A DNA stretch of 64,000 nucleotides. Source: Candidatus Latescibacterota bacterium (GTDB taxonomy: Bacteria > Latescibacterota > UBA2968 > UBA8231). The notes under the pieces were generated by a model, which ran no database searches, was not told the DNA's origin, and saw only the letters and a program-made list of their open reading frames with translations. The stretch lies in contig OZ241867.1 of assembly GCA_965203175.1 (NCBI GenBank), positions 4,800,001 to 4,864,000 of the forward strand, read 5' to 3'. The position numbers and the translations under genes are program-made. Below are positions 1 through 64,000 of the stretch, piece by piece. Position 1 is the first letter of the stretch; each line of letters opens with the position of its first letter.

Positions 1-61
1 TTGTCGTCCTGTGCAAAAAAGATACTCAACAACTGGCTGGTTTGCTCTTTATCAATCATGG

Positions 62-105
62 TCCAAGGCTTGGACAAGGATGACTAGCGCGCTATCTTGG
101 TCTTT
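62..105 (+). repeat. Left copy of a degenerate direct repeat bracketing the dam-parB-PRTase island; contains a promoter-like TTGGAC-17-TATCTT
   Basis: tccaaggcttggacaaggatgactagcgcgctatcttggtcttt aligns to 3333-3375 (34/44 by hand alignment); 61-75 gtccaag-g-cttggac is a perfect inverted repeat. Confidence 0.6.
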
Positions 106-130
106 CGAAGATAAAAAAGGATAGAATAGT

Positions 131-345
131 ATACGCAAGATCGCTAGCTGCGGAGGCGGCAAAGGCCAAGACAAGCTATCGCGGGAGATCAATTTTCGCT
201 ATTTTTTTACGGGTGCCGATTACGAGGGCTTGCATCTGAGCCGAGGGGGAGACCGGTCGGATGAATTGATGGCGCATATATAGCGAGATTCGCCAACACC
301 TCGATAACGGCTAGTCTCTGCACTACAGTGCTTGGGAGAGGCTTA
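131..345 (+). pseudogene. Possible highly decayed fragment of an SNF2-type helicase (region preceding DUF3883)
   Basis: One frame reads DKLSREINF (170-196) and RSDELMA (254-274), then VSAL..VLG with stops and a frameshift. This resembles, from memory, the DRLTKEINYW...RADEL.AR...ISPLPPVVLG segment of helicases that precede DUF1156 genes. Confidence 0.3.
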
Positions 346-492
346 CGGCGAAACCGTGACGGTGCAGGAACATATCATGAATCAACCGACAGCATGAGCA
401 GCGCGGACAAGCACAACCTTGGCGAGTAAGCGAGGACTATATTCAATTCGGAAGTCTAGCGGACAGGCTGTAGAGCAAGAAAAGGAGAAATC

Positions 493-1293
493 ATGGCGAA
501 GCCGTTCCTTCGTTGGGCAGGCAGCAAGCGTCAGATAGTAAAGAGGCTATCCGAGTATTGGCCCGGAGGAAACACGCGGTATATCGAGCCGTTCGCGGGT
601 TCCGCGTGTCTCTTCTTCGAGTTGGAACCTCGCTCTGCCCTTATCGGAGATATTAACTCTGAACTGATCGAGATGTACGAGGTAGTCCGAGAACGTCCCT
701 ACGATCTTCACGAGTCTTTGAGTCGTTGGAATAACGATCAAAACGAGTACTATCGTGTACGAAGCATGAAATCCTCGATACTAAACAATGTCGATCGAGC
801 AGCTCGTTTCATATATCTCAACAGATTTTGTTTCAATGGTTTATATCGAACCAATGGAAGTGGCCACTTCAATGTGCCTTATGGAGGAGGCAAGTCCGGA
901 TCAATTCCTTCAATAGAAGTATTAAATGAAGCAAGTAGAGTTTTGGCTAATTCTCGATTGATTTCTGGAGACTTTGAAGAAATTTTAAGAGATGCAAAAA
1001 AAAATGATTTTATATATTTAGATCCGCCATTTTCTATGGTAGACAGGAGATCTTTTACCGAATATGCACCTGAATCCTTTAGAGAAAAAGACTTGATTCG
1101 GCTACGAGAGACAATTCACTATCTCGACAAACTTGGTGCTGTATTTCTTTTGAGTTATGCTGACTGTGATGAGGGAAAACGGCTTGCCAAAGGTTTTCCG
1201 ACTTATCGAGTAGAAATCAAAAGAAATATTGCCGGATTTCCTAGCAGCCGAAGATCGGTGACTGAACTCATCGCGACGAATGCCGCTATCTAA
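493..1293 (+). CDS. dam: Dam/D12-class N6-adenine DNA methyltransferase
   Basis: FLRWAGSK, YIEPFAGSA (motif I), NRFCFNGLYRTN..FNVPYG (target recognition region), FIYLDPPF (motif IV); RBS aaggag. Confidence 0.9.
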   Translation: MAKPFLRWAGSKRQIVKRLSEYWPGGNTRYIEPFAGSACLFFELEPRSALIGDINSELIEMYEVVRERPYDLHESLSRWNNDQNEYYRVRSMKSSILNNVDRAARFIYLNRFCFNGLYRTNGSGHFNVPYGGGKSGSIPSIEVLNEASRVLANSRLISGDFEEILRDAKKNDFIYLDPPFSMVDRRSFTEYAPESFREKDLIRLRETIHYLDKLGAVFLLSYADCDEGKRLAKGFPTYRVEIKRNIAGFPSSRRSVTELIATNAAI

Positions 1294-1307
1294 GTGAGGG
1301 AGTTTCA

Positions 1308-2324
1308 ATGAGCGAAGAGAGAAGCAATCATGAAGGTGTCTCAGTGATTCCGAAAGGAGAACTGATTTACCTCGGTGTTGATGAACTCCGCCCAAGTCCG
1401 CACAATCCGCGTAAGCTCTTTGATCCTGAACCGCTTGCAGCACTCAAAAAAAGTATCCAAGAGCATGGAGTACTTGTCCCACTGACTGTCTATTCTCAGC
1501 CTGGTCAGGATATATACGCGATTGTAGACGGAGAGCGCCGTTACAAATGTTGCTCCGACCTCTGCAAGGAAGGAGTCGATATAAGAATTCCAGCAAATGT
1601 TGTCGCTCCTCCCGATCCGATGGCATCCCTAATATATATGTTTAATATCCACCAGTTCCGGCAACAATGGGAACTGATGCCGACTGCACTTGCTCTGAAA
1701 GCTGTTATAGAAGAATTGGAAATAGATGACCAGCAGGAATTGACCGAACTAACTGGACTTAGCGATCCTCAAGTCGAGCGCTGCAAAATTATTCTTTCGT
1801 TTCCTGATCGATATCAAGAGCTGTCAATGGAGCATGATCCACAGGCAAGAATACCATCTAATTTCTGGGTCGAGCTTTATCCTGTATTGGAACTTGTGGA
1901 GAATCTATTACCTGGTCTAATAAAAGAGGAAGGGCGTGACGGAGTTACCGACCGTCTGATCGATAAATATCGTGATAAGCGAATCAAGAGTGTCATTCAT
2001 TTCAGGCGTATACTAGAGGCATATGATGTGCAAGAAAATAAGGAGGGTGTAGAGGTCGTAGCAGACAAATTGAGAGAGTATATTTTGAGCCCGGAGATGG
2101 AGACGCGGGATACATTCGATGGATTCATTCTCGACTCAAGACGAGTCCAGAAAGCTACTCAGGCTGCAGACAGGTTCCTTAATGATCTACAAAAGGCGAA
2201 GATCGATCATGCAATAGATTATAAAGATGAGCTAATTCAAAAACTTATGAATGTACGTCAATTTGTTGATGATCTCTTAGCTAAGCTTGAAGGTGAAGAT
2301 GCACCACAAGAGGAGGATGCTTGA
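1308..2324 (+). CDS. ParB/Srx N-terminal domain protein
   Basis: LRPSPHNPRKLF..LKKSIQEHGVLVPLTV..YAIVDGERR ParB/Srx core, followed by an HTH-like segment ELTELTGLSDPQVER. Confidence 0.85.
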   Translation: MSEERSNHEGVSVIPKGELIYLGVDELRPSPHNPRKLFDPEPLAALKKSIQEHGVLVPLTVYSQPGQDIYAIVDGERRYKCCSDLCKEGVDIRIPANVVAPPDPMASLIYMFNIHQFRQQWELMPTALALKAVIEELEIDDQQELTELTGLSDPQVERCKIILSFPDRYQELSMEHDPQARIPSNFWVELYPVLELVENLLPGLIKEEGRDGVTDRLIDKYRDKRIKSVIHFRRILEAYDVQENKEGVEVVADKLREYILSPEMETRDTFDGFILDSRRVQKATQAADRFLNDLQKAKIDHAIDYKDELIQKLMNVRQFVDDLLAKLEGEDAPQEEDA

Positions 2325-3142
2325 TTCTACTTAGAGCAGTCTCTTATGTCCGAGCAGCTTGGCGACTTCGGAGATACGAACCTAAAAAGGTTACCTTAAG
2401 GAGCTTGATCGAATGGACTCGACAGTTTCCAAAAGACTATCGAACTGATTTAATTCGACTAGTTGCGAACCTAAGGTTTATCTCAGAAAAAGAGACTATA
2501 GGGTACCTTGTTGATTTAAATCAGAAGGTTCTTTGTGCCTTACAAAAAGATGGTATAGATATCCGTAACGTCATATATGTTTCAACCAGCACAGCGGGAA
2601 GTAGCAGTAGTGTTATGTTAAGCCTACTGCGCGATCATGCAAATCTCGAACAACGAGGAGCAACGTTGCTGCACTATGGTGAAGCAATGAAGATTCAGCG
2701 ATATACTAGGAAACTCAAACGTGGTGCAATCGTGTATGTCGATGACTTCGCGGGAACGGGAAAGCAGTTCATTCGATCACGTCGAGACGTAGCAGAATAC
2801 GTTGTCGGTGTATTCTCGGAGTTCTTCTTGCTCCCATGTATCTGTGAAGAGGCACAGTCAAAAATCGAAGCTGCCGGCATAAAACCGCTGAGTGGGTTTA
2901 TTCATAAAAAATCCGAACGTCCGTTTCTTGATAATTGTGCCTTTCTAAAGCCAAAACAGCGCAAAAGACTTTTGATGTTGTCCCACAAGTATTGGAATGA
3001 GAAAATCGCCCTCGGTTTTAGTGGTTTGGCAACCAATGTTGTCTTTTATCGTACCACACCAAATACGACGCCACTAATTTTTCGGGGGAAACGTGGTCAG
3101 GCACCTGTCTTCGGAGTTATTCCTAGGTACGACGACCAGTAG
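2321..3142 (+). CDS. Phosphoribosyltransferase-like protein (PRTase-CE-like)
   Basis: PRPP-binding loop IVYVDDFAGTGKQF; C-terminal GF......VVFY.TTPNTTPLIF; 4-bp overlap with the parB stop. Confidence 0.75.
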   Translation: MILLRAVSYVRAAWRLRRYEPKKVTLRSLIEWTRQFPKDYRTDLIRLVANLRFISEKETIGYLVDLNQKVLCALQKDGIDIRNVIYVSTSTAGSSSSVMLSLLRDHANLEQRGATLLHYGEAMKIQRYTRKLKRGAIVYVDDFAGTGKQFIRSRRDVAEYVVGVFSEFFLLPCICEEAQSKIEAAGIKPLSGFIHKKSERPFLDNCAFLKPKQRKRLLMLSHKYWNEKIALGFSGLATNVVFYRTTPNTTPLIFRGKRGQAPVFGVIPRYDDQ

Positions 3143-3178
3143 ACTTGCCCAGATAATACCACGTAAGTATGCGTTTTT

Positions 3179-3322
3179 AAAGACCTCATCGAAGTCACCC
3201 TGCCACTCGATGCGACCAACGCCATGTTGGCACGAGAGAAGTAGATTCTTCGACACGGACATCCGAGCACGCTGTATCTGTGATGGGCACGGTGGTCGTT
3301 GGATTCTATACGAGCGGCGATT
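3179..3322 (+). pseudogene. N-terminal relic of a DUF1156 adenine DNA methyltransferase
   Basis: [46 protein letters not shown] matches the DUF1156 signature LIEV.[27 protein letters not shown]...RA.I; stops at 3242 and 3281. Confidence 0.85.
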
Positions 3323-3332
3323 TAGGAGTTTT

Positions 3333-3375
3333 TCCAAGGCTTGGGCCAAATAACTGTCGTCCTATCTTGATCTTT
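3333..3375 (+). repeat. Right copy of the degenerate direct repeat; probable promoter of the PhyH operon (TTGGGC-16-TATCTT)
   Basis: tccaaggcttgggccaaataactgtcgtcctatcttgatcttt compared with 62-105. Confidence 0.6.
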
Positions 3376-3447
3376 AGTCGTCCAAAAATCGGCACGTGGA
3401 CAGAGCACTAGGCACCACCAACTCGGCCAACCCAAAGGAGCAAAGAC

Positions 3448-4317
3448 GTGGACAAATACCTCTATACGGTCTCAGAAGAAGAAAAATACTACTTCGACCT
3501 GCGCGGCTACCTAGTCGTCCGCAACGCCCTCACCGCCGAGGAAGTAAGCGAGTGCAACGCCGCCATCGACCACTTCGCCGACCAGATCTCTGCTTATCCC
3601 GGCACCCTCGCCCGCGGCTCAAGCGCGCTGCAAGGCACGACCAGCCGCCAGCAGCTCACCGGCATGCTCGGTTGGCCGTCCCCCTACCGCGAACCCTTTC
3701 GCCGCCTGCTGGTCCATCCCACCATCGTCTCTCGCCTCAACGAATTCAGCGGCCCGGGCTTTCGTCTCGATCACGGCCCCCTACTCATCAGCGCCACTGA
3801 GGGCACCGAAGGGCACTACCTACACGGCGCAGGCGAGCCCTTTAGCCCCGCCACTTGGTATCACCAGCAAAACGGCAAAATCTACTGCCGGGGCATCACC
3901 GTGGCTTGGCAACTGACCGACTGCAACCCCGGCGACGGCGGCTTTGCCGTGATCCCCGGAAGCCACAAAACCTGCGAGCCGACCCCGCCCGAGATCCGCT
4001 CGCTCGCAGAGTACGGAGAATTGGTCGTCCAACCCGCCATGCGCGCCGGCGACGTCCTCTTCTTCGCCGAGACCGCCACCCACGGCACGCTGCCGTGGAA
4101 GGGCAAGACGCAGCGGCGCTCCGTGCTCTACAAATACGCCTCCCGGGGCGCGGCCCGAGCTACGGGCAAATACTTCACTCCACAGGCGCGCTACGGCGCT
4201 TGGATCGACGAACTCACGCCCGAACAACAAGCCGTCCTGTACGGACCAGGCGTCCACCACAAGGACCTGCCCCTGCTGGAATCCGACGGCCAAAAAACTT
4301 GGATTGCGGAGGGCTAA
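3448..4317 (+). CDS. PhyH-family Fe(II)/2OG enzyme with an HxA motif
   Basis: FDLRGYLVVRNAL, LHGAGE, GGFAVIPGSHK, AGDVLFF..THGT; GTG start after aaggag. Confidence 0.85.
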   Translation: MDKYLYTVSEEEKYYFDLRGYLVVRNALTAEEVSECNAAIDHFADQISAYPGTLARGSSALQGTTSRQQLTGMLGWPSPYREPFRRLLVHPTIVSRLNEFSGPGFRLDHGPLLISATEGTEGHYLHGAGEPFSPATWYHQQNGKIYCRGITVAWQLTDCNPGDGGFAVIPGSHKTCEPTPPEIRSLAEYGELVVQPAMRAGDVLFFAETATHGTLPWKGKTQRRSVLYKYASRGAARATGKYFTPQARYGAWIDELTPEQQAVLYGPGVHHKDLPLLESDGQKTWIAEG

Positions 4318-4318
4318 A

Positions 4319-5182
4319 ATGGATGCGCGCGAATGCTATTTCTGGGATCTCACCGGCTATCTGATCGTCCGCAATGTCCTCACCGCCGAGGAATTAAGCG
4401 AATGCAATGCCGCTATCGATCACTGCATGGACCAGATGCAGCAAAGCCCCGACAATGGCGGTGCCCGAGGAGAGTCTAACGCGCTTCAAGGCACTGGCCA
4501 ACAGACCCTCCCCAACCTGCTCGAATTGCCCCATCCCCACTGTGAACCCTTCCGCCGCCTGCTGGTGCATCCCCAAGTCGTCTGCCGCCTCAACGCAATG
4601 TGCGGCAAAGGCTTCCGCCACGACCACGGACCCTGGGTCTCCTACAGTCCCAAGGGAACCGAGGGCCTCATCCTGCACGGGGCGGGCGAACCCCACAGAC
4701 CCTACGTGGCCTACCACCACCAGAACGGCCAGTTCTACTGCGCTGGCGTCACCGTGACCTGGCAGTTAGCCGACTGCAAGGCCGGCGATGGTGGTTTTGC
4801 CTGCGTGCCGGGCAGCCACAAAGCCAAATTCCCCATGCCTGCCGGCGTGCGCTCCTGCGACGAGCCACTGGACGTGGTCCACCAGCCCGCGCTCAAAGCC
4901 GGCGATGTCATCTTCTTTATGGACGGGGCCCAGACCCACGGCACCCTACCCTGGAAAGGCGAAGCGCCGCGCCGCTCTGCACTCTACAAGTACGCGAGCC
5001 GCACGGCCACCCGCTCTGGCGTCTCCATCGAGTTAGCCGAACCGGAAGTCTATTGGGACGAGGCTATCGTAGAGGGTATGACACCCGAGCAACGCGCCGT
5101 CATGTACGGCCCCTGTTCCAGTATCTCCCAGAAGCTACATTTGCAGGTGGAGGCCGACGGCAACGTTGTGCTCGTCAAGTAA
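4319..5182 (+). CDS. PhyH-family Fe(II)/2OG enzyme with an HxA motif (paralogue of the preceding gene)
   Basis: WDLTGYLIVRNVL, LHGAGE, GGFACVPGSHK, THGT; ATG at 4319 directly after the upstream stop. Confidence 0.85.
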   Translation: MDARECYFWDLTGYLIVRNVLTAEELSECNAAIDHCMDQMQQSPDNGGARGESNALQGTGQQTLPNLLELPHPHCEPFRRLLVHPQVVCRLNAMCGKGFRHDHGPWVSYSPKGTEGLILHGAGEPHRPYVAYHHQNGQFYCAGVTVTWQLADCKAGDGGFACVPGSHKAKFPMPAGVRSCDEPLDVVHQPALKAGDVIFFMDGAQTHGTLPWKGEAPRRSALYKYASRTATRSGVSIELAEPEVYWDEAIVEGMTPEQRAVMYGPCSSISQKLHLQVEADGNVVLVK

Positions 5183-5202
5183 ATTTCTCAGCAGAGGCGA
5201 TT

Positions 5203-5985
5203 ATGCTCACTGACGCACAGATCTACCATTTTGCCGTGCACGGCTGGGTGCTACAGAAAGCCGTGTTCAGTCCAGAAGAATGCGAGGCTTTTAAGGCAGC
5301 GCTAGACCGGCTTTACGCGACCGACGTCTCGACCATGGTGCATAAGGACACCGACGACATCAAAAACATCGACAATATGGTCAACCACGAGGCCATCTTC
5401 CGCGAGTGGATTGTTCACCCGAAGATTTTGCCGGTTTTGAAACAGCTCTTGGGCACGCCTCCGCGCTTTGAGTGCTGCCACGCCATGATCAAGTTGCCCC
5501 ATCCCGCACGCCAGAGCGAATGCAGCTCTTTGAGCGATCCTGCGCAAATGTCGTGGCATCGGGGTATCCGTCCCAAATACGGCATTGTCCCGGCGAACAA
5601 CCACCCCTACATCAACACTACCTTCCTCAACAATATCACGTTTCTGACGGATGTAGGTCCGGACGATGGTGGGACTATGATCTTGGACGGTTCACATCAG
5701 ATCGAGGCGCAGGATTGGCGTCAGATTTTTGATCCATCCTCAGTAGTGCAGATTGCGGCTGACGCTGGGGATGTGTTGCACTTCACGGAAGCGCTCGTCC
5801 ACACCGGAGTGCCCATCCTGTCGGAGCGCACTCGCTACACCATGTTCTACGGGTTTACGCCGCCTTGGATGCAGTGCTGGCCGGGATGCTCGCCTACCCC
5901 AGAGGCTATTGAGGCTTGCGAAGGGGAACTAAAGGAGATTCTGGGGGCGCGGACCGGGTACATGGGCCAGTACAGCCCTGAGTAG
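5203..5985 (+). CDS. PhyH-family Fe(II)/2OG enzyme with an HxG motif
   Basis: FAVHGWVL, WHRG, GGTMILDGSH, AGDVLHF..LVHTG; ATG at 5203 (the longer 4600 start overlaps the previous gene). Confidence 0.8.
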   Translation: MLTDAQIYHFAVHGWVLQKAVFSPEECEAFKAALDRLYATDVSTMVHKDTDDIKNIDNMVNHEAIFREWIVHPKILPVLKQLLGTPPRFECCHAMIKLPHPARQSECSSLSDPAQMSWHRGIRPKYGIVPANNHPYINTTFLNNITFLTDVGPDDGGTMILDGSHQIEAQDWRQIFDPSSVVQIAADAGDVLHFTEALVHTGVPILSERTRYTMFYGFTPPWMQCWPGCSPTPEAIEACEGELKEILGARTGYMGQYSPE

Positions 5986-5991
5986 CGCCCA

Positions 5992-6786
5992 TTAAGAAAC
6001 CGTCTGCAAACTCCACTGCTCGCACCCGGCAAAAGGCATGTGCTCCCCCTCGACGTACTGCGGCCGCGGCGCGTACTTATTCCCTACATCGGGCATCACG
6101 TCACCCCGGCACATAATGCACGGACTGCGATCCACAGTGACTCTGGTGCTGGTCGGAATGTAGCGCAGGGTAAGCCCGACCCGCCATTGATCCGAAGTGT
6201 TGGTATTGGACCCGTGAATGATACTGGGGTGGTGGATGGAAATATCCCCCGCCTCCAGTTCTAGATCAACGGCATCAGCGTCGTCGATCTGGTCGGGATG
6301 GATGCCGACGCCAAGGACGTACTTATCCCTATCGAGATCGACCATCTCGCTGCGCTTGAGCAGGCGCTTGGTATGCGTCCCCGGCAAAACCCGCATACAG
6401 CCATTGGCCACCGTCGAGTCCGTGCCGGCCACCCATAACGTGGTGACTTCCATCGGCTCCAAAGGCCAGTACGAGCCGTCCTGATGCCACTGCACGGCTT
6501 GGCCGGTACTGGGTTTTTTGGCGATATAATGCGCCGCAAACATGGCCACATTGGGCCCGAGGAATTGCGCGGCAATATCGACCAACCGGTCGTCGGTGAC
6601 TAGGCGGTGCATAAAGGGATCATTCACCATTAGTTCGTGGTGCAATTGCTCGGGGCGCGTGCCCGGATTCTTTTTAACTAACCAGTGTACGTGCTCCACG
6701 GTCTCAGCGGCTAGCTCCGCATCAATGGCCTTGCGGGCAATGCAAAAGCCCTGCTCGTCGTATGCTTGGCGCAGTGTTGTTTCCAT
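5992..6786 (-). CDS. PhyH-family dioxygenase (canonical HxD)
   Basis: YDEQGF, WHQDGSYW, NGCMRVLPGTH, IIHGS..N.S..WR. Confidence 0.9.
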   Translation of the reverse strand: METTLRQAYDEQGFCIARKAIDAELAAETVEHVHWLVKKNPGTRPEQLHHELMVNDPFMHRLVTDDRLVDIAAQFLGPNVAMFAAHYIAKKPSTGQAVQWHQDGSYWPLEPMEVTTLWVAGTDSTVANGCMRVLPGTHTKRLLKRSEMVDLDRDKYVLGVGIHPDQIDDADAVDLELEAGDISIHHPSIIHGSNTNTSDQWRVGLTLRYIPTSTRVTVDRSPCIMCRGDVMPDVGNKYAPRPQYVEGEHMPFAGCEQWSLQTVS

Positions 6787-6802
6787 TCGCTCTCTTGCCC
6801 TC

Positions 6803-7138
6803 CTAGGCTCGCCACGCCGGATGGGTAACATGCAGCAAATAGGCCCGTTTCGGCACGGTGATAATCGTCTGCGTACCCTTCTCAATATAACCCAAGTCAC
6901 CTACCTCGTACTGCACCGGCTCCTGATCCGCGACTTGGATCTCCAAGTGCCCCTCCAACATGAAAAAGACCTCGTCGTAATCAAAGGTCCACACCAACCG
7001 GCTGGCCTCTAGATACTCGGTAAAACCGGCCGACAGTTTGTTGCCGACGCCAACAATGGGATCGGAAACCTGCACCGTGGCACCGGGCACGTCAAAAGCG
7101 GCTAAATTTCTCTGGTCCTTCTCGACTTTATAGATCAT
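6803..7138 (-). CDS. EutQ-like cupin
   Basis: LSAGF...WTFDYDEVFFMLEG.L, GDLGYIEKGT. Confidence 0.75.
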   Translation of the reverse strand: MIYKVEKDQRNLAAFDVPGATVQVSDPIVGVGNKLSAGFTEYLEASRLVWTFDYDEVFFMLEGHLEIQVADQEPVQYEVGDLGYIEKGTQTIITVPKRAYLLHVTHPAWRA

Positions 7139-7305
7139 GACGCACTCCTAGTTCTTTTTATACAACTTGAATTTCGCCATATTTCCTTCGCTCATGGCGT
7201 GTCGCTCTCCGGTCAGATGTGATAGAGTAACGTACGGGAATTCCGTAGTTGCACCAACAAGGGCACTCGCCTCCCCAAGTGCCTAGGCCATAGGAGCTAG
7301 CCGCT

Positions 7306-8607
7306 TTGTCCCACCCATCCATTCCTCCGACCACAGCCCAAGTCCTGGGACTACCCCCCCAGGACTTGACCCCTTTCTTCGCTGACCGCCCCTGTGCCCA
7401 AGCCCTAGAACGACTCGAAATCCTGGCCGCCTGGATGGCCAAGATAAATACCCAAAACCACGACGGCGTGACCTTGACCCCGGCCTTGGTGGAACATCTG
7501 TCCAGCGGCGATATCCACGCCCGCATCGCCGATTTGGACCAGCGGCGCCGGGCGACCAATCTGGGCCAATTTGACCCGGACGACCTTTTACAGCGGGAAC
7601 TGGAGTACCGGCGCTACGCCTCCGAGGCAAGACGCCAGCCGACCTGGCCTCAGGACGAAGTCGAACAACGGCGCGCCTTTGACGCTTTGGAGTTCCTTCC
7701 GCCCCAGCAGGAGGAGGATTGCCGCCTGACCGACCAGGACTGCCTCGAAGTCCAGCGGGCGGCCTGGGAGGCGCGCGGCCTACTCGATTTCTTGCGCCAT
7801 TTCCGCGCCCATACCCAAAGGCCCATCGTCGTGGTCGGCAACGAGCGCTACGGCCGCCTCTTTGTCGTCGAGCCCCTAGAGCCGCATTTGGCCGACGACT
7901 TTGCCGTGCGCTACGAGCGCACCCCCTCACACCTCTCTATGCGCCTGACCGTGCCCCACTATACCGAGCGCTTTCAGCGCAATGGCTTTGCTCCCGAGTT
8001 CATGCGCCACTTGAGCGCCCACATGCCCCACGTGGTGCTGGTAGACGTGTGCAGTCCCCGGGGCACTGAGCGCTATACCAAAGTCCCCCGAGGCATCCGC
8101 GATCTGGTCAATTGGTTCATGGTCTTCAACCACCTCCGCGCCCAGGGCGACCGCAGCCAGTACCAGGATCAGAGCGGCCTACCTCATCACTTGCTCGACG
8201 AGTTGGAAAAATGGTACGAGTTTGTCGTCGTGCGGCGGCGCATTGGCCCGTGGATCGAACCCGGTCCGACCTACGCCATCAGTCACTGGGCTCCCGAACT
8301 GAAAGAGGAAGTACTCATGGGTGATCTGGCCGTCCCCCGGCGGCCGGCCACACCCGGCGACGAGCCCCAGGTCATTTTGGCCAATCCCGCTCTGTATCGC
8401 ATCGAAGGAACGGACCTGCCCGAGTTCATGCGCCGCACCCAGCCTTATTACTTCAACGACCCAGAGAAGCGCATCCGCGAAGAGATTGTCCCCGGTTTTG
8501 GCACCCACGGCTTCGAGACCCGCGTGCGGGGCTGTACCACGGATCAGTACGTGGCCGCGGTGCAGCGCGCTATGGGTCAGGCCCTGCAAAGGTGCGAGTC
8601 TAGCTAG
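7306..8607 (+). CDS. Hypothetical protein, possibly a divergent PRTase fold
   Basis: 433-aa ORF, TTG start after aggag; IVVVGNERYG and VVLVDVCSPRGT segments. Confidence 0.65.
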   Translation: MSHPSIPPTTAQVLGLPPQDLTPFFADRPCAQALERLEILAAWMAKINTQNHDGVTLTPALVEHLSSGDIHARIADLDQRRRATNLGQFDPDDLLQRELEYRRYASEARRQPTWPQDEVEQRRAFDALEFLPPQQEEDCRLTDQDCLEVQRAAWEARGLLDFLRHFRAHTQRPIVVVGNERYGRLFVVEPLEPHLADDFAVRYERTPSHLSMRLTVPHYTERFQRNGFAPEFMRHLSAHMPHVVLVDVCSPRGTERYTKVPRGIRDLVNWFMVFNHLRAQGDRSQYQDQSGLPHHLLDELEKWYEFVVVRRRIGPWIEPGPTYAISHWAPELKEEVLMGDLAVPRRPATPGDEPQVILANPALYRIEGTDLPEFMRRTQPYYFNDPEKRIREEIVPGFGTHGFETRVRGCTTDQYVAAVQRAMGQALQRCESS

Positions 8608-8609
8608 GC

Positions 8610-10826
8610 ATGATCCGCTGCCGACTCACAATTACTTCGCCCCTGCCCGGCGATTGGGGCCGCATTCCCTTTTCACCCGTCGTCGACTTTGACCGTCTCA
8701 TTGCCCAGGCCGGCGTCCAAGGCGTACTCGACCCCAATTCCATTGTCGTAGTCGATCTCGCTAGCGGTACACCCGTCGCTTTTGCCCGCAGCGAGGACCT
8801 AGCCTACGGCGATCGGGGCCGCATTGAGTGGACCATAGACGAGCCCGACCATATTGAATATGAAATCCGCTTTGCCACGGCCGATTGCCGGCCAGCACTA
8901 GTGCCGCAGTCCTACGTCCCCTTGGTGGGCAACGGCGACCTGCTCTGCTACAACGCCCCTGACCCGCGCCCCTTGGTCCTGAGCAATTCCCTGCATCTAA
9001 TCGACCTGAGCGGCGACGGCTTGGCCGACTTAGTGGGCTGCTGGAATTACTACCACCGTCCCGGCGCGCCCGTAAGCGGCTTGGTCTGCTGTCCGCGCAT
9101 TGGCACCGCAGAGGACTTGCTCTTTGGCGATATGGCGCGCCTGCGCTATGTCGAGGACGGCGAATTAAAGCACTTTCCCGGAGTGTACGTGCGGGTCGCC
9201 TTTGCCGATATGGATGGCAACGGGCTGGTCGACTTGGCCTTTGCCGACCGCAGTTGCAGTCAGGTCGCCTTCTTTCGCAACACGGGGCAACGCGACGAGG
9301 GCAACCTGCCGCTTTTTGCCCCCTACGGCTCTATTGAGACCCCTTTTGCGACCATTGAGCACTTGCTTCTGCAAGATATCACCGGCAACGGCGCGGTCGA
9401 TTTAGTGGTCAACGGCCACCTCATTGCCAATCTCGCGGCCCCCGGCGCTCCCTTCCGACCCAGCCCACCCCAAGACTTGGGCAGCGGCCCGCACATTGCC
9501 TTTCTCGACCTAGATGGCGACGGCCGTTTGGAACTGATCGGCCTAGACGCCTACCCACCCCCAGACCAGCCGCACGCGCTCCACTGGCGCGGTCTCACTG
9601 GCACCAACCCCATTCAGTACGGCCCGCCCCAAGCCCTGCCCAACATACCCGACGTCGCGGACTGCACCCAACTGGCCGCCAGCCAGGAGCCACACCCCGG
9701 CCTCCTGTTGCAGTGCAACACCTATCAGCATCTAGTCTTTTACGAATTGACCGGTCCCGGCCAGCTAGTGAGGCGCGGCCCTCTCCAAGCCCCATCGCCC
9801 CCGGTCTCTTGGAGCGATCAGGCCTGGCCCTGCGCGGCGGACTGGGACAGTGACGGCGTTTGGGATCTGGTCATTGGCGGTGGCTATGGCTGGCCGCGTC
9901 TAGTGCACAACCGGGGCGACAACCAGCGTCCCGCCTTTGACGAACCGCAATTGATCCCCTCCTCCGAGGGCCCCATCCGGGTGCTGCGCGGCGATTTGCT
10001 GGGCGGCGATCACTGGCACAATATGGGCTACCCCTATCCCGTGCTGGTCGATTGGGACGGCGACGGCCTGCTCGACCTGATGCTGCCCAATGAGACCAAC
10101 CGCATTATCTGGCATCGAAATATAGGTACTGACAAAGTCCCTTATTTTGGGCCGCGCCAATTCATCGAAGTGGAAGGCTTCCCCGACTCGCCCCAGACCC
10201 GAGCCGAATCGGGCCTTTTGAGCGCCGACCCCAACTTGCCCAATCACCCCTACCCAACCGATCCCCGCTCGCCTTTCTTCTGGCGCACTGGCGCTGCTTT
10301 TGCCGACTGGAACGGCGACGGCCTAATGGATTTTATCACTCACAGCTATCAGCGCCAAGCCACGCTTTTTGTTCAGTACATGCACGACGATGGTCAGCCG
10401 AGGGTCAGAGCGGCGGGCCCAGTGCTATTGGAGGACGGCCGCCCCATTGACGATAGCCTTGTCGGGAGGCAAAAACACTGGACCGAATCCTTCCGCGCCT
10501 GCGACTGGGACGGCGATGGCTTGATCGATCTCATCTACAATCTCGCCGGCACGGGCGAGATCTACCTCTTGCGCAATGTCGGCTCACCGCAAGAGCCCGT
10601 CTTTGCGGCCCCCCGGCAATTCAAGTGCTACGGCACCCCCATTGCCTGTACCATCCACGGCCCCAGCGCCTGGGCCGGCGATCTCAACGGCGACGGCAAG
10701 CCCGATCTCTTGGCCTGCGTCGAGTGGAGTGTGTATCCCTTTTTCGCCCACGCCGCCCTAGAGATGGACCGCCATCCGCAATATCGGATCGAATTGGTGG
10801 GGTCGGTAGGAGAGCGGTGTCGCTGA
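8610..10826 (+). CDS. FG-GAP/VCBS-repeat protein
   Basis: Nine DxDGDGxxDL-type motifs (e.g. DLSGDGLADL, DWDGDGLLDL, DLNGDGKPDL). Confidence 0.85.
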   Translation: MIRCRLTITSPLPGDWGRIPFSPVVDFDRLIAQAGVQGVLDPNSIVVVDLASGTPVAFARSEDLAYGDRGRIEWTIDEPDHIEYEIRFATADCRPALVPQSYVPLVGNGDLLCYNAPDPRPLVLSNSLHLIDLSGDGLADLVGCWNYYHRPGAPVSGLVCCPRIGTAEDLLFGDMARLRYVEDGELKHFPGVYVRVAFADMDGNGLVDLAFADRSCSQVAFFRNTGQRDEGNLPLFAPYGSIETPFATIEHLLLQDITGNGAVDLVVNGHLIANLAAPGAPFRPSPPQDLGSGPHIAFLDLDGDGRLELIGLDAYPPPDQPHALHWRGLTGTNPIQYGPPQALPNIPDVADCTQLAASQEPHPGLLLQCNTYQHLVFYELTGPGQLVRRGPLQAPSPPVSWSDQAWPCAADWDSDGVWDLVIGGGYGWPRLVHNRGDNQRPAFDEPQLIPSSEGPIRVLRGDLLGGDHWHNMGYPYPVLVDWDGDGLLDLMLPNETNRIIWHRNIGTDKVPYFGPRQFIEVEGFPDSPQTRAESGLLSADPNLPNHPYPTDPRSPFFWRTGAAFADWNGDGLMDFITHSYQRQATLFVQYMHDDGQPRVRAAGPVLLEDGRPIDDSLVGRQKHWTESFRACDWDGDGLIDLIYNLAGTGEIYLLRNVGSPQEPVFAAPRQFKCYGTPIACTIHGPSAWAGDLNGDGKPDLLACVEWSVYPFFAHAALEMDRHPQYRIELVGSVGERCR

Positions 10827-10837
10827 AGAGAAATCCT

Positions 10838-13795
10838 ATGGAAAAAAAATGGCGTTTGGTCCGTGTCGCAGTGGCCGTATTCTCGATCTGCGGTGCAGGA
10901 GAAGTCGGCACCGAGACCAGAGAGTGGACAGCAGCAGAGGTAGACAGTGCTTTTGTAACGGTGGATCTGAGCGCGTACTACCACGGCAGATTCATCGGCA
11001 CGGATATGGGAGACGGGTACGGGATTGCCGAGGGGGAATTGCCCGAGGCGAACGCGCACATCGAGGTCGGGGGCATTCCCTTTCACATCGGCGACCGGGA
11101 GCGCGGGGACCACTTGGACGTGGGCTTGGCGCGCTGGCCCGACGTGGAACGGGATCCGGTGGGATTCTATTCGCACTACAAGCCGGCCTATGACGGAGAT
11201 CCCGAATGCCCAGTGGTGCACATCCCCCGGCAAAATTATTCTGGATTGTACCTCCTGTGCTTTGCCGACGCCGACACGGCAAAGACGCCCGTGGTGTCGT
11301 TCAGACTGGGATTACACGACGGCAACGGCATCCTCTTCGACAGCGCCATAGAGGTACCCCGGTGGAATGGACCAGGCAACGAGTGGGTCGTGACACAGGT
11401 GCCGCTGCGCCTGATCGGGGCAACCGGCGAAGAGCAAGGCCACCTCTTTGTAGTCAAGGCACCGCTGCGCTCAGGCGACACCCAAGACATCGTTGCCGAG
11501 GGAGCGCATCTGGATCTGGAACTGACCAAGGAATTGCACGTGGCCGTGCGCAATCCCGACCCAGCTCGCTTCCGCAAGCGGGCGCTGGGCCGTCCCAGCG
11601 CCGTGCGCGTACTAGGCCTCACGCTTGCTGTAGCACCGGTGCAGATGCGGGTGGAATCCGACGAAGTGGGCAATATATTTGTCGCGCCACAGGTGCCGGC
11701 CTTCACTATCGCCCTGCGCAACGCCACGGCCGAGGTGCGACAAACTCGAGTCGAGGCCGTGGTGACCGATTATTACGGAGCGGAGAGCCGGACGCGGGAA
11801 AATCTGCGCCTAGCACCTCTGGCTGCCGACACCCTGCGCCTCGAATTGCCGCAGGAAAAGCGCGGTTATTTCGCGGCGGTCTTCCACCTCTTCGACAGCG
11901 CCTCAGACGCGTTGCTGCAACGCCATACGACCTTTGCACTCCTACCCGAGGACCGACGCCAGGCGACCTATGCGGACTCGCCCTTTGGCACCTGGTGTTT
12001 TGGCACGGGGCACCGGGGCACCACCGTAGACCGGGCCGGACCACTGATGTACAAGGCGGGGATAAGGCGCACCTTGGGCGCGTACGGTTATGAGGCCCTC
12101 AAGAAATACGGCCTGACGCGCGGCCAGCACAGCAGCATCGTCGGCACGCATAAAGTCGGTGAAAGCGATCTGGAAGGTCTGCGCCGGACCTTCGCCCAGT
12201 GGCCCGACACGCGCCAAGCCCTGGTTTTCCACGAGAGCAATATCGGCCCGCTGAAGACCCATCCAGGTTTTATCATAGGCACCCAGCCCGCCCCACTGGA
12301 TTCGGCGACCCAAGCCGAGCTCGAGCGACGCTGGGTAGCAGCGACTACGGCCAGCGCCGCGGTGCGCCGCCTCGACCCAGACATGGAACTGGTCTTCGGC
12401 AATATGGTGCAGCCAGCGATCGAGCAATACTTGGCGCGCGGTTATCCGCGCCAGTACATCGATCGCTTGGGCGAAGAGTCGCCCGGCTTCATGCGCATGC
12501 CCGAACGCCAGCCCGAAGTGGCCGGCTTCTCCAGCCTGTGGTGGATGAAGGAGATGGCACGGCACTACGGGTACGGCGATGTCGGTCTGGCTGTCTCGTA
12601 CGAGTGGATGTACCACTCGACCAACCCCGGCAATCTCGACCAGCGCACGGCCGCCGCCTACAATGTGCGCGACTGCCTGCTGGCACTCGCCTACGGCGTG
12701 CCTCACGTCAACCCAGCGCTGGCCTACGACGTGGCCAACGCCTATTACTTCTCCAACTGGGGCGCTTCCGGCCTGTGCCACCGCCCGCCCGAGCTCAACC
12801 CCAAACCCGGGTACGTGGCCTACGCTACCCTGACGGCGCAGCTCGACCAAGCGCGCTTCTCGCGCAAATTGGCTACGGGCTCGACGAGCGTCTTTGCGCT
12901 GGAATTCGCCCGGGCAGACGGGCAGAAGGTATATGCCCTGTGGACCATTCGCGGCGAGAGAGAAATCATCCTGTCCGTGCGCGAAACGGAGGTCGCCGCG
13001 GTGACGGATGCCATGGGCAACGCTGCGCCCGTGGCGAGCAAGGCCGGCGAGGTCGTGGTGGTTGTGGATAATTCACCGCGCTACCTCAGCGGCGTCGAAG
13101 TCATGGCCGTGCGCGCCGGCACTGGGCGTTATGCGGCAGCGCCCGGCCCAGATGCCGTCCTCCTGCACGAACTCGACGACCCCGGTACTTGGCGGGTGAG
13201 CGCGCGCCAAGACACGACCTTCGAGAATTACACTTGGGACGTGGTGCGGCGTCCGGGGCGTTTTTCCTGGAGCGCGGTGCAGGACAGCGAGCGCGGTGCG
13301 GTCGCACGGGTGGCGTTGGCCGGTCCGCAAGGGGGACCGGACGTGGCGGCCTATTACAACTTCTGTGAGATGAGTGAAGCCGTCGTCCTACCGGGGGCTC
13401 CGCGCCAAATCGGCCTGTGGATCTACGGCAATTCGAGCTGGAGCCGCATCGTCTTTGCCCTAGAGGACGCCGAGGGCGAAGAGTGGGTCCACCTGGGCGC
13501 CGAACTCAACGGCCGCGCCGACTGGAACACCAACGACAGCGAGAGCACGTCCTTTGTCAATTTTGACGGCTGGCGCTACATGGGTATCGACCTGCCGGGC
13601 GAATACCCGTTTGAGCGCTACCAGTGGCCGCGCAAGTGCAATTGGCGCGCCACCGGCGGCAATGGGCTGGTCGATTACCCGCTGCGGCTCAAAGGTTTCT
13701 TCGTGCAGTTGCGCGAAAAGCTGGTGTACGTCGACGAGATGGTACCGGCGCAGAGCCGACACCTACTGCTCGACGATCTGATGTGTTCTTACTGA
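10838..13795 (+). CDS. Large secreted glycoside-hydrolase-like protein (clan GH-A-like)
   Basis: Signal-like N-terminus MEKKWRLVRVAVAVF; SPFG, FHESN, VSYEW, GL......PKPGYVAYATL, VNFDGWR; an alternative GTG start at 10817. Confidence 0.65.
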   Translation: MEKKWRLVRVAVAVFSICGAGEVGTETREWTAAEVDSAFVTVDLSAYYHGRFIGTDMGDGYGIAEGELPEANAHIEVGGIPFHIGDRERGDHLDVGLARWPDVERDPVGFYSHYKPAYDGDPECPVVHIPRQNYSGLYLLCFADADTAKTPVVSFRLGLHDGNGILFDSAIEVPRWNGPGNEWVVTQVPLRLIGATGEEQGHLFVVKAPLRSGDTQDIVAEGAHLDLELTKELHVAVRNPDPARFRKRALGRPSAVRVLGLTLAVAPVQMRVESDEVGNIFVAPQVPAFTIALRNATAEVRQTRVEAVVTDYYGAESRTRENLRLAPLAADTLRLELPQEKRGYFAAVFHLFDSASDALLQRHTTFALLPEDRRQATYADSPFGTWCFGTGHRGTTVDRAGPLMYKAGIRRTLGAYGYEALKKYGLTRGQHSSIVGTHKVGESDLEGLRRTFAQWPDTRQALVFHESNIGPLKTHPGFIIGTQPAPLDSATQAELERRWVAATTASAAVRRLDPDMELVFGNMVQPAIEQYLARGYPRQYIDRLGEESPGFMRMPERQPEVAGFSSLWWMKEMARHYGYGDVGLAVSYEWMYHSTNPGNLDQRTAAAYNVRDCLLALAYGVPHVNPALAYDVANAYYFSNWGASGLCHRPPELNPKPGYVAYATLTAQLDQARFSRKLATGSTSVFALEFARADGQKVYALWTIRGEREIILSVRETEVAAVTDAMGNAAPVASKAGEVVVVVDNSPRYLSGVEVMAVRAGTGRYAAAPGPDAVLLHELDDPGTWRVSARQDTTFENYTWDVVRRPGRFSWSAVQDSERGAVARVALAGPQGGPDVAAYYNFCEMSEAVVLPGAPRQIGLWIYGNSSWSRIVFALEDAEGEEWVHLGAELNGRADWNTNDSESTSFVNFDGWRYMGIDLPGEYPFERYQWPRKCNWRATGGNGLVDYPLRLKGFFVQLREKLVYVDEMVPAQSRHLLLDDLMCSY

Positions 13796-14032
13796 TCTAC
13801 TCGACTCTTCGCCGATGGATTTGTCACTCTATTTCCCGTGGAAACGAGAATCCGTGAAAATGAACACCGCGGATCCCGGCGCTTCAACCTCCAAAATTTC
13901 GGTGCCAGTCCAGCTGCACTGAAGATCAGTTGCAGACTGGAGTCGTCTCCCGGAGCAGTGAGCGGATTGTTCACTATGGCATTTTTCAATACTTTGGCTG
14001 CTGACGCGACCCCCAATGCCGGAGCTTCTCCA

Positions 14033-15064
14033 ATGAAAGTCCTCGTACGCCAGCGCGATCTCTCCGACGACTACCTGCGCTTCGCCGTGCAGATCGGAGC
14101 GGACGGCATCGATATCCACAACGCGGAAAGCCTACCTGGGTTTGCCGAGCAGGGCTACCCGCACTTAGAGGAATTGCGCATACTGAAAGCCCGAGTCGAG
14201 GCAGCCGGACTACACATCTACCGCGTCACCCCGGCCGAACCAATCCGCTTCCTGAGCGGCGAGCCCGGTGGCGAGGCGCAGCTCGACGCCCTGTGCACGG
14301 CGATCGAGATCATCGGGCGCGTGGGCATTCCATTCATGTCGATGCCCGTCCATCTGGCGCAGACGCCGGCGTACCGGCACCACAATCCGGGCTACCGCGG
14401 CGGCTACACCAAGGTCCATCGGGGTGGCTACCGCATGGGTGCTTTCGATGCCGAGCGCCTGCGGCAAAGCCTCGCCGCCGATCCCATTGAGCCTTTCGAC
14501 CCAGAGGAGCACTGGCAACGCTGCGTGCACATGTACGAACGGCTCGTACCCGTGGCCGAGGCCTGCGACGTGCGGCTCATCATCCATCCCTCCGACCCAC
14601 CCCTGCCCGATAGCGAACTCTCCCCCCGGCGCTGGACAGACATCTTAGATGCAGTGCCCAGCGACCACAGTGGTCTGCTCTACTGCATCGGCACCCGCTA
14701 CGAAGCCCTCGGGGACGGCGTTCTCGACGACATCCGCCACTGGGGTCGGCAGGGAAAAATCTTCCACACCCACTTCCGCAACGTCCAGGGGACAGTGCCC
14801 GGCGGCGGGTACGCCGAAGTCGGACTAGACGACGGCGACATGAATATGTTTGCCGTGCTCGAAACGCTGCGCGAGGTAGGTTTCAACGGCGGCTTGCAAA
14901 TGGATCACCTGCCGCACTACGACGACGACGGCGAACAGCGCGCGGCCACCGCCTTTGCCGTGGGTTATACAAAGGCGTTGCTCCAGGCTCTCGATGGGCT
15001 GGCGTCATTTGCGCCAAAGACTACATCAGCCGCAAATCGTCCGCATGAGGTCGAGTCATCCTGA
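14033..15064 (+). CDS. uxuA: Mannonate dehydratase (UxuA) family
   Basis: HPSDPP, KIFHTHFRNV.G, DDGDMNM, MDHLP, AFAVGY. Confidence 0.8.
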   Translation: MKVLVRQRDLSDDYLRFAVQIGADGIDIHNAESLPGFAEQGYPHLEELRILKARVEAAGLHIYRVTPAEPIRFLSGEPGGEAQLDALCTAIEIIGRVGIPFMSMPVHLAQTPAYRHHNPGYRGGYTKVHRGGYRMGAFDAERLRQSLAADPIEPFDPEEHWQRCVHMYERLVPVAEACDVRLIIHPSDPPLPDSELSPRRWTDILDAVPSDHSGLLYCIGTRYEALGDGVLDDIRHWGRQGKIFHTHFRNVQGTVPGGGYAEVGLDDGDMNMFAVLETLREVGFNGGLQMDHLPHYDDDGEQRAATAFAVGYTKALLQALDGLASFAPKTTSAANRPHEVESS

Positions 15065-15136
15065 TTCCCGGCAACACCCCATCTTACGCCGGGGCCGCCG
15101 TCGCACCGGGCTTGCCAGCCACCAAGGAGATCCGAC

Positions 15137-16384
15137 GTGAAGGTGGCTAGTGTCGAACTCACGAACCTCGACGTGCCATTCGAGCAGTATGCTGGTCAGC
15201 ACCTGCAGTACTGGATTGCGCCGTGGCGGATCGTTCAGGTATGCAAGCTGACGCTGGACAACGGCGTTGTCGGTTGGGGTGAGACCATCCCGAACGCCAC
15301 CCATGCCCGGGTACCTGACGACATCGCAGAACGAATCGTCGGTGAAGAGGCAGCGGCTCTATTATGGAGAGACGAGCTCGGCGCTGGCGTGCAGATCGCC
15401 CTATTCGATGCCGTAGCGAAAAACGAGAACGTCCCGATCTGCGACCTGCTTGGGCCGCAGGTACGCAACGGGTGTCCGATCTCCTGGTGGACCTGCGACA
15501 TGGGCCCGGAAGATTGGGCTCGACAGTGCGAGATGGCCGTTGCGCGGGGATACATGTCGGCCAAGCTCAAGACGAGGCCGTGGCAGGATTTGCACGCCTG
15601 CTTGCAGGCGGTGCTGCGCGTAATTCCGCCGCAATTTAGACTCGACCTCGATTTCAACGGCCACCTAGTGAATGCCGCCAATGCAGTCCCGCTGCTAAAA
15701 TCGCTCGAGCAGTACGAGCAACTGGCGATGATCGAAACTCCGATACCGCAGGAAGATATCGCTGGCAACCTCCAAGTCCGGTCGCGAATCAACCGGCCCA
15801 TCGCCATGCACGTGGACAGGCCTCCGATCATGACAGTGCTGCGCGACGACATCGCGGACGGCCTAATTGTCGGGGGCGGTGCCTCGCAGCTAATGCAACA
15901 GCAGGCCGTAGTCGCGGCCGCCAACAAGCCGTTCTGGCTGCAACTGGTCGGCACCGGCATCACCACAGCCTGGGCGGCTCACGTGGGGGCGGTCTGCCCC
16001 GAGGCCCGGTGGCCGGCCATCACCTGCATGAACATCTACCAGAGTCAGCTGCTGCAGAGACCCATCGAGGTGCAGGGCGGCTACTACCCGGTTCCCGCAG
16101 GGCCCGGTCTGGGTATCGAGATCGATGAGGCGGCGGTGCAGAAATACGCGGTGGATTACTCGACAGTACGCGAAGTTCGCCACTTTTATCGCTATGTCCG
16201 CTCCGGCGGCGAGAGCGCGCACATCGCCGGCAACAGGAGCGCTTTCCACGGGCGCTACCGGCAAGCTGGACTGCCCCTTTTCGAGGCCGGCTCGACGCTC
16301 GAGGTCATCGCCGACGACGGCAGCAGCGAATTCGCCGAGTTCTACAGCGAGATCGAGCGGCGCGGCGTACTCTTCGGAGAATAA
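15137..16384 (+). CDS. Mandelate racemase/muconate lactonizing enzyme (enolase superfamily)
   Basis: GWGE, KLK, LDFN, IETP, GPGLGIEIDE. Confidence 0.85.
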   Translation: MKVASVELTNLDVPFEQYAGQHLQYWIAPWRIVQVCKLTLDNGVVGWGETIPNATHARVPDDIAERIVGEEAAALLWRDELGAGVQIALFDAVAKNENVPICDLLGPQVRNGCPISWWTCDMGPEDWARQCEMAVARGYMSAKLKTRPWQDLHACLQAVLRVIPPQFRLDLDFNGHLVNAANAVPLLKSLEQYEQLAMIETPIPQEDIAGNLQVRSRINRPIAMHVDRPPIMTVLRDDIADGLIVGGGASQLMQQQAVVAAANKPFWLQLVGTGITTAWAAHVGAVCPEARWPAITCMNIYQSQLLQRPIEVQGGYYPVPAGPGLGIEIDEAAVQKYAVDYSTVREVRHFYRYVRSGGESAHIAGNRSAFHGRYRQAGLPLFEAGSTLEVIADDGSSEFAEFYSEIERRGVLFGE

Positions 16385-16389
16385 GAACC

Positions 16390-17502
16390 ATGCCCAACTA
16401 CTGCCCCACCTCCCGCGACTGGCAACGCCACAGCCCCACCCAAGCAGGCTTCGACGCCGACAAACTAGCCGCGGCATTGGCCTTCGCCCAGACCCAAGAG
16501 ATCCAAGCCTCCACCAATTTGGCCGACATGCTGCCCAAGGGCGACCGCCATCCCAACGACCGCCCTCTAGGCCCGCTCAAAAAACGCGGTACCACAGCCG
16601 GCCTGATTGTGCGACAAGGGTATCTAGTCGCCACCTTCGGCCCAGTCGATAGCGTCGAAGTTACCTTCAGTTGCGCCAAGAGCTATATCTCGGCAGTGGC
16701 CGGAGTGGCCTTTGACCAAGGGTTAATCCGCGATCTAGACGAACCCGTCGGCCGCACGGTCGCGGACGGTGGCTTTGACGCGCCGCAGAATCAGTCAATC
16801 ACCTGGCGTCATTTGCTGCAACAAACCAGCGAATGGGAAGGCGAACTCTTCGGCATCCCCGACTGGATTGACCGCGGCCGAGAACTAGGCCAAGGTGCGG
16901 CCGAAGCTACAGTGGGCGGCACGGCCTCTAGCGCCGACAATTACCGCTCTCTCGAATCGCCCGGCACCTTTTGGGAGTACAACGACGTGCGCGTCAACCG
17001 CACAGCTCTCAGCCTATTGCGCCTTTTCCGTGGCCCCTTACCCCCTGTACTCAAAGAGACCATCATGGACCCCATTGGGGCCTCTTCCACTTGGGAATGG
17101 CACGGATACGAAACCTCTTGGGTCGAAGAAAGCGGCCAAACGGTCCAATCCGTCTCCGGCGGCACGCACTGGGGCGGCGGCCTGTGGATCACTTCCTACG
17201 ACCACGCCCGCTTTGGCCTGCTCTTCCAGCGGCGAGGGCGCTGGAACGGCCGTCAACTCCTATCCGAACAGTGGCTTGAGCACTCTCTCACCCCTTGTCC
17301 CATCAAGCCCGAATACGGCTTCCTGTGGTGGCTCAACTACCAGCACGACATGTCCGATTTGGCCTGTCTTGACAGCTTTGCGGCGCGCGGAGCCGGCGGC
17401 AACATCGTCTTCGTCGAGCCGGAGCGCGAACTAGTCATCGTCCTGCGCTGGTGCGGCAACGCCAAAGCCGTGATTGACCGCATCCTCTCCAGTGAAGTTT
17501 GA
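16390..17502 (+). CDS. Serine hydrolase, beta-lactamase class C-like family
   Basis: SxxK motif (SCAK), ITWRHLL, YGFLWW, ARGAGG. Confidence 0.85.
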   Translation: MPNYCPTSRDWQRHSPTQAGFDADKLAAALAFAQTQEIQASTNLADMLPKGDRHPNDRPLGPLKKRGTTAGLIVRQGYLVATFGPVDSVEVTFSCAKSYISAVAGVAFDQGLIRDLDEPVGRTVADGGFDAPQNQSITWRHLLQQTSEWEGELFGIPDWIDRGRELGQGAAEATVGGTASSADNYRSLESPGTFWEYNDVRVNRTALSLLRLFRGPLPPVLKETIMDPIGASSTWEWHGYETSWVEESGQTVQSVSGGTHWGGGLWITSYDHARFGLLFQRRGRWNGRQLLSEQWLEHSLTPCPIKPEYGFLWWLNYQHDMSDLACLDSFAARGAGGNIVFVEPERELVIVLRWCGNAKAVIDRILSSEV

Positions 17503-17580
17503 TGCCCGACTGAGTCCTACTATCACGTCATCTCATTCGTTATATTCCCCCGTTATTACTCCTAGCGAAGATACTATCCA

Positions 17581-19675
17581 ATGCGCGATGCTTGGCTCTT
17601 GGTCCTGGTCCTCGCAGCCACGGTTAGCCACGCCCAGATTGCAAAGTGGCAGATCGGCGGCAGCGGTCTGGCTTGGGACCAAGGCGACTCCCTGCAGATT
17701 TTGGTCGATTTTGCCAACGTCCCCGGTTCGATCCAACCACTCTATCTACAGCCGGACCAAAACCTCCTTCCTCTGCTGGAAAATTGGCAATTCTGGCGAG
17801 TTCCCGGCGTGAGAAATCTCAGCTATGTCGATGGCTATATGCCACGCGTTTGGAAGCGGTGGAATGGCAGAGGCGGCGACCCGACTCAGAGTGGCGTCTT
17901 CCTAGTCGACGCAGACTCCACCACCTACAACGCACCTCGCTCGGAAGGCATACAGGACCAGTTCTATACCATCGACACCGCCGTGCCGGTACCCGCCCAA
18001 CAGTTCGGGTTCTATACGCCTCCTCAAGGATTTCGCTCCGACGGCACCCCGCTGAACACTGATGCCACCCCGGCTTTCGACGTCTCCATCGGCGACGAAT
18101 CCGAGCCCGTCGTAACCGGCCCCGCTAGCAAAGCCGGCGGTGAGGATTTCTGCACCAGCAACATAGGGGTCTGGCTACTGGAAAACTGCCCTGAATCTTG
18201 GCGATCCGCCGGCTATGCACCCTTCCAACAAGTGGTGGCCAGCGTGGCCGAAAACCTCGATCCCACCGTCCACGTCGATTTCCCCCGTCAGTACGTGCGC
18301 TACTTCCGCTGGCGGCGGCAACTGTCGCTCCTCGACGAAGAGGCAGTTGACCTGTGGCGGCGCGGGCGTCCAGGCCCATGCGCTCAAGGGTTCCATCGGC
18401 GGCTTCGAGATCTTCGCTTGGGGCGTGCCGCAGCGCGCCGTCTACCTCAGCCGGATCGTCGATCTCGGCCAGGCCGTCAACTTTGGCCGCCTGTATTGGT
18501 CGGCAACGCCGCTGCGACTGGAAAACGGCGCAGTCGTCGAAGTGCCCGACGCCCAGGTCTGGCTCAAGGCCGAAGTTCGCATCGGACGCGACGGCGATCC
18601 CGCGACGTACAACGAGTTCACTGACCTCGGACGCGAAAAGGAAGTTTCGCGCGAGCATTACGAGTCACTCACGCCGCAGTTCACTCGCGATCCCCAACCT
18701 GGGTTGCGCGCCCCGATAGGCTACGACAGCGACAACTGGTCCTTCTGGTCGGTGCCCGTTACCAAATCCGGGGAGCACCTCAGACTCAGAAACGGCTCGC
18801 ACCTGCAGCTCAATCTCTCGCTGGAAAGCCGGGACTTTGACGCGTGGATCCGCCTCGATTCGCTGTGGATCGAGATCGCTCCGCTCCTAGCCGAAGAAGT
18901 CGTCGCCGAGGTGGCGCGCCTGGATGATCTGCAACCGGTCCGGGGCATCGTCGAGGTGGAATTGGGCCAATGGACCGAATTCGCCTACCAGATCAGAGCC
19001 AAATTCGCGGACGGGGCCGCAGCCGGGTTCGACGCGCTGCACATCAGCACCGGCAGTCGCCCCGCCTTCCGCAGCCTAGAAATGGGCACTCCGCTCTCAG
19101 CCGTCGTCCCCGCTCTAGTGCTGGAGGAGGAAGACGGCCTGACCATTCATCTGAGCGAAAAAATAACCCGCGCCAACAACGCGCCCATCCGCGTCGTCTT
19201 CGCCAGCAAAGTGTTCGAATTGGCCGATACCTTTACGGGCGAGCTTCTCGACACCAGCAGCCAGAGCCTGCCGCAACTTATCGCACCCGGCGATGCCAGC
19301 GAGACCATTTCAACCAGCAGCCTGCGGGTCTTGGGCGCGGCGGGCGAGTCGCCCGATTTCATCCAAGCGCTGGCCCTCTCCACGCCGGTGCTGACCCCCA
19401 ACGGGGACGGAGTCCACGACAGGCTCGATATCAGTTATGCCCTATTCCGCCTCACCGATTCCGTACCCGTGGTGCTGGAAGTCTACGCCCTCGACGGCCG
19501 CCGCGTCGCCCGTCTCGACCAAGGGCTCCAGGGTGCCGGCCCCCGCCAACTCGCCTGGGACGGCCGCGACGCAGCAGGCCGCCTGCTGCCGCCGGGCCTC
19601 TACCTGCTCTCCGTCGCACTGCAGACCGAATTCGTCCAAGCTAGGCAATTGCTGCCGCTGGGCATAGCCTATTAA
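17581..19675 (+). pseudogene. Secreted FlgD-Ig/CTD-tailed protein split by a +1 frameshift near 18345
   Basis: Frame 1 (signal peptide...LDEEA) becomes junk after ~18345, while frame 2 becomes plausible (LTCGG...GVPQRAVYLSRIVDLG...LTPNGDG...WDGRD..G..LPPGLY). Confidence 0.75.
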
Positions 19676-19688
19676 CAGGAAGCGCACT

Positions 19689-22049
19689 ATGCGACCCCTG
19701 CTAATTTTGGTCCTCTGCTCCGCGACGGCCCTCGGTGCCGATGCTCTCCGCTTCGCCGATGTCGACGCGTGGTCGACGTGGGACATGCCCTATGGGCTGG
19801 TCGAGTTCGGCGACGCGGGCCAACTGCAACTGGTCAAATACCGCAAAGACATCAACGCCGTGGCCAACGCTCCGCTCTTTACCCACGGCACCCGGTCGCG
19901 GGGCGAGGCAGTAGCGGGCGGCATCTGGAAGGCCGGCAGCAATCCCGACGCTGCCGAACGGACCATCGACGGCGACCCGGCCACCTTCTGGCAAGCAGCA
20001 CCCAACGACGCCCTTGACGACTGGTTCGTGCAGGTCGATCTAGGCCGCGCGGTGCTGGCCAAGGAAATCCGCCTCACCTTCCCCGACAAGGAGGGCGCCC
20101 GCCCCTTCCGCCAGTTCACCGTCTTCACCGCCACCGGCATCACTTCCGACCCTCTCAACGACGTCTTCATCTACCGGCCGGTCTATTTTACCACCCGTCC
20201 CAACGAGGCTACTTCCATCGCGGTCCCCCTGGCCTTCGACCTCCTGGATACCGCGCAAGTCGTCGACCGCAACCTCGACATCGAGCCCGCTGACATCGCC
20301 AATTTTCGCCTCGTCCAGTACATCAACTTCACTGTCGAGGACTTCGATCCCGAGGGCGCGCTGGCCGAGATCGAAGTCGTCGCTGTCGGCGACAATGTCA
20401 GCCTCGGCACGCTCAACCGTGGCATTGTCCTCGACGGGCTCACTGCCCGCGGCAACGAAGGCATCCTCGACGCCGACATGAATACCGGCAACGCCATCAT
20501 TCCCACCGCCTATGAGGGGCGCGTGCGCTCCTGGCAGGAACAAGGCACCTGGTTTTACGTCGACCTTGGCGCCACCTTCTGGCTCGACGAACTCTTCATC
20601 TACGTGGTCAGCCCCCGCGAGGGTACTGTCGGAAGTTTGGCTGGCCCGCCTCGGGGATTTAAGTTCCTACACTCGGACGGCACGCGTCTAACTAGCTCCG
20701 AGCTGCCCACTCCCGAGGCCTTCGACTTTACCACCCTCATCGACCAGCCCGACCTCGCCATCGGTCAATACTACAGTGGTCGTGGTATTCGCTACCTGCG
20801 CTACGCCTTCGCGCCGCGCCGCATCCGCTATCTGTTCTGGCACCCCCATACGACCCAAGGTTGGGCCTCGCGCTGGTACGAGATGATGCTGTTCTCCCCA
20901 GGCCATCCCGCCCAAGTGGTATTGCGCTCCCCCTTTATCAACCTTGGAGAAACCGCCGGCGACGGACGTCCGAAAGTCATCAGCAACCTTTCATGGGATG
21001 CTGATCTTCCCCCCGGAACGCGCATCGAACTGCGTTCGCGCTCGGGCAATACCCAAGGCGCTGTCTATACTTTTCACAATAAGATCGGTGAGGTTATTAC
21101 AGAAGAAAAATGGCTCAGTTCACCGAAAGTGCTCAGAGGGCCGGTCGATACAACCGTTGTAGTAAGCGAGGACTGGGACGAGTGGAGTGAGGAATACACT
21201 TTTTCCGGCGAAGCCTTCAAATCGCAAAGCCCGCGCCGCTTCGTGCAGTTGGAGATGATCCTCTCGACCGACGATCCGGACGTAGCACCCGAGGTCTCTT
21301 CGCTCTCCGTCGAATACGAGGCCGCGCTCTTGCAGGGGGCGTTGGGCCGCGTCGAGCCCCGCAACGCCCGGCCCAACGAGGACACCCGCTTCACCTATAC
21401 GCTTGCGCCTGCCGGCAACGCCGAGGACCCCGGTTTCGACCTGATGCGCTTCGCTTTTTCCTGGGCGGCGTCCGATATCGACGTGTGGATAGGCGGCGCG
21501 GTTGTCGAACCGACCTTTGTCGACATTGGAGTCGATTCCTTGCTCATCGGCCTGCCCTTCACCGTAAAGTCCGACTCAGTCCAGATCAGTTTCACTACCC
21601 GCGTAGTACACAACGCCACGCTCTTCGGCCTAGATCTAGGTTCGAGTGAACGGCCCGACTTGTGGCAATCGGTCGAGGCGGAAACGCGCCGCGCCAATAT
21701 AGTCATGTTACCCGCCCTAGCAGATGCCACCCAGCTCATCGACGAACTCTCGCTCTCCTCTCCCGTGCTAACCCCCAACGGCGACGGTGCCAACGATGAA
21801 ATCCAGATCCGCTTTGTCGCCTTTAAGGTGACGGGGCAGACGCCCCGGGTGTTTATATACGATCTAGCCGGACGCCCAGTATCAGAACTCCCACCACCGA
21901 CTGTACAAGGCGCAGCTTACGTCTTTAGCTGGACGGGTCGCGATGCGGCTGGGAACCTTGTGCGGCCGGGTGCCTATCTCTGTCGCATAGACCTAGGTGC
22001 CGACGCGGGTGTAGACACCACCCTGCGCACCGTTGCCGTCGCCTATTGA
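19689..22049 (+). CDS. Secreted discoidin-like / FlgD-Ig-tailed protein
   Basis: Signal peptide; IDGDPATFW..VDLG; C-terminal LTPNGDGAND..IYDLAGR..WTGRD..G..V.PGAY. Confidence 0.8.
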   Translation: MRPLLILVLCSATALGADALRFADVDAWSTWDMPYGLVEFGDAGQLQLVKYRKDINAVANAPLFTHGTRSRGEAVAGGIWKAGSNPDAAERTIDGDPATFWQAAPNDALDDWFVQVDLGRAVLAKEIRLTFPDKEGARPFRQFTVFTATGITSDPLNDVFIYRPVYFTTRPNEATSIAVPLAFDLLDTAQVVDRNLDIEPADIANFRLVQYINFTVEDFDPEGALAEIEVVAVGDNVSLGTLNRGIVLDGLTARGNEGILDADMNTGNAIIPTAYEGRVRSWQEQGTWFYVDLGATFWLDELFIYVVSPREGTVGSLAGPPRGFKFLHSDGTRLTSSELPTPEAFDFTTLIDQPDLAIGQYYSGRGIRYLRYAFAPRRIRYLFWHPHTTQGWASRWYEMMLFSPGHPAQVVLRSPFINLGETAGDGRPKVISNLSWDADLPPGTRIELRSRSGNTQGAVYTFHNKIGEVITEEKWLSSPKVLRGPVDTTVVVSEDWDEWSEEYTFSGEAFKSQSPRRFVQLEMILSTDDPDVAPEVSSLSVEYEAALLQGALGRVEPRNARPNEDTRFTYTLAPAGNAEDPGFDLMRFAFSWAASDIDVWIGGAVVEPTFVDIGVDSLLIGLPFTVKSDSVQISFTTRVVHNATLFGLDLGSSERPDLWQSVEAETRRANIVMLPALADATQLIDELSLSSPVLTPNGDGANDEIQIRFVAFKVTGQTPRVFIYDLAGRPVSELPPPTVQGAAYVFSWTGRDAAGNLVRPGAYLCRIDLGADAGVDTTLRTVAVAY

Positions 22050-22059
22050 GCTGGCTGGC

Positions 22060-22090
22060 TTGACTATGTTATTCTGAGCATGTATAAAAT
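22060..22090 (+). promoter_or_regulatory. sigma70-type promoter of the TA pair
   Basis: TTGACT (22060) - 17 bp - TATAAA (22083). Confidence 0.6.
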
Positions 22091-22122
22091 AACAGAAGTT
22101 GAAACCTAATCAGGGCAACATC

Positions 22123-22374
22123 ATGGAAACTCCGCTGCGAGCAATAGAACTGATCGGCACAATTGACGAAAAGGGGCAACTGCATTTGGACGCGCCAATC
22201 TCCGCAATTGGCCAAGGGCGAGTTCGCGTTATTCTACTCCCGGAAGAAGCTGAAATCGGGGAAAAGGAGTGGCTAAAAGCTGCGGCTAGTAATCCTGCTT
22301 TTGACTTCCTAAAAGATCCAGCCGAAGACATTTATACGCTGGATGATGGACAGCCATTCAATGACCAGAGGTAA
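22123..22374 (+). CDS. Putative antitoxin
   Basis: Small acidic ORF ending WLKAAASNPAFDFLKDPAEDIY; overlaps the downstream toxin gene. Confidence 0.75.
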   Translation: METPLRAIELIGTIDEKGQLHLDAPISAIGQGRVRVILLPEEAEIGEKEWLKAAASNPAFDFLKDPAEDIYTLDDGQPFNDQR

Positions 22375-22705
22375 AATCGTCCTCGTTCCCTTCCCTTTCG
22401 ATGATCTATCAACTTCCAAAGTAAGACCCGCCGTTTGTCTGACCGAGCCAACGGGTCCGCAGCGCCATGTTGTGCTCGCCTTTATTACCAGCCAAGCTCC
22501 CGACCAATTACTCGATTCAGATGTGCTGCTGAGCGACCAGACCTCTGATTTCCCCGCGACCGGTCTGCGTCTTTCTTCTACAATACGCTTGCACCGTTTG
22601 CTGACGATCTTTACTTCACTGATTCAACGTGAGTTGGGCCGATTGCCCAATTCAGTACAAAATGAAGTAGCCGAAAAACTCCGTACGCTTTTTCGATTAA
22701 GTTGA
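22361..22705 (+). CDS. mazF: PemK/MazF-family toxin
   Basis: MTRGKIVLVPFPFDDLSTSKVRPAV, AFITS, TGL..S.IR. Confidence 0.9.
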   Translation: MTRGKIVLVPFPFDDLSTSKVRPAVCLTEPTGPQRHVVLAFITSQAPDQLLDSDVLLSDQTSDFPATGLRLSSTIRLHRLLTIFTSLIQRELGRLPNSVQNEVAEKLRTLFRLS

Positions 22706-22768
22706 AAACTGAAAGCACCAGTTCCGCATCTCTAGTTCACCCATCACCCCCGATCCATAAGCCGCAGT

Positions 22769-24022
22769 ATGCCAGCCCAATATCTGCGAACAATTCGCCA
22801 TTTCAATCGCGACATCCGTTTGTATCTGTTTGCTTCTGGGCTAATTGGATTTTGCCTATTCAGCGGCATTTACTCGCTATTGTTCAATTTATATCTGCTG
22901 CGGCTGGGCTACGGTCCTGCATTCGTCGGCCAAGTCAACGCCGTCGGTGGCTTAGCCTTTGCCCTATCCAGCCTACCGAGCAGTTTCCTCGGCAGCCGTT
23001 GGGGCAATCGCCGCACCATGATCCTCGGCCTTGGCTTGGCCGTCGTCGGCCATGCGCTGCTGTCGCAAGCTGAATTCGTCCCTACTATCCACCAGCAAAG
23101 CTTCATTCTCGGCATGAACTCCCTCGGATTACTCGGCATCTCGCTGTATATCGTCAATGGCTACCCCTACTTGATGAGGGTCTCCAGCGCCGCACAGCGC
23201 CACCACGTATTCTCGCTCCAAGCCGCCCTCTTTCCCCTTGCGGGTTTCGCGGGCAGTTTGGTCGGAGGGTTCCTGCCGGGCGGCTTTGCCAGCCTCTTAC
23301 AACTTTCCCTCGACCATCCTGCCCCCTATCGGCATACATTGCTCTGCGCCTCCCTGCTACTCACCCCAGGCGTATTTGCCCTTGTGGCGACGAGTCAAGA
23401 GACTCGCGAACACCAAGAGGACACTCCAACGGAAGCTGCCCCCTTGCCGCTGAAGCTCATCCTGGTAATCTCTTTTATTGCGTTTCTTTATACTGCCAGT
23501 GAAGGTGCAGTCCGCACTTTTTTAAATGTCTATCTAGATGACGCATTAAATGCGAGTACCGCTCTAATTGGCACGCTGGCTGCCTCGGGACAATTACTCG
23601 CCACTCCCGCCGCCCTCATGATGCCCTTTCTAGTGCAGCGTTTTGGTCGCACCCGCACGTTCAATGGAGCGGTTTTGTGCTCGGCTCTGATATTGGTCCC
23701 CCTCGCTTTAATTCCCCATTGGGCCATTGCCGGTTTATGCCTTATGGGCACGATGTGCCTAGCGGGGATCCGCCGACCAGCCTTCACCGTTTTCCAACAA
23801 GAAATGATGCCACTGCGCTGGCGGACAGCGATGGCCGGGGCAGCGGCCACCATGACCGGCTTTGGTTATGCCGGCATATCTCTAGGCGGGGGATATATGA
23901 TTGAAGCGGTGGGATATCGCGCTCTATTTCTTATGGCAGGTTGCTTAACTGCCTCTGGCGCAGCGATTTTTTGGCTCTGTTTTAGGCATCGCGATGATCA
24001 TGGTGAAGCAGACTCTGGCTAA
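22769..24022 (+). CDS. MFS transporter
   Basis: About 12 hydrophobic segments; LGSRWGNRR and LVQRFGRTR motif-A-like loops. Confidence 0.85.
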   Translation: MPAQYLRTIRHFNRDIRLYLFASGLIGFCLFSGIYSLLFNLYLLRLGYGPAFVGQVNAVGGLAFALSSLPSSFLGSRWGNRRTMILGLGLAVVGHALLSQAEFVPTIHQQSFILGMNSLGLLGISLYIVNGYPYLMRVSSAAQRHHVFSLQAALFPLAGFAGSLVGGFLPGGFASLLQLSLDHPAPYRHTLLCASLLLTPGVFALVATSQETREHQEDTPTEAAPLPLKLILVISFIAFLYTASEGAVRTFLNVYLDDALNASTALIGTLAASGQLLATPAALMMPFLVQRFGRTRTFNGAVLCSALILVPLALIPHWAIAGLCLMGTMCLAGIRRPAFTVFQQEMMPLRWRTAMAGAAATMTGFGYAGISLGGGYMIEAVGYRALFLMAGCLTASGAAIFWLCFRHRDDHGEADSG

Positions 24023-24051
24023 CGTTCTCGTCGGAGTCGCAAGCAACCACC

Positions 24052-24093
24052 GCCTAAAACATCGCAGTAGAACCGCCTAGCCTTCTCTAGATC
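24052..24093 (-). pseudogene. VOC/glyoxalase N-terminal relic
   Basis: Reads DLEKARRFYCDVLG with no start codon and a stop 11 codons later. Confidence 0.55.
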
Positions 24094-24120
24094 CGTCGAG
24101 TAAAGTTTGAGCGGCCAATC

Positions 24121-25857
24121 TTAAACCAGCGCGTCGGCTAGCTCTTGGGCCTGGACCATGCGGGCGTAGCAACCATCTCGGGCCAGCAAATCTTGGTGGG
24201 TGCCGCGCTCGACGATTCGGCCTTGGTCCAGCACTAAGATCAGATCGGCCCGGCGCACAGTGGACAAGCGGTGGGCAATGACCAAGGTCGTGCGATTGTA
24301 TATGAGCCGCTGGACAGCTTCTTGGATGAGGACCTCAGTTGCCGTGTCCACTGAGGAAGTGGCTTCGTCGAGTAACAGCACCGGGGCATTTTTGAGCAAG
24401 GCGCGGGCAATGGAGAGACGCTGCTTTTGTCCGCCCGACAGGCGCACGCCGCGCTCGCCGATCAAGGTGTTGTAGCCTTCGGGCAGATCGCAGATGAATT
24501 CCTCGGCATTGGCCGCTCGGGCCGCTTCCTCCATGTCGGCTTGGCTGGCTTCGGGGCGGCCAAAGAGGATATTGTCGCGCACGGTGCCGTGGAAGAGAAA
24601 TACGTCTTGGGGAACGGAGGCGATGTGGCCGCGCAGATAATCCAAGGGCAGGATCCGCACATCGCGTCCTCCCAGTTGGACTTGGCCCTTCTGCGGGTCG
24701 TAGTAGCGCGGCACCAAGGCAGCAATGGTACTCTTGCCAGCGCCCGTGGGGCCAACCAAGGCCACCACCTGTCCGGCTTCTACCTGGAAATCAATATCGC
24801 GCAGCACGGGCTGATCTGGCTCGTAGCCAAAGGTGAGACTATCAAAGCGCACAGACCAGTCCAGATGGGCTGGAGCCACGGCATTGGGCGCGTCGACAAT
24901 AGTGGGTTTTTGCGCCAACAGGGCGAAAATCCGCTCGGTGCTGGAGGCTGCTTTCTGCAGCACATCGTTAATGGAGGCCAAGCGCAGAAAAGGCTCGTAG
25001 ATATGCGCCATATAGGCGACGAAGACAAACAGATCAGCCACGGAAATGCCGCCTTGCAGTGCATCAGTGCCCCCCGCCCAGATCACTAGCACCACCCCTA
25101 CCCCACCGGCTCCTTCGATTAGGCCGGAAGGAATAATCGAGATCTTGTTGGCGTCGATCATCCGGTCGCGGTACGTCCGGCTGCGGGCCTCAATGCTGCG
25201 GGCGCAGCGCTCTTCCTGGACAAACGACTTGATGACCGAGACGCCGGACAGGTAGTCCTGCACTTGGGCCACCAACTCGCCCAAGCCGCCCCGCACTCCA
25301 GCCCACATGCTCCGCACCCGCGAGACGTAGCGGAAGACGAGGAAGGCGGTCAGGGGGATGGGCAGCAGCGCGATGAGGGCGAGGCGGGCGTCGAGGACGA
25401 ACAGCACGGTCAACATGGCACCGGGAATGACCAAGGCGATGAAGGTCTCGGGAATGCCGTGGGCGATAAAGTCCTCCACGGTCTCCACGTCGTTGATGGA
25501 GCGGGACATGAGTTCGCCAGTGCGGCGCTGGTGGAAAAAGCGGTGCGGCATCCGTTGCAAATGGCGGTACACCCGATTCATGAGCCGGTGCATGACTTGA
25601 TAGGCAGCCACGTGCGAGTACAGACCGTACCCATAGCGCACCAAGCCCCGGATCAGGTAAGAGCCCAGCAACAAGAGCGATAGCTTCAGCAGACCAGCCG
25701 AGGAACCGCCTCCTTCGGTGAGCCATTGGATGAGGCGGCGGATGACCAAGGGCGGCAGCAAGTTCGCAGCGACAAAGAGGAATCCGCAGCCGATGGTCAG
25801 GGCCAGGAGGGTGCGTTGGGGACGGACGAGGCGATAGAACTGGCGGATGAAATTCAC
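24121..25857 (-). CDS. ABC exporter, fused permease/ATPase (MsbA-like)
   Basis: N-terminal TM domain; GPTGAGKS, LSGGQKQR, LLLDEATS. Confidence 0.95.
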   Translation of the reverse strand: MNFIRQFYRLVRPQRTLLALTIGCGFLFVAANLLPPLVIRRLIQWLTEGGGSSAGLLKLSLLLLGSYLIRGLVRYGYGLYSHVAAYQVMHRLMNRVYRHLQRMPHRFFHQRRTGELMSRSINDVETVEDFIAHGIPETFIALVIPGAMLTVLFVLDARLALIALLPIPLTAFLVFRYVSRVRSMWAGVRGGLGELVAQVQDYLSGVSVIKSFVQEERCARSIEARSRTYRDRMIDANKISIIPSGLIEGAGGVGVVLVIWAGGTDALQGGISVADLFVFVAYMAHIYEPFLRLASINDVLQKAASSTERIFALLAQKPTIVDAPNAVAPAHLDWSVRFDSLTFGYEPDQPVLRDIDFQVEAGQVVALVGPTGAGKSTIAALVPRYYDPQKGQVQLGGRDVRILPLDYLRGHIASVPQDVFLFHGTVRDNILFGRPEASQADMEEAARAANAEEFICDLPEGYNTLIGERGVRLSGGQKQRLSIARALLKNAPVLLLDEATSSVDTATEVLIQEAVQRLIYNRTTLVIAHRLSTVRRADLILVLDQGRIVERGTHQDLLARDGCYARMVQAQELADALV

Positions 25858-25891
25858 GGGGCACTCGGGCGAACGGTTTTTCTGACCAAGG

Positions 25892-27127
25892 TCAAAAATA
25901 GAACAGCAGCAGCGGGATTTCTACCTCGTCCGGGGTCAGCCCCCCGTGGGCACCGTGCTTTGTCATCTCGAATTTGTCTTTTTCGTACCACCAGACCGAC
26001 TCGCCGGCAAAGGGCAGGACGACCAAGTTGCCCACTCGGTCGAGAAAGCGCTGAGATAGCGGCAGAGGGCCAAAGAGGCCGGCTTCGATCAGATCCGCAG
26101 TACGACAAACTTGGGCACAGCCTTCGAGTTGACGGGTCAACAGGGCGTGGGCTTCGTCGAGCCGGTCGTCCTCGACATAGAGAAAGAAATCGCGGCACGC
26201 GCCGGCTGGCACTAAGGGACGGCCAGCGCGGTCGGTGCGCAGCATCGGCACCAAACCGGGAAAACGAATCTCGTCATTGAGATACACGGTGGTTTCCGGA
26301 TAGACCGAAGCCTGACCGTGATCGGCGATGAGGGCGAACAGAGTGCGCTGCAAACGACCAGCCAGCGGACGCCAAAAGAGCCGCTCGACCGCGGTCAGAA
26401 AGGTGTCGATTTCGACCTGAAACTGCGGCGAATCCGGGCCGTAGCAGTGGCCTATAAGGTCGATCTGGTCGAAGTAGAACAGGAAATAAGCCGGCCCTGA
26501 ACGCGGCTTTTGCAGTAGCGTGGCCAGATTGGTCAGCGCCTCGGAAAAGGTGTAGCAGGGATGGACTTGGGCTCCCTGCAAGTAGGTGTCAGAGCAGGTC
26601 GAAGGAGTAAAAGCCCGGCTTTGAAAAACGAAACTCTCGACCCCTAACTGCGCCAACTCTTGGTATAATGTGCCTTGGGGAAAGACGGTCTGGGCCGCTT
26701 CCCGAGGCAGCGAATTAGGATGTTTGCTGTCGGCTCGGGCAAAAGGCAGCGGGGTGATAATAGCGTCGAGGCTCGGCTCGTAGTACTGCCATTCAAAAAC
26801 GCCGCTACGCCCGGGCGGCAGTCCCGTGTGAATACAGGTGATGTGGGCGGCGGTAGTAGAAGGAAACTGCGCGGTAAGACGATTCACCGATCCTTCGCGG
26901 CCAATATCGCCGAGGAAGGGATAGCGGTCCTGGTAGCGCTCAAAGAAGCGCCAGCCAAAGGAGTCGATAAAAAAGAGCACCACCGTGTCGCAAGGCTCTA
27001 CAGCCGTCAGCAGCGCCGGGTCGAGGCTGGGCGATCCTTGGCCGGTCAGGATCCATTTGATGGTGGCCGGCAGGTCGGCAAAACAGTGGCCGTTATAGCG
27101 GGGGCGGATGAAGCGGTCGTCGAGCAC
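25892..27127 (-). CDS. Alkaline phosphatase superfamily (type I phosphodiesterase/NPP-like)
   Basis: FFIDSFG, FPSTTA, DLIGH, ADHG, HGGL. Confidence 0.85.
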   Translation of the reverse strand: MLDDRFIRPRYNGHCFADLPATIKWILTGQGSPSLDPALLTAVEPCDTVVLFFIDSFGWRFFERYQDRYPFLGDIGREGSVNRLTAQFPSTTAAHITCIHTGLPPGRSGVFEWQYYEPSLDAIITPLPFARADSKHPNSLPREAAQTVFPQGTLYQELAQLGVESFVFQSRAFTPSTCSDTYLQGAQVHPCYTFSEALTNLATLLQKPRSGPAYFLFYFDQIDLIGHCYGPDSPQFQVEIDTFLTAVERLFWRPLAGRLQRTLFALIADHGQASVYPETTVYLNDEIRFPGLVPMLRTDRAGRPLVPAGACRDFFLYVEDDRLDEAHALLTRQLEGCAQVCRTADLIEAGLFGPLPLSQRFLDRVGNLVVLPFAGESVWWYEKDKFEMTKHGAHGGLTPDEVEIPLLLFYF

Positions 27128-27139
27128 GATGCGCGAGCT

Positions 27140-28000
27140 TTACAAAAAGCGCGTAATCCCAAAGCCCAAGCGCCAGTTGTCAGGGCCCGCGTCGTCGGGT
27201 GCCCCCACCAAGTACTGGGCCGGACTAAGGCGCGTATTATTGGTGGCGAATATGTAAAAGGTATGCCCTCCCGTATCTATGGACAGGCCCCAAGCTAGCG
27301 AATTGTGCGAGCGGCCCGTTTCGCCCGGCAATAAAATGCCTTGGTATCCGGTCAGGGTCGGACTGTACTCCAACCACACGCCCCACATATCGTCAAAGTA
27401 ATACTGGACGTAGGTTCCCAGCGTAAAGGTGTACTGCGTATCGACGCTGAAAACGGCGCTGTTGTACAGATACGAAGGCACTATCCCTATGCCCAACTTT
27501 TCATCCAGCAGCGCGTTGAAAATCAACTGCCCATAGTACTGAAAATTGTCAGCCGCAGCCGCCTTGCGCTTGACAATAGCCGGCATATCCGTATTCCAAG
27601 CTAGGCCGACGTTTAGGCCCAAAACCGCTGGCAAGCGCTCGTGGGGGAATTGCAGCCAATGGTACTGCAACTGCAGATCCAAATTGTCCAGCATATTACT
27701 CCGCCCCAAAGTCGCCATCAGCCGGTCGCTGAGGCCGTAACTAAGCGAGGTGCGGATATTGGCTGGCCCATCAAAACCGAAATTGGCCTTGTACCCCTCG
27801 TCAATGGCCGGGAGAAAGCGGTGCGAGATCTCGTAGTGGAAATCGCCTTGGGACAGCGTTTCCGCGGTGGGGTAATTGGCCGTCCTGATAGCGCTGAACA
27901 ACTCCAGCCGAGTCTCGGTCGGCACACTCGCCTGCCACGACGGCTGGGCACCGGCCAAAGCCGGCAACAGCATTCCCAAGCACAAGACGCGAATGTTCAC
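27140..28000 (-). CDS. DUF5777-like beta-barrel protein
   Basis: ISHRF, FGFDG.ANI, IDTGGHTF..F.TN, C-terminal RLGFGITRFL. Confidence 0.75.
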   Translation of the reverse strand: MNIRVLCLGMLLPALAGAQPSWQASVPTETRLELFSAIRTANYPTAETLSQGDFHYEISHRFLPAIDEGYKANFGFDGPANIRTSLSYGLSDRLMATLGRSNMLDNLDLQLQYHWLQFPHERLPAVLGLNVGLAWNTDMPAIVKRKAAAADNFQYYGQLIFNALLDEKLGIGIVPSYLYNSAVFSVDTQYTFTLGTYVQYYFDDMWGVWLEYSPTLTGYQGILLPGETGRSHNSLAWGLSIDTGGHTFYIFATNNTRLSPAQYLVGAPDDAGPDNWRLGFGITRFL

Positions 28001-28017
28001 GGTCAGTCCCTCCTGCC

Positions 28018-28590
28018 CTATTGTACGTGTTTTAAGTAGAACGAGACCTCGACGGCAATTTCCTGACTCACCTTGACAAAGGCCGCTAGGGAAGGTGCCT
28101 CTATGTTGTAGTCGGCCAGTTTAATGGTGAAAGCCGCCTCGACCTTGGAGCGCCCCTCTTCCACTACTACGGTACCGGGCACTTCTACGACACGGTCCAC
28201 CCCGTGCAAAGACAAGATCCCCTTGGTTTTGACGCGGTAGGCGACCACCGTAGAATCGACCGCGGCGTGTTCGGCGATCTTCCCTTTGTACACGGCCTTG
28301 GGCCACTGGTCCGTGTCCAGCACTTGGCGCATATCGCGGTCCCGCTTGCCGATGCCCGTATCAAAGCTGGCTAGGTCCACTTCAAAATGCAGTTGGTCCT
28401 TTGCCGCAAAAATCGGCTCGCCTTCCCAATAGATAAAGCCGTCGATTTTATCGGTCGTGCCGGTAAAAGCAAGGGCCACCACTTTGGAAGTGAACGCGAT
28501 TTGGTTGCCCTCGGCCTTTTTATCGACGTGCCATTCGCCGCCGTGGACGGCTAGCGGCGAGCAGATCAGCAAGCAGATGAACCAGCGCAT
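28018..28590 (-). CDS. YceI-family periplasmic protein
   Basis: FDTGIGKRDRDM, GILSLHGV, F.IKLADYNI; signal peptide. Confidence 0.85.
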   Translation of the reverse strand: MRWFICLLICSPLAVHGGEWHVDKKAEGNQIAFTSKVVALAFTGTTDKIDGFIYWEGEPIFAAKDQLHFEVDLASFDTGIGKRDRDMRQVLDTDQWPKAVYKGKIAEHAAVDSTVVAYRVKTKGILSLHGVDRVVEVPGTVVVEEGRSKVEAAFTIKLADYNIEAPSLAAFVKVSQEIAVEVSFYLKHVQ

Positions 28591-28618
28591 GAGACAGAGC
28601 TTGCAGTTTAGAGGCGAA

Positions 28619-29029
28619 TTAGTCGTTGGGAGCCCCATTTTCTATCCAAGCGCGCACCGTTTCGAGCGCGTCCGGCGTCAGGTACGGCCCGCCGGGGGGC
28701 ATGCGGGATCCATCGATATCGGCGTCTGCCAAAAGTTTGAGATACAGGTAGCTGTTGTCGGGATCGCCCGGCTCGATCAGCGCTATGCCACGGCTGCTCT
28801 CCACATTGACGATGTTGTCGTATGCTTGACCCGCGGATAGGTTGGGCCAGGCGCTGTCGCTGTGGCAGCCGCTCAAAGCACAGGAAACATCGAATACCGT
28901 CTCTTGCACCTGCGCAAAGGTCGCCGGCCCTTCGGCGGCAGAGTCGAATACCATATCTGTACTCGTGGTCGGACCGGAACAAGACGTCCCCGTCCATACC
29001 AACGCGACGAGCACGACGAGCGCTTTCAT
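28619..29029 (-). CDS. Cytochrome c-like lipoprotein (CxxxxCH)
   Basis: Lipoprotein-like signal; CALSGCH; PGDPDNSYL; RMPPG; WIENGAPND. Confidence 0.75.
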   Translation of the reverse strand: MKALVVLVALVWTGTSCSGPTTSTDMVFDSAAEGPATFAQVQETVFDVSCALSGCHSDSAWPNLSAGQAYDNIVNVESSRGIALIEPGDPDNSYLYLKLLADADIDGSRMPPGGPYLTPDALETVRAWIENGAPND

Positions 29030-29157
29030 GGCCTTTTCTCCTTGGGATATACTACATCCGCAAGCTAACCACGCCGGTCTGGCCCTGCAACACGCGGGAG
29101 AATGGGCTTTTGAATTTAGAACGTACTAGTTCAGTTCAAGGGGCTCTGCTCAACTTC

Positions 29158-30840
29158 TCACAAGCTCTTCTCGATCATCGCTACAATCTCGTCTGTATTA
29201 CTCGTTATCATAAGACGCTCCACGATCAGCCCTTGTGAGTCCACCAAGTAATACGAAGGAATGCCATTTACTTGGTAGGACTTGGCCACGTCTAAGCCTC
29301 GGCCGTTAGCACGCACGTGGACGCCTTTGATCTCGTGTTTATCAATCGCCTCTCGCCAAGCAGCATCGTCCGTGTCTATCGACAGGTTGAGGAAAACCAC
29401 GGGCCAGTCGGCCGTCTTTTCCTTGATTCTGCGGAGATCGGGCAGGTCGCCGATACACGGCCCGCACCAACTCGCCCAGAAATCGAGCAGAATTACCTTC
29501 CCCTTGAATTGGCTCAGCGATACGGGCTGACCGTCGAGGTCGTGAAGGGTGAATTCGGGTGCGGGTTGCCCAGGTTGTAGCTTTAGGGCCTTATACATAA
29601 TTGCTTGGACGGCCTCATTGTATTCCGGGTAAGGATTGATCTCTTGGAAATCTTCCCACTTGCGCTGGACCGACGCAAAGGCGTCGATTCCGCGCTCGAA
29701 GCTACGGATCAGTTCTTCGGCCAGAAACCAGTAGAGCACTCTCCCCTCCAGTTTTTCCTTGGCCAAATCGTATCTTGCCGAAAAACTAGTAAACCTCTTC
29801 CGAGTAGGGGGCCCTGTAGTTATCGAATCAAGCTGGGCCCGCACCGCCCCCGACAGGCCAAGGCTCGATAGATCAATCCTCTCGAACAGCTTGAGCGGCT
29901 GGTAGTGTTCGTACAGCGAATCGAGTTGGGCTCGGGCGACCTCCGATAGCTCCGATAGGTCGAGTTTCTCGATTTGCGACAGGCTGGGTCGTCTGTTCGC
30001 TTCGTACATCAAGTCGAGGCGGGCCAAAGTCTCCTCCGACAACTCCAAACTCGACAGATCATATATTTCGGAGAATTTAGGCGTCCAGAATAGGCCGGAC
30101 TCTTCTCTCAACTTGCGCAACTCCCAGTCCAAGGTGCGCTTCAGAAAGGAGCGATAATCTCCCACACCTATGGCCTTTTCGTTGACTAAGGGAATTTTCT
30201 CAAAAAAGTTGTAATACTCCGGAGTGATCTCTCCGTTGTCGTGGCCATTGGCACGGCGGTACTTAGTTGGATAGGAAATCATGAGGCTGGCCCACTCGTA
30301 GTTGAAGTAGGCCGTCGCATAGTCGATGAACCCCGGAGAGAACGCGTATTTTTCGCGCCCTTCAGCTAGGAACTCCAATTGATCCTGCAACCACTGATCC
30401 GCTTGGCGAGAAAAGTCCTCCACCTGCAGCTCCTCGTAGTCCAAGCGAGGGCTCCAAAAGCGCGGAAGCAGCTCGGCCATGAAGCGGTTGTTGTCCGCGT
30501 TGGGGCCGCTGAACGAGTAAGCGCCCTCCTCCACGACGACGTGCAGACTGTCGCCGGGTTCAACGAAAAAGGTCAACCGTTCCCCATCGCAATAGGCCCT
30601 GACACGGGTCCCTCGGACGACAGGCAGTTTGAAGGCGAAGTGGTCTAGGCTGTCGAGAACGACGCGCTGCTCGGAGCTTTCCAGCGCCGATGGCAATTCG
30701 TAGTCAAACGTGATTTCCCGCGAAGTTGGATTCCGAATTTCGCCGGTGATGATCGCAACCGATGGCTGGCCTTGGACGCTGGCTAGACAAGCGCTCGACG
30801 CTATCAGTATGGCCATTAGCAGGTTACAGTATGTATTCAT
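29158..30840 (-). CDS. TlpA-family thiol:disulfide oxidoreductase, copy 1 (3 internal repeats)
   Basis: C-terminal APEFTL.DLDG..VSL..FKGK..LLDFWASWCGPC...GIP.Y.LVD; an in-frame extension to 30978 exists. Confidence 0.9.
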   Translation of the reverse strand: MNTYCNLLMAILIASSACLASVQGQPSVAIITGEIRNPTSREITFDYELPSALESSEQRVVLDSLDHFAFKLPVVRGTRVRAYCDGERLTFFVEPGDSLHVVVEEGAYSFSGPNADNNRFMAELLPRFWSPRLDYEELQVEDFSRQADQWLQDQLEFLAEGREKYAFSPGFIDYATAYFNYEWASLMISYPTKYRRANGHDNGEITPEYYNFFEKIPLVNEKAIGVGDYRSFLKRTLDWELRKLREESGLFWTPKFSEIYDLSSLELSEETLARLDLMYEANRRPSLSQIEKLDLSELSEVARAQLDSLYEHYQPLKLFERIDLSSLGLSGAVRAQLDSITTGPPTRKRFTSFSARYDLAKEKLEGRVLYWFLAEELIRSFERGIDAFASVQRKWEDFQEINPYPEYNEAVQAIMYKALKLQPGQPAPEFTLHDLDGQPVSLSQFKGKVILLDFWASWCGPCIGDLPDLRRIKEKTADWPVVFLNLSIDTDDAAWREAIDKHEIKGVHVRANGRGLDVAKSYQVNGIPSYYLVDSQGLIVERLMITSNTDEIVAMIEKSL

Positions 30841-30987
30841 TATGAGGCTTGTTCCTTTCAAGGTCTGTGCATTGACGAGGTCTTGTAGACAACTCCGTCG
30901 CTTTATTTTCCTTTCCCGCATGTCATACCCCTGTCGGCCCTGATGCCTCCTGTATGCGCCCGCCTGTCTGCCGAACATCAGTGCCGT

Positions 30988-33027
30988 TCAGTCGTCCTGC
31001 AGTACCTCGAAGAAGACGAGGTTGTTTTTCAGAATCGCGCAGACATGATCGTCCGCCAAGACGAGGTTATTGGATTCGGGGGCGAATAAATAGGGGGGGG
31101 GAGTAGGATCGTAATGCTTGTGAGTGCGTGAATCCTCAAAGTATAGTATCGCCCGCCAGGGCAGGGCACCGTAATCGGTCACGGAATAGGCATCGAGCTT
31201 GGACCATCTCTGGACGTAGGCAATATCGCCGTGGATGATCAGTCCAAGAGGGAAATATTTATCGGGAACGTATTCGACCTCCACCGGTTGACGCAGATCG
31301 CCCATGTCCAGCACGGCTAGCTCCTCGGGCCAGTGCCGCTGGACATACGCCTTGTCACCGTTCAGCGAGATGGGGCCCAGACCCGGCGGCACGGCAATCT
31401 GGTAGATATTCTCGCCGTAGCGCATCTCCAGTGACTCCGGCAACCTCCACCCCCGGCTGGACTTTTTCATCTCCATTCGGAACGATATAGAGTCCGACAA
31501 CGCTCCAGAAGCTAGCTGGTGATGGAGTTTTTCGATGGATTCCTCATACTGTTTGGAAGGTCCAAAGCGGCGCAGGGGCGTCCGGCTCAGCTCTGCAGGG
31601 CGACGAGGATCAGTTAGATCGAGGACGACGAAATCGTGGCCCAAAGTCAGAAAGGCATGTGGTCCAGCCCAGCGCATCTCCCAGTTCTTGGGCCAGACGT
31701 GTTTAGCCTGCTCTGCGATCGGCAGCACGTGGACCGATTGAGGCAGACCGCCTTCCCGCACGTCGAAACTGTGCAGTTCGAGCGATTCGCTCCCAAGCAG
31801 ACCAGCGTACAGATGGCCCTCCCATGCGGCCCACCCCACCAGCCTAGGAGTGTGCATCAACAAGGGGGTGGAGCCCGCCTCAATGGGATAGAGGAAGCGC
31901 TGTGCCCGCAGTTGGGGGCGCTCGGGCTGACTGAGATCGAATACGGCCACCCCCACGCTGTCTTGCGCCTCAGCCGATCCCCAGACATAGGCAGTCGAGC
32001 CGGACAGAGCCAGCCGCCAGAGCCGCCAACCTTCTATTTCCGCCCGGCCCCTTTCCTTTGGTACCCGCCAGTCCGCTACATCCACTACGCTCACCCCCCG
32101 CTCCAGCAGCACCACCGCCAACCGATCTTGCAGCGCCAAATCTACGACGGGTACCTCATAGGGAAGATGGCCCACCGACCCGACCAAGGCGCGCTCAGGA
32201 CGGGCCTTTATTTCTGTTGACCCGATCGTGGTGACCCCAAAGCTCACCAAAAAAAGCGCGCCCACAGTCCACTGGAAATATCTGCTTGCCAGCGCTCTGA
32301 ACGCCCGGCAGGCCCATAGCAGCACACTGGCTGCCAGCAGGGTGGCTACCGCAACCCTAGCCAGCAGCAGAGATGGTTCGAAGGCCGGCCGCAATATCCC
32401 GGCCTCCGATTCGAAATTAGTCTGGAAGACCAACTCGGTATAATACCAAGATATGGGTCCCCATGTGTTTAATACTATGTGTCCCCCAAAGAAGCAGCCG
32501 ATCCAAACCACCATCGGGCCGAGCATTGCTGCTTTGAGGGACGAGTCGCTAAAGATCGACGCCAGAAACACCGCAGTGTACAGGATCAGGTAGAAGAAAA
32601 ACCACAACAGTAGGATGCGGCCGTACCCGACATCTACCAAGATCGCCTCCAGATCCAGGTCAATCGGGTCCCAGAAAAAGCCCCACAAGAACTGGGCATT
32701 GTCCCCTTCCGACAGCCCGATGTACACTCCGGCCCAGTATGCTGCTAGTACAATCAGCAACCCGACGGCCCCCAGCACAAACTTCACCCCCAGCAACCGG
32801 ACTCGGTCCAATGGTCGGATAAACAGGAAGGGCAACGTCCCCCGGCTCCGCTCACCGGCCACCGCGTCCATGCCCATCAGCACAGCGCCGAGTACGCCTA
32901 CCAGATGGGATAAAACGTCCGAGTCGTCATGGTTCAGCCCGACGAATAGCCCCAAGCAGGCACCAACGGCGATTTTGTAGCTCGCCTCGCGCCCTTCTTT
33001 CCAGATCAGCGCCCGTAGCAGATTCAC
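30988..33027 (-). CDS. ABC-2-type permease with a C-terminal LVIVD-like beta-propeller domain
   Basis: LIWKE, AGERSRGTLPFL..RP, TM helices, repeated V.Dl.DP..P motifs. Confidence 0.8.
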   Translation of the reverse strand: MNLLRALIWKEGREASYKIAVGACLGLFVGLNHDDSDVLSHLVGVLGAVLMGMDAVAGERSRGTLPFLFIRPLDRVRLLGVKFVLGAVGLLIVLAAYWAGVYIGLSEGDNAQFLWGFFWDPIDLDLEAILVDVGYGRILLLWFFFYLILYTAVFLASIFSDSSLKAAMLGPMVVWIGCFFGGHIVLNTWGPISWYYTELVFQTNFESEAGILRPAFEPSLLLARVAVATLLAASVLLWACRAFRALASRYFQWTVGALFLVSFGVTTIGSTEIKARPERALVGSVGHLPYEVPVVDLALQDRLAVVLLERGVSVVDVADWRVPKERGRAEIEGWRLWRLALSGSTAYVWGSAEAQDSVGVAVFDLSQPERPQLRAQRFLYPIEAGSTPLLMHTPRLVGWAAWEGHLYAGLLGSESLELHSFDVREGGLPQSVHVLPIAEQAKHVWPKNWEMRWAGPHAFLTLGHDFVVLDLTDPRRPAELSRTPLRRFGPSKQYEESIEKLHHQLASGALSDSISFRMEMKKSSRGWRLPESLEMRYGENIYQIAVPPGLGPISLNGDKAYVQRHWPEELAVLDMGDLRQPVEVEYVPDKYFPLGLIIHGDIAYVQRWSKLDAYSVTDYGALPWRAILYFEDSRTHKHYDPTPPPYLFAPESNNLVLADDHVCAILKNNLVFFEVLQDD

Positions 33028-33923
33028 GATTGGCCTCCTTCCGTGGCGCGGACGTGGGCTACGAAAGCATCCTCCAGACTCAGATCCATCACGTCCGCGA
33101 TCCGACCGCCCTGCGCCTCTATCTGGGCGGCCTGTTCTGGGCCGTATCCCACCACCGTCAACAGCCGCTGCGCCCCCTCGCCCCGCACCTCCCGCAAGCC
33201 GGAGATGTCAGTCAATTCGCCCGCATCTTCCGCCAAGCGCACCACCACTCGCTTAGCCGACTGTTTCACTTCATCCACCGTTCCTTCCACTTGTAGCCGA
33301 CCAGCCTCGATAATGGCCACCCTATCAGCCACCCGTTCCACTTCGTGCACCAGATGCGACGACAGAAAGACCGTGCGCCCCTCCTCTTGGATCAGCCCGA
33401 TGATGCTCTCGAGAAAGTCGCGCCGTACCACCACGTCCAGCCCCGAGGCCGGCTCGTCGAGGATCAGCAGCCGCGGCTCGTGCCCTAGGGCCAAGGCCAG
33501 GGCCAGTTGGGCGTTCATGCCGCGGGAGAGATGCTTGACCTTCTGTTCCGGGTCTAAGCCAAAACGGTCGATGAGGCCCTCGACTTTGCTTTGATTCCAA
33601 GTCTCGTAGAACTGGCCAGTAAACCAGACCAACTCCCGCACCTTCATCCACCCGTACAGGATCGGATTCTCCGCTACGTACCCTACCTGTCGCCACAGCG
33701 CCAGCGAGTCCCGTCCCGGATTTAGCCCTAGCACCTCCACCTGCCCGGCTGTGGGTTGGAGCAGGTTCATCAGTATGTTGATGGTCGTGGTCTTGCCGGC
33801 TCCGTTTCGTCCCAAAAAGCCGCAGACTGCGCCGGCGTGCACCTCTATCTGGAGATCGTCCACAGCCGTGCGCTGGCCAAAGCGGTGGGTCAAACCCGCG
33901 ATGGCGATTGCCGTATCAGTCAT
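33024..33923 (-). CDS. ABC transporter ATP-binding protein (YtrB-like)
   Basis: GRNGAGKTT, LSRG, LILDEPASGLD, SSH. Confidence 0.95.
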   Translation of the reverse strand: MTDTAIAIAGLTHRFGQRTAVDDLQIEVHAGAVCGFLGRNGAGKTTTINILMNLLQPTAGQVEVLGLNPGRDSLALWRQVGYVAENPILYGWMKVRELVWFTGQFYETWNQSKVEGLIDRFGLDPEQKVKHLSRGMNAQLALALALGHEPRLLILDEPASGLDVVVRRDFLESIIGLIQEEGRTVFLSSHLVHEVERVADRVAIIEAGRLQVEGTVDEVKQSAKRVVVRLAEDAGELTDISGLREVRGEGAQRLLTVVGYGPEQAAQIEAQGGRIADVMDLSLEDAFVAHVRATEGGQS

Positions 33924-34312
33924 GTCGATTCGCTTTCCCCTTTGCCGAACTGGTCTAGACGCTTCTGAAAAATCTGCTGCATCTCCGCTGGACTCAGCCC
34001 CAGTTCAGTCGCCTGGACTAGGGCTTTGTCGAGCATTTGCCGCACAATCTCGAATTTTTCCTCCTGACTCATGCTCACCTCCTTTTCGGCCACATAGGTG
34101 CCCATACCCCGCTTTTTGTAGATCACCCCGTCTCGCTCCAGTTCCAAATAGGCTCGTACCACGGTGTTGGGATTGATCAAGTACTGCCCAGACAGGACCC
34201 GCACCGAGGGCAATTCGTCGTGCGGCTTGAGCACTTTGGTGGCGATCTGGTACTTCACCTGCTCAATGATCTGCAGGTAGATGGGAACCCCGCTAGATGG
34301 ATCTATGCGCAA
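33920..34312 (-). CDS. GntR-family regulator, YtrA subfamily
   Basis: PIYLQI..Q, LPSVR.L.....INPNTV.RAY.ELE..G...K.RG.GT.V; short C-terminus. Confidence 0.9.
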   Translation of the reverse strand: MRIDPSSGVPIYLQIIEQVKYQIATKVLKPHDELPSVRVLSGQYLINPNTVVRAYLELERDGVIYKKRGMGTYVAEKEVSMSQEEKFEIVRQMLDKALVQATELGLSPAEMQQIFQKRLDQFGKGESEST

Positions 34313-34324
34313 TGGAGACTCTCC

Positions 34325-34378
34325 TTAGCTGTCCTGCCTCTGCCTTGCGGTAATTGTGCGTCGGCTGTCGCGTTTCAT
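34325..34378 (-). CDS. Putative 17-aa leader ORF MKRDSRRTITARQRQDS
   Basis: GAGGAGG shortly upstream of the ATG; its TAA overlaps the taaggag RBS of gntR. Confidence 0.45.
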   Translation of the reverse strand: MKRDSRRTITARQRQDS

Positions 34379-34405
34379 AGTGCCTCCTCGTCGAGATTTT
34401 TTGCA

Positions 34406-34436
34406 GTATCGGTGTGTCGCAATACCGATACACCGA
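34406..34436. promoter_or_regulatory. Palindromic operator upstream of the GntR/ABC operon
   Basis: tcggtgtgtcg-N6-cgatacaccga (34409-34436, one mismatch); TGT..N..ACA core resembling YtrA-type boxes. Confidence 0.6.
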
Positions 34437-34486
34437 CATAATAAAACATCCCGTATGCTTAGGCAAGTATTTTTTCCCTAGCAGGT

Positions 34487-34521
34487 AAAAAAATGGGCCA
34501 GCGTTTTAATGCTGACCCATT
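34487..34521 (-). terminator. Intrinsic terminator after tlpA copy 2
   Basis: Minus strand aatgggtcagca-ttaaaac-gctggcccatt followed by a T run. Confidence 0.7.
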
Positions 34522-34599
34522 AATTGCAAAAATATATGGTAGCCAAGAAAGGCCGTGAGGAATTTGCCGGGGCTTACAAGGGACGCCTACTCAGCTTGC

Positions 34600-36663
34600 T
34601 CACAAACTCTTCTCGATCGTCGCCACAATCTCGTCTGTATTGCGTAGTATCCTAAGACGCTCCACGATCAAGCCTTGCGAATCCACCAAGTAATACGAGG
34701 GCAAGGAGTTCACTTGATAGGACTTGGCCACGTCCGCACCCCAGCCGTCCGCGCGTACGTGGACGCCTTCGATTCCGTGTTTCTCAACCGCCTCTCGCCA
34801 AGCGGTCTCGTCCGTGTCTAGCGACAGATTGAGGAAGACCAAGGGTTTATCCGCCGCCTTTTTCTTGATTCTGCGGAGATCGGGCAGGTCGCCGATACAC
34901 GGCGCGCACCAACTCGCCCAGAAGTCGAGCAGAACCACCTGCCCCTTGAACTGACTCAGTGATACAGGCTGACCGTCGAGGTCGTGGAGCGTGAATTCGG
35001 GCGCGGGTTGCCCGGGCTGGAGTTTCAGGGCCTTATATAGAGCCGCTTGGACGACCTCGGTGTATTCCGGGTGCGGGTTGATCTCTTGGAACTCTTCCCA
35101 CATGCGCTGGGCCAACTCAAAGGCGTCGCTGTCGCGCTTGAAGCCACGAATCACCTCTCCAGCCAAAAACCAGTAGAGCACTCGCCCCTCCAGTTTTTCT
35201 TTGGCCTGACCGTATCTTGCCGAATTACTACTCCACTTCTCCAGAGTAACGGGCCCTGTAGTTGTAGTCATCGAATCAAGTTGGGCCTGCACCGCCCCCG
35301 ACAGACCAAGGCTTGATAGATCGATCCTCTCGGACAACTTGGGCCGCTGGGGGTGTTCGTACATCGAATCAAGTTGGGCACGGGCTGGTTCTGACAGCCA
35401 CGATAGATCGAGTTTCTCTGATAGTTTGGGTGGCTCTTTTTTCAGAGAATCCTGCTTTATTTCGAGCGGCAAGTAGAACGTCAACGCTCCATCCGTCGTA
35501 TCTACGCTAGCCTCCTCTATATCACTTGAAGTGAAGAAGCCATAGGATTTGGACTTTTCATGTAAGGAGTCGATTCGGGCTTGGGCTTTCTCTGAAAGAC
35601 CAAACACCGATAAATCAAAACTCTGGGATAGCTTGGGACGTCTCTTCTTTTTGTACACTGAGTCGAGCCGGGCCTGAGCAGCCGACAACAAACCAACCGC
35701 CGACAAATCGACCATCTGCGACAACTTGAGCGGTCCCTCCTTTTCGTACAGGGCATCGAGTTGGGCCAAAGTCTCCTCCGACAGCTCCAGATCCGATAGA
35801 TCGTACATCTCGGACAAATTGGGCCGCCTAAATAGGTTGGACATCTTGTCTAATTCCCTAGGACCTGTGGGCGGCCGACCAATAGATCCACTTCTGAATA
35901 GTAAGGCTTGCTCTATCTGTTCCCGTCGCTCCCAGTCCAAGGTCCGCTCCAGAAACGTGTGATAGTCCATCGTGCCAATAGCCTTCTCATCGACTAGGGG
36001 AATTCCCTGCAGAAAATCGTAGTAGTCTGGGGGGAGGTCCCTGTTCTCGTGGTCGTTGGCAAAGCGGTACTCCGTCGGATAGGAGATCATGAGATTGGCC
36101 CACTCGTAATTGAAGTGGGCTATCGCATAATCGACAAACCCTGGCGACAGCGCGTATTCTTTACTCCTTGCGGCCAGAAACTCGAACTGGTCTCGACGCC
36201 GCTGATCTACTTGGCGCTTGAAATCCTCGGCCTCCAGCCCCTCGTAATCCAGACGAGGACGACCAAATTCGGCCATCCACTCGGTCACGAAGCGGTTATT
36301 GTCGGCTCCTATACCACTAAACGAGTAGGAGGAATCGGAAAAGCCCTCCTCCACGACCACGTGCAGACTGTCGCCGGGTTCGACGAAGAACATCGACCGC
36401 ACTTCATTGTAATAGGCCCTGACGAGAGTCCCTCGAACGACAGGCAGTTCGAAGAAGAAGTGGTTCAGGCTGTCGAGAACGACGCGTTCCTCGAAGTCTT
36501 CCAGCGCCGACGGCGACTCGTAGCCAAATGTAATTTCCCGCGAAGTTGGGGACTGGATTTCGCCGGTGATGATCGCAACCGATGGCTGGCTCTGAGCGCT
36601 GGCTAGACAAGCACTCGACGTTATAAGTATGGCAATTAGGAAGCTACAATATGCGTTCGTCAT
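34600..36663 (-). CDS. TlpA-family oxidoreductase, copy 2 (5 internal repeats)
   Basis: DFWASWCAPC; ATG at 36663 after ggag (alternative start 36675). Confidence 0.9.
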   Translation of the reverse strand: MTNAYCSFLIAILITSSACLASAQSQPSVAIITGEIQSPTSREITFGYESPSALEDFEERVVLDSLNHFFFELPVVRGTLVRAYYNEVRSMFFVEPGDSLHVVVEEGFSDSSYSFSGIGADNNRFVTEWMAEFGRPRLDYEGLEAEDFKRQVDQRRRDQFEFLAARSKEYALSPGFVDYAIAHFNYEWANLMISYPTEYRFANDHENRDLPPDYYDFLQGIPLVDEKAIGTMDYHTFLERTLDWERREQIEQALLFRSGSIGRPPTGPRELDKMSNLFRRPNLSEMYDLSDLELSEETLAQLDALYEKEGPLKLSQMVDLSAVGLLSAAQARLDSVYKKKRRPKLSQSFDLSVFGLSEKAQARIDSLHEKSKSYGFFTSSDIEEASVDTTDGALTFYLPLEIKQDSLKKEPPKLSEKLDLSWLSEPARAQLDSMYEHPQRPKLSERIDLSSLGLSGAVQAQLDSMTTTTGPVTLEKWSSNSARYGQAKEKLEGRVLYWFLAGEVIRGFKRDSDAFELAQRMWEEFQEINPHPEYTEVVQAALYKALKLQPGQPAPEFTLHDLDGQPVSLSQFKGQVVLLDFWASWCAPCIGDLPDLRRIKKKAADKPLVFLNLSLDTDETAWREAVEKHGIEGVHVRADGWGADVAKSYQVNSLPSYYLVDSQGLIVERLRILRNTDEIVATIEKSL

Positions 36664-36717
36664 ACGGTTCTCCATTTAAGGTCTGCTCAAGGGACGCCTA
36701 TACAGAGCGCAGAGTTT

Positions 36718-38349
36718 TCACAAGCTCTTCCCAATCGTCGTTACAATCGCGTCTGTGTTCTTTACGCTAAAAAGACGCTCCACGAGCAGCCCTTGCGAGT
36801 CCACCAAGTAATACGAAGGCAAGGAACTCACTTGGTAGGACTTGGCCACGTCTGAGCCCAAGCCGACAGCGCGCACGTGGACGCCTTTGATCCCGTGTTT
36901 ATCAACCGCCTTGCGCCAAGCGGCCTCATCGTCATCTAGCGACAGATTGAGGAAGACGACCGGCTGCCCCGCCGTCCTTTCCTTGATTTTGCGGAGATCG
37001 GGCAGATTTTCAATACACGGCCCACACCAACTCGCCCAGAAGTCGAGCAGCACCACTTGGCCCTTGAACTGGCTCAGCGATATGGGCTGACCATCGAGAT
37101 CTTGGAGGGTGAATTCGGGTGCAGGTTGCCCAAATTGCAGCTTCAGAGCCTCATCCAGAGCCTCCTGGACGGCCTCCGTGTATTCCGGGTACGGATTGCT
37201 CGCTTGGAAATCTTCCCACTTGCGCTGGGCCGCCGCAAAGGTTTTGCTGCTTCCGTGCTTGAATGCAGAGATCAGACTCTCGGTCAGAAACCAATAGAGA
37301 ACTCTCCCCTCCAACTGCTGCTTGGTGAAATCGTACCTTTCCGCAAAACTCCACCTCTTTCGAGCACGGGGCTCTGTGCGTATCGAATCGAACTGGGCCT
37401 GCACTGTCTCCGACAGCCCCAGACCCGATAGATCGATCTTCTCGGCCGACCTGAGCGATTGACGGCGTTCGTACATCGAGTCGAGGCGGACCACGGTCTC
37501 CTCTGATAGTTCCAGACTCGACAGGTCGTATCTTTCGGATAACTTGGCCCGCCTGAAAGCTGCGGATTCCTCTTTCAACTTCCGCAGGGAATTCATTAGA
37601 AAGGCGCGATACCGTTCCACACCAATGGCTCTTTCGTCCATCAGGGGAATTTCCTCGAGAAAGTCGTAGTAGTCTGGAGGGATATTTTTGTTCTCGTGGC
37701 CGTTGATGATGCGATACACCCTCGGATAGACAATCATCCTATTGGCCCAATCGTAATTGACGGAGGCAGTCACATAGTCGATGCACCCTGGAGACAGCGC
37801 GTATTGCTCGCGACCCTCGGCCAAGAATTCGAGCTGCTCCCGCCGCCACTGGTCCATCTGGCGAGAAAAGTCCTCCACCTGCAGATCCTCAAAGTCGAGG
37901 TCAAAGGAGTCGAATGGCACCAACCACTCGGCCATGAAGCGGCTGTTGTCCGCGTTAGGGCCGCTGAACGTATAGGACGAACTGAAAAAGCCCTCCTCAA
38001 TAACCACGTGCAGACTATCGCCGGGTTCGACGAAGAAGATCAAGGGATTGTAACCGAAGATGAAAGCTCTTAACAACTTCACCCACTGCTGACCCTCTTC
38101 GTAACCCCCCATTATGCGGGTTCCTCGGCTGACAGGTAGCGCGAGCGTAAAGCGGTTCTGGCCATCAAGCGTGACACGGCGGTCGGGCAGCAACGGCGAC
38201 TCGTAGAATACGATCTCTCGCGAGCGAGGATTCTGAACCTCGCCGGTGATGATCGCAACCGACGGCTGGCGCTGGGCACTTTCGACAGCTAGACAAGCAC
38301 TCGACGCCAAGAGTATGGCCATGAGGAGGCTACAATATGCGTTCGTCAT
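36718..38349 (-). CDS. TlpA-family oxidoreductase, copy 3 (2 internal repeats)
   Basis: DFWASWCGPC. Confidence 0.9.
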   Translation of the reverse strand: MTNAYCSLLMAILLASSACLAVESAQRQPSVAIITGEVQNPRSREIVFYESPLLPDRRVTLDGQNRFTLALPVSRGTRIMGGYEEGQQWVKLLRAFIFGYNPLIFFVEPGDSLHVVIEEGFFSSSYTFSGPNADNSRFMAEWLVPFDSFDLDFEDLQVEDFSRQMDQWRREQLEFLAEGREQYALSPGCIDYVTASVNYDWANRMIVYPRVYRIINGHENKNIPPDYYDFLEEIPLMDERAIGVERYRAFLMNSLRKLKEESAAFRRAKLSERYDLSSLELSEETVVRLDSMYERRQSLRSAEKIDLSGLGLSETVQAQFDSIRTEPRARKRWSFAERYDFTKQQLEGRVLYWFLTESLISAFKHGSSKTFAAAQRKWEDFQASNPYPEYTEAVQEALDEALKLQFGQPAPEFTLQDLDGQPISLSQFKGQVVLLDFWASWCGPCIENLPDLRKIKERTAGQPVVFLNLSLDDDEAAWRKAVDKHGIKGVHVRAVGLGSDVAKSYQVSSLPSYYLVDSQGLLVERLFSVKNTDAIVTTIGKSL

Positions 38350-38383
38350 GCGGCTTGCTCCATTCAGGTTCGGCTCAGCTTGT

Positions 38384-39817
38384 TCACAAGCCCTGCTCGA
38401 TCATCGCGACAATCTCGTCTGTATCCCCTACGCTATACAGACGATCTAAGATCAATCCTCGGGAGTCCACCAAGTAATACGCAGGGATGACACTCACTTG
38501 GTAGCTTGTGGTTACCTCCGTACTCCAACCCTCGGCACGCACATGGACGCCTTCGATCTCGTGTTTATCAATCGCTTCTCGCCAAGCAGCCTCATCCACG
38601 TCCAGTGATATGTTGAGGAAGACGACCGGCCGGCCGGCCGTTTTTTCCTTGATTTTGCGGAGATTGGGCAGGTCGCTAATACACGGCTTGCACCAACTTG
38701 ACCAGAAATCGAGCAAAACCACCTGCCCCTTGAACTGCCCCAGCGATACGGGCTGGCCATCGAGGTCGTCGAGCGTGAAAGCGGGCGCGGGTTGCCCAGG
38801 TTGTAGCTTGAGCGCCTCATCCAGAGCGGCCTGGACAGGTTCGTTGTATTCCGGGTGCGGATTGATCTGCTGGAAATCCTCCCACTTGCTATGGGCCACT
38901 GCAAAAGCTTCGCTGCCGCCGCGCTTGAACCCATCGATCAGCTCTCCGGCCAGAAACCAGTAGAGCACTCTCCCTTCTAGTTTTTGCTTGGCCAGATCGT
39001 ATCTCTTTGCCAAATTCCACGTCCGACCTACTGGAGTAGTATATATCGAGTCAACCTGGGTCTGGATGGCCTCCGACAGATTCCGGTTTTCCCAGTCTAA
39101 GAAAAGTCCCAGAAACCAGCGATAACTGCCTGTGCCCATGGCCTTTTCGGTCACCAAGGGGATTTCCTGTAGGAAGTCGTAGTACTCCGGGGTGATATCT
39201 CTGTTTTCGTGGCCATTGACAACTCGGTAATTCGTCGGGTAGGACATCATGAGTTCGGCCCTCTCGTAATTGAAGCTGGCCGTCGCATAGTCAATGTACC
39301 TTGGAGACAGGATGTATTTCTCGCGCCCCTCGGCTAGAAACTCGAACCGCTCCCTCCGCCACTGCTCCATCTGGCGCTTAAAATCCTCCACCTTCAGATC
39401 CTCGTAGTCGAGTCGGAAGGAGCGGAAGCGTAGCCCCAACTCAGCCATGAAGCGGCTGTTGTCCGCATTGGGACCGCTAAACGAGCAAACGCCCTCCTCC
39501 ACGACGATGTGCAGACTGTCGCCGGGTTCGACGAAGAAGATTGATCGCCTTCTCTCGTAATGCCCCCAGACGGGGATTCCTCGGACGACAGGCAACTCAA
39601 AGGCGAAGCGGTCTAGACTATCGAGAACGATGCGCAGTTCGGAGCTTTCCAGTGCCGACGGCGATTCGTAGCCAAATGTGATTTCCCGCGAAGTTGGGTC
39701 CCGGATTTCGCCAGTGATGGTTGCAATCGATGGCGGACTCTGCGCGCTTTCGACAGCGAGACAAGCACTCGACGCCATGAGTATGGCAATGAGGAGGCTA
39801 CCGTATGTATTCCTCAT
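38384..39817 (-). CDS. TlpA-family oxidoreductase, copy 4 (half repeat)
   Basis: DFWSSWCKPC. Confidence 0.9.
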   Translation of the reverse strand: MRNTYGSLLIAILMASSACLAVESAQSPPSIATITGEIRDPTSREITFGYESPSALESSELRIVLDSLDRFAFELPVVRGIPVWGHYERRRSIFFVEPGDSLHIVVEEGVCSFSGPNADNSRFMAELGLRFRSFRLDYEDLKVEDFKRQMEQWRRERFEFLAEGREKYILSPRYIDYATASFNYERAELMMSYPTNYRVVNGHENRDITPEYYDFLQEIPLVTEKAMGTGSYRWFLGLFLDWENRNLSEAIQTQVDSIYTTPVGRTWNLAKRYDLAKQKLEGRVLYWFLAGELIDGFKRGGSEAFAVAHSKWEDFQQINPHPEYNEPVQAALDEALKLQPGQPAPAFTLDDLDGQPVSLGQFKGQVVLLDFWSSWCKPCISDLPNLRKIKEKTAGRPVVFLNISLDVDEAAWREAIDKHEIEGVHVRAEGWSTEVTTSYQVSVIPAYYLVDSRGLILDRLYSVGDTDEIVAMIEQGL

Positions 39818-39835
39818 GAGCCTTGCTCTAGTCAG

Positions 39836-40636
39836 CTAGCCGTATGCGCCGTGATCGAGGAAGCCGAGCAGCCGTTTCAGCCGGGGATTCGCATTTTCAT
39901 ACACATGCGGCGGCATTTGGTAGTTCATAAACGGGTAGTACTTGTGCCCGACGATCCGGCGCGCATACGTCACCTGGGTGATGTACCGCGTGCGGTCGCT
40001 GCGGTTCGGCCCCCCGCGATGCCACACCTGATTGTTGAACATGACGACGCTCCCCGCCGGGGCGCTGTTGTGGACGATTTTCTCTTCCCACTCGGAGCCC
40101 TCGATCTCGACCGGCGGTTTGCCGAGCAGGTGCGTTTTCGGAATCACTTCCGTCCCGCCGTGCGCCGGCGTATCCACATCGGTCAGATAGTAGTTGGCCG
40201 TAAAGAACAGCACCGGGAGGTGGACGTTCGGCGGCGGCTTGCCGTCTGTGACGACGTAGTGTGGGGCATCGTCCTGATGCCACGTCGAGAGGCCTCCGCC
40301 CGGAAGCGTCTGGAACGAGTTGTTGTGAATCACGTGGCAATTCGGTGCTACCAATGCCTCCGCAAAGCTCACAATCGGCTCGAGATCGAACAGGCGCAGG
40401 TTGGCTGCGCTCGTCTCGAATAGCCGATGCGCGAGCTTCGTGTACTCGCTGTAGTTGTTCAGTCCATTCGGATTGTCCGCCAGCGCCCGGTCCAAATCGG
40501 CCCGCAATTGCGCACACCAATCCGGCGGGAGAACGTTTTTAACGAGCAGGTACCCATCGCGATGAAATCTCTCGATCCATTGGGCGATCTGTTCGGTGGA
40601 TTGTTGGACCCCGGCGAGAGGCTGTTTTTTTCGCAT
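39836..40636 (-). CDS. PhyH-family dioxygenase (canonical HxD)
   Basis: FHRDGYL, WHQDD, GGTEVIPKTH, VWHRGGPNRS..R. Confidence 0.9.
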   Translation of the reverse strand: MRKKQPLAGVQQSTEQIAQWIERFHRDGYLLVKNVLPPDWCAQLRADLDRALADNPNGLNNYSEYTKLAHRLFETSAANLRLFDLEPIVSFAEALVAPNCHVIHNNSFQTLPGGGLSTWHQDDAPHYVVTDGKPPPNVHLPVLFFTANYYLTDVDTPAHGGTEVIPKTHLLGKPPVEIEGSEWEEKIVHNSAPAGSVVMFNNQVWHRGGPNRSDRTRYITQVTYARRIVGHKYYPFMNYQMPPHVYENANPRLKRLLGFLDHGAYG

Positions 40637-40722
40637 GATTGCCCTGCCTTCTTGATGGAATCGTCCTCGGAGAGCAATCAAACGCAACCCGACTGCCGAC
40701 ACAAGACTCGCTGTCTGGCACA

Positions 40723-40751
40723 TTGACGTAGCATGGGTTCCGTGTTACAAT
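40723..40751 (+). promoter_or_regulatory. sigma70 promoter of higBA with an overlapping imperfect palindrome
   Basis: TTGACG-17-TACAAT with extended -10 TG; gtagcatgg/ccgtgttac inverted repeat; ATG 7 nt downstream. Confidence 0.7.
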
Positions 40752-40758
40752 GCTATTC

Positions 40759-41052
40759 ATGATTCAATCGTTCCGACATGCTGGCACCGAAGACATCTTC
40801 AATGGACGAGACACACGTGCTGCACGCGGTGCTTGTCCATCTTCATTGTGGACTGTAGCTATACGAAAGCTTGAACAACTGGACTCAGCCGATGAACTGC
40901 GCGACTTGCGCAGTCCTCCTGGCAATCATTTCAAGGTATTGCGGGGCATTCGGTCTGGACAATGCAGTGTCCGGGTCAATGACCAATACCGTATTTGTTT
41001 TGCATGGTCGGATGCTGGACCCCAGAATGTCGAAATCGTCGACTATCACTAA
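40759..41052 (+). CDS. higB: HigB toxin (RelE/ParE superfamily)
   Basis: MIQSF, DLRSPPGN, S.RVNDQYRICF.W, VEIVDYH. Confidence 0.92.
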   Translation: MIQSFRHAGTEDIFNGRDTRAARGACPSSLWTVAIRKLEQLDSADELRDLRSPPGNHFKVLRGIRSGQCSVRVNDQYRICFAWSDAGPQNVEIVDYH

Positions 41053-41075
41053 TCACTAAACAAGAGGAGTCGATC

Positions 41076-41390
41076 ATGGTACGTATTCCAACAGATCGCG
41101 TTCCGACTCATCCGGGTGAGATGCTACTGGAGGAGTTCCTAAATCCTTTAGGTTTAACGCAGCGCGAATTGGCAGCTGCCATTCACGTTCCTTATCAGCG
41201 AGTCAACGAATTGGTGAATGGGCGACGTGGCATTACTCCGAGTACAGCCCTACGCCTAGCAAAGTATTTCGATGTGTCGCCCGCGTTTTGGCTGAATCTC
41301 CAACTGCGCTGGGATCTGTATCACGCCACCCGGTCTGAAGCTCGGGAACTAGAGGCGATTGAGCCACGTGCCGTAGGACTTGAAGTATAA
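41076..41390 (+). CDS. higA: HigA antitoxin (HTH)
   Basis: PTHPGEMLLEEFL, NGRRGITPSTALRL..F..S..FWLNLQ. Confidence 0.95.
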   Translation: MVRIPTDRVPTHPGEMLLEEFLNPLGLTQRELAAAIHVPYQRVNELVNGRRGITPSTALRLAKYFDVSPAFWLNLQLRWDLYHATRSEARELEAIEPRAVGLEV

Positions 41391-41457
41391 AGGCCAAGAA
41401 GCCTTCAGCTTCCTATATCTAGGTCACAACCGTATCCTCAGCAACGATGAGAAGTGC

Positions 41458-41499
41458 CGATCATGGTATTCCAACAGAGCGCGTTCCGACTCATCCGGG
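41458..41499 (+). repeat. Degenerate copy of the higA 5' end (41071-41116)
   Basis: cgatcatggta----ttccaacagagcgcgttccgactcatccggg compared with cgatcatggtacgtattccaacagatcgcgttccgactcatccggg. Confidence 0.85.
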
Positions 41500-41507
41500 G
41501 ATCTGAA

Positions 41508-43316
41508 ATGAACAGGTACATGAAGATTCTGAGCATCGGGTTTCTATGCCTATGGTGTGCCGCCGCCTACGCAGACCTGCCCACAGGTCGAGATGTAATT
41601 GTCGGCATTATCGATCCGGGTACGGGACTAAACTGGCGGCATAGAGCCTTTCGCGACCCGCACGATCCCCAGCGCAGTCGCGTACTGTATTTGGCGACAG
41701 GCCGCGAGTGGGATCGGACGGCCATCGAAACCGCCCTCGGCGACCCACAGGCCCCGGCTCCCCCAACCGATGCGGACGGACACGGCACAGCCGTAGCTGG
41801 TGTCGCAGCCGGTTCTATGGGAGGGCAAATGCAGGGCACTGCGCCCGAGGCAGACATCATCATGGTGTCCAGTGCTTCCTCGATAGCCGATGCGGCGGCC
41901 TACATTTTCCGCAAGGCAGATGCGCTGGGACGCCGGGCTGTGGTCTGCCTCAGCTTCTCCATTCCCGAACCGAGGGGTGCCCGCCAAGCGTTGAGCAATC
42001 TGTTGTCGGAAGATGATCGGCGCATCATCGTCGCTGCGGCCGGCAACATCCTTGCTCCTACTAGCATCCTTGATGCTGGTATAGGCATCCACTGGGGGCC
42101 AATCGCCTTGGGAGCGTCTCCCACGTTTACTACTCTTGCGCCTAATCTCTTTTTTGGCGATCCACCGAGGGTAGAATTGACAGTGCTAGTCAGGGAAGAG
42201 GCCGCCGTGGAATTGGGCATCGGCAAATCCCTCGACGAATTGCACTGGCGACCGTTAGATACTATCAAAAGCGCCCAAGCGACGTCGGACACCCTACAAG
42301 ACGCAACTACCATACGATGGCGCCGTCTGTCATCTTTTCATTATTACGTGCCCTCCGCCGACGATGACGACAATACCTACATCCATGTATATCTAGAGGC
42401 CCCTTATGGAGAATGGACCGACGACAATCGCTATCTGTTCGCTGCGCGGGGAGAAGGCGTGTTGCACGCTTGGGTCCTGGAAGGGTTCGGCCAAGAAGAT
42501 GCCCAACTCGCCACCCATCCTGACTATCGCTCGACAGACTTGTGGTCCACAGTGCCCTATCCAGCCAACTTGCCACACGTCATGGCTGTAGGGGCACTTG
42601 CCGACACGACGGGATGGGAGGCGTTGGCCGTAGCACTAGGTGAGGACCCTGTAACGCTACGCGAGGACCTGCTTGTGATATTTGCCGAACACGGCCGGCT
42701 GCTTCCAGACTCGGGCCGAGGACCTTCCCTGAGCGGTGCTATAAAACCGGATTTTGTTGCGCCGGGCATGTCTTGGTTTCCTGGCATTGGGGGCGAGGAG
42801 GACTATGTCTATGACGTAGGCACCAGTATTGCGGCCCCCTATACAGCGGGTGTAATAGCGGCCTTTCTCGAACGGTTCCCCGAGGCGACACGGGATGAGG
42901 TGTATCGCGCCTTCGCCCAATCGGCGCGTCCCATTGACGACCGGCCTGTGCCCAATAATCTGTGGGGCTATGGGCAGGTTGATCTAGCCGCGGCTTTGGC
43001 CTTCTACGAGCAACGAATTCCAACTCTAGTCACCCAGTACGAAGTGCCTTCAGCCAGCCCCCTTACCCTGCACAACGCTCCCAACCCTTTCAACGCCGGC
43101 ACCATCCTGCGCTATACACTCGAACGAGACCAACGCGTACGCCTACATATCTACAATGCCCTCGGCCAACGAGTCGATACGCTGGTCGATGCGTATCAGA
43201 CCAGCGGCCTTCAGAGCGCGTACTGGCATCCTGCTGGTGTCAGGAGCGGGATCTACTTTGCGCGACTGGTCCTCGATGACGGGACGCACACGCGAAAACT
43301 ACTCTTAGTGCGGTAG
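41508..43316 (+). CDS. S8 subtilisin-like peptidase with a C-terminal FlgD/CTD-like domain
   Basis: VGIIDPG, GHGTAVAG, GTSIAAP; tail LHNAPNPFN..IYNALGQ..SGIYF. Confidence 0.9.
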   Translation: MNRYMKILSIGFLCLWCAAAYADLPTGRDVIVGIIDPGTGLNWRHRAFRDPHDPQRSRVLYLATGREWDRTAIETALGDPQAPAPPTDADGHGTAVAGVAAGSMGGQMQGTAPEADIIMVSSASSIADAAAYIFRKADALGRRAVVCLSFSIPEPRGARQALSNLLSEDDRRIIVAAAGNILAPTSILDAGIGIHWGPIALGASPTFTTLAPNLFFGDPPRVELTVLVREEAAVELGIGKSLDELHWRPLDTIKSAQATSDTLQDATTIRWRRLSSFHYYVPSADDDDNTYIHVYLEAPYGEWTDDNRYLFAARGEGVLHAWVLEGFGQEDAQLATHPDYRSTDLWSTVPYPANLPHVMAVGALADTTGWEALAVALGEDPVTLREDLLVIFAEHGRLLPDSGRGPSLSGAIKPDFVAPGMSWFPGIGGEEDYVYDVGTSIAAPYTAGVIAAFLERFPEATRDEVYRAFAQSARPIDDRPVPNNLWGYGQVDLAAALAFYEQRIPTLVTQYEVPSASPLTLHNAPNPFNAGTILRYTLERDQRVRLHIYNALGQRVDTLVDAYQTSGLQSAYWHPAGVRSGIYFARLVLDDGTHTRKLLLVR

Positions 43317-43339
43317 CCACCTAACCCAAAGGAGACGCC

Positions 43340-44287
43340 ATGTACATCCAAGACCAACTCCCTCACGACCGCGTCACCGACGACAACCTGAGCTACTACA
43401 AAGCCATTGGCGTCGATTACCTAACCGTCAACTCCCTCCCCCTCGACCTGCACTCCTACCCCGAGATGGTCGAGTACCTACGAGAAGTCCGCGCCCGCGC
43501 CGAAAAAAACGGCCTCCGCTTGTACAACGCCGCCTTAACCGGCCCGGACGAAATCACTCTCGCGCAACAAGATCGAGATACCAAAATCGAGGAGTGGTGC
43601 AACTGGATCCGGGCCATGGGCACCGTCGGCGTCCCAACCCTCGGCTACAATTTCAAACCCGTGGGCAACTTCCGCACCCCCTCGGACACCGGCCGCGGCG
43701 GTGCCCACTATAGCACCTTTGTCTACTCAGAATACGAAGAAGAGAACCACGACTATCCAGCAAAGCACATCGACGAGGACGGGATGTGGGCCAATATATC
43801 CTACTTCCACCAGCGCATCGTCCCCGTCGCCGAAGAGGCCGGCGTTACCTTGGCCCTGCACCCGGACGACCCCCCGCTACCCGAGCCGATGGGCGGTGCC
43901 GCGCGGATTGTCTCCACCTTGGACCAATACGAGCGCATCTTCGCTCTCAACCCCAGCCCCCAAAACGCCATGCTGTTTTGCCAGGGCTGCGTCACCGAAA
44001 TGGGCATTGACGTGTACGAGGCCATCCGCCGCATGGGCCGCCAAGGCAAAATCGCCTATGTCCACTTCCGCAATGTGCGCGGGACGCCCAAGGATTTCAG
44101 GGAGGTCTTCGTCGACGAGGGCGACGTCGATATGTACCGGGCGATGCAGACCTACAAGGAGGTGGGTTTTAACGGGCCGTTTATGATGGATCACACCCCG
44201 TCCATCCCCGACGACGCAGGCGGGCGCCAGGGCCACGCCTTCGCCACCGGCTTCATCCGCGCCATGATCCAGGCCGTCTATCGCTGA
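43340..44287 (+). CDS. uxuA: Mannonate dehydratase (UxuA) family, second copy
   Basis: LHPDDPP, FCQG, YVHFRNV.G, DEGDVDM, MDHTP. Confidence 0.85.
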   Translation: MYIQDQLPHDRVTDDNLSYYKAIGVDYLTVNSLPLDLHSYPEMVEYLREVRARAEKNGLRLYNAALTGPDEITLAQQDRDTKIEEWCNWIRAMGTVGVPTLGYNFKPVGNFRTPSDTGRGGAHYSTFVYSEYEEENHDYPAKHIDEDGMWANISYFHQRIVPVAEEAGVTLALHPDDPPLPEPMGGAARIVSTLDQYERIFALNPSPQNAMLFCQGCVTEMGIDVYEAIRRMGRQGKIAYVHFRNVRGTPKDFREVFVDEGDVDMYRAMQTYKEVGFNGPFMMDHTPSIPDDAGGRQGHAFATGFIRAMIQAVYR

Positions 44288-44301
44288 TCCAACGCAACCA
44301 A

Positions 44302-44688
44302 TTAATCGATGCGCGGCAGATGCGGCAGGTGGTCGAAGTGCTGATCGCGAGAAAAAAGATGCAGGCCGTGCTCAACCACCAAAGCGGCAATCCAGATATC
44401 GTTGGTCGGAATAGGCGTGCCCTGCTGACGTAATTGGTAAAAAAGCTGGGCATAGTGCCGCGTGGTGGCTTCGCCGGCATAGAGAACGGACGTCCGAGGC
44501 CGACTGAGAAAGCGCAACAGAATGCGCTCATTTTTGCCGGCTCTGGTGCCACATTGGAAACCAGCGCGCAATTCAGCTAGCGTGACGAAGGGCAGGAAGA
44601 TCTGTTCGGCTAGCTGAAGGCGATCCAAGACCACTGGATCGCCGAGGCAAAAGTCGCGGTAGCGGTTGGTGTCTAGGGCAATCTTCAC
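44302..44688 (-). CDS. vapC: VapC PIN-domain toxin
   Basis: ALDTN, LAEL, PTNDIWIAA, SRDQHF; GTGA overlap with the antitoxin stop. Confidence 0.92.
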   Translation of the reverse strand: MKIALDTNRYRDFCLGDPVVLDRLQLAEQIFLPFVTLAELRAGFQCGTRAGKNERILLRFLSRPRTSVLYAGEATTRHYAQLFYQLRQQGTPIPTNDIWIAALVVEHGLHLFSRDQHFDHLPHLPRID

Positions 44689-44942
44689 CGCCACAACTCT
44701 GGATCTACTTGATCCATGGCGTCGACGGCTTGGTCAAAGGCCGGATCGTCCACCCAAGTGCCCGCCAAGTCGTCTAGGTCGTGATGACGCACGGCCTGTT
44801 CCGACAAGCCCAAGCCGCGCTCGAGTGCCCATAGGGCCATTTCATTCAGGCTCTTGTGCTCTTGGCGAGCCCTCCTCCTCAGTTCCCTATCTAGCTGCGG
44901 AGGCACTTTGCGGATGGTGTATTGAGTCGATTTCTCGGTCAT
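44685..44942 (-). CDS. RHH (FitA-like) antitoxin
   Basis: QYTIRKVP..LD..LR.RA....KSLN, DLDDLAGTW. Confidence 0.85.
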   Translation of the reverse strand: MTEKSTQYTIRKVPPQLDRELRRRARQEHKSLNEMALWALERGLGLSEQAVRHHDLDDLAGTWVDDPAFDQAVDAMDQVDPELWR

Positions 44943-44977
44943 GCCTGCAATATAGACGGCGTGTGCAGGCACGTCAA
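44942..44977 (-). promoter_or_regulatory. sigma70 promoter with operator palindrome for the vapBC pair
   Basis: TTGACG-17-TATATT, 6 nt to the ATG; tgcctgca/tgcaggca perfect inverted repeat. Confidence 0.7.
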
Positions 44978-44979
44978 TC

Positions 44980-46149
44980 TCAGCCCGCGACCGCCCGAAT
45001 CGCTTCGGCCATCTTCCGCAGTTTGACCTTGGTGTTGTTCGGGTGCATGGGCACCAAGACGGCTCGCGCCAAAACGTCGAGCGAATCCTGGCACGTATCC
45101 AGCTTGTATTTGACCCGCGCCTTGCGGTTGGCCGGTAGTTTATAAGGATTGAGCGCCGGATGGTGCGCGCCTTGGTAGCGCAGAATAGGCTCCCAGCGCG
45201 TATAGACATGGCGACCGGTATCCATGGGCAAAAAGGAGCTCACGTCTTTTGCCGCCAATCGGTTGCAGAAGGAGCGCGCCTCGTCCTCAGCGGTAAACAA
45301 AAATCCTAGGTGTGTGCCGCACTCGTGGTCCAAGCTGTTGTTCTTTATAGACTCCAACCCCGCCTCCAGCCCGACCTGTAGCAACTCCTGCTTGTGGGCA
45401 CGCATGGTCTTGAGCATTCCCCGAATGCGCCGCAATTGCACGTTGAGTATGGCCCCTTCGACCTCTGAGGCCCTGAAGTTGGGGCCGGCAAATTGCAGCT
45501 CTTCGCGCTCTTCGTCGGGATTCCAGTAAAAGGAGCAGCAGTCCACCGCCACCGAGCCGCGCTGATGTACCGCCTCGGCATTGGTGACAAACGCCCCGCC
45601 CTCGCCGCAGGTCATGTTCTTGAAGAAGTTAAAACTAAACGCGCCGGCGTGGCCCCAACTGCCCAGCATCCGGCCCTCGTACCCGCCGCCCACCGCCTGA
45701 CAGGCGTCTTCGAGAACGAGCAAGCCGCGCTTGCGGGCGATCTTGGTAATGCGCTTCATATCGCAGGGCAGGCCGACCATGTGGACCGGAATAATCGCCC
45801 TAGTGTGTTTGGTAATTCGCCGCTTTAAATCCTTGGGGCACAGTGTTAAGGAATCATCTACATCGGCGATTACCGGAATGGCTCCGGCCCCCAGCACCGC
45901 CAAAGCGGTCGCCATGTAGGTATAGGCGGGCACAATCACCTGATCCCCTGGCCCTACGCCCAATCCCACCAGCGCCGCGTACAGCGCCGAGGTCCCCGAG
46001 CGCGTCATTCGACAGTGCCCCACGCCCACGTAGCGCGCCCAATTCCTCTCAAAGCGGTCACACTCCCCACCCGATCCATAGCGGAAAATCGCGCCGCTGT
46101 CGAATAGCTGCTGTAGTTGCTTGATTTCTGCTTGGCCAATGCGATACAT
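44980..46149 (-). CDS. DegT/DnrJ/EryC1/StrS aminotransferase
   Basis: SGTSAL, IIPVH, LEDACQA.G, FSFNFFKNMTCGEGG. Confidence 0.92.
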   Translation of the reverse strand: MYRIGQAEIKQLQQLFDSGAIFRYGSGGECDRFERNWARYVGVGHCRMTRSGTSALYAALVGLGVGPGDQVIVPAYTYMATALAVLGAGAIPVIADVDDSLTLCPKDLKRRITKHTRAIIPVHMVGLPCDMKRITKIARKRGLLVLEDACQAVGGGYEGRMLGSWGHAGAFSFNFFKNMTCGEGGAFVTNAEAVHQRGSVAVDCCSFYWNPDEEREELQFAGPNFRASEVEGAILNVQLRRIRGMLKTMRAHKQELLQVGLEAGLESIKNNSLDHECGTHLGFLFTAEDEARSFCNRLAAKDVSSFLPMDTGRHVYTRWEPILRYQGAHHPALNPYKLPANRKARVKYKLDTCQDSLDVLARAVLVPMHPNNTKVKLRKMAEAIRAVAG

Positions 46150-46160
46150 GATGCGCTCCT

Positions 46161-46229
46161 TTACACGAGTTCCAGCTCGACCCAGCGCCGAACTGAATTA
46201 ATAAGATAAAGGGTGTCGGCCCGCGCCAG
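46161..46229 (-). pseudogene. C-terminal remnant of a PabC (class IV aminotransferase) domain
   Basis: LARADTLYLINSVRRWVELELV* in a different frame from pabB; its stop abuts the RBS of the next gene. Confidence 0.65.
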
Positions 46230-47346
46230 ACTGCGGCCGGGTGCGCAAGACCTCGGCCTTGGTGAGGCATTCGGCGTATTCTCCCGCGGCCGACGATTCC
46301 CAGACGATCCCGCCGCCCACGCCAAATTCGAGTTGTCCGCTCTCCCGGTCGAGATGCGCCGTGCGAATCGCCACGTTGAAGCACGCCTCCGGCCCCGGCG
46401 ACACATAGCCCATGCAGCCAGTGTAAATGCCGCGCGGGGCGCGCTCCAGTTCGGCGATGATTTCCATGGTCCGCACCTTGGGCGCGCCGGTCACCGAGCC
46501 GCAGGGAAAAAGCGCGGCAAAGATGTCGGGCAGGCTCACGCCGGCTTTGAGTTGGCTTTCCACAGTAGAAGTTAGCTGCCACACCGTGGGATAGCGCTCG
46601 ACCGACCACAGGGCCGGGACCGCCACGCTGCCGACTTGCGAGATACGTCCTAAATCGTTGCGCAACATATCGGTAACCATCAGGTTCTCAGCGCGGTCCT
46701 TAGCGGAATTTTGCAGGTCCTCGGCCCGCTGCTGATCCTCGGCTGCAAAACGGCCCCGCGGCCGGGTTCCCTTCATGGGGCGCACTGTGCAACGCCCGTC
46801 TTGTAGGCGGAAGAACAACTCGGGCGACGCCGAGATCAGAACGTGACGCCCCAGGTCGAAATACGCGCACAACGCGGATTCCTGCACCTGCCCCATATCG
46901 CGGTATAGCGCCAGCGGATTGCCCCGGAAACGGCTGTGCAAGCGCAAGGTGTAGTTGACCTGGTACGTGTCGCCGGCTGCAATATAGGCGCGGATGCGCT
47001 CAATGGCGGCCTCGTACTCCTCCCGCGACACCGACGGTCGCCACTCGTCCAACTCGTAGGTGCCCAAGCCAGCGCTAGGCGCGGCCACCAGCGTCCTCTC
47101 CTCAAAGAGGCCAAAGTAAACCAAGGGAAGCGCACCAGCAGGACGGGTGGTAAAAGCTGGGTCCAGACCAGCCGCAGCCTCGTAGCAGACAAAACCCGCA
47201 GCGTGCAGCCCTTGGGCCACCGCCCGCTCCACCGCGCTGAGGGCCGGGCGCACCTCGTCCGCGGCTGCGGCTACCACCTCGTCCACCGGATGAGCAAACG
47301 CAAAGGAGCGCTCCTGCCCGCAACGGGCATAAGACGACAGCAGCAC
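46198..47346 (-). CDS. pabB: Aminodeoxychorismate synthase component I
   Basis: GDTYQVN, SASPELF, RPMKGT, KDRAENLM..D..RNDL, FPCGSVTGAPK, FNVAIRT, GVGGGI. Confidence 0.9.
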   Translation of the reverse strand: MLLSSYARCGQERSFAFAHPVDEVVAAAADEVRPALSAVERAVAQGLHAAGFVCYEAAAGLDPAFTTRPAGALPLVYFGLFEERTLVAAPSAGLGTYELDEWRPSVSREEYEAAIERIRAYIAAGDTYQVNYTLRLHSRFRGNPLALYRDMGQVQESALCAYFDLGRHVLISASPELFFRLQDGRCTVRPMKGTRPRGRFAAEDQQRAEDLQNSAKDRAENLMVTDMLRNDLGRISQVGSVAVPALWSVERYPTVWQLTSTVESQLKAGVSLPDIFAALFPCGSVTGAPKVRTMEIIAELERAPRGIYTGCMGYVSPGPEACFNVAIRTAHLDRESGQLEFGVGGGIVWESSAAGEYAECLTKAEVLRTRPQSGAGRHPLSY

Positions 47347-47355
47347 TGGATTGTC

Positions 47356-47387
47356 AAAAAAGAAAAAGGAGGATCACTCGAATCCTC
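47356..47387 (-). terminator. Probable intrinsic terminator
   Basis: gaggat-tcgagtg-atcctc followed by ctttttcttttt. Confidence 0.55.
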
Positions 47388-47392
47388 GGCAT

Positions 47393-48202
47393 CTATCCTG
47401 CCGCCTCGCCGGGCTGGTACTCAATGCGCCGCATGAAGCGCTCGCCCACATCGTAGTTTGGCTGGTCGGAGACAAAGCGCCACAAGCGCACGCGCTGCAT
47501 CAGTTCGTAGCGCTGCTCGTTGCCCTCCCAGCCGTGGTTGGTCGACAGGATGCGACCAATCTCAGGGTCGTCCAGATCCGCGGTGTCAAAGTTGCAGACC
47601 TGCGGCCGCGTCGGGTTGAGTCTCAACTTGTACATGAAGCGATCCCGATCCGTGTAGTTGCTGCGCGCCCCGTGCCAGACGCGGGTGTTCCACACGTACA
47701 TGGTCCCCGCCGGGCAGGTCGCCCAGATCTTGCCGCGCATGTGGTGGTAAATGGAGATCTCCCCGGTGCGCACGTTGCGGAATTGCGTTCCCGGCACCAA
47801 GAAAGTACCGCCCATCTCGTCTGTTGTATCCGCGGGGAACAGCGAGAGCTGGATATCGAAGTAATGGTCGCGGAAGTCGATGACCGAGTCTTGGTGCATA
47901 TTGGGGCCCTTGGTTTGTTCGGCCTTGGTCAAGTGCGCGGCGTGGTGGTCGTACAGGGGATCGGGGCCGACCAAGGAGTGGATGAGTCCCTGCACCTGCG
48001 GCAGGCGGAACGCATCGCCCAAAGCCGTGCCTTTGGGCCAAGTCTCCTCAAAGGGGGTCCCCACGGCGAGATAGCCCCGGTTGTGGTGCATTTCCTCAAG
48101 GCAGGCTCGGCACAGATCTTTGGGCACCATTTCTTCGAACTTCAAATACCCCGAGGCGACGAATTGCGCCATCTGCTTCGAGTTCAAAAGATGCTCTTTC
48201 AC
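47393..48202 (-). CDS. PhyH-family dioxygenase (canonical HxD)
   Basis: FVASGYL, MHQDS, GGTFLVPGT, VWHGARSN. Confidence 0.85.
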   Translation of the reverse strand: MKEHLLNSKQMAQFVASGYLKFEEMVPKDLCRACLEEMHHNRGYLAVGTPFEETWPKGTALGDAFRLPQVQGLIHSLVGPDPLYDHHAAHLTKAEQTKGPNMHQDSVIDFRDHYFDIQLSLFPADTTDEMGGTFLVPGTQFRNVRTGEISIYHHMRGKIWATCPAGTMYVWNTRVWHGARSNYTDRDRFMYKLRLNPTRPQVCNFDTADLDDPEIGRILSTNHGWEGNEQRYELMQRVRLWRFVSDQPNYDVGERFMRRIEYQPGEAAG

Positions 48203-48498
48203 GACGTGGCTCCTTCCTCTTTTTGCAGCTCGTTGAATTTCGACAGCACGATCTGGTAGGGCAGCGGCCCCAGTTCATAGCCCTCTTGGGGCGAGCGATG
48301 TTTGAGTTCCGACATCTGGATGACTTGCCAGCCGTCGCGCATGGCCGCCATGGCGTTGTGGTAAGGAGGATCGCTCTCCTCGACCAAGTCGCCTAGGCCC
48401 GTGCCCTTGGAGGCTTCGTAGCGCGCCCAAGCGACGACTTGGGCGTCGAGCGCGGGTGTGGTCTGAAAAAATACTAGAATATCTTGCACTGCGGACAT
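48199..48498 (-). CDS. Small hypothetical protein
   Basis: 99-aa ORF with a 4-bp overlap to the PhyH gene. Confidence 0.7.
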   Translation of the reverse strand: MSAVQDILVFFQTTPALDAQVVAWARYEASKGTGLGDLVEESDPPYHNAMAAMRDGWQVIQMSELKHRSPQEGYELGPLPYQIVLSKFNELQKEEGATS

Positions 48499-48649
48499 GA
48501 AAAAGCCTTCCGGTGAGATTGGGTCAAATTTGTCGAGCGATATTCCATTTAAAATATAGAAGCAACAAATTCGCTGGTACGCAATTTGCGTAGGACCGAG
48601 CGAAGGTATTTAATACCCCAACATCCTTTCTTCTATGAGGAGGCTCACA

Positions 48650-49600
48650 ATGAAAGAGTTGCTCTTATCGTCGGCGCTCGCCGCCATTTCTTTGGCGCTT
48701 TTCGCCACGGGAACCGCCCAAGCCGACACCGCGCACCAGTCCTTTGACGTGGAACCGGGCGACCACCTAATAGTGGACACCGAATGGGGTGCCATTGAGG
48801 TCCATACTTGGGATCGCTCCGAGGTAGAGCTGGTCGTGGAACGAGCCGATAAACTCGATCTAGCATACGACCAAGAGGCGGGTACCACGACCATCCGGGG
48901 CCGCAAAAAAGGTGCCGGCCTATTCGACTTCTTCGGCCTTGTGAGGGGACGCCCCCCCTTGTTCCGCCTCACGGTGCCGCACCAGCACGATTTGGAACTG
49001 AACACCTCCGGCGGCGGCATTGAGGTAGACGACCTTCTGGGCCGCGTCTCGGCCCGGACTTCGGGCGGCAGTCTGAGCTTTGGCCACATCGAAGGACCGA
49101 TCGAGGGCAAAACTTCGGGTGGGTCCATCTCTTTAAAAGGCTGCTCCGGTACGGCGTCGGTGTCCACTTCGGGGGGCTCCATCCGCATTGGCGAGGTGGA
49201 CGGAGAGGTGCGAGCAAAGACCTCGGGCGGCTCCATCCACATCAGCCGGGCCCAAGGCCCGGTGCAGGCCAAGACCTCGGGCGGCTCTATCAAAGTGGAT
49301 GAAGTGCTGGGGCCTATCGAGGCTCAGACGTCGGGTGGCTCCATTCGCGCCCAACTCTCGCAGCAGCCTCACGGTCCCTGCCTCCTCAAGACTTCGGGCG
49401 GCAATGTAGAGGTCTCCCTTGCTGCGGATATCGGTTTGCAGGTGGACGCCCGCACATCGGGTGGGCGCGTCTCCACCGACTTCCCGGTAGTAACGCAGGG
49501 CACGCTGGATAAAAACAGCCTCAAGGCCTCGATCAACGGCGGTGGTCCCCTCATGACCCTACGCACGTCGGGCGGGTCCATCCGCCTGCGCAAACTGTAG
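48650..49600 (+). CDS. DUF4097 beta-strand repeat protein
   Basis: Signal peptide; ten TSGG(S/G/N/R) repeats; RBS gaggagg. Confidence 0.9.
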   Translation: MKELLLSSALAAISLALFATGTAQADTAHQSFDVEPGDHLIVDTEWGAIEVHTWDRSEVELVVERADKLDLAYDQEAGTTTIRGRKKGAGLFDFFGLVRGRPPLFRLTVPHQHDLELNTSGGGIEVDDLLGRVSARTSGGSLSFGHIEGPIEGKTSGGSISLKGCSGTASVSTSGGSIRIGEVDGEVRAKTSGGSIHISRAQGPVQAKTSGGSIKVDEVLGPIEAQTSGGSIRAQLSQQPHGPCLLKTSGGNVEVSLAADIGLQVDARTSGGRVSTDFPVVTQGTLDKNSLKASINGGGPLMTLRTSGGSIRLRKL

Positions 49601-49631
49601 CGCTGCGCTGCACAGCACCGTCTTTGGGTCG

Positions 49632-49679
49632 AAGGGGTGCGGCGCGACGGCTTCGGGTCGTTGCGCTACACCCCTTTTT
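49632..49679 (+). terminator. Intrinsic terminator between convergent genes
   Basis: aaggggtg-cggcgcgacg...cgttgcgcta-cacccc-ttttt long stem-loop. Confidence 0.75.
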
Positions 49680-49710
49680 GCGTTTTTAGGTGCTGAGCCG
49701 GTTGCAGCAG

Positions 49711-50679
49711 CTAATGCGTCCGCGCCAGCGGCGTCCACTGAGAGAGCGCGTCCAACTCCGCTCGTTCCTCATCTCCCAACTCCACCTCCAACGCCCCAAA
49801 GACCTCCTCCATGTGCTCGGGGCGGTCTGGGCCGATAATGGGAGCGGTAACATCCTTGTTGGCCAAGATCCAAGCAACGGCAACTTGCGCCGGAGTCTTG
49901 CCCTGCGCCCGACCAATCTCGGTCAGCTTCTGCACGATGCGCTCGGCTTGCTCGCCCATGGCTGCGGCAAAGCGGTCGTCGTCTTGCCAAGCGCTATCGG
50001 TCGGCGGCTTTTGCCCGCGCTTAAAGCGGCCGCTCAACAGGCCGACGGCCAGCGGACTGTAGGTCATCATGCCGAGGCCGTACTTCCGGCACATAGGCAA
50101 TAGCTCCGGCTCTATTTGCCAGCGGTGCAACAAGTTATACTGATTTTGTAAGGTAAATAGTGGGTCCAATCCCCCGCGATCGGCCGTCCACAGCGCCTTC
50201 ACCACTTGGGCGGCAGTAAAATTGCAGGCACCCACGTAGCGCACCTTGCCCTGTCGCACCAAATCGTCAAACGCCCGCAGCGTCTCGTCGAGTTCGGTGT
50301 CTGGATCCCAGTTGTGCAGCAAGTAGATATCCACGTAATCCGTGTTCAAGCGCTTCAGCGACCGCTCGATCTCGCGCATGATGGCAAACCGCGACAGGCC
50401 GCGGTCGTTGGGGCCGTCGCCTATTTGGCTCCAGACCTTGGTCGTAATCACCAAATCGTCGCGCTTGCCCTTGATGGCCTTGCCCAACAATTCCTCGCAG
50501 CGCCCCTGAAAGTAGTAGTTGGCGCAATCGAGGAAATTGCACCCCAAATCGAGCGCCGTCTCGACCGTGCGCACAGCGGTCGCCTCGTCCGTGTGCCCAT
50601 GCCAGTATCCCCGAAAGGCCGTGCCCAAACACAGCCGCGAGACCTTGACCCCAGCCCGGCCCAATCGCACGTAATCCAT
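49711..50679 (-). CDS. Aldo/keto reductase
   Basis: LGRAGVKVSRLCLG, DCANYY, SLKRLNTDYVD, GKVRYVG, YSPLA.G.L. Confidence 0.93.
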   Translation of the reverse strand: MDYVRLGRAGVKVSRLCLGTAFRGYWHGHTDEATAVRTVETALDLGCNFLDCANYYFQGRCEELLGKAIKGKRDDLVITTKVWSQIGDGPNDRGLSRFAIMREIERSLKRLNTDYVDIYLLHNWDPDTELDETLRAFDDLVRQGKVRYVGACNFTAAQVVKALWTADRGGLDPLFTLQNQYNLLHRWQIEPELLPMCRKYGLGMMTYSPLAVGLLSGRFKRGQKPPTDSAWQDDDRFAAAMGEQAERIVQKLTEIGRAQGKTPAQVAVAWILANKDVTAPIIGPDRPEHMEEVFGALEVELGDEERAELDALSQWTPLARTH

Positions 50680-50692
50680 GTTTTCTCCTAAT

Positions 50693-52621
50693 CTAAATGT
50701 TGGTTGGCAAATCGTACGTCGGCTCGTTCGCGTGCCGCTGCAAGCCGATTTCGAGGCGAATTTCAGTCCCCGGCGGCAGGGATACCGCAAAGTGCGCGTC
50801 GTGGACGGCAACCCGCTTGGTCTCCTGCTCTACAGGCGGCGCAGCATAGCCTCCCACCGCGCCCGGGTACGCGCTTTGCAAAGTGTTGTACTCGACCTCC
50901 CCAAACCGATGCTCGGCCAAGGTGCCAGCTTGCAGTAACACCTTGCGACTATCTAGCGCACTGAGGTTCACCAAGTGGACCACGAGGCGGTCCCGCTCCA
51001 CAGTCTCGACGAGTGCGGCCACATCCTCTGGCAGGCCCGGTCGCTTGCGCTCGGCGTCAAAGTAGCGCAGCGGGGCCATTAAGATGCCGCCGTTGTACAG
51101 GAGCTGCGGCGCGCCCAAGGTCAGTTGGATGAGCGCCTCGGTCGTCACCGGATTTAGCTGTTGCCACCAGTGGATGTGGTTGTCGCGGGGGTCGCTCTCG
51201 TCGCGGCGGATGAGCTCCATCCGCCGATAGACCTGCGAGAGAGCCGCTTGAAGGATCTGCACCGGGTAGTCGGGATTTTCGCCCTTGAGGTAGCAAAACC
51301 ACGGCGGCTCGTGGTACCCGTCCTCTTTGTTGTGGAACGGCACCACCATGCGCCAGTCGTAGCGCTCTTTGGCGCGGAGCATTTCGAGCATTTCCCAATC
51401 GACCGCTGCCCCGCTCGCGTTCCACAGCGCGGCCGGATACATGGCCGCCAGCGGCTGGAAGTCCGACCACCCCTTGGCCCCGTAGCAATAGGGCACCACA
51501 AAGCTGACCTTGTCGTCGCCGAGCGCGGTTAGCTGGCCGATCCAGTGCACGCCCAAGCTCATCTCGATTTGGCCCAAGTCAGCCATTTTCCCCTGCTCTA
51601 TAACCTTTCTGAGCTGGGTGCGGGGCAGTTCAAGGTACTTTTCCTCGCCGGTCAGCAGATAGCAATGGGTTCCAGCCAAAATGGCCGCCATGGCGATGTT
51701 ATATAACCCGTGCGGCCACGTCCAGCCGTACATGCTCCCATACCAGCGTCCTTCCATGTATTCGCCAACCTGTCCGCTCAGCCCCACATTGTCGGGCAAC
51801 AGGCCCCCATTGGCCGCGGCCCGTTCGATCCACGCATCCACGTATTCGAGCAGCCAAGCTCGGTATTTATCGTCGCCGGTCAGGTAGAAGGCGTTGGCGA
51901 TCAGCGAGGTGACGTGCAGGTTGGTGGCGCAATCGCCCCGGGTCATGCGCTCCTTCATCGCCTGCCCCATGCGCCGCGCCTTCGCCGGGTCTTTGAGGTC
52001 CTCAGGCGTGTCAATCCCCTCTAAGTCCTCGTAGGGCAGGCCGTAGCACGCCATCCCCGGGCTGTACCCATACGACGGCTCCTCGTTCTCTTCGTATAGC
52101 CAGCGCGGCCCCTTGCTGCCGTTGTGGGCGCACTTGATGATCTTGTGCTCTGGGTCGTAGTTGAGGGCCTCTGGGTCTTCGTTGAGATAGAAACCAGCAA
52201 AGCGCCGCGCCCGCGCCACATTCTCGGCGTGGGTTGGGTCGGCCATGCACAGCAGGTAGAAGTAGATGTAGCTCTCGCTCTGGTGGAACTGGTCGTAGCC
52301 GATCTCGTATTCTTTGTCCACGTGGCCGTATTCTACCATCAGCTCGGTAGTAGCTTCCCATTGCCGCTGACCCAGGGCGAGCAAATGGTCGCCGCCGCCG
52401 AGCAAGTACAGCAGCGGCCAGTTGTAGAAGCTCTCGTAGAAGTCGTCGGCCCCGTCGCGGGAGTGCCGCAAGCCGTCGCGCCAAATCAAGCGGCCGTCGG
52501 GATGGGCGTACTTTTCTAGGAATGGATGGACGGCGTCCTCCATCGTCTTGATTAACTGCCGCTCCAATACGGCCCAAGCCGGAGCCTGTACTAGTGGTAT
52601 AGCTGCTTCAATAACGGTCAT
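50693..52621 (-). CDS. Hypothetical protein (642 aa)
   Basis: Long ORF with typical codon usage; GADDFYE and aromatic-rich segments; no family recognised. Confidence 0.75.
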   Translation of the reverse strand: MTVIEAAIPLVQAPAWAVLERQLIKTMEDAVHPFLEKYAHPDGRLIWRDGLRHSRDGADDFYESFYNWPLLYLLGGGDHLLALGQRQWEATTELMVEYGHVDKEYEIGYDQFHQSESYIYFYLLCMADPTHAENVARARRFAGFYLNEDPEALNYDPEHKIIKCAHNGSKGPRWLYEENEEPSYGYSPGMACYGLPYEDLEGIDTPEDLKDPAKARRMGQAMKERMTRGDCATNLHVTSLIANAFYLTGDDKYRAWLLEYVDAWIERAAANGGLLPDNVGLSGQVGEYMEGRWYGSMYGWTWPHGLYNIAMAAILAGTHCYLLTGEEKYLELPRTQLRKVIEQGKMADLGQIEMSLGVHWIGQLTALGDDKVSFVVPYCYGAKGWSDFQPLAAMYPAALWNASGAAVDWEMLEMLRAKERYDWRMVVPFHNKEDGYHEPPWFCYLKGENPDYPVQILQAALSQVYRRMELIRRDESDPRDNHIHWWQQLNPVTTEALIQLTLGAPQLLYNGGILMAPLRYFDAERKRPGLPEDVAALVETVERDRLVVHLVNLSALDSRKVLLQAGTLAEHRFGEVEYNTLQSAYPGAVGGYAAPPVEQETKRVAVHDAHFAVSLPPGTEIRLEIGLQRHANEPTYDLPTNI

Positions 52622-52647
52622 AACTTCTTCTCTCCCTTGCTATTATC

Positions 52648-53403
52648 TTACCCTTTTCCTCCCTTCACACTCCACACCGACCCCGTAGTGTACGTATTCC
52701 GTTCCGAACACAAAAACTCAATCACCTCGGCCACCTCCTCCGCGTCTGAGTAGCGTCCGATCGGGTTGCCCGGATCGCGCAGGTGCTCCTCGTCAAAGCG
52801 CGGCACCACCATGTCGGTCAGCGCCCGGCCTGGCTCGACGCCGTTGACGAACACTCCCTGCCGTGGCCAAGCGTCGCCCAGTGCCTGAATAAACGACCAT
52901 ACCGCCCCCTTGGACACCGAGTACGGCACCTGATAGGGACTGCCGTGGCGCCCACCCGAAGAAATCGTCACGCAGCGCCCCCACCCCCGCTCCAACATGT
53001 GCGGGACCGCCGCCTGATGCGCGTGGTACACCCCGTGGACATTGATCTGCATAACCTTGGCAAACTGCGCGGCCGTCTGCTCGAAAAACGGCTTCTCCCA
53101 CCCCAAGATACCGGCGCTGCACACCAGAATATCCAGCCGCCCAAAGGTCTCCACCGCTTGGGCTACTGCCTCGTGCACCTGCCCCTCGTCGGTCACGTCC
53201 GCCTCGACAAAGAGCGCCTGCTGTCCCATCGCCTCGATCTCCCTCACCCGCTCTTGTGCCGGTTCCGCCAGCACATCGACAATGACAATGTGCCGCCCGG
53301 CCTCGGCCAAGCGCAGTGCGGTCGCACCCCCGATGCCGCGCGCGCCCCCCGTAATCAGGGCCACCCGCTGCTCCACAGGTGCTGCAAATCGCAAATGTGC
53401 CAT
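52648..53403 (-). CDS. Short-chain dehydrogenase/reductase
   Basis: TGGARGIG, DILVCSAG, YSVSK, VNGVEPG. Confidence 0.9.
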   Translation of the reverse strand: MAHLRFAAPVEQRVALITGGARGIGGATALRLAEAGRHIVIVDVLAEPAQERVREIEAMGQQALFVEADVTDEGQVHEAVAQAVETFGRLDILVCSAGILGWEKPFFEQTAAQFAKVMQINVHGVYHAHQAAVPHMLERGWGRCVTISSGGRHGSPYQVPYSVSKGAVWSFIQALGDAWPRQGVFVNGVEPGRALTDMVVPRFDEEHLRDPGNPIGRYSDAEEVAEVIEFLCSERNTYTTGSVWSVKGGKG

Positions 53404-53510
53404 ATTACCCTCCCCTTGCTTGCGCGGTCGCGCGGTTTTTATAAAAATAAGCAGCCTAGCGCCACTAATAACCAACCCTGCCCCTTTACGATATATATGG
53501 AGCATACAAA

Positions 53511-54638
53511 ATGAAAATCGAACAGATCGAATCCTTCCTCATCGGCAACGGCTACGTCGTCCGCATCACCACCGACACCGGCCTGACCGGCATTGGCCAA
53601 ACCGCCTGCTGGGGCTACCCCACCGCCGTGCAGAGCATCGTCGATGTCTTCAAAGAATACCTCATCGGCCAAAATCCCCTCCGCATCGAGCACCACTGGC
53701 AGCACCTCTACCGCATGGCACCCTTCCGGGGCACGGCCATCATGGGGGCTGTCTCAGCCGTGGATATCGCGCTGTGGGACATCAAGGGCAAGCACTTTGA
53801 GGTGCCGGTGTGGGAGCTATTGGGCGGCAACGTCCGCGACAAAATTCGCCTGCACCTGCTCTCTGGGGGCAGCACCCCAGAAGACAACTTCAATGCCGCG
53901 CAAGCCGCTGTCGCCGAGGGATTTACCGCCATCAAGTTCGACCCCATCACAACGGACTGCCACGACAAGGGGCAAGCGCGGATGATTCAAACCGCCGTCG
54001 AGCTGACCGCGGCTGCGCGCGAAGCCGGCGGCCCGGATTTGGACCTAATCATCGAACTGCACCGCAAGCTGACGCCTATGGTCTCCCTAGCCCTCGCCGA
54101 GGCCCTCAAACCCTTCCACGTCTTCTTCCTTGAAGACCCGATCCAGATCGACAGCATCTCAGCCCAAGCCCATATCGCGCAAAAATCCACCGTGCCCTTT
54201 GGCAATGGCGAGCGCTTTGTGTCTATATGGGAGTTCCGCGAGTTGTTGGAGCAGGGCGGCCCCCAGTATTTGCGGCCGGATGTGGCCTTGGCCGGCGGCA
54301 TCTCGCACTGCAAAAAAATCGCCGCCATCGGCGAAGCCTACCACTGCGCAGTAGTGACCCACAACTTCCTAGGACCGCTGACTACCGCCGCCTCCCTGCA
54401 CCTCGACGCCTCGATTCCCAACTTTATTACCCAAGAGTACACCAAAGGCGACGAAGCCCCGCACAACGCGATCTACCGGTGCGCATATGAGCGCGAAGGC
54501 GGGTACATCCCGATTCCCCAAGCTCCGGGCCTCGGCGTGGAGCTAGACGATGCATTAATCGAGCAAACGCCCTACAAACCCATCAACAACGCCTCTACCC
54601 CACTGCGCGTCGACGGCTCGGTATCCTATGCCGTATGA
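53511..54638 (+). CDS. Enolase-superfamily acid-sugar dehydratase (DgoD-like)
   Basis: SAVDIALWDIKGK, IKFDP, IELH, LEDP, GER, APGLGVELD. Confidence 0.88.
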   Translation: MKIEQIESFLIGNGYVVRITTDTGLTGIGQTACWGYPTAVQSIVDVFKEYLIGQNPLRIEHHWQHLYRMAPFRGTAIMGAVSAVDIALWDIKGKHFEVPVWELLGGNVRDKIRLHLLSGGSTPEDNFNAAQAAVAEGFTAIKFDPITTDCHDKGQARMIQTAVELTAAAREAGGPDLDLIIELHRKLTPMVSLALAEALKPFHVFFLEDPIQIDSISAQAHIAQKSTVPFGNGERFVSIWEFRELLEQGGPQYLRPDVALAGGISHCKKIAAIGEAYHCAVVTHNFLGPLTTAASLHLDASIPNFITQEYTKGDEAPHNAIYRCAYEREGGYIPIPQAPGLGVELDDALIEQTPYKPINNASTPLRVDGSVSYAV

Positions 54639-54711
54639 GAAAAGCCGCCGACTGACCTCTTCAGCCAAGTAGAAACATGCCGACAACCACTACCCTAACA
54701 CAGGAGGCCAC

Positions 54712-55359
54712 ATGAACGTCCTAATTTTATCCGGCTCAAACCATGGGTTTGCGGCCAGTGCCCCGGTCATCCACGAGTTTTTGAGCACGCACGACGATCT
54801 GTCCGTCGCGCTTGACGACAACAAGGACGTGTTGGCGTCAGACGGTTTGCGCGACTTTGATGTGCTGATCCACGGCTCGGGCTTTACGCGAGGCGAGCGG
54901 CAGGAAGACGGCACCGTGCAGCAAGTACCCGAGCTGACGCCCGCGCAAGAAGAAGGGGTATTCGACTTTGTCGCCAGTGGCAAAGGGTTGGTCGGCATCC
55001 ACGGCACTGCGTGGTGTATTGGCGGCAAAGCCGTCGATCTGCTTGGCGGTCACGCCAACTGGCACCCGCCGGGATCGGCCTTCACCGTCTCTATCATTGA
55101 CGGCGACCACCCCGTTACGCAGGACGTGCCCGATTTTGACGTGGAAGACGAGATCTACATGTCGGCGTGGGACCCAGCTATCCGCATCTTGGCCACCGCC
55201 GAGTGGAGCGGCAAGCAGCATCCCCTAGCGTGGGTCAAACCCTATGGCGCAGGACGGGTGTTTTACACGGCTTTGGGGCACGGCCCGGGAACATTTGCGC
55301 GCCTAGGCATGCAGCAGATGATGGCGCAAGGAGTGCGGTGGGCCGGGGGGAGCCTATAA
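54712..55359 (+). CDS. ThuA-domain protein
   Basis: GKGLVGIHG, HP, DEIY, WVKPYGAGRVFYTALGH. Confidence 0.88.
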   Translation: MNVLILSGSNHGFAASAPVIHEFLSTHDDLSVALDDNKDVLASDGLRDFDVLIHGSGFTRGERQEDGTVQQVPELTPAQEEGVFDFVASGKGLVGIHGTAWCIGGKAVDLLGGHANWHPPGSAFTVSIIDGDHPVTQDVPDFDVEDEIYMSAWDPAIRILATAEWSGKQHPLAWVKPYGAGRVFYTALGHGPGTFARLGMQQMMAQGVRWAGGSL

Positions 55360-57030
55360 AAACCCACCCTGCGCGTCCGACCACTGCCCACAGCGGATTT
55401 CCAAGGTCTGCGCCACCGGCGTCCGCAGGGCGATGAGCACCCGCAAACGCTCCTTGTCGATCTCGCTATTGCGCATCCGCCACATGGTGTGATCCATGGC
55501 TCCCGGGCCAAGGCGGATGGCGTCGTCGCCCACCCGGTAGAGCGCGTAGCCCGCTTTGAGAAAGACCGTGTGTCCGGCGCGGCCCTCGACAAGCGCGCTG
55601 TCCATCTCCAAGGTGCCACCCGGCGCGAAAACCCCCTCAATCTGAAAGGGCACCCCATCGACGCCCCCTGAGGTGCGGATGTGAAGATCAAAACCGCCGG
55701 GCACCTCCTCAATGTGCAGTTCGACTTCCAGCGGCGGCAACTCATACGTCGCCCGCCGACCTCGCACCTCTTGCCAATTGTCGGCATCGACTCGCTCGGC
55801 AATCGGCAGCCAGTAAATTCCCCCTACGTAATCCTTTTCTAGGTAGATGCGGTTGCGGCCCTTGTGCTGCATCCGCACCCCCTTGCCCGCCGCAGCAAAT
55901 TCCTCACCGATAAATTGTCCAGTAGCAAAATAGGTCGATGATATCTTCACTGCCGCCAATTCGGCCTGCCCGCAAACCACGCTAAAAGGCGCGGTTAGGC
56001 CAGACGCAGTCGTAGCACTCACCGCGCCCTGGCGCACTCGCCACAGACCGGACGCGGGATAGACGCGGCTATAGCGCTCGGGCAAAGGCATCCGCTCTAT
56101 ACACGTCGCTCGCCACTCGGGGTGCAGGACGTAATTCGGTAGGCAGATCAAACCGCTGCCGCCGCGTGCGACCAACAGGTCGGCCACGGCTGCGTAAAAG
56201 CCATTGCCGTCTAAATGAGCCAAGGCGTGATAGCCGTCGGCCAAACCGGTTGGCACGGCCCGCGTATCGCGGTCTTGCCGCTTGGAAATGCTCGTCACTG
56301 CGGTGGCGTCGGCGTGGAGGAGGTGGTAGGACAAATCCAAATTGCGCCGTACAGGCTCCAGCAGGTCGGGCCGTGCAAGCACGTGTGCCGCACGGATTAA
56401 AGCGCGGTTGACCACCGCATTGTACACACCCGTGCTCCGCTCGCTGTACTCGCCATCGGCGTTGATGTCAATACCTTCGCCGAGGTACGCATCCACGGTC
56501 GTGCTCACTTCAAGTTCTGGATAGAGGACTTGGGCTTGGGCCAATGCGGCGACTAGCACCCAGCGGTGATTGGGCGTGTGGAAGCCGCCGGCGACCATGC
56601 CCGGGGCTGCGGTCTGTATCAACTCGCCCAAGGCGTCCGCAATCTCGGCGGCTCCCTCGTCGTCTGTAGCCTGTTCCCGCGCCGCAAACACGACCGGCGC
56701 GACCGCCTGCACCACAAAGCCTGTGTCCGGGGCCGAGTCAAAGTTGGTGGTCAGTAAGTCGAAACAACCCGACGGATTTCGATGCCAGCAGGCAAACTCA
56801 GCGGCGAGGAGGATCCGCTGCAAAAGCTCTTTGTTTCGGTAATGGCGCGACTCAGGTAGGAGATAGGCGTAGCCAAGCGACGCGACCGCGCTGATGCTTT
56901 GCGAACCCACCAACCGGTCGCCGTCCATAAAGCCGCCGCAATAGGGGCTTTCAGCGTCCAGCACTTGGCGCGTCAGCACGCCCTCGACCTGCTGGTCTAG
57001 CTCGCCGACGAGCGGCGCGTACGCTATCAC
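55354..57030 (-). CDS. Hypothetical protein (helical toroid + beta domain, possibly heparinase-like)
   Basis: NFDSAPDTGF, GGFHTPNHRW, DGEYSERS..YN; 4-bp overlap with the upstream gene. Confidence 0.7.
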   Translation of the reverse strand: MIAYAPLVGELDQQVEGVLTRQVLDAESPYCGGFMDGDRLVGSQSISAVASLGYAYLLPESRHYRNKELLQRILLAAEFACWHRNPSGCFDLLTTNFDSAPDTGFVVQAVAPVVFAAREQATDDEGAAEIADALGELIQTAAPGMVAGGFHTPNHRWVLVAALAQAQVLYPELEVSTTVDAYLGEGIDINADGEYSERSTGVYNAVVNRALIRAAHVLARPDLLEPVRRNLDLSYHLLHADATAVTSISKRQDRDTRAVPTGLADGYHALAHLDGNGFYAAVADLLVARGGSGLICLPNYVLHPEWRATCIERMPLPERYSRVYPASGLWRVRQGAVSATTASGLTAPFSVVCGQAELAAVKISSTYFATGQFIGEEFAAAGKGVRMQHKGRNRIYLEKDYVGGIYWLPIAERVDADNWQEVRGRRATYELPPLEVELHIEEVPGGFDLHIRTSGGVDGVPFQIEGVFAPGGTLEMDSALVEGRAGHTVFLKAGYALYRVGDDAIRLGPGAMDHTMWRMRNSEIDKERLRVLIALRTPVAQTLEIRCGQWSDAQGGFL

Positions 57031-57992
57031 CGCCGCTTCTGCTCCACCGACCGATACGCCGCTTCGGTGAATTTGGCTACTGCCACGGCAAAATCCGGCC
57101 GTTCATAGCCCTTGCCGCCGTTGCGAATCCAGCGCAAAAAGGCCGCGTCCGGCGTATCTTCCCGCACCCGCTTGGGCACTTCCAATGGCTTCCCATTCAG
57201 CAACACTTCCCGCACCTCCCACTGGTGTAAATGAAAAACCAAGGTTCCCTTGTCGCCGTGGATGGACAGCCGCTCGTCGTGCCGGCTCGCGCTGCCGACA
57301 AAGCTCAGCGACCCCAGCGCGCCGCCGCGAAACCGCGCATTGACTACGGCATCCATATCCACCCGCTTGCCCCGCTTGTCCATGAAGGCCGAGACCTTTA
57401 CCGGCGTCAAACCAGTAATCCACAGAACCGCGGCTACCAAGTGACTGCCGGTGTCCATGAACATCCCACCTCCTGCCAACTCGGGTACCGTCCGCCATCC
57501 CCTGCCACCCCAATTTTGCGTCACGTACGCGACGACTCCCTTGAGCTCGCCGAGCGCCCCCTTCTGCACCAGCTCCCGCGCATAGGCATACGCCGGGTAA
57601 AAATTTCGTTGATAGCTAACGACCAACACGCGCTCCCGCTCAGCAGCCAGATCGATTAGCGCCTGGGCGTGGCGCGCCTTTGTCGTCAGAGGTTTCTCGA
57701 CCAAAACGTGCAGATCGCGCTCTAGCGCATAGCGTGCCTGCGAGTAGTGAGTCGAGTGCGGCGAAGAAATCAACACCCCGTCAAGCGCTTCTGCGACAAT
57801 CATCTGCCGGTAGTCGGCGTAATATGCAGCCTCAGCTCCCCACGCTTCCAGCAATTGCCGCGCCGATGCCTCCTCAGGGTCGGCAACCGCCACCAGCTCT
57901 ACGCGGCCATCGACTTTTAGCCGGGGAATGTGCGCACCGCGCATGTTGCCGCCACAGCCGATTAGGCCGACGCGAATTTTCCTTTTTGCCAT
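57027..57992 (-). CDS. Gfo/Idh/MocA oxidoreductase
   Basis: VGLIGCG, HVLVEKP, GGGMFMDTGSH. Confidence 0.92.
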   Translation of the reverse strand: MAKRKIRVGLIGCGGNMRGAHIPRLKVDGRVELVAVADPEEASARQLLEAWGAEAAYYADYRQMIVAEALDGVLISSPHSTHYSQARYALERDLHVLVEKPLTTKARHAQALIDLAAERERVLVVSYQRNFYPAYAYARELVQKGALGELKGVVAYVTQNWGGRGWRTVPELAGGGMFMDTGSHLVAAVLWITGLTPVKVSAFMDKRGKRVDMDAVVNARFRGGALGSLSFVGSASRHDERLSIHGDKGTLVFHLHQWEVREVLLNGKPLEVPKRVREDTPDAAFLRWIRNGGKGYERPDFAVAVAKFTEAAYRSVEQKRR

Positions 57993-58000
57993 TGCGTCCT

Positions 58001-58016
58001 CTTAATCTACTAGGTT
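58001..58016. repeat. Direct repeat, left border of the ATPase-PIN cassette
   Basis: cttaatctactaggtt compared with ctcaatctactaggtt at 59931-59946. Confidence 0.75.
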
Positions 58017-58051
58017 GTAGTAGGGGCCTTCCCAAGCGGAGAATAAGAATC

Positions 58052-58552
58052 TCAGCCGAGGAAAGCATTAGGTTCATTATCTGGCTCTCGCGCTTTGAGC
58101 CTTTGATCCTTTGTCCAGATATGTACTCGCCATGCTTGGCCCCTATAAGTGGTCTGACGAAGACGATCTGCCTCGTCAATGAGAGAGGTATCAACAAGGC
58201 TCATCCCTTCTTCACCAGAGTGTTCAACAAAGCCGTTTATAAGTCTCTCTACTGCGCTCCTGTCAATTGGTGGCAAAAGATTCCAAGGAAGACCTTCACG
58301 GATGCTGGAGACTACGGTATCCCTGAGCTTCATCGATAGCTTTCTTCGTGACCTACCATCTGGTACATCGGCGATGTGGCCTGCCAGTTCAAAGATTGCC
58401 GGCAGGCTAACGTACAATCTCGTCTCAGCCTCTACCGCGACTGCAAAACGCTTTCTTACCTCAGAGATCGCCTCTGCTGTGGAATAGTGGGGCACAGCAA
58501 AAAGCTCGCAGAGATAGCTTGTATCTACCACGTAAACCGGGGTGACCGTCAC
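58052..58552 (-). CDS. PIN-domain protein
   Basis: VVDTS, IFEL, SLVD, IWTKD acidic quartet; GTGA coupling to the ATPase stop. Confidence 0.8.
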   Translation of the reverse strand: MTVTPVYVVDTSYLCELFAVPHYSTAEAISEVRKRFAVAVEAETRLYVSLPAIFELAGHIADVPDGRSRRKLSMKLRDTVVSSIREGLPWNLLPPIDRSAVERLINGFVEHSGEEGMSLVDTSLIDEADRLRQTTYRGQAWRVHIWTKDQRLKAREPDNEPNAFLG

Positions 58553-59832
58553 GACAAGTCCTCTAGCCAAGCCAGCGTCTTCTTCTTTTGCTGTTCCTCA
58601 AATTCTGGAGCCAGATACTGATCAACAACCCGTCGCGTCACCAGATCGCCAAGGCGACCGCGCTCTAGGAACTCGTCGTATCGAGGCAGTTCGTCGAGCC
58701 GAACTAGGCTGGCGCTCTCATTCTCGTCGTCCCAAGTACATAAGACCACTCCATCTAGCTGTTCTCGCGTGAGAAAGTTCATAGTGGCTGGATTGTGCGT
58801 GGTTACCAAAACCCGCAAACGGCGATTTTTGGCGACTTCGGTAATGGCTTCAGTGAGAACCCCAACTCGACTAGGGTGCAGTCCGTTATCAAACTCCTCA
58901 ACAACGATACGAGAGCCTTCGGAGACCGTCTCAAACGCAGTGAGAATCGCCAGTGTTCGCAGGGTTCCATCCGATAAAACACGCGCATCAACTTTGTATC
59001 CTGAACTCTCTTGAAAGCCAAAAACCACGTCTCCCAAATCTGTCAGTGTGAAGTCGAACCCCACATAAGGCTCGTCAGGCAACTGACGAATTTTCTTAAG
59101 AAGCCGTTGTAAGGTCGCTCGCTGATCTTCATCTCCCTTGCTGAGTCCATACAAAACGGCCGACAGATTGGAGCCATTCCTCTTCAGAATGGTGTCTCCA
59201 ACGCGTTCATAGCTGTGGATCAGCTTAGGGTCGGGATCAAAGACAAAAGACGCTTGCAGGTGCAACATGATGCCCTGTACGGCCTGAAGCCAATTCTTGT
59301 ACGATAGATTATTCGAGGCGGCGAATTCTCGATATTGTGATAGCACGGATCGGTCCGAGGACACCTGTACTTGCGGCTTTCTGCCGCCTCGTGCGAAATT
59401 GTCGTACTGGACCGTGAGATCACGGGATGTAGAATCCGGCTGTTTAGGTACGGTCTTATAAAGCGTCCGGTTTCCAACCTTGAGCCCCTCGTCTATAATC
59501 TGCGGAGACGGGCGTGTGCAGATTTTAACGTCATATCGAAACGGGCGTGGCTCGCCTTTAAACATGACATTTGCTGAGAAACCGAGTTGGAACCGATCTT
59601 TCCCCTCCCGTCCACAAGCCTGCAATCCGCCCCGTACTTCAAGGCCACTACTTCCCCTCCCAATGTCGCCGATCTCGTATAGCGGCTGCCCACGAGCGAC
59701 GAAGGACAGCAGTTCAATCGCCTCAATGACGTTACTCTTTCCGGATCCGTTAGGGCCTATTAGCAAGCTGAACGGTTTGAGCAGGTCAATCTGGGCGTCG
59801 GCAAATCCCTTGTAGTTTCTTAGATGGTGCAT
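58549..59832 (-). CDS. ABC-type (AAA_21/RecF-like) ATPase without TM domain
   Basis: NYKGF, GPNGSGKSN, LSDGT, VVEEFDNGLHP, VTTH. Confidence 0.9.
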   Translation of the reverse strand: MHHLRNYKGFADAQIDLLKPFSLLIGPNGSGKSNVIEAIELLSFVARGQPLYEIGDIGRGSSGLEVRGGLQACGREGKDRFQLGFSANVMFKGEPRPFRYDVKICTRPSPQIIDEGLKVGNRTLYKTVPKQPDSTSRDLTVQYDNFARGGRKPQVQVSSDRSVLSQYREFAASNNLSYKNWLQAVQGIMLHLQASFVFDPDPKLIHSYERVGDTILKRNGSNLSAVLYGLSKGDEDQRATLQRLLKKIRQLPDEPYVGFDFTLTDLGDVVFGFQESSGYKVDARVLSDGTLRTLAILTAFETVSEGSRIVVEEFDNGLHPSRVGVLTEAITEVAKNRRLRVLVTTHNPATMNFLTREQLDGVVLCTWDDENESASLVRLDELPRYDEFLERGRLGDLVTRRVVDQYLAPEFEEQQKKKTLAWLEDLS

Positions 59833-59930
59833 GTAGTCGCTCTCCTGAAATGTGCTTTTCTCCGCAGAGAATCTCCTGCGGTGCGACTGTGCAATTTACA
59901 TAGATCTACGGGGTGGCTCCGCCTCGGCGT

Positions 59931-59946
59931 CTCAATCTACTAGGTT
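59931..59946. repeat. Direct repeat, right border of the ATPase-PIN cassette (equals the 3' end of the upstream gene)
   Basis: 13-bp exact core aatctactaggtt (59934-59946 = 58004-58016). Confidence 0.75.
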
Positions 59947-60729
59947 AAAAAGCGGCGCGACCCCACCGAACATCCCCGGAAAGCGAAAGACTGCCTCGTC
60001 TTGATCGCGGATGCGGTCGAGGACTGCCTCGTCGAGCAAGGCGCGCTGGCGGTCGAAAAGGGCTTGCTCCTCTGCGACCGCGTACGAACCCTCGCACCGC
60101 GCCTGCTCTTGCGCAGCGGCAATTTCAGGATCGCCAGCCAGTTTTTCCGCCATAGTTCCCAAGAAGCGTTCCAGCAATGGCCGATGTCCGCCGTCGGCCG
60201 CCTTTGCAGCCGCCGCGTCAAAGGCGGCATGGCATTTCACCAAGCGCTCGCGCCAGTCGTCGGGCACCTCGCCGTCGAGCGTGAAGGGCGCGGCGTGACC
60301 CAAAAGCGGCGTGCGGTCCTCGGTCTGGAAAGCCACGAGTACGCAATGATGCTCCAAGGACCGAGCGCGGAACCGGACAACGCTCCCCGGCTCAATATCG
60401 GCGATCTCGCCAGCAGCGAGTGGCTGCGTTTCTACCCCGTCCATGGAGAGCACGTCTAGATACGCCTCGGCGCAAAAGTGGGCGATAATATGCTCGCGGG
60501 GTCGCCCTTGTATCCCGCAGCGCCCAAAAGGAAGCGAATACACCCAGTCGCTCTCAGTCGCGCCCTGGCCTTTGACGCGCAATTGGCACAAGGCGCGGCA
60601 AAGGCGCTCGGCCTCGCCCGCCGCATCCGTAGGCTTCGGCACGACCGCCCCCGCTGCATCCACTTCCACCCGATAAGGCACTCCGTACCCAAACAGCCGC
60701 GCCCTCAACGGATCACCCATCTCGTCCAT
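59932..60729 (-). CDS. Hypothetical protein
   Basis: 265-aa ORF overlapping the 3' end of the DegT gene. Confidence 0.7.
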   Translation of the reverse strand: MDEMGDPLRARLFGYGVPYRVEVDAAGAVVPKPTDAAGEAERLCRALCQLRVKGQGATESDWVYSLPFGRCGIQGRPREHIIAHFCAEAYLDVLSMDGVETQPLAAGEIADIEPGSVVRFRARSLEHHCVLVAFQTEDRTPLLGHAAPFTLDGEVPDDWRERLVKCHAAFDAAAAKAADGGHRPLLERFLGTMAEKLAGDPEIAAAQEQARCEGSYAVAEEQALFDRQRALLDEAVLDRIRDQDEAVFRFPGMFGGVAPLFNLVD

Positions 60730-62005
60730 CCTCTAGCAGTTCCTCGGCGCACTCGGCCACCTTGCGGAAGGCCGTAGCGTATTGCCCGATGATTGTGGCA
60801 TCGTAGTGCTTAAACCACGGAATCGAATAGATGCGGCCGGTCATGTGCTCAGTCACCGGCAGGCTGCCCGACGCCTGTCGCAGGTCGCGGTTGGAGTGGG
60901 CGATGCGCGTGGGTTGGCCGTGTCCGTAGATATCGGCCTCGTTGAGCACCGGGTGCAAATGCATCAACTCATTGGCACCTGGCATGATCCTGTACGCCCC
61001 GGTCTCGGCCGTAACCGCCGCGCAGAAGCGCCCGACCGGCAGGCCGGCTAATTCCTCGGGCGCGTACAATCCCTTAGCCGCGTACCATCCGCCCATCGTC
61101 GAACCACTGTCGGCCGGCGGCCGATGCGCCTTGATCCCCGGGACGCCTTCGAGCAGGTCCCAGAAGTAATTCATCGCCCGCTGGATCTCCTGCATCCGCT
61201 CGTCGTAGTACTTTAGCTGGATGCGACCTACGGCTGAAGACAACTGATGCATCCGGTACTTGTACCCGCCCAGCGGCATCCCGGCAAAAGGCTTTAGCGT
61301 AGGATCTTCTAGGGAACGGGTACGCTCATAGTGTCCGAAGGCCGCAGCGCGCTCGTACAGAGCTTGGTCGTCGGTGACCATAAAGCCACCTTCGCCGCAG
61401 GCCAGCGACTTGCCCGACATAATCGACATGGCACCGATGTGGCCGATTGTGCCTAGCAGCCGCCCTTTGTAGAGTCCTCCTTGAGCATGCGAGACATCTT
61501 CAATCACCTTCAGCCCATGCCGCTCGGCAATCTCCATAATCGGATCCATATCGGCTGGATAGGCGCAGTAATGCACGGGGACAATGGCCCTCGTCCGCTC
61601 GGTAATGCGATGCTCGATATCGTCGGGGTCCATCGTCAGGGTGTCGGGGTCGATTTCGGAAAACACCACCGTCCCCCCTAGCGAGAATACCTGGAGTGAC
61701 GTGCCCCAAAAGGTCATGCTCTGCGAGATGATCTCGTCGCCAACGCCGACGCCGCAGGCCCACAGCGCGGCCTGGATCGCCGACGTGCCCGTGTTGTGGC
61801 AGAGGGCGTGCTGCAAGCCAAAGTAGGACTTCAGGTCCTCTTCAAAGTCCAAGGTTAGGTCCCAACCCGACATCGCCCCGCGACGCAGCACGTCCAGCAC
61901 GGCTGCCTCGTCTTCGGCGGTGATGATCGGCCAGCGAAAAATATCGCCCTCGTCGGCAGTGACGGCCTTGGGGCCGCCGAAAAAGGCCAACTTGCTCATC
62001 GCCAT
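60713..62005 (-). CDS. DegT/DnrJ/EryC1/StrS aminotransferase, second copy
   Basis: TGTSAI, IVPVH, IEDVSHA.G, SIMSGKSLACGEGG. Confidence 0.9.
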   Translation of the reverse strand: MAMSKLAFFGGPKAVTADEGDIFRWPIITAEDEAAVLDVLRRGAMSGWDLTLDFEEDLKSYFGLQHALCHNTGTSAIQAALWACGVGVGDEIISQSMTFWGTSLQVFSLGGTVVFSEIDPDTLTMDPDDIEHRITERTRAIVPVHYCAYPADMDPIMEIAERHGLKVIEDVSHAQGGLYKGRLLGTIGHIGAMSIMSGKSLACGEGGFMVTDDQALYERAAAFGHYERTRSLEDPTLKPFAGMPLGGYKYRMHQLSSAVGRIQLKYYDERMQEIQRAMNYFWDLLEGVPGIKAHRPPADSGSTMGGWYAAKGLYAPEELAGLPVGRFCAAVTAETGAYRIMPGANELMHLHPVLNEADIYGHGQPTRIAHSNRDLRQASGSLPVTEHMTGRIYSIPWFKHYDATIIGQYATAFRKVAECAEELLEDGRDG

Positions 62006-62028
62006 ATTAAGTCCGCTCCTTCCGCGTG

Positions 62029-63015
62029 CTAAGAACCCGTAATTTTGCGCAGCCGCGCTTGCGTCGGCATGTAGTTGCTCTCCCACACCTGCTGCACTAC
62101 CCCGTCGGCGATATAGGCCAAGCGCGGATAGCCGTGGCCAAAGGTCAGGCGGAGGAAGTCCGTCTGCGATATATTGGCAATGTCAAAGCGAGGTTGCAGC
62201 CGCTTTTTGAAATCGACCATATCTGGTGAGTCGAGGCCGTGCTTGGTCAGGGCGATGAGCCGCGGCAACTGGGGGTCTTGCGCGAGGACGTTCATCTTGG
62301 GGACGGCGTTTTGGCAGTGGCTGCACGTGGGGCTGAACAATTCGATCAGGTATTCGCCCTGCATCAGATCCACATCCACGCCTTTAAGCGCCAAGCCGGA
62401 GAGCCGCACCCCGCTTTTGAGGTCCGACTGCTGGATGCGCTCTAGCTCGGGAAAAAACCGCACGCTACCCATTGCTAGTCCGACGACGAGTGCGCTTAAC
62501 ACCATCCGACTCGCCAGCGGCCAGACGGGCGCGCCGCCTGCTCCCCACCAATTGGGACGACCAGCCGCGGGCGCGGTGTTTGCACTGCGGCGCATTCTCC
62601 ACCAAGCAAACAGCAGCACTGCCAGCATCGCGCCATCTTCTATGGCCGCTTCCCCCGGGCTGCGCTCGAGGAGGGCACCAAAGCAGCCGCAGTCTATCGA
62701 GGCCCCCATGTGCCAAGCCTTGGCCGTCAGCGCGGTAAACGCGGCCATCAGCACCGTCGCCACCGGCAAGCACAGCCGCGGCTGCCAGTTGAGCAGCAGC
62801 GCCCAGCCGAGGACGAATTCAATCGGCCCCAATGCGATGGCCGCCTTGGCGGCTGCCGACGCGGACTCCCATTCCACTATCCCGAGCATCTGCACATGGG
62901 GAATGGCCTCCCAATAAGAAAGCACCGGCTCCCATGTCTTACTCGCTCCAGCGACTATATACACGACTCCAACAATCATTTGGCCGACGCGTGCGGCCTT
63001 GCTTATACCATCCAT
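62029..63015 (-). CDS. MauE/DoxX membrane domain fused to a thioredoxin-like domain
   Basis: TM helices with DCGCFG; C-terminal FSPTCSHC and GYP. Confidence 0.8.
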   Translation of the reverse strand: MDGISKAARVGQMIVGVVYIVAGASKTWEPVLSYWEAIPHVQMLGIVEWESASAAAKAAIALGPIEFVLGWALLLNWQPRLCLPVATVLMAAFTALTAKAWHMGASIDCGCFGALLERSPGEAAIEDGAMLAVLLFAWWRMRRSANTAPAAGRPNWWGAGGAPVWPLASRMVLSALVVGLAMGSVRFFPELERIQQSDLKSGVRLSGLALKGVDVDLMQGEYLIELFSPTCSHCQNAVPKMNVLAQDPQLPRLIALTKHGLDSPDMVDFKKRLQPRFDIANISQTDFLRLTFGHGYPRLAYIADGVVQQVWESNYMPTQARLRKITGS

Positions 63016-63028
63016 AATTAAGTGCTCC

Positions 63029-64000
63029 TCAGTTGGTCAATTCGGCGAATACGGCAGAGAATACGCGCCGCGTCTGTTCCATGCATGCCTCCACCTCGTC
63101 CTGGAAGGCCGCTACGTCTTCAGTGCCGAGAGCGCGGCTCAATATCTCCAACTCCCGGCCGGTCGGCAGGGCGTCGCTGGCCCTTTCGCTGGCGAGCCGC
63201 ATGCCCTTTTCCACGGCCCGCAGATACTCGTACGCGTCGAGGAGAAAGTGGCCTCGCTCCGGGTCTAAATAGTCCTGCTCGACGAGTAGCTGCAGCGCGT
63301 GTCTCGTGCTGCCTACGCGCAAGCCCCGGTCTCGATAGCCCCACTTCAGCACTAGTACCTGCGCCACAAACTCAATATCGACAATGCCGCCCGGACCGCG
63401 CTTGATGTTGATGCGCGTTTGGCGCTTGCCCTGCGGCTCCATCCGCTGGCGCATCTCCTGCATCTGCGCGACCAAGGCCGCGTCCACTTCCCGACTGTAA
63501 ACGAAGCGCTCAATCGCCCGCAAGACCCGCGCGCCGAACTCGGCATCGCCGGCCACTTGGCGCGCGCGACTCAGCGCCATCCGCTCCCAAGTAGCCGCCC
63601 GCTGCGCTAAGTAGCGGCGGTAGCCGACCAACGAGATAGCCATAGGGGCGCTGGCCCCTTCGGGTCGCAACCGCGCATCCACCGAGTACAGCCCCTCCTC
63701 GGCCAACAGGGCGATCAGATGCTGGCTGAACTCAATGAAAAATACACTATTAGGCACGCCGCGGCGCGTCTTGCCGTCGCTTTCGTACACGAAAAACAAA
63801 TCCAAATCCGAACCAAAATCCACCTCGCGGCCCCCAAACTTGCCGGCGGCCAATACAGCGAACCGCACGTCGCGGCCCTGCCGGTTGCGCGGCTTGCCCC
63901 ACCGCCGCACTAACGGACGCCAAGCCAGCCGATAAACTGCTTGCAACACGTCTTCACCCAACTCCGTCAACCGCAGGAAGGTCTCCTCCTCAGTCGCCAA
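63029..64000 (-). CDS. glnE: Glutamine synthetase adenylyltransferase, C-terminal part (continues beyond the window)
   Basis: GKFGGRE...GSDLDL, VDARLRPEG, WERMAL.RAR, IKRGPGGIVDIEF. Confidence 0.93.
   Translation of the reverse strand: MATEEETFLRLTELGEDVLQAVYRLAWRPLVRRWGKPRNRQGRDVRFAVLAAGKFGGREVDFGSDLDLFFVYESDGKTRRGVPNSVFFIEFSQHLIALLAEEGLYSVDARLRPEGASAPMAISLVGYRRYLAQRAATWERMALSRARQVAGDAEFGARVLRAIERFVYSREVDAALVAQMQEMRQRMEPQGKRQTRINIKRGPGGIVDIEFVAQVLVLKWGYRDRGLRVGSTRHALQLLVEQDYLDPERGHFLLDAYEYLRAVEKGMRLASERASDALPTGRELEILSRALGTEDVAAFQDEVEACMEQTRRVFSAVFAELTN

What the first reader, a model, noticed from the sequence alone, without database searches (positions are those of the whole stretch)
493..3142. 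Candidate undescribed defence system: Dam-type MTase + ParB/Srx protein + PRTase
Seen in sequence: three intact co-oriented genes, tightly spaced (14-bp gap, then a 4-bp overlap), visibly AT-richer than the surrounding DNA, with no restriction endonuclease, ParA or integrase. Established: ParB/Srx domains bind or hydrolyse nucleotides, and stand-alone PRTase-like proteins act as effectors in conflict systems. Inference: the MTase marks or senses DNA state, the ParB-HTH protein acts as sensor, and the PRTase modifies or depletes nucleotides. I do not recognise this triad as a named system. It has stayed intact while the flanking genes decayed, which suggests selection on it.
Basis: partly seen in the sequence, partly recalled or inferred. 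Interest (0 to 1): 0.85.

Follow-up and report, generated by a model that had tools for sequence, protein, structure and literature searches.

The report
Methylase–ParB–PRTase candidate defence cassette
Three tightly linked foreign genes (a DNA adenine methylase, a ParB-type DNA-binding nucleotide switch and a retron-type phosphoribosyltransferase effector) form a widely conserved cassette in a bacterial defence hot spot, and it is probably an undescribed restriction-like immune system that has no nuclease.

Summary
Three intact co-oriented genes lie at 493-1293, 1308-2324 and 2321-3142 (14-nt gap, 4-nt overlap). Their GC is 0.38-0.47, against about 0.6 in the flanks. They encode a Dam/DpnM-class methylase, a ParB/Noc/KorB-like protein and a PRTase-CE protein of the retron type III-A effector family.

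The trio is a unit: 46 of 54 loci, from about 12 phyla, keep the same order, and no fourth gene recurs. Natural methylase-ParB fusions exist.

In a distant ParB subfamily the ParB-effector pair persists. The methylase changes class or position, and the PRTase is sometimes replaced by another protein.

In this genus the insertion site is a defence hot spot. Congeners carry Hma, GmrSD, Dsr1-like and ApeA-HEPN genes there. The cassette occurs in 2 of 168 genomes of the phylum.

PADLOC and NCBIfam do not name the trio, and no searched paper describes it.

Best reading: a restriction-modification-like abortive-infection or addiction system. The mechanism is inferred. Three earlier notes of this scan reached the same idea for other genomes.

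The parts
62..105 (.). Left copy of an imperfect direct repeat of about 44 nt that brackets the inserted DNA
   Evidence: Local alignment of window 56-115 against 3326-3390 matches 35 of 45 columns. In congener G129 one segment (L071 83-126) aligns to both copies. No shuffle control was run.
106..492 (+). Non-coding leader between the divergent ankyrin gene and the methylase gene; promoter not identified
   Evidence: No ORF of 50 aa or more lies here. Promoter-like and terminator-like sites in 1-3500 are no more frequent than in shuffles. No Rfam match at E<=0.1. DNA homology to the closest relative L003 starts only at 481. No upstream k-mer is shared across 45 loci.
493..1293 (+). Dam/DpnM-class (D12) N6-adenine DNA methyltransferase, 266 aa, with a DPPF motif
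   Evidence: PF02086 6.9e-48. TIGR00571 at 229.6 bits, cut-off 114.85. Best solved relative is DpnM (methylase 1 of DpnII) at 9.1e-51, then E. coli Dam at 2e-27. It is the only D12 methylase found in the genome.
1308..2324 (+). ParB/Noc/KorB-like protein, 338 aa: nucleotide-binding ParB/Srx domain (about 17-110), helix-turn-helix DNA-binding domain (about 104-240) and a family-specific helical C-terminal part
   Evidence: PF02195 1.1e-12. Model pLDDT 81. Foldseek top hits are ParB-CDP 6sdk, Noc 7nfu and KorB 8qa9, all at E about 1e-9. VIA-align gives KorB Z 10.2 and KorB DNA-binding domain 1r71 Z 6.3. NPR and GERR motifs are invariant in 28 sequences. It is the most conserved of the three genes (mean 52.9% identity over 46 loci).
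2321..3142 (+). PRTase-CE phosphoribosyltransferase-like protein, 273 aa, of the retron type III-A effector family; candidate effector
   Evidence: PF24390 1.5e-24. PADLOC PRTase_III-A 6.2e-20. Model pLDDT 94.8. Fold matches orotate and hypoxanthine-guanine PRTases at E about 1e-4. The PRPP-loop residues D141, D142 and G147, plus S94, S95 and R104, are invariant in 38 sequences. It is the only PRTase-CE in the genome.
3179..3322 (+). Remnant of the 5' end of an HmaB-type (DUF1156) methylase gene with two in-frame stops
   Evidence: tblastn with the intact HmaB of congener G130 gives 33 of 48 identities at E 5e-15, with two stops (translation). Part of this remnant also follows the cassette in L003.
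3333..3375 (.). Right copy of the imperfect direct repeat
   Evidence: as for the left copy.

Best explanation
The cassette is a horizontally acquired, self-contained, methylation-linked conflict system. It works either as anti-phage or anti-plasmid defence, or equally as a selfish addiction module. Its logic is that of a restriction-modification system, but a ParB-effector pair stands where the nuclease would be.

Shown by the calls:
- The three genes form a conserved unit.
- The methylase is Dam/DpnM-class.
- The middle protein has the fold and two of the three nucleotide-binding motifs of CTP-dependent ParB clamps, plus a DNA-binding helix-turn-helix.
- The third protein is a PRTase of the retron type III-A effector family with its PRPP-binding residues intact.
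- The site is a defence hot spot.

Inferred mechanism:
1. The methylase marks the cell's own DNA, probably at GATC.
2. The ParB-like protein reads DNA through its helix-turn-helix. It closes as a nucleotide-gated (probably CTP-gated) clamp on DNA that lacks the mark.
3. The clamp, probably in direct contact with the PRTase, switches the enzyme on.
4. The PRTase consumes PRPP or otherwise disturbs nucleotide pools, as reported for Retron-Eco11. Replication of the invader and the cell then stops (abortive infection).
5. Loss of the cassette would have the same effect through dilution of the mark.
For: UNIT. 46 of 54 genome loci anchored on the ParB protein have methylase, ParB and PRTase adjacent and co-oriented. 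The 8 exceptions are three contig ends (L027, L050, L052), four decayed copies (L049, L053, L054, L056) and one locus without a methylase (L017). By my reading of the record titles the loci span about 12 phyla. After the three genes, no ORF cluster occurs in more than 3 loci. Gaps are mostly -4 to +19 nt. Identities of the three proteins co-vary (Spearman 0.41-0.56, n=46).

FUSION. P0241 (608 aa, 10 member sequences) is a full methylase, a 17-residue linker and a full ParB protein. P0161 (500 aa) carries both domains.

METHYLATION IS INTEGRAL WHATEVER THE ENZYME. This comes from 80 metagenome loci of a distant ParB subfamily (30-43% identity).
- 26 loci have room on both sides, and 24 of them have a methyltransferase within three genes.
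- The 24 comprise 16 D12, 4 beta-class CcrM/DpnA-like (4.1e-61) and 4 weaker methylase-like proteins.
- The methylase sits before, after or opposite the ParB-effector pair.
- In 4 loci a DpnII-family restriction endonuclease lies between the methylase and ParB.

EFFECTOR MODULARITY. Of 62 loci with room downstream, the next gene is PRTase-CE-like in 50, a 282-286 aa protein 'X' in 8 and something else in 4.

EFFECTOR PRECEDENT. PRTase-CE families mark type III-A retrons (PMC13712802, passages). The Retron-Eco11 PRTase causes abortive infection with PRPP depletion (PMC12746101, abstract and section 30). ShosT is a PRTase toxin (PMC11961720, abstract in the listing).

DEFENCE CONTEXT.
- In five congeners the same site, between conserved PhyH genes, holds different cargo. 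Two hold only the ankyrin gene. The others hold GmrSD/HEC-06, complete HmaABC, a Dsr1-like SIR2 protein, ApeA-HEPN and a PIN protein.
- In this genome the site also holds a PD-T4-4_A-like ATPase (5.9e-37).
- One IMG/VR contig carries the trio between a phage lysozyme and a tyrosine integrase.

SPORADIC DISTRIBUTION. 2 of 168 genomes of the phylum have the cassette, 0 of 30 in the genus. Its GC is about 0.43 in a genome of about 0.6.

CONTACT (weak). The ParB + PRTase complex prediction scored 0.50 (median of 3 runs) against 0.00 for the best of 3 controls. The mark was reached by 58 of 80 solved complexes and 2 of 110 mismatched pairs. At 0.60 or under it was reached by only 7 of those 80 and by both mismatches that passed. 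The runs agree in at least 89% of contacts and the partner's pLDDT is at least 86. I used my own alignments, so the counts hold only roughly.
Against: - There is no phenotype, no methylome and no expression data.
- The flanks of the 54 genome loci are mixed. Among 181 flanking ORFs the commonest families include ResIII (4), AAA_21 (2), resolvase (2), Mrr_cat, RE_endonuc, HNH_2 and AAA_15. They also include plainly housekeeping enzymes such as alpha-amylase, ribonucleotide reductase, exonuclease VII and aminotransferase. I ran no background control.
- L017 has ParB + PRTase with no D12 methylase hit (tblastn) in the 6 kb upstream; the two nearest upstream ORFs are not methylases (Pfam). Two of 26 distant loci also lack a nearby methylase.
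- The third ParB nucleotide motif differs: canonical ENLQRE reads FNIHQFR here. In 2 of the 3 distinct printed alignments the catalytic Glu aligns with the invariant F112. The protein may therefore bind but not hydrolyse CTP, or use another nucleotide.
- No conserved loading site was found upstream.
- GATC is not avoided in the cassettes. It is seen 709 times against 452 expected under a mononucleotide model only.
- GATC specificity is inferred from similarity to DpnM and Dam alone.
- The direction of the switch is open. Sensing unmethylated DNA and release from methylated DNA fit the data equally.
Confidence: 0.6

Rival explanations
1. Chromosome-state sensor. The methylase creates the binding or loading sites. 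The ParB protein sits on methylated host DNA and holds the PRTase inactive. Phage-induced degradation of host DNA, or a flood of unmarked DNA, frees or re-partitions the complex and the PRTase kills the cell. This is still defence, but the switch runs in the opposite direction.
For: The same comparative evidence as for the main reading. Methylase-ParB fusions fit a protein that acts where it marks. There is precedent for a nucleoid protein acting as an infection sensor that activates varied effectors (PANGU preprint 10.64898/2026.04.06.716658, abstract in the listing and passages). Decayed copies keep the ParB C-terminal part next to an intact-looking PRTase (L049, L054).
Against: A sequence-specific helix-turn-helix would not need a dedicated methylase just to find host DNA. 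Adjacency to DpnII-family endonucleases, which by established knowledge of that family cut unmethylated GATC, fits non-self sensing better. Nothing tested here tells the two directions apart.
Confidence: 0.15
2. Mainly a selfish addiction module. The trio stabilises itself or the island it rides on by killing cells that lose the methylase, and gives little phage protection.
For: The cassette is small, self-contained and sporadically distributed: 2 of 168 genomes, low GC and variable flanks. Restriction-modification systems are known to behave this way (established knowledge).
Against: The mechanism is the same as in the main reading, so this differs in selective benefit and not in how the system works. 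The hot spot cargo in congeners is anti-phage systems, and one copy sits in a prophage accessory position.
Confidence: 0.12
3. DNA hypermodification system. The PRTase-like enzyme acts on DNA (base exchange or ribosyl-phosphate transfer), helped by the ParB-like NTPase in the way DpdB helps DpdA. The adenine methylase supplies a second mark or a substrate.
For: [quoted passage not shown] PRTases make and break N-glycosidic bonds at C1' (PMC5512222, section 24 passage).
Against: The PRTase is closest to retron effectors, for which PRPP depletion is reported. No base-synthesis genes accompany the trio. In 8 of 62 distant loci the PRTase is replaced by an unrelated protein with a nuclease-fold lead, which suits an effector slot better than a modification enzyme. 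The ParB protein has no PADLOC hit to DpdB, DndB or SspE models at E<=0.1.
Confidence: 0.08
4. Ordinary neighbours: an orphan Dam methylase, a ParB-type regulator or partition protein and a nucleotide-salvage PRTase with no joint function.
For: Each family has housekeeping members. Sources name the ParB protein a 'partition protein'.
Against: Order and adjacency are kept in 46 of 54 loci across phyla with varying flanks, and fusions exist. No ParA is present. The cassette is absent from 30 of 30 congeners. The PRTase matches no salvage-enzyme model above cut-off.
Confidence: 0.03

Closest known systems
Type III-A retrons (for example Retron-Eco11): reverse transcriptase + msDNA + PRTase-like effector
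   Same: Both use the same effector family. The match is to PADLOC PRTase_III-A at 6.2e-20, aligned over residues 27-255, and to Pfam PRTase-CE. In both, a nucleic-acid-bound partner is proposed to control a PRPP-consuming toxin.
   Different: There is no reverse transcriptase, and no ncRNA was detected. The partner here is a ParB-type DNA-binding nucleotide switch plus a DNA methylase.
Type II restriction-modification of the DpnII kind (DpnM / DpnA / R.DpnII)
   Same: The methylase is closest to DpnM among solved structures (9.1e-51). The cassette is compact and mobile. In 4 distant loci the ParB-PRTase pair sits directly after a DpnA/CcrM-like methylase and a DpnII-family endonuclease.
   Different: The trio itself encodes no endonuclease. 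The slot is taken by ParB + PRTase.
Methylation-based defence systems whose restriction step is not a classical type II endonuclease (BREX, DISARM; and Hma, which sits at this very site in congeners)
   Same: A methylase is coupled to non-classical partners, in a defence-island location. The PANGU preprint's introduction describes BREX and DISARM as RM-like systems that rely on host DNA methylation to tell phage DNA apart; their lack of a classical nuclease is my own knowledge.
   Different: The parts are unrelated and far fewer (three genes, 2.65 kb). The output is a metabolic enzyme, not a helicase, ATPase or phosphatase machine.
ParB-superfamily NTPases in DNA-modification defence (DpdB, DndB, SspE, GmrS)
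   Same: A ParB/Srx nucleotide-binding domain works beside a DNA-modifying enzyme in a conflict system (PMC10164549 passages; PMC5512222 section 15).
   Different: This protein is of the classical ParB/Noc/KorB type, with GERR and a helix-turn-helix, and not the DGQQR/DUF262 type. It matches none of the PADLOC models for those proteins at E<=0.1.
CTP-dependent DNA clamps ParB, Noc and KorB
   Same: They share the fold of the N-terminal and DNA-binding domains, and the NPR and GERR motifs.
   Different: There is no ParA or KorA partner. The third motif is changed to FNIHQFR. The C-terminal helical part is family-specific and has no clear match. No full-length relative was found on 72,556 plasmids or 50,697 phage records.

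Membership tests
Dam family DNA adenine methyltransferase (TIGR00571 / Pfam PF02086 D12 class) | Score above the curated cut-off over the full model; DPPF/Y catalytic motif | tested here: met
   229.6 bits against a cut-off of 114.85, model positions 2-267 of 267. PF02086 at 164 bits against 22. DPPF is present in the translation.
Dam family DNA adenine methyltransferase (TIGR00571 / Pfam PF02086 D12 class) | GATC target specificity | not testable with these tools
   The only indication is similarity to GATC-specific DpnM (9.1e-51) and E. coli Dam (2e-27). Their specificity is recalled knowledge.
ParB/Noc/KorB CTP-dependent clamps | ParB N-domain fold followed by a helix-turn-helix DNA-binding domain | tested here: met
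   Foldseek hits 6sdk, 7nfu and 8qa9 at E about 1e-9. VIA-align gives KorB Z 10.2 and 1r71 Z 6.3. The HMM alignment to solved ParB and Noc covers profile positions 5-182.
ParB/Noc/KorB CTP-dependent clamps | Nucleotide-binding motifs NPR and GERRxRA | tested here: met
   N33, P34, R35, G75, E76, R77 and R78 are invariant in 28 sequences. The final Ala position is Cys.
ParB/Noc/KorB CTP-dependent clamps | ENLQRE motif with the catalytic Glu | tested here: not met
   The motif reads FNIHQFR. The Glu aligns with F112 in 2 of the 3 distinct printed alignments and with N113 in the third. F112 and N113 are invariant. The role of the Glu in hydrolysis is recalled knowledge.
ParABS partition system | Adjacent ParA ATPase | tested here: not met
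   No ParA-like ORF is in the cassette or among the neighbours I annotated. No recurrent fourth gene appears in 54 loci.
Retron type III-A | PRTase-CE / PRTase_III-A effector | tested here: met
   PF24390 1.5e-24; PDLC02935 6.2e-20.
Retron type III-A | Retron reverse transcriptase next to the effector | tested here: not met
   No further conserved gene in 54 loci. No reverse-transcriptase family appears among the 25 commonest Pfam families of either flank set. This genome's neighbours are an ATPase, an ankyrin protein and PhyH genes.
Retron type III-A | msr/msd non-coding RNA | tested here: inconclusive
   No Rfam match at E<=0.1 in window 1-3500. Rfam may not model every retron RNA.
Type II restriction-modification system | Cognate restriction endonuclease | tested here: not met
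   None of the three proteins matches a nuclease family. A DpnII-family endonuclease is present in only 4 distant loci.
Named PRTase toxin systems and candidates (ShosTA, PsyrTA, DS-32) | Match to the system's models at or near cut-off | tested here: not met
   PADLOC lists only PRTase_III-A models and one chance-level PDC hit for the PRTase at E<=0.1. NCBIfam DS32_1 scores 24.3 bits against a cut-off of 250.
Dpd / Dnd / Ssp modification-restriction systems | ParB-superfamily protein matching DpdB, DndB or SspE, plus the cognate modification genes | tested here: not met
   The ParB protein has no PADLOC hit to these models at E<=0.1. No such genes recur in the flanks.

The most novel reading that the evidence does not exclude
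This is a nuclease-free restriction system. A nucleotide-gated ParB clamp reads the adenine-methylation state of DNA and turns 'unmarked DNA present' into metabolic shutdown, by switching on a PRPP-consuming phosphoribosyltransferase. The ParB-effector core is modular: the effector is either the PRTase or an unrelated 282-286 aa protein with a nuclease-fold lead. At least two unrelated methylase classes serve it. This would make it a new family of methylation-guided immune systems, and the first immune role for the classical ParB-CTPase clamp.
Probability: 0.35. Interest if true: 0.85.

Novelty: new variant of a known kind. Interest (0 to 1): 0.72.

Why it matters
If the reading is right, self/non-self discrimination by DNA methylation can be coupled to a metabolic effector instead of a nuclease. 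The coupling would run through a protein family known so far for chromosome segregation, nucleoid occlusion and plasmid gene silencing.

That would widen what counts as 'restriction'. It would give the retron-type PRTase effector a second, simpler sensor to study. It would also add a CTP-switch protein to the list of immune sensors.

The system is only 2.65 kb and three genes. It is present in a cultured isolate (Paracidobacterium acidisoli 4G-K13, locus L032), so it can be tested directly.

It is common enough to matter. 157 clusters at 50% identity match the ParB profile at E<=1e-30, and 532 metagenome stretches encode relatives of the distant subfamily.

Tried and rejected
- Earlier notes of this scan: nothing near this place or for this protein sequence. 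A word search then found three notes on the same trio in other genomes.
- PHROGs: no family for the PRTase, and only generic ParB and methylase families for the other two.
- Plasmids and phages: only N-terminal ParB similarity at 32.5% identity or less for matches over 40% or more of the query. No record covers 80% of the protein, among 64 matching plasmid records and 15 matching phage records.
- tRNA genes at the island edges: none in 18.5 kb.
- Promoter and terminator scan: no more sites than in shuffles.
- Rfam: no match.
- A shared upstream motif or loading site: none in 45 loci.
- GATC sites recur at ParB codons 175-178, but these coincide with a conserved Asp-Pro pair. I do not count them as a signal.
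- ESM Atlas on the ParB C-terminal part: best scores 0.83-0.84, below the level of a lead.
- PDB sequence search for protein X: no hit at E<=1.
- VIA-align gave no clear match for ParB residues beyond about 240. All rows there are helical bundles with Z under 8, which shows neither novelty nor a fold.
- Sequencing runs: no RNA holder listed. I did not lay reads.
- The first alignment of distant ParB relatives was too divergent for the locus scan (error). A narrower one worked.
- I considered whether the neighbouring PD-T4-4-like ATPase pair belongs to the system, because L003 also has it next to the trio. I rejected this: it recurs in only 2 loci and lies on the other side of the ankyrin gene here.


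Full report
WHAT IS THERE. One search confirms three intact, co-oriented ORFs at 493-1293 (266 aa), 1308-2324 (338 aa) and 2321-3142 (273 aa, TTG start), with a 14-nt gap and a 4-nt overlap. GC is 0.38-0.47 across them and 0.58-0.66 downstream. Upstream lies about 4.5 kb of intermediate GC (0.48-0.57), then about 0.6. The window is G000:C1:4800001-4864000 of a single-contig genome of 6.58 Mb.

THE THREE PROTEINS: METHYLASE AND ParB.
- Gene 1 is a Dam-family D12 adenine methylase. It matches PF02086 at 6.9e-48 and TIGR00571 at 229.6 bits (cut-off 114.85). Its closest solved relative is DpnM at 9.1e-51, followed by E. coli Dam at 2e-27. It is the only D12 methylase in the genome.
- Gene 2 carries a ParB N-domain (PF02195, 1.1e-12). 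Its model (pLDDT 81) matches CTP-binding ParB, Noc and KorB over the nucleotide-binding and helix-turn-helix domains. The last 100 residues or so are helical with no clear match.
- In gene 2 the NPR and GERR motifs are invariant in 28 homologues. The third ParB motif (canonical ENLQRE) reads FNIHQFR. In 2 of the 3 distinct printed alignments the catalytic Glu aligns with the invariant F112. I infer a nucleotide-binding switch whose hydrolysis may be slow or absent.

THE THREE PROTEINS: PRTase.
- Gene 3 is a PRTase-CE protein (PF24390, 1.5e-24). PADLOC matches it to the effector of type III-A retrons (PRTase_III-A, 6.2e-20).
- Its model is confident (pLDDT 94.8). It has a PRTase core resembling orotate and hypoxanthine-guanine PRTases (E about 1e-4) behind a helical N-terminal part.
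- The PRPP-loop residues D141, D142 and G147 are invariant in 38 sequences, as are S94, S95 and R104. The enzyme therefore looks active.

IS THE TRIO A UNIT? A profile of the ParB protein found 54 loci in one-genome-per-species contigs. By their titles they come from about 12 phyla, mostly Acidobacteriota, and include one cultured isolate.
- In 46 of 54 loci the methylase, ParB and PRTase genes are adjacent and co-oriented.
- The other eight are three contig ends (L027, L050, L052), four decayed copies (L049, L053, L054, L056) and one locus (L017) with ParB + PRTase but no D12 methylase upstream (nearest two upstream ORFs by Pfam).
- Clustering of all ORFs in these loci shows no fourth recurrent gene. 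The next cluster occurs in 3 loci.
- Intergenic distances are mostly -4 to +19 nt.
- Natural fusions exist. P0241 is a full methylase, a 17-residue linker and a full ParB protein, with 10 member sequences.
- The ParB gene is the most conserved of the three: mean identity 52.9%, against 48.6% for the methylase and 43.0% for the PRTase.

A WIDER FAMILY SHOWS WHICH PARTS ARE ESSENTIAL. The ParB profile matches 157 clusters (50% identity) at E<=1e-30. From the more distant full-length ones (30-43% identical to ours) I fetched 80 metagenome loci. I labelled their ORFs with HMMs built from my alignments.
- Of 62 loci with room downstream of ParB, the next gene is PRTase-CE-like in 50. It is a 282-286 aa protein 'X' in 8 and something else in 4.
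- X has only leads to PD-(D/E)XK nuclease families: AHJR-like by features at 0.85-0.87, and CoiA_nuc by structure. It has no PDB sequence hit.
- Of 26 loci with room on both sides, 24 have a methyltransferase within three genes. These are D12 in 16, beta-class CcrM/DpnA-like in 4 (4.1e-61), and weaker methylase-like proteins in 4.
- The methylase may lie before, after or opposite the ParB-effector pair. In 4 loci a DpnII-family restriction endonuclease lies between a beta-class methylase and ParB.
- So the ParB-effector pair is the core. A DNA methylase of whatever class goes with it, and the effector can be exchanged. That is the pattern of modular immune systems, and it ties the core to adenine methylation of the DpnII/GATC kind.

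CONTEXT IN THIS GENOME. The trio lies in a variable site between conserved PhyH genes.
- In five complete congeners the same site holds different cargo. Two (G129, G135) hold only an ankyrin gene. G134 holds a GmrSD/HEC-06 restriction enzyme, a PIN protein, an ATPase fragment and part of HmaA. G130 holds GmrSD, HmaA/B/C, a Dsr1-like SIR2 protein and ApeA-HEPN. G136 holds HmaA/B/C.
- Here the site holds a PD-T4-4_A-like ATPase with a small partner, the ankyrin gene and the trio.
- Directly after the PRTase gene lies a 48-codon remnant of an HmaB gene with two stops. Part of it also follows the trio in the closest relative L003, whose DNA is 80.6% identical from window 481 to 3246.
- An imperfect repeat of about 44 nt (62-105 and 3333-3375) brackets the insertion and is single in G129.
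- The trio is found in 2 of 168 genomes of the phylum and 0 of 30 of the genus.
- No full-length relative is on PLSDB plasmids or GenBank phages.
- IMG/VR holds two loci. L058 carries the trio between a phage lysozyme and a tyrosine integrase, a usual place for prophage accessory defence genes.
- Flanks of the 54 genome loci are mixed, holding both defence or mobile genes and housekeeping genes. I ran no background control, so I claim no enrichment from them.

HOW IT PROBABLY WORKS. The only experimentally studied relatives of the effector are retron PRTases. Retron-Eco11 causes abortive infection with PRPP depletion when triggered (PMC12746101, abstract and section 30). A preprint states that defence PRTases of retrons, ShosTA and PsyrTA form one clade (10.1101/2025.09.30.679545, passages).

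By analogy, and by the restriction-modification-like linkage to a methylase, I propose three steps. The methylase marks self DNA. The ParB-like switch detects DNA in the wrong methylation state and closes on it. It then activates the PRTase, which drains PRPP or nucleotides.

A complex prediction gives weak support for ParB-PRTase contact. The score was 0.50 against 0.00 for the best of 3 controls. The mark was reached by 58 of 80 solved complexes and 2 of 110 mismatched pairs. At 0.60 or under it was reached by only 7 of those 80 and by both passing mismatches. The runs agree in at least 89% of contacts and the partner's pLDDT is at least 86. My own alignments were used.

The direction of the switch, the nucleotide used, the target motif and the chemistry of the PRTase are all inferred. 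The rivals are a chromosome-state sensor, a pure addiction module and a DNA hypermodification system on the DpdA/DpdB pattern. Each is listed with the test that would separate it from the main reading.

IS IT KNOWN? PADLOC-DB 2.0.0 has no model that matches the ParB protein. NCBIfam 20.0 names none of the three as part of a system. Six full-text searches found no description of the trio. The only relevant paper holding both 'ParB' and 'PRTase' treats them as separate domains of phage polyvalent proteins (PMC5512222, sections 15 and 24). Subscription journals and supplementary tables were not searchable, so a listing among unnamed candidates cannot be excluded.

Three earlier notes of this scan describe the same trio in other genomes and reach the same reading. 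They are not independent evidence. I confirmed the synteny claim with my own searches and added the following:
- the hot-spot comparison with congeners;
- the prophage copy;
- the methylase-class and effector swaps in the distant subfamily;
- the DpnII link;
- the changed third ParB motif.

VERDICT. I rate it a new variant of a known kind: a restriction-modification-like or abortive-infection system built from known modules in an undescribed combination.

Noticed in passing
L002:10693-12689 (G000:C1:4795693-4797689, upstream of the window): An AAA_15/AAA_21 ATPase of 506 aa matches PADLOC PD-T4-4_A at 5.9e-37. A 159-aa partner overlaps it by 4 nt and has a weak PDC-M47B match. The pair is inserted relative to congener G129. 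A homologous ATPase lies beside the trio in L003.
   Followed up: partly
L002:12750-14927 (minus strand; ends 74 nt before window position 1): A 725-aa protein made almost wholly of ankyrin repeats (99-nt DNA period) sits in the middle of the hot spot. It is conserved in congeners G129 and G135 and matches PADLOC PDC-M72A at 1.8e-135.
   Followed up: partly
L002:12682-12732 and window 3185-3210: A segment of about 50 nt after the small ATPase partner recurs at 83-98% identity between cargo modules of the same hot spot in G134 (twice), G130 and G136. In G130 and G136 its copy overlaps by 26-32 nt the stretch that matches the HmaB-remnant region of the window. It may be a module junction or recombination sequence.
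   Followed up: no
window 3448-5182 and L002:8784-10480: Tandem paralogous PhyH (phytanoyl-CoA dioxygenase family) genes flank the hot spot on both sides.
   Followed up: no
window 493-3142 and the cassettes of 45 other loci: GATC is more frequent in the cassettes than base composition predicts: 21 against 9.9 here, and 709 against 452 overall. The model was mononucleotide only. The most recurrent sites coincide with a conserved Asp-Pro pair in ParB.
   Followed up: partly
L104:1450-2307 and 7 similar ORFs (L106, L112, L115, L116, L122, L130, L144): A protein family 'X' of 282-286 aa takes the PRTase's place after distant ParB relatives, usually followed by a D12 methylase. It has only nuclease-fold leads, no PDB sequence hit, and no Pfam family common in its nearest ESM Atlas clusters.
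   Followed up: partly
ParB protein residues 81, 82 and 159 (window 1548-1553 and 1782-1784): Cys81 and Cys82, directly after the GERR motif, and Cys159 are invariant in 28 homologues. Canonical ParB has Ala-Ala after the motif. A redox or metal role is possible but untested.
   Followed up: no
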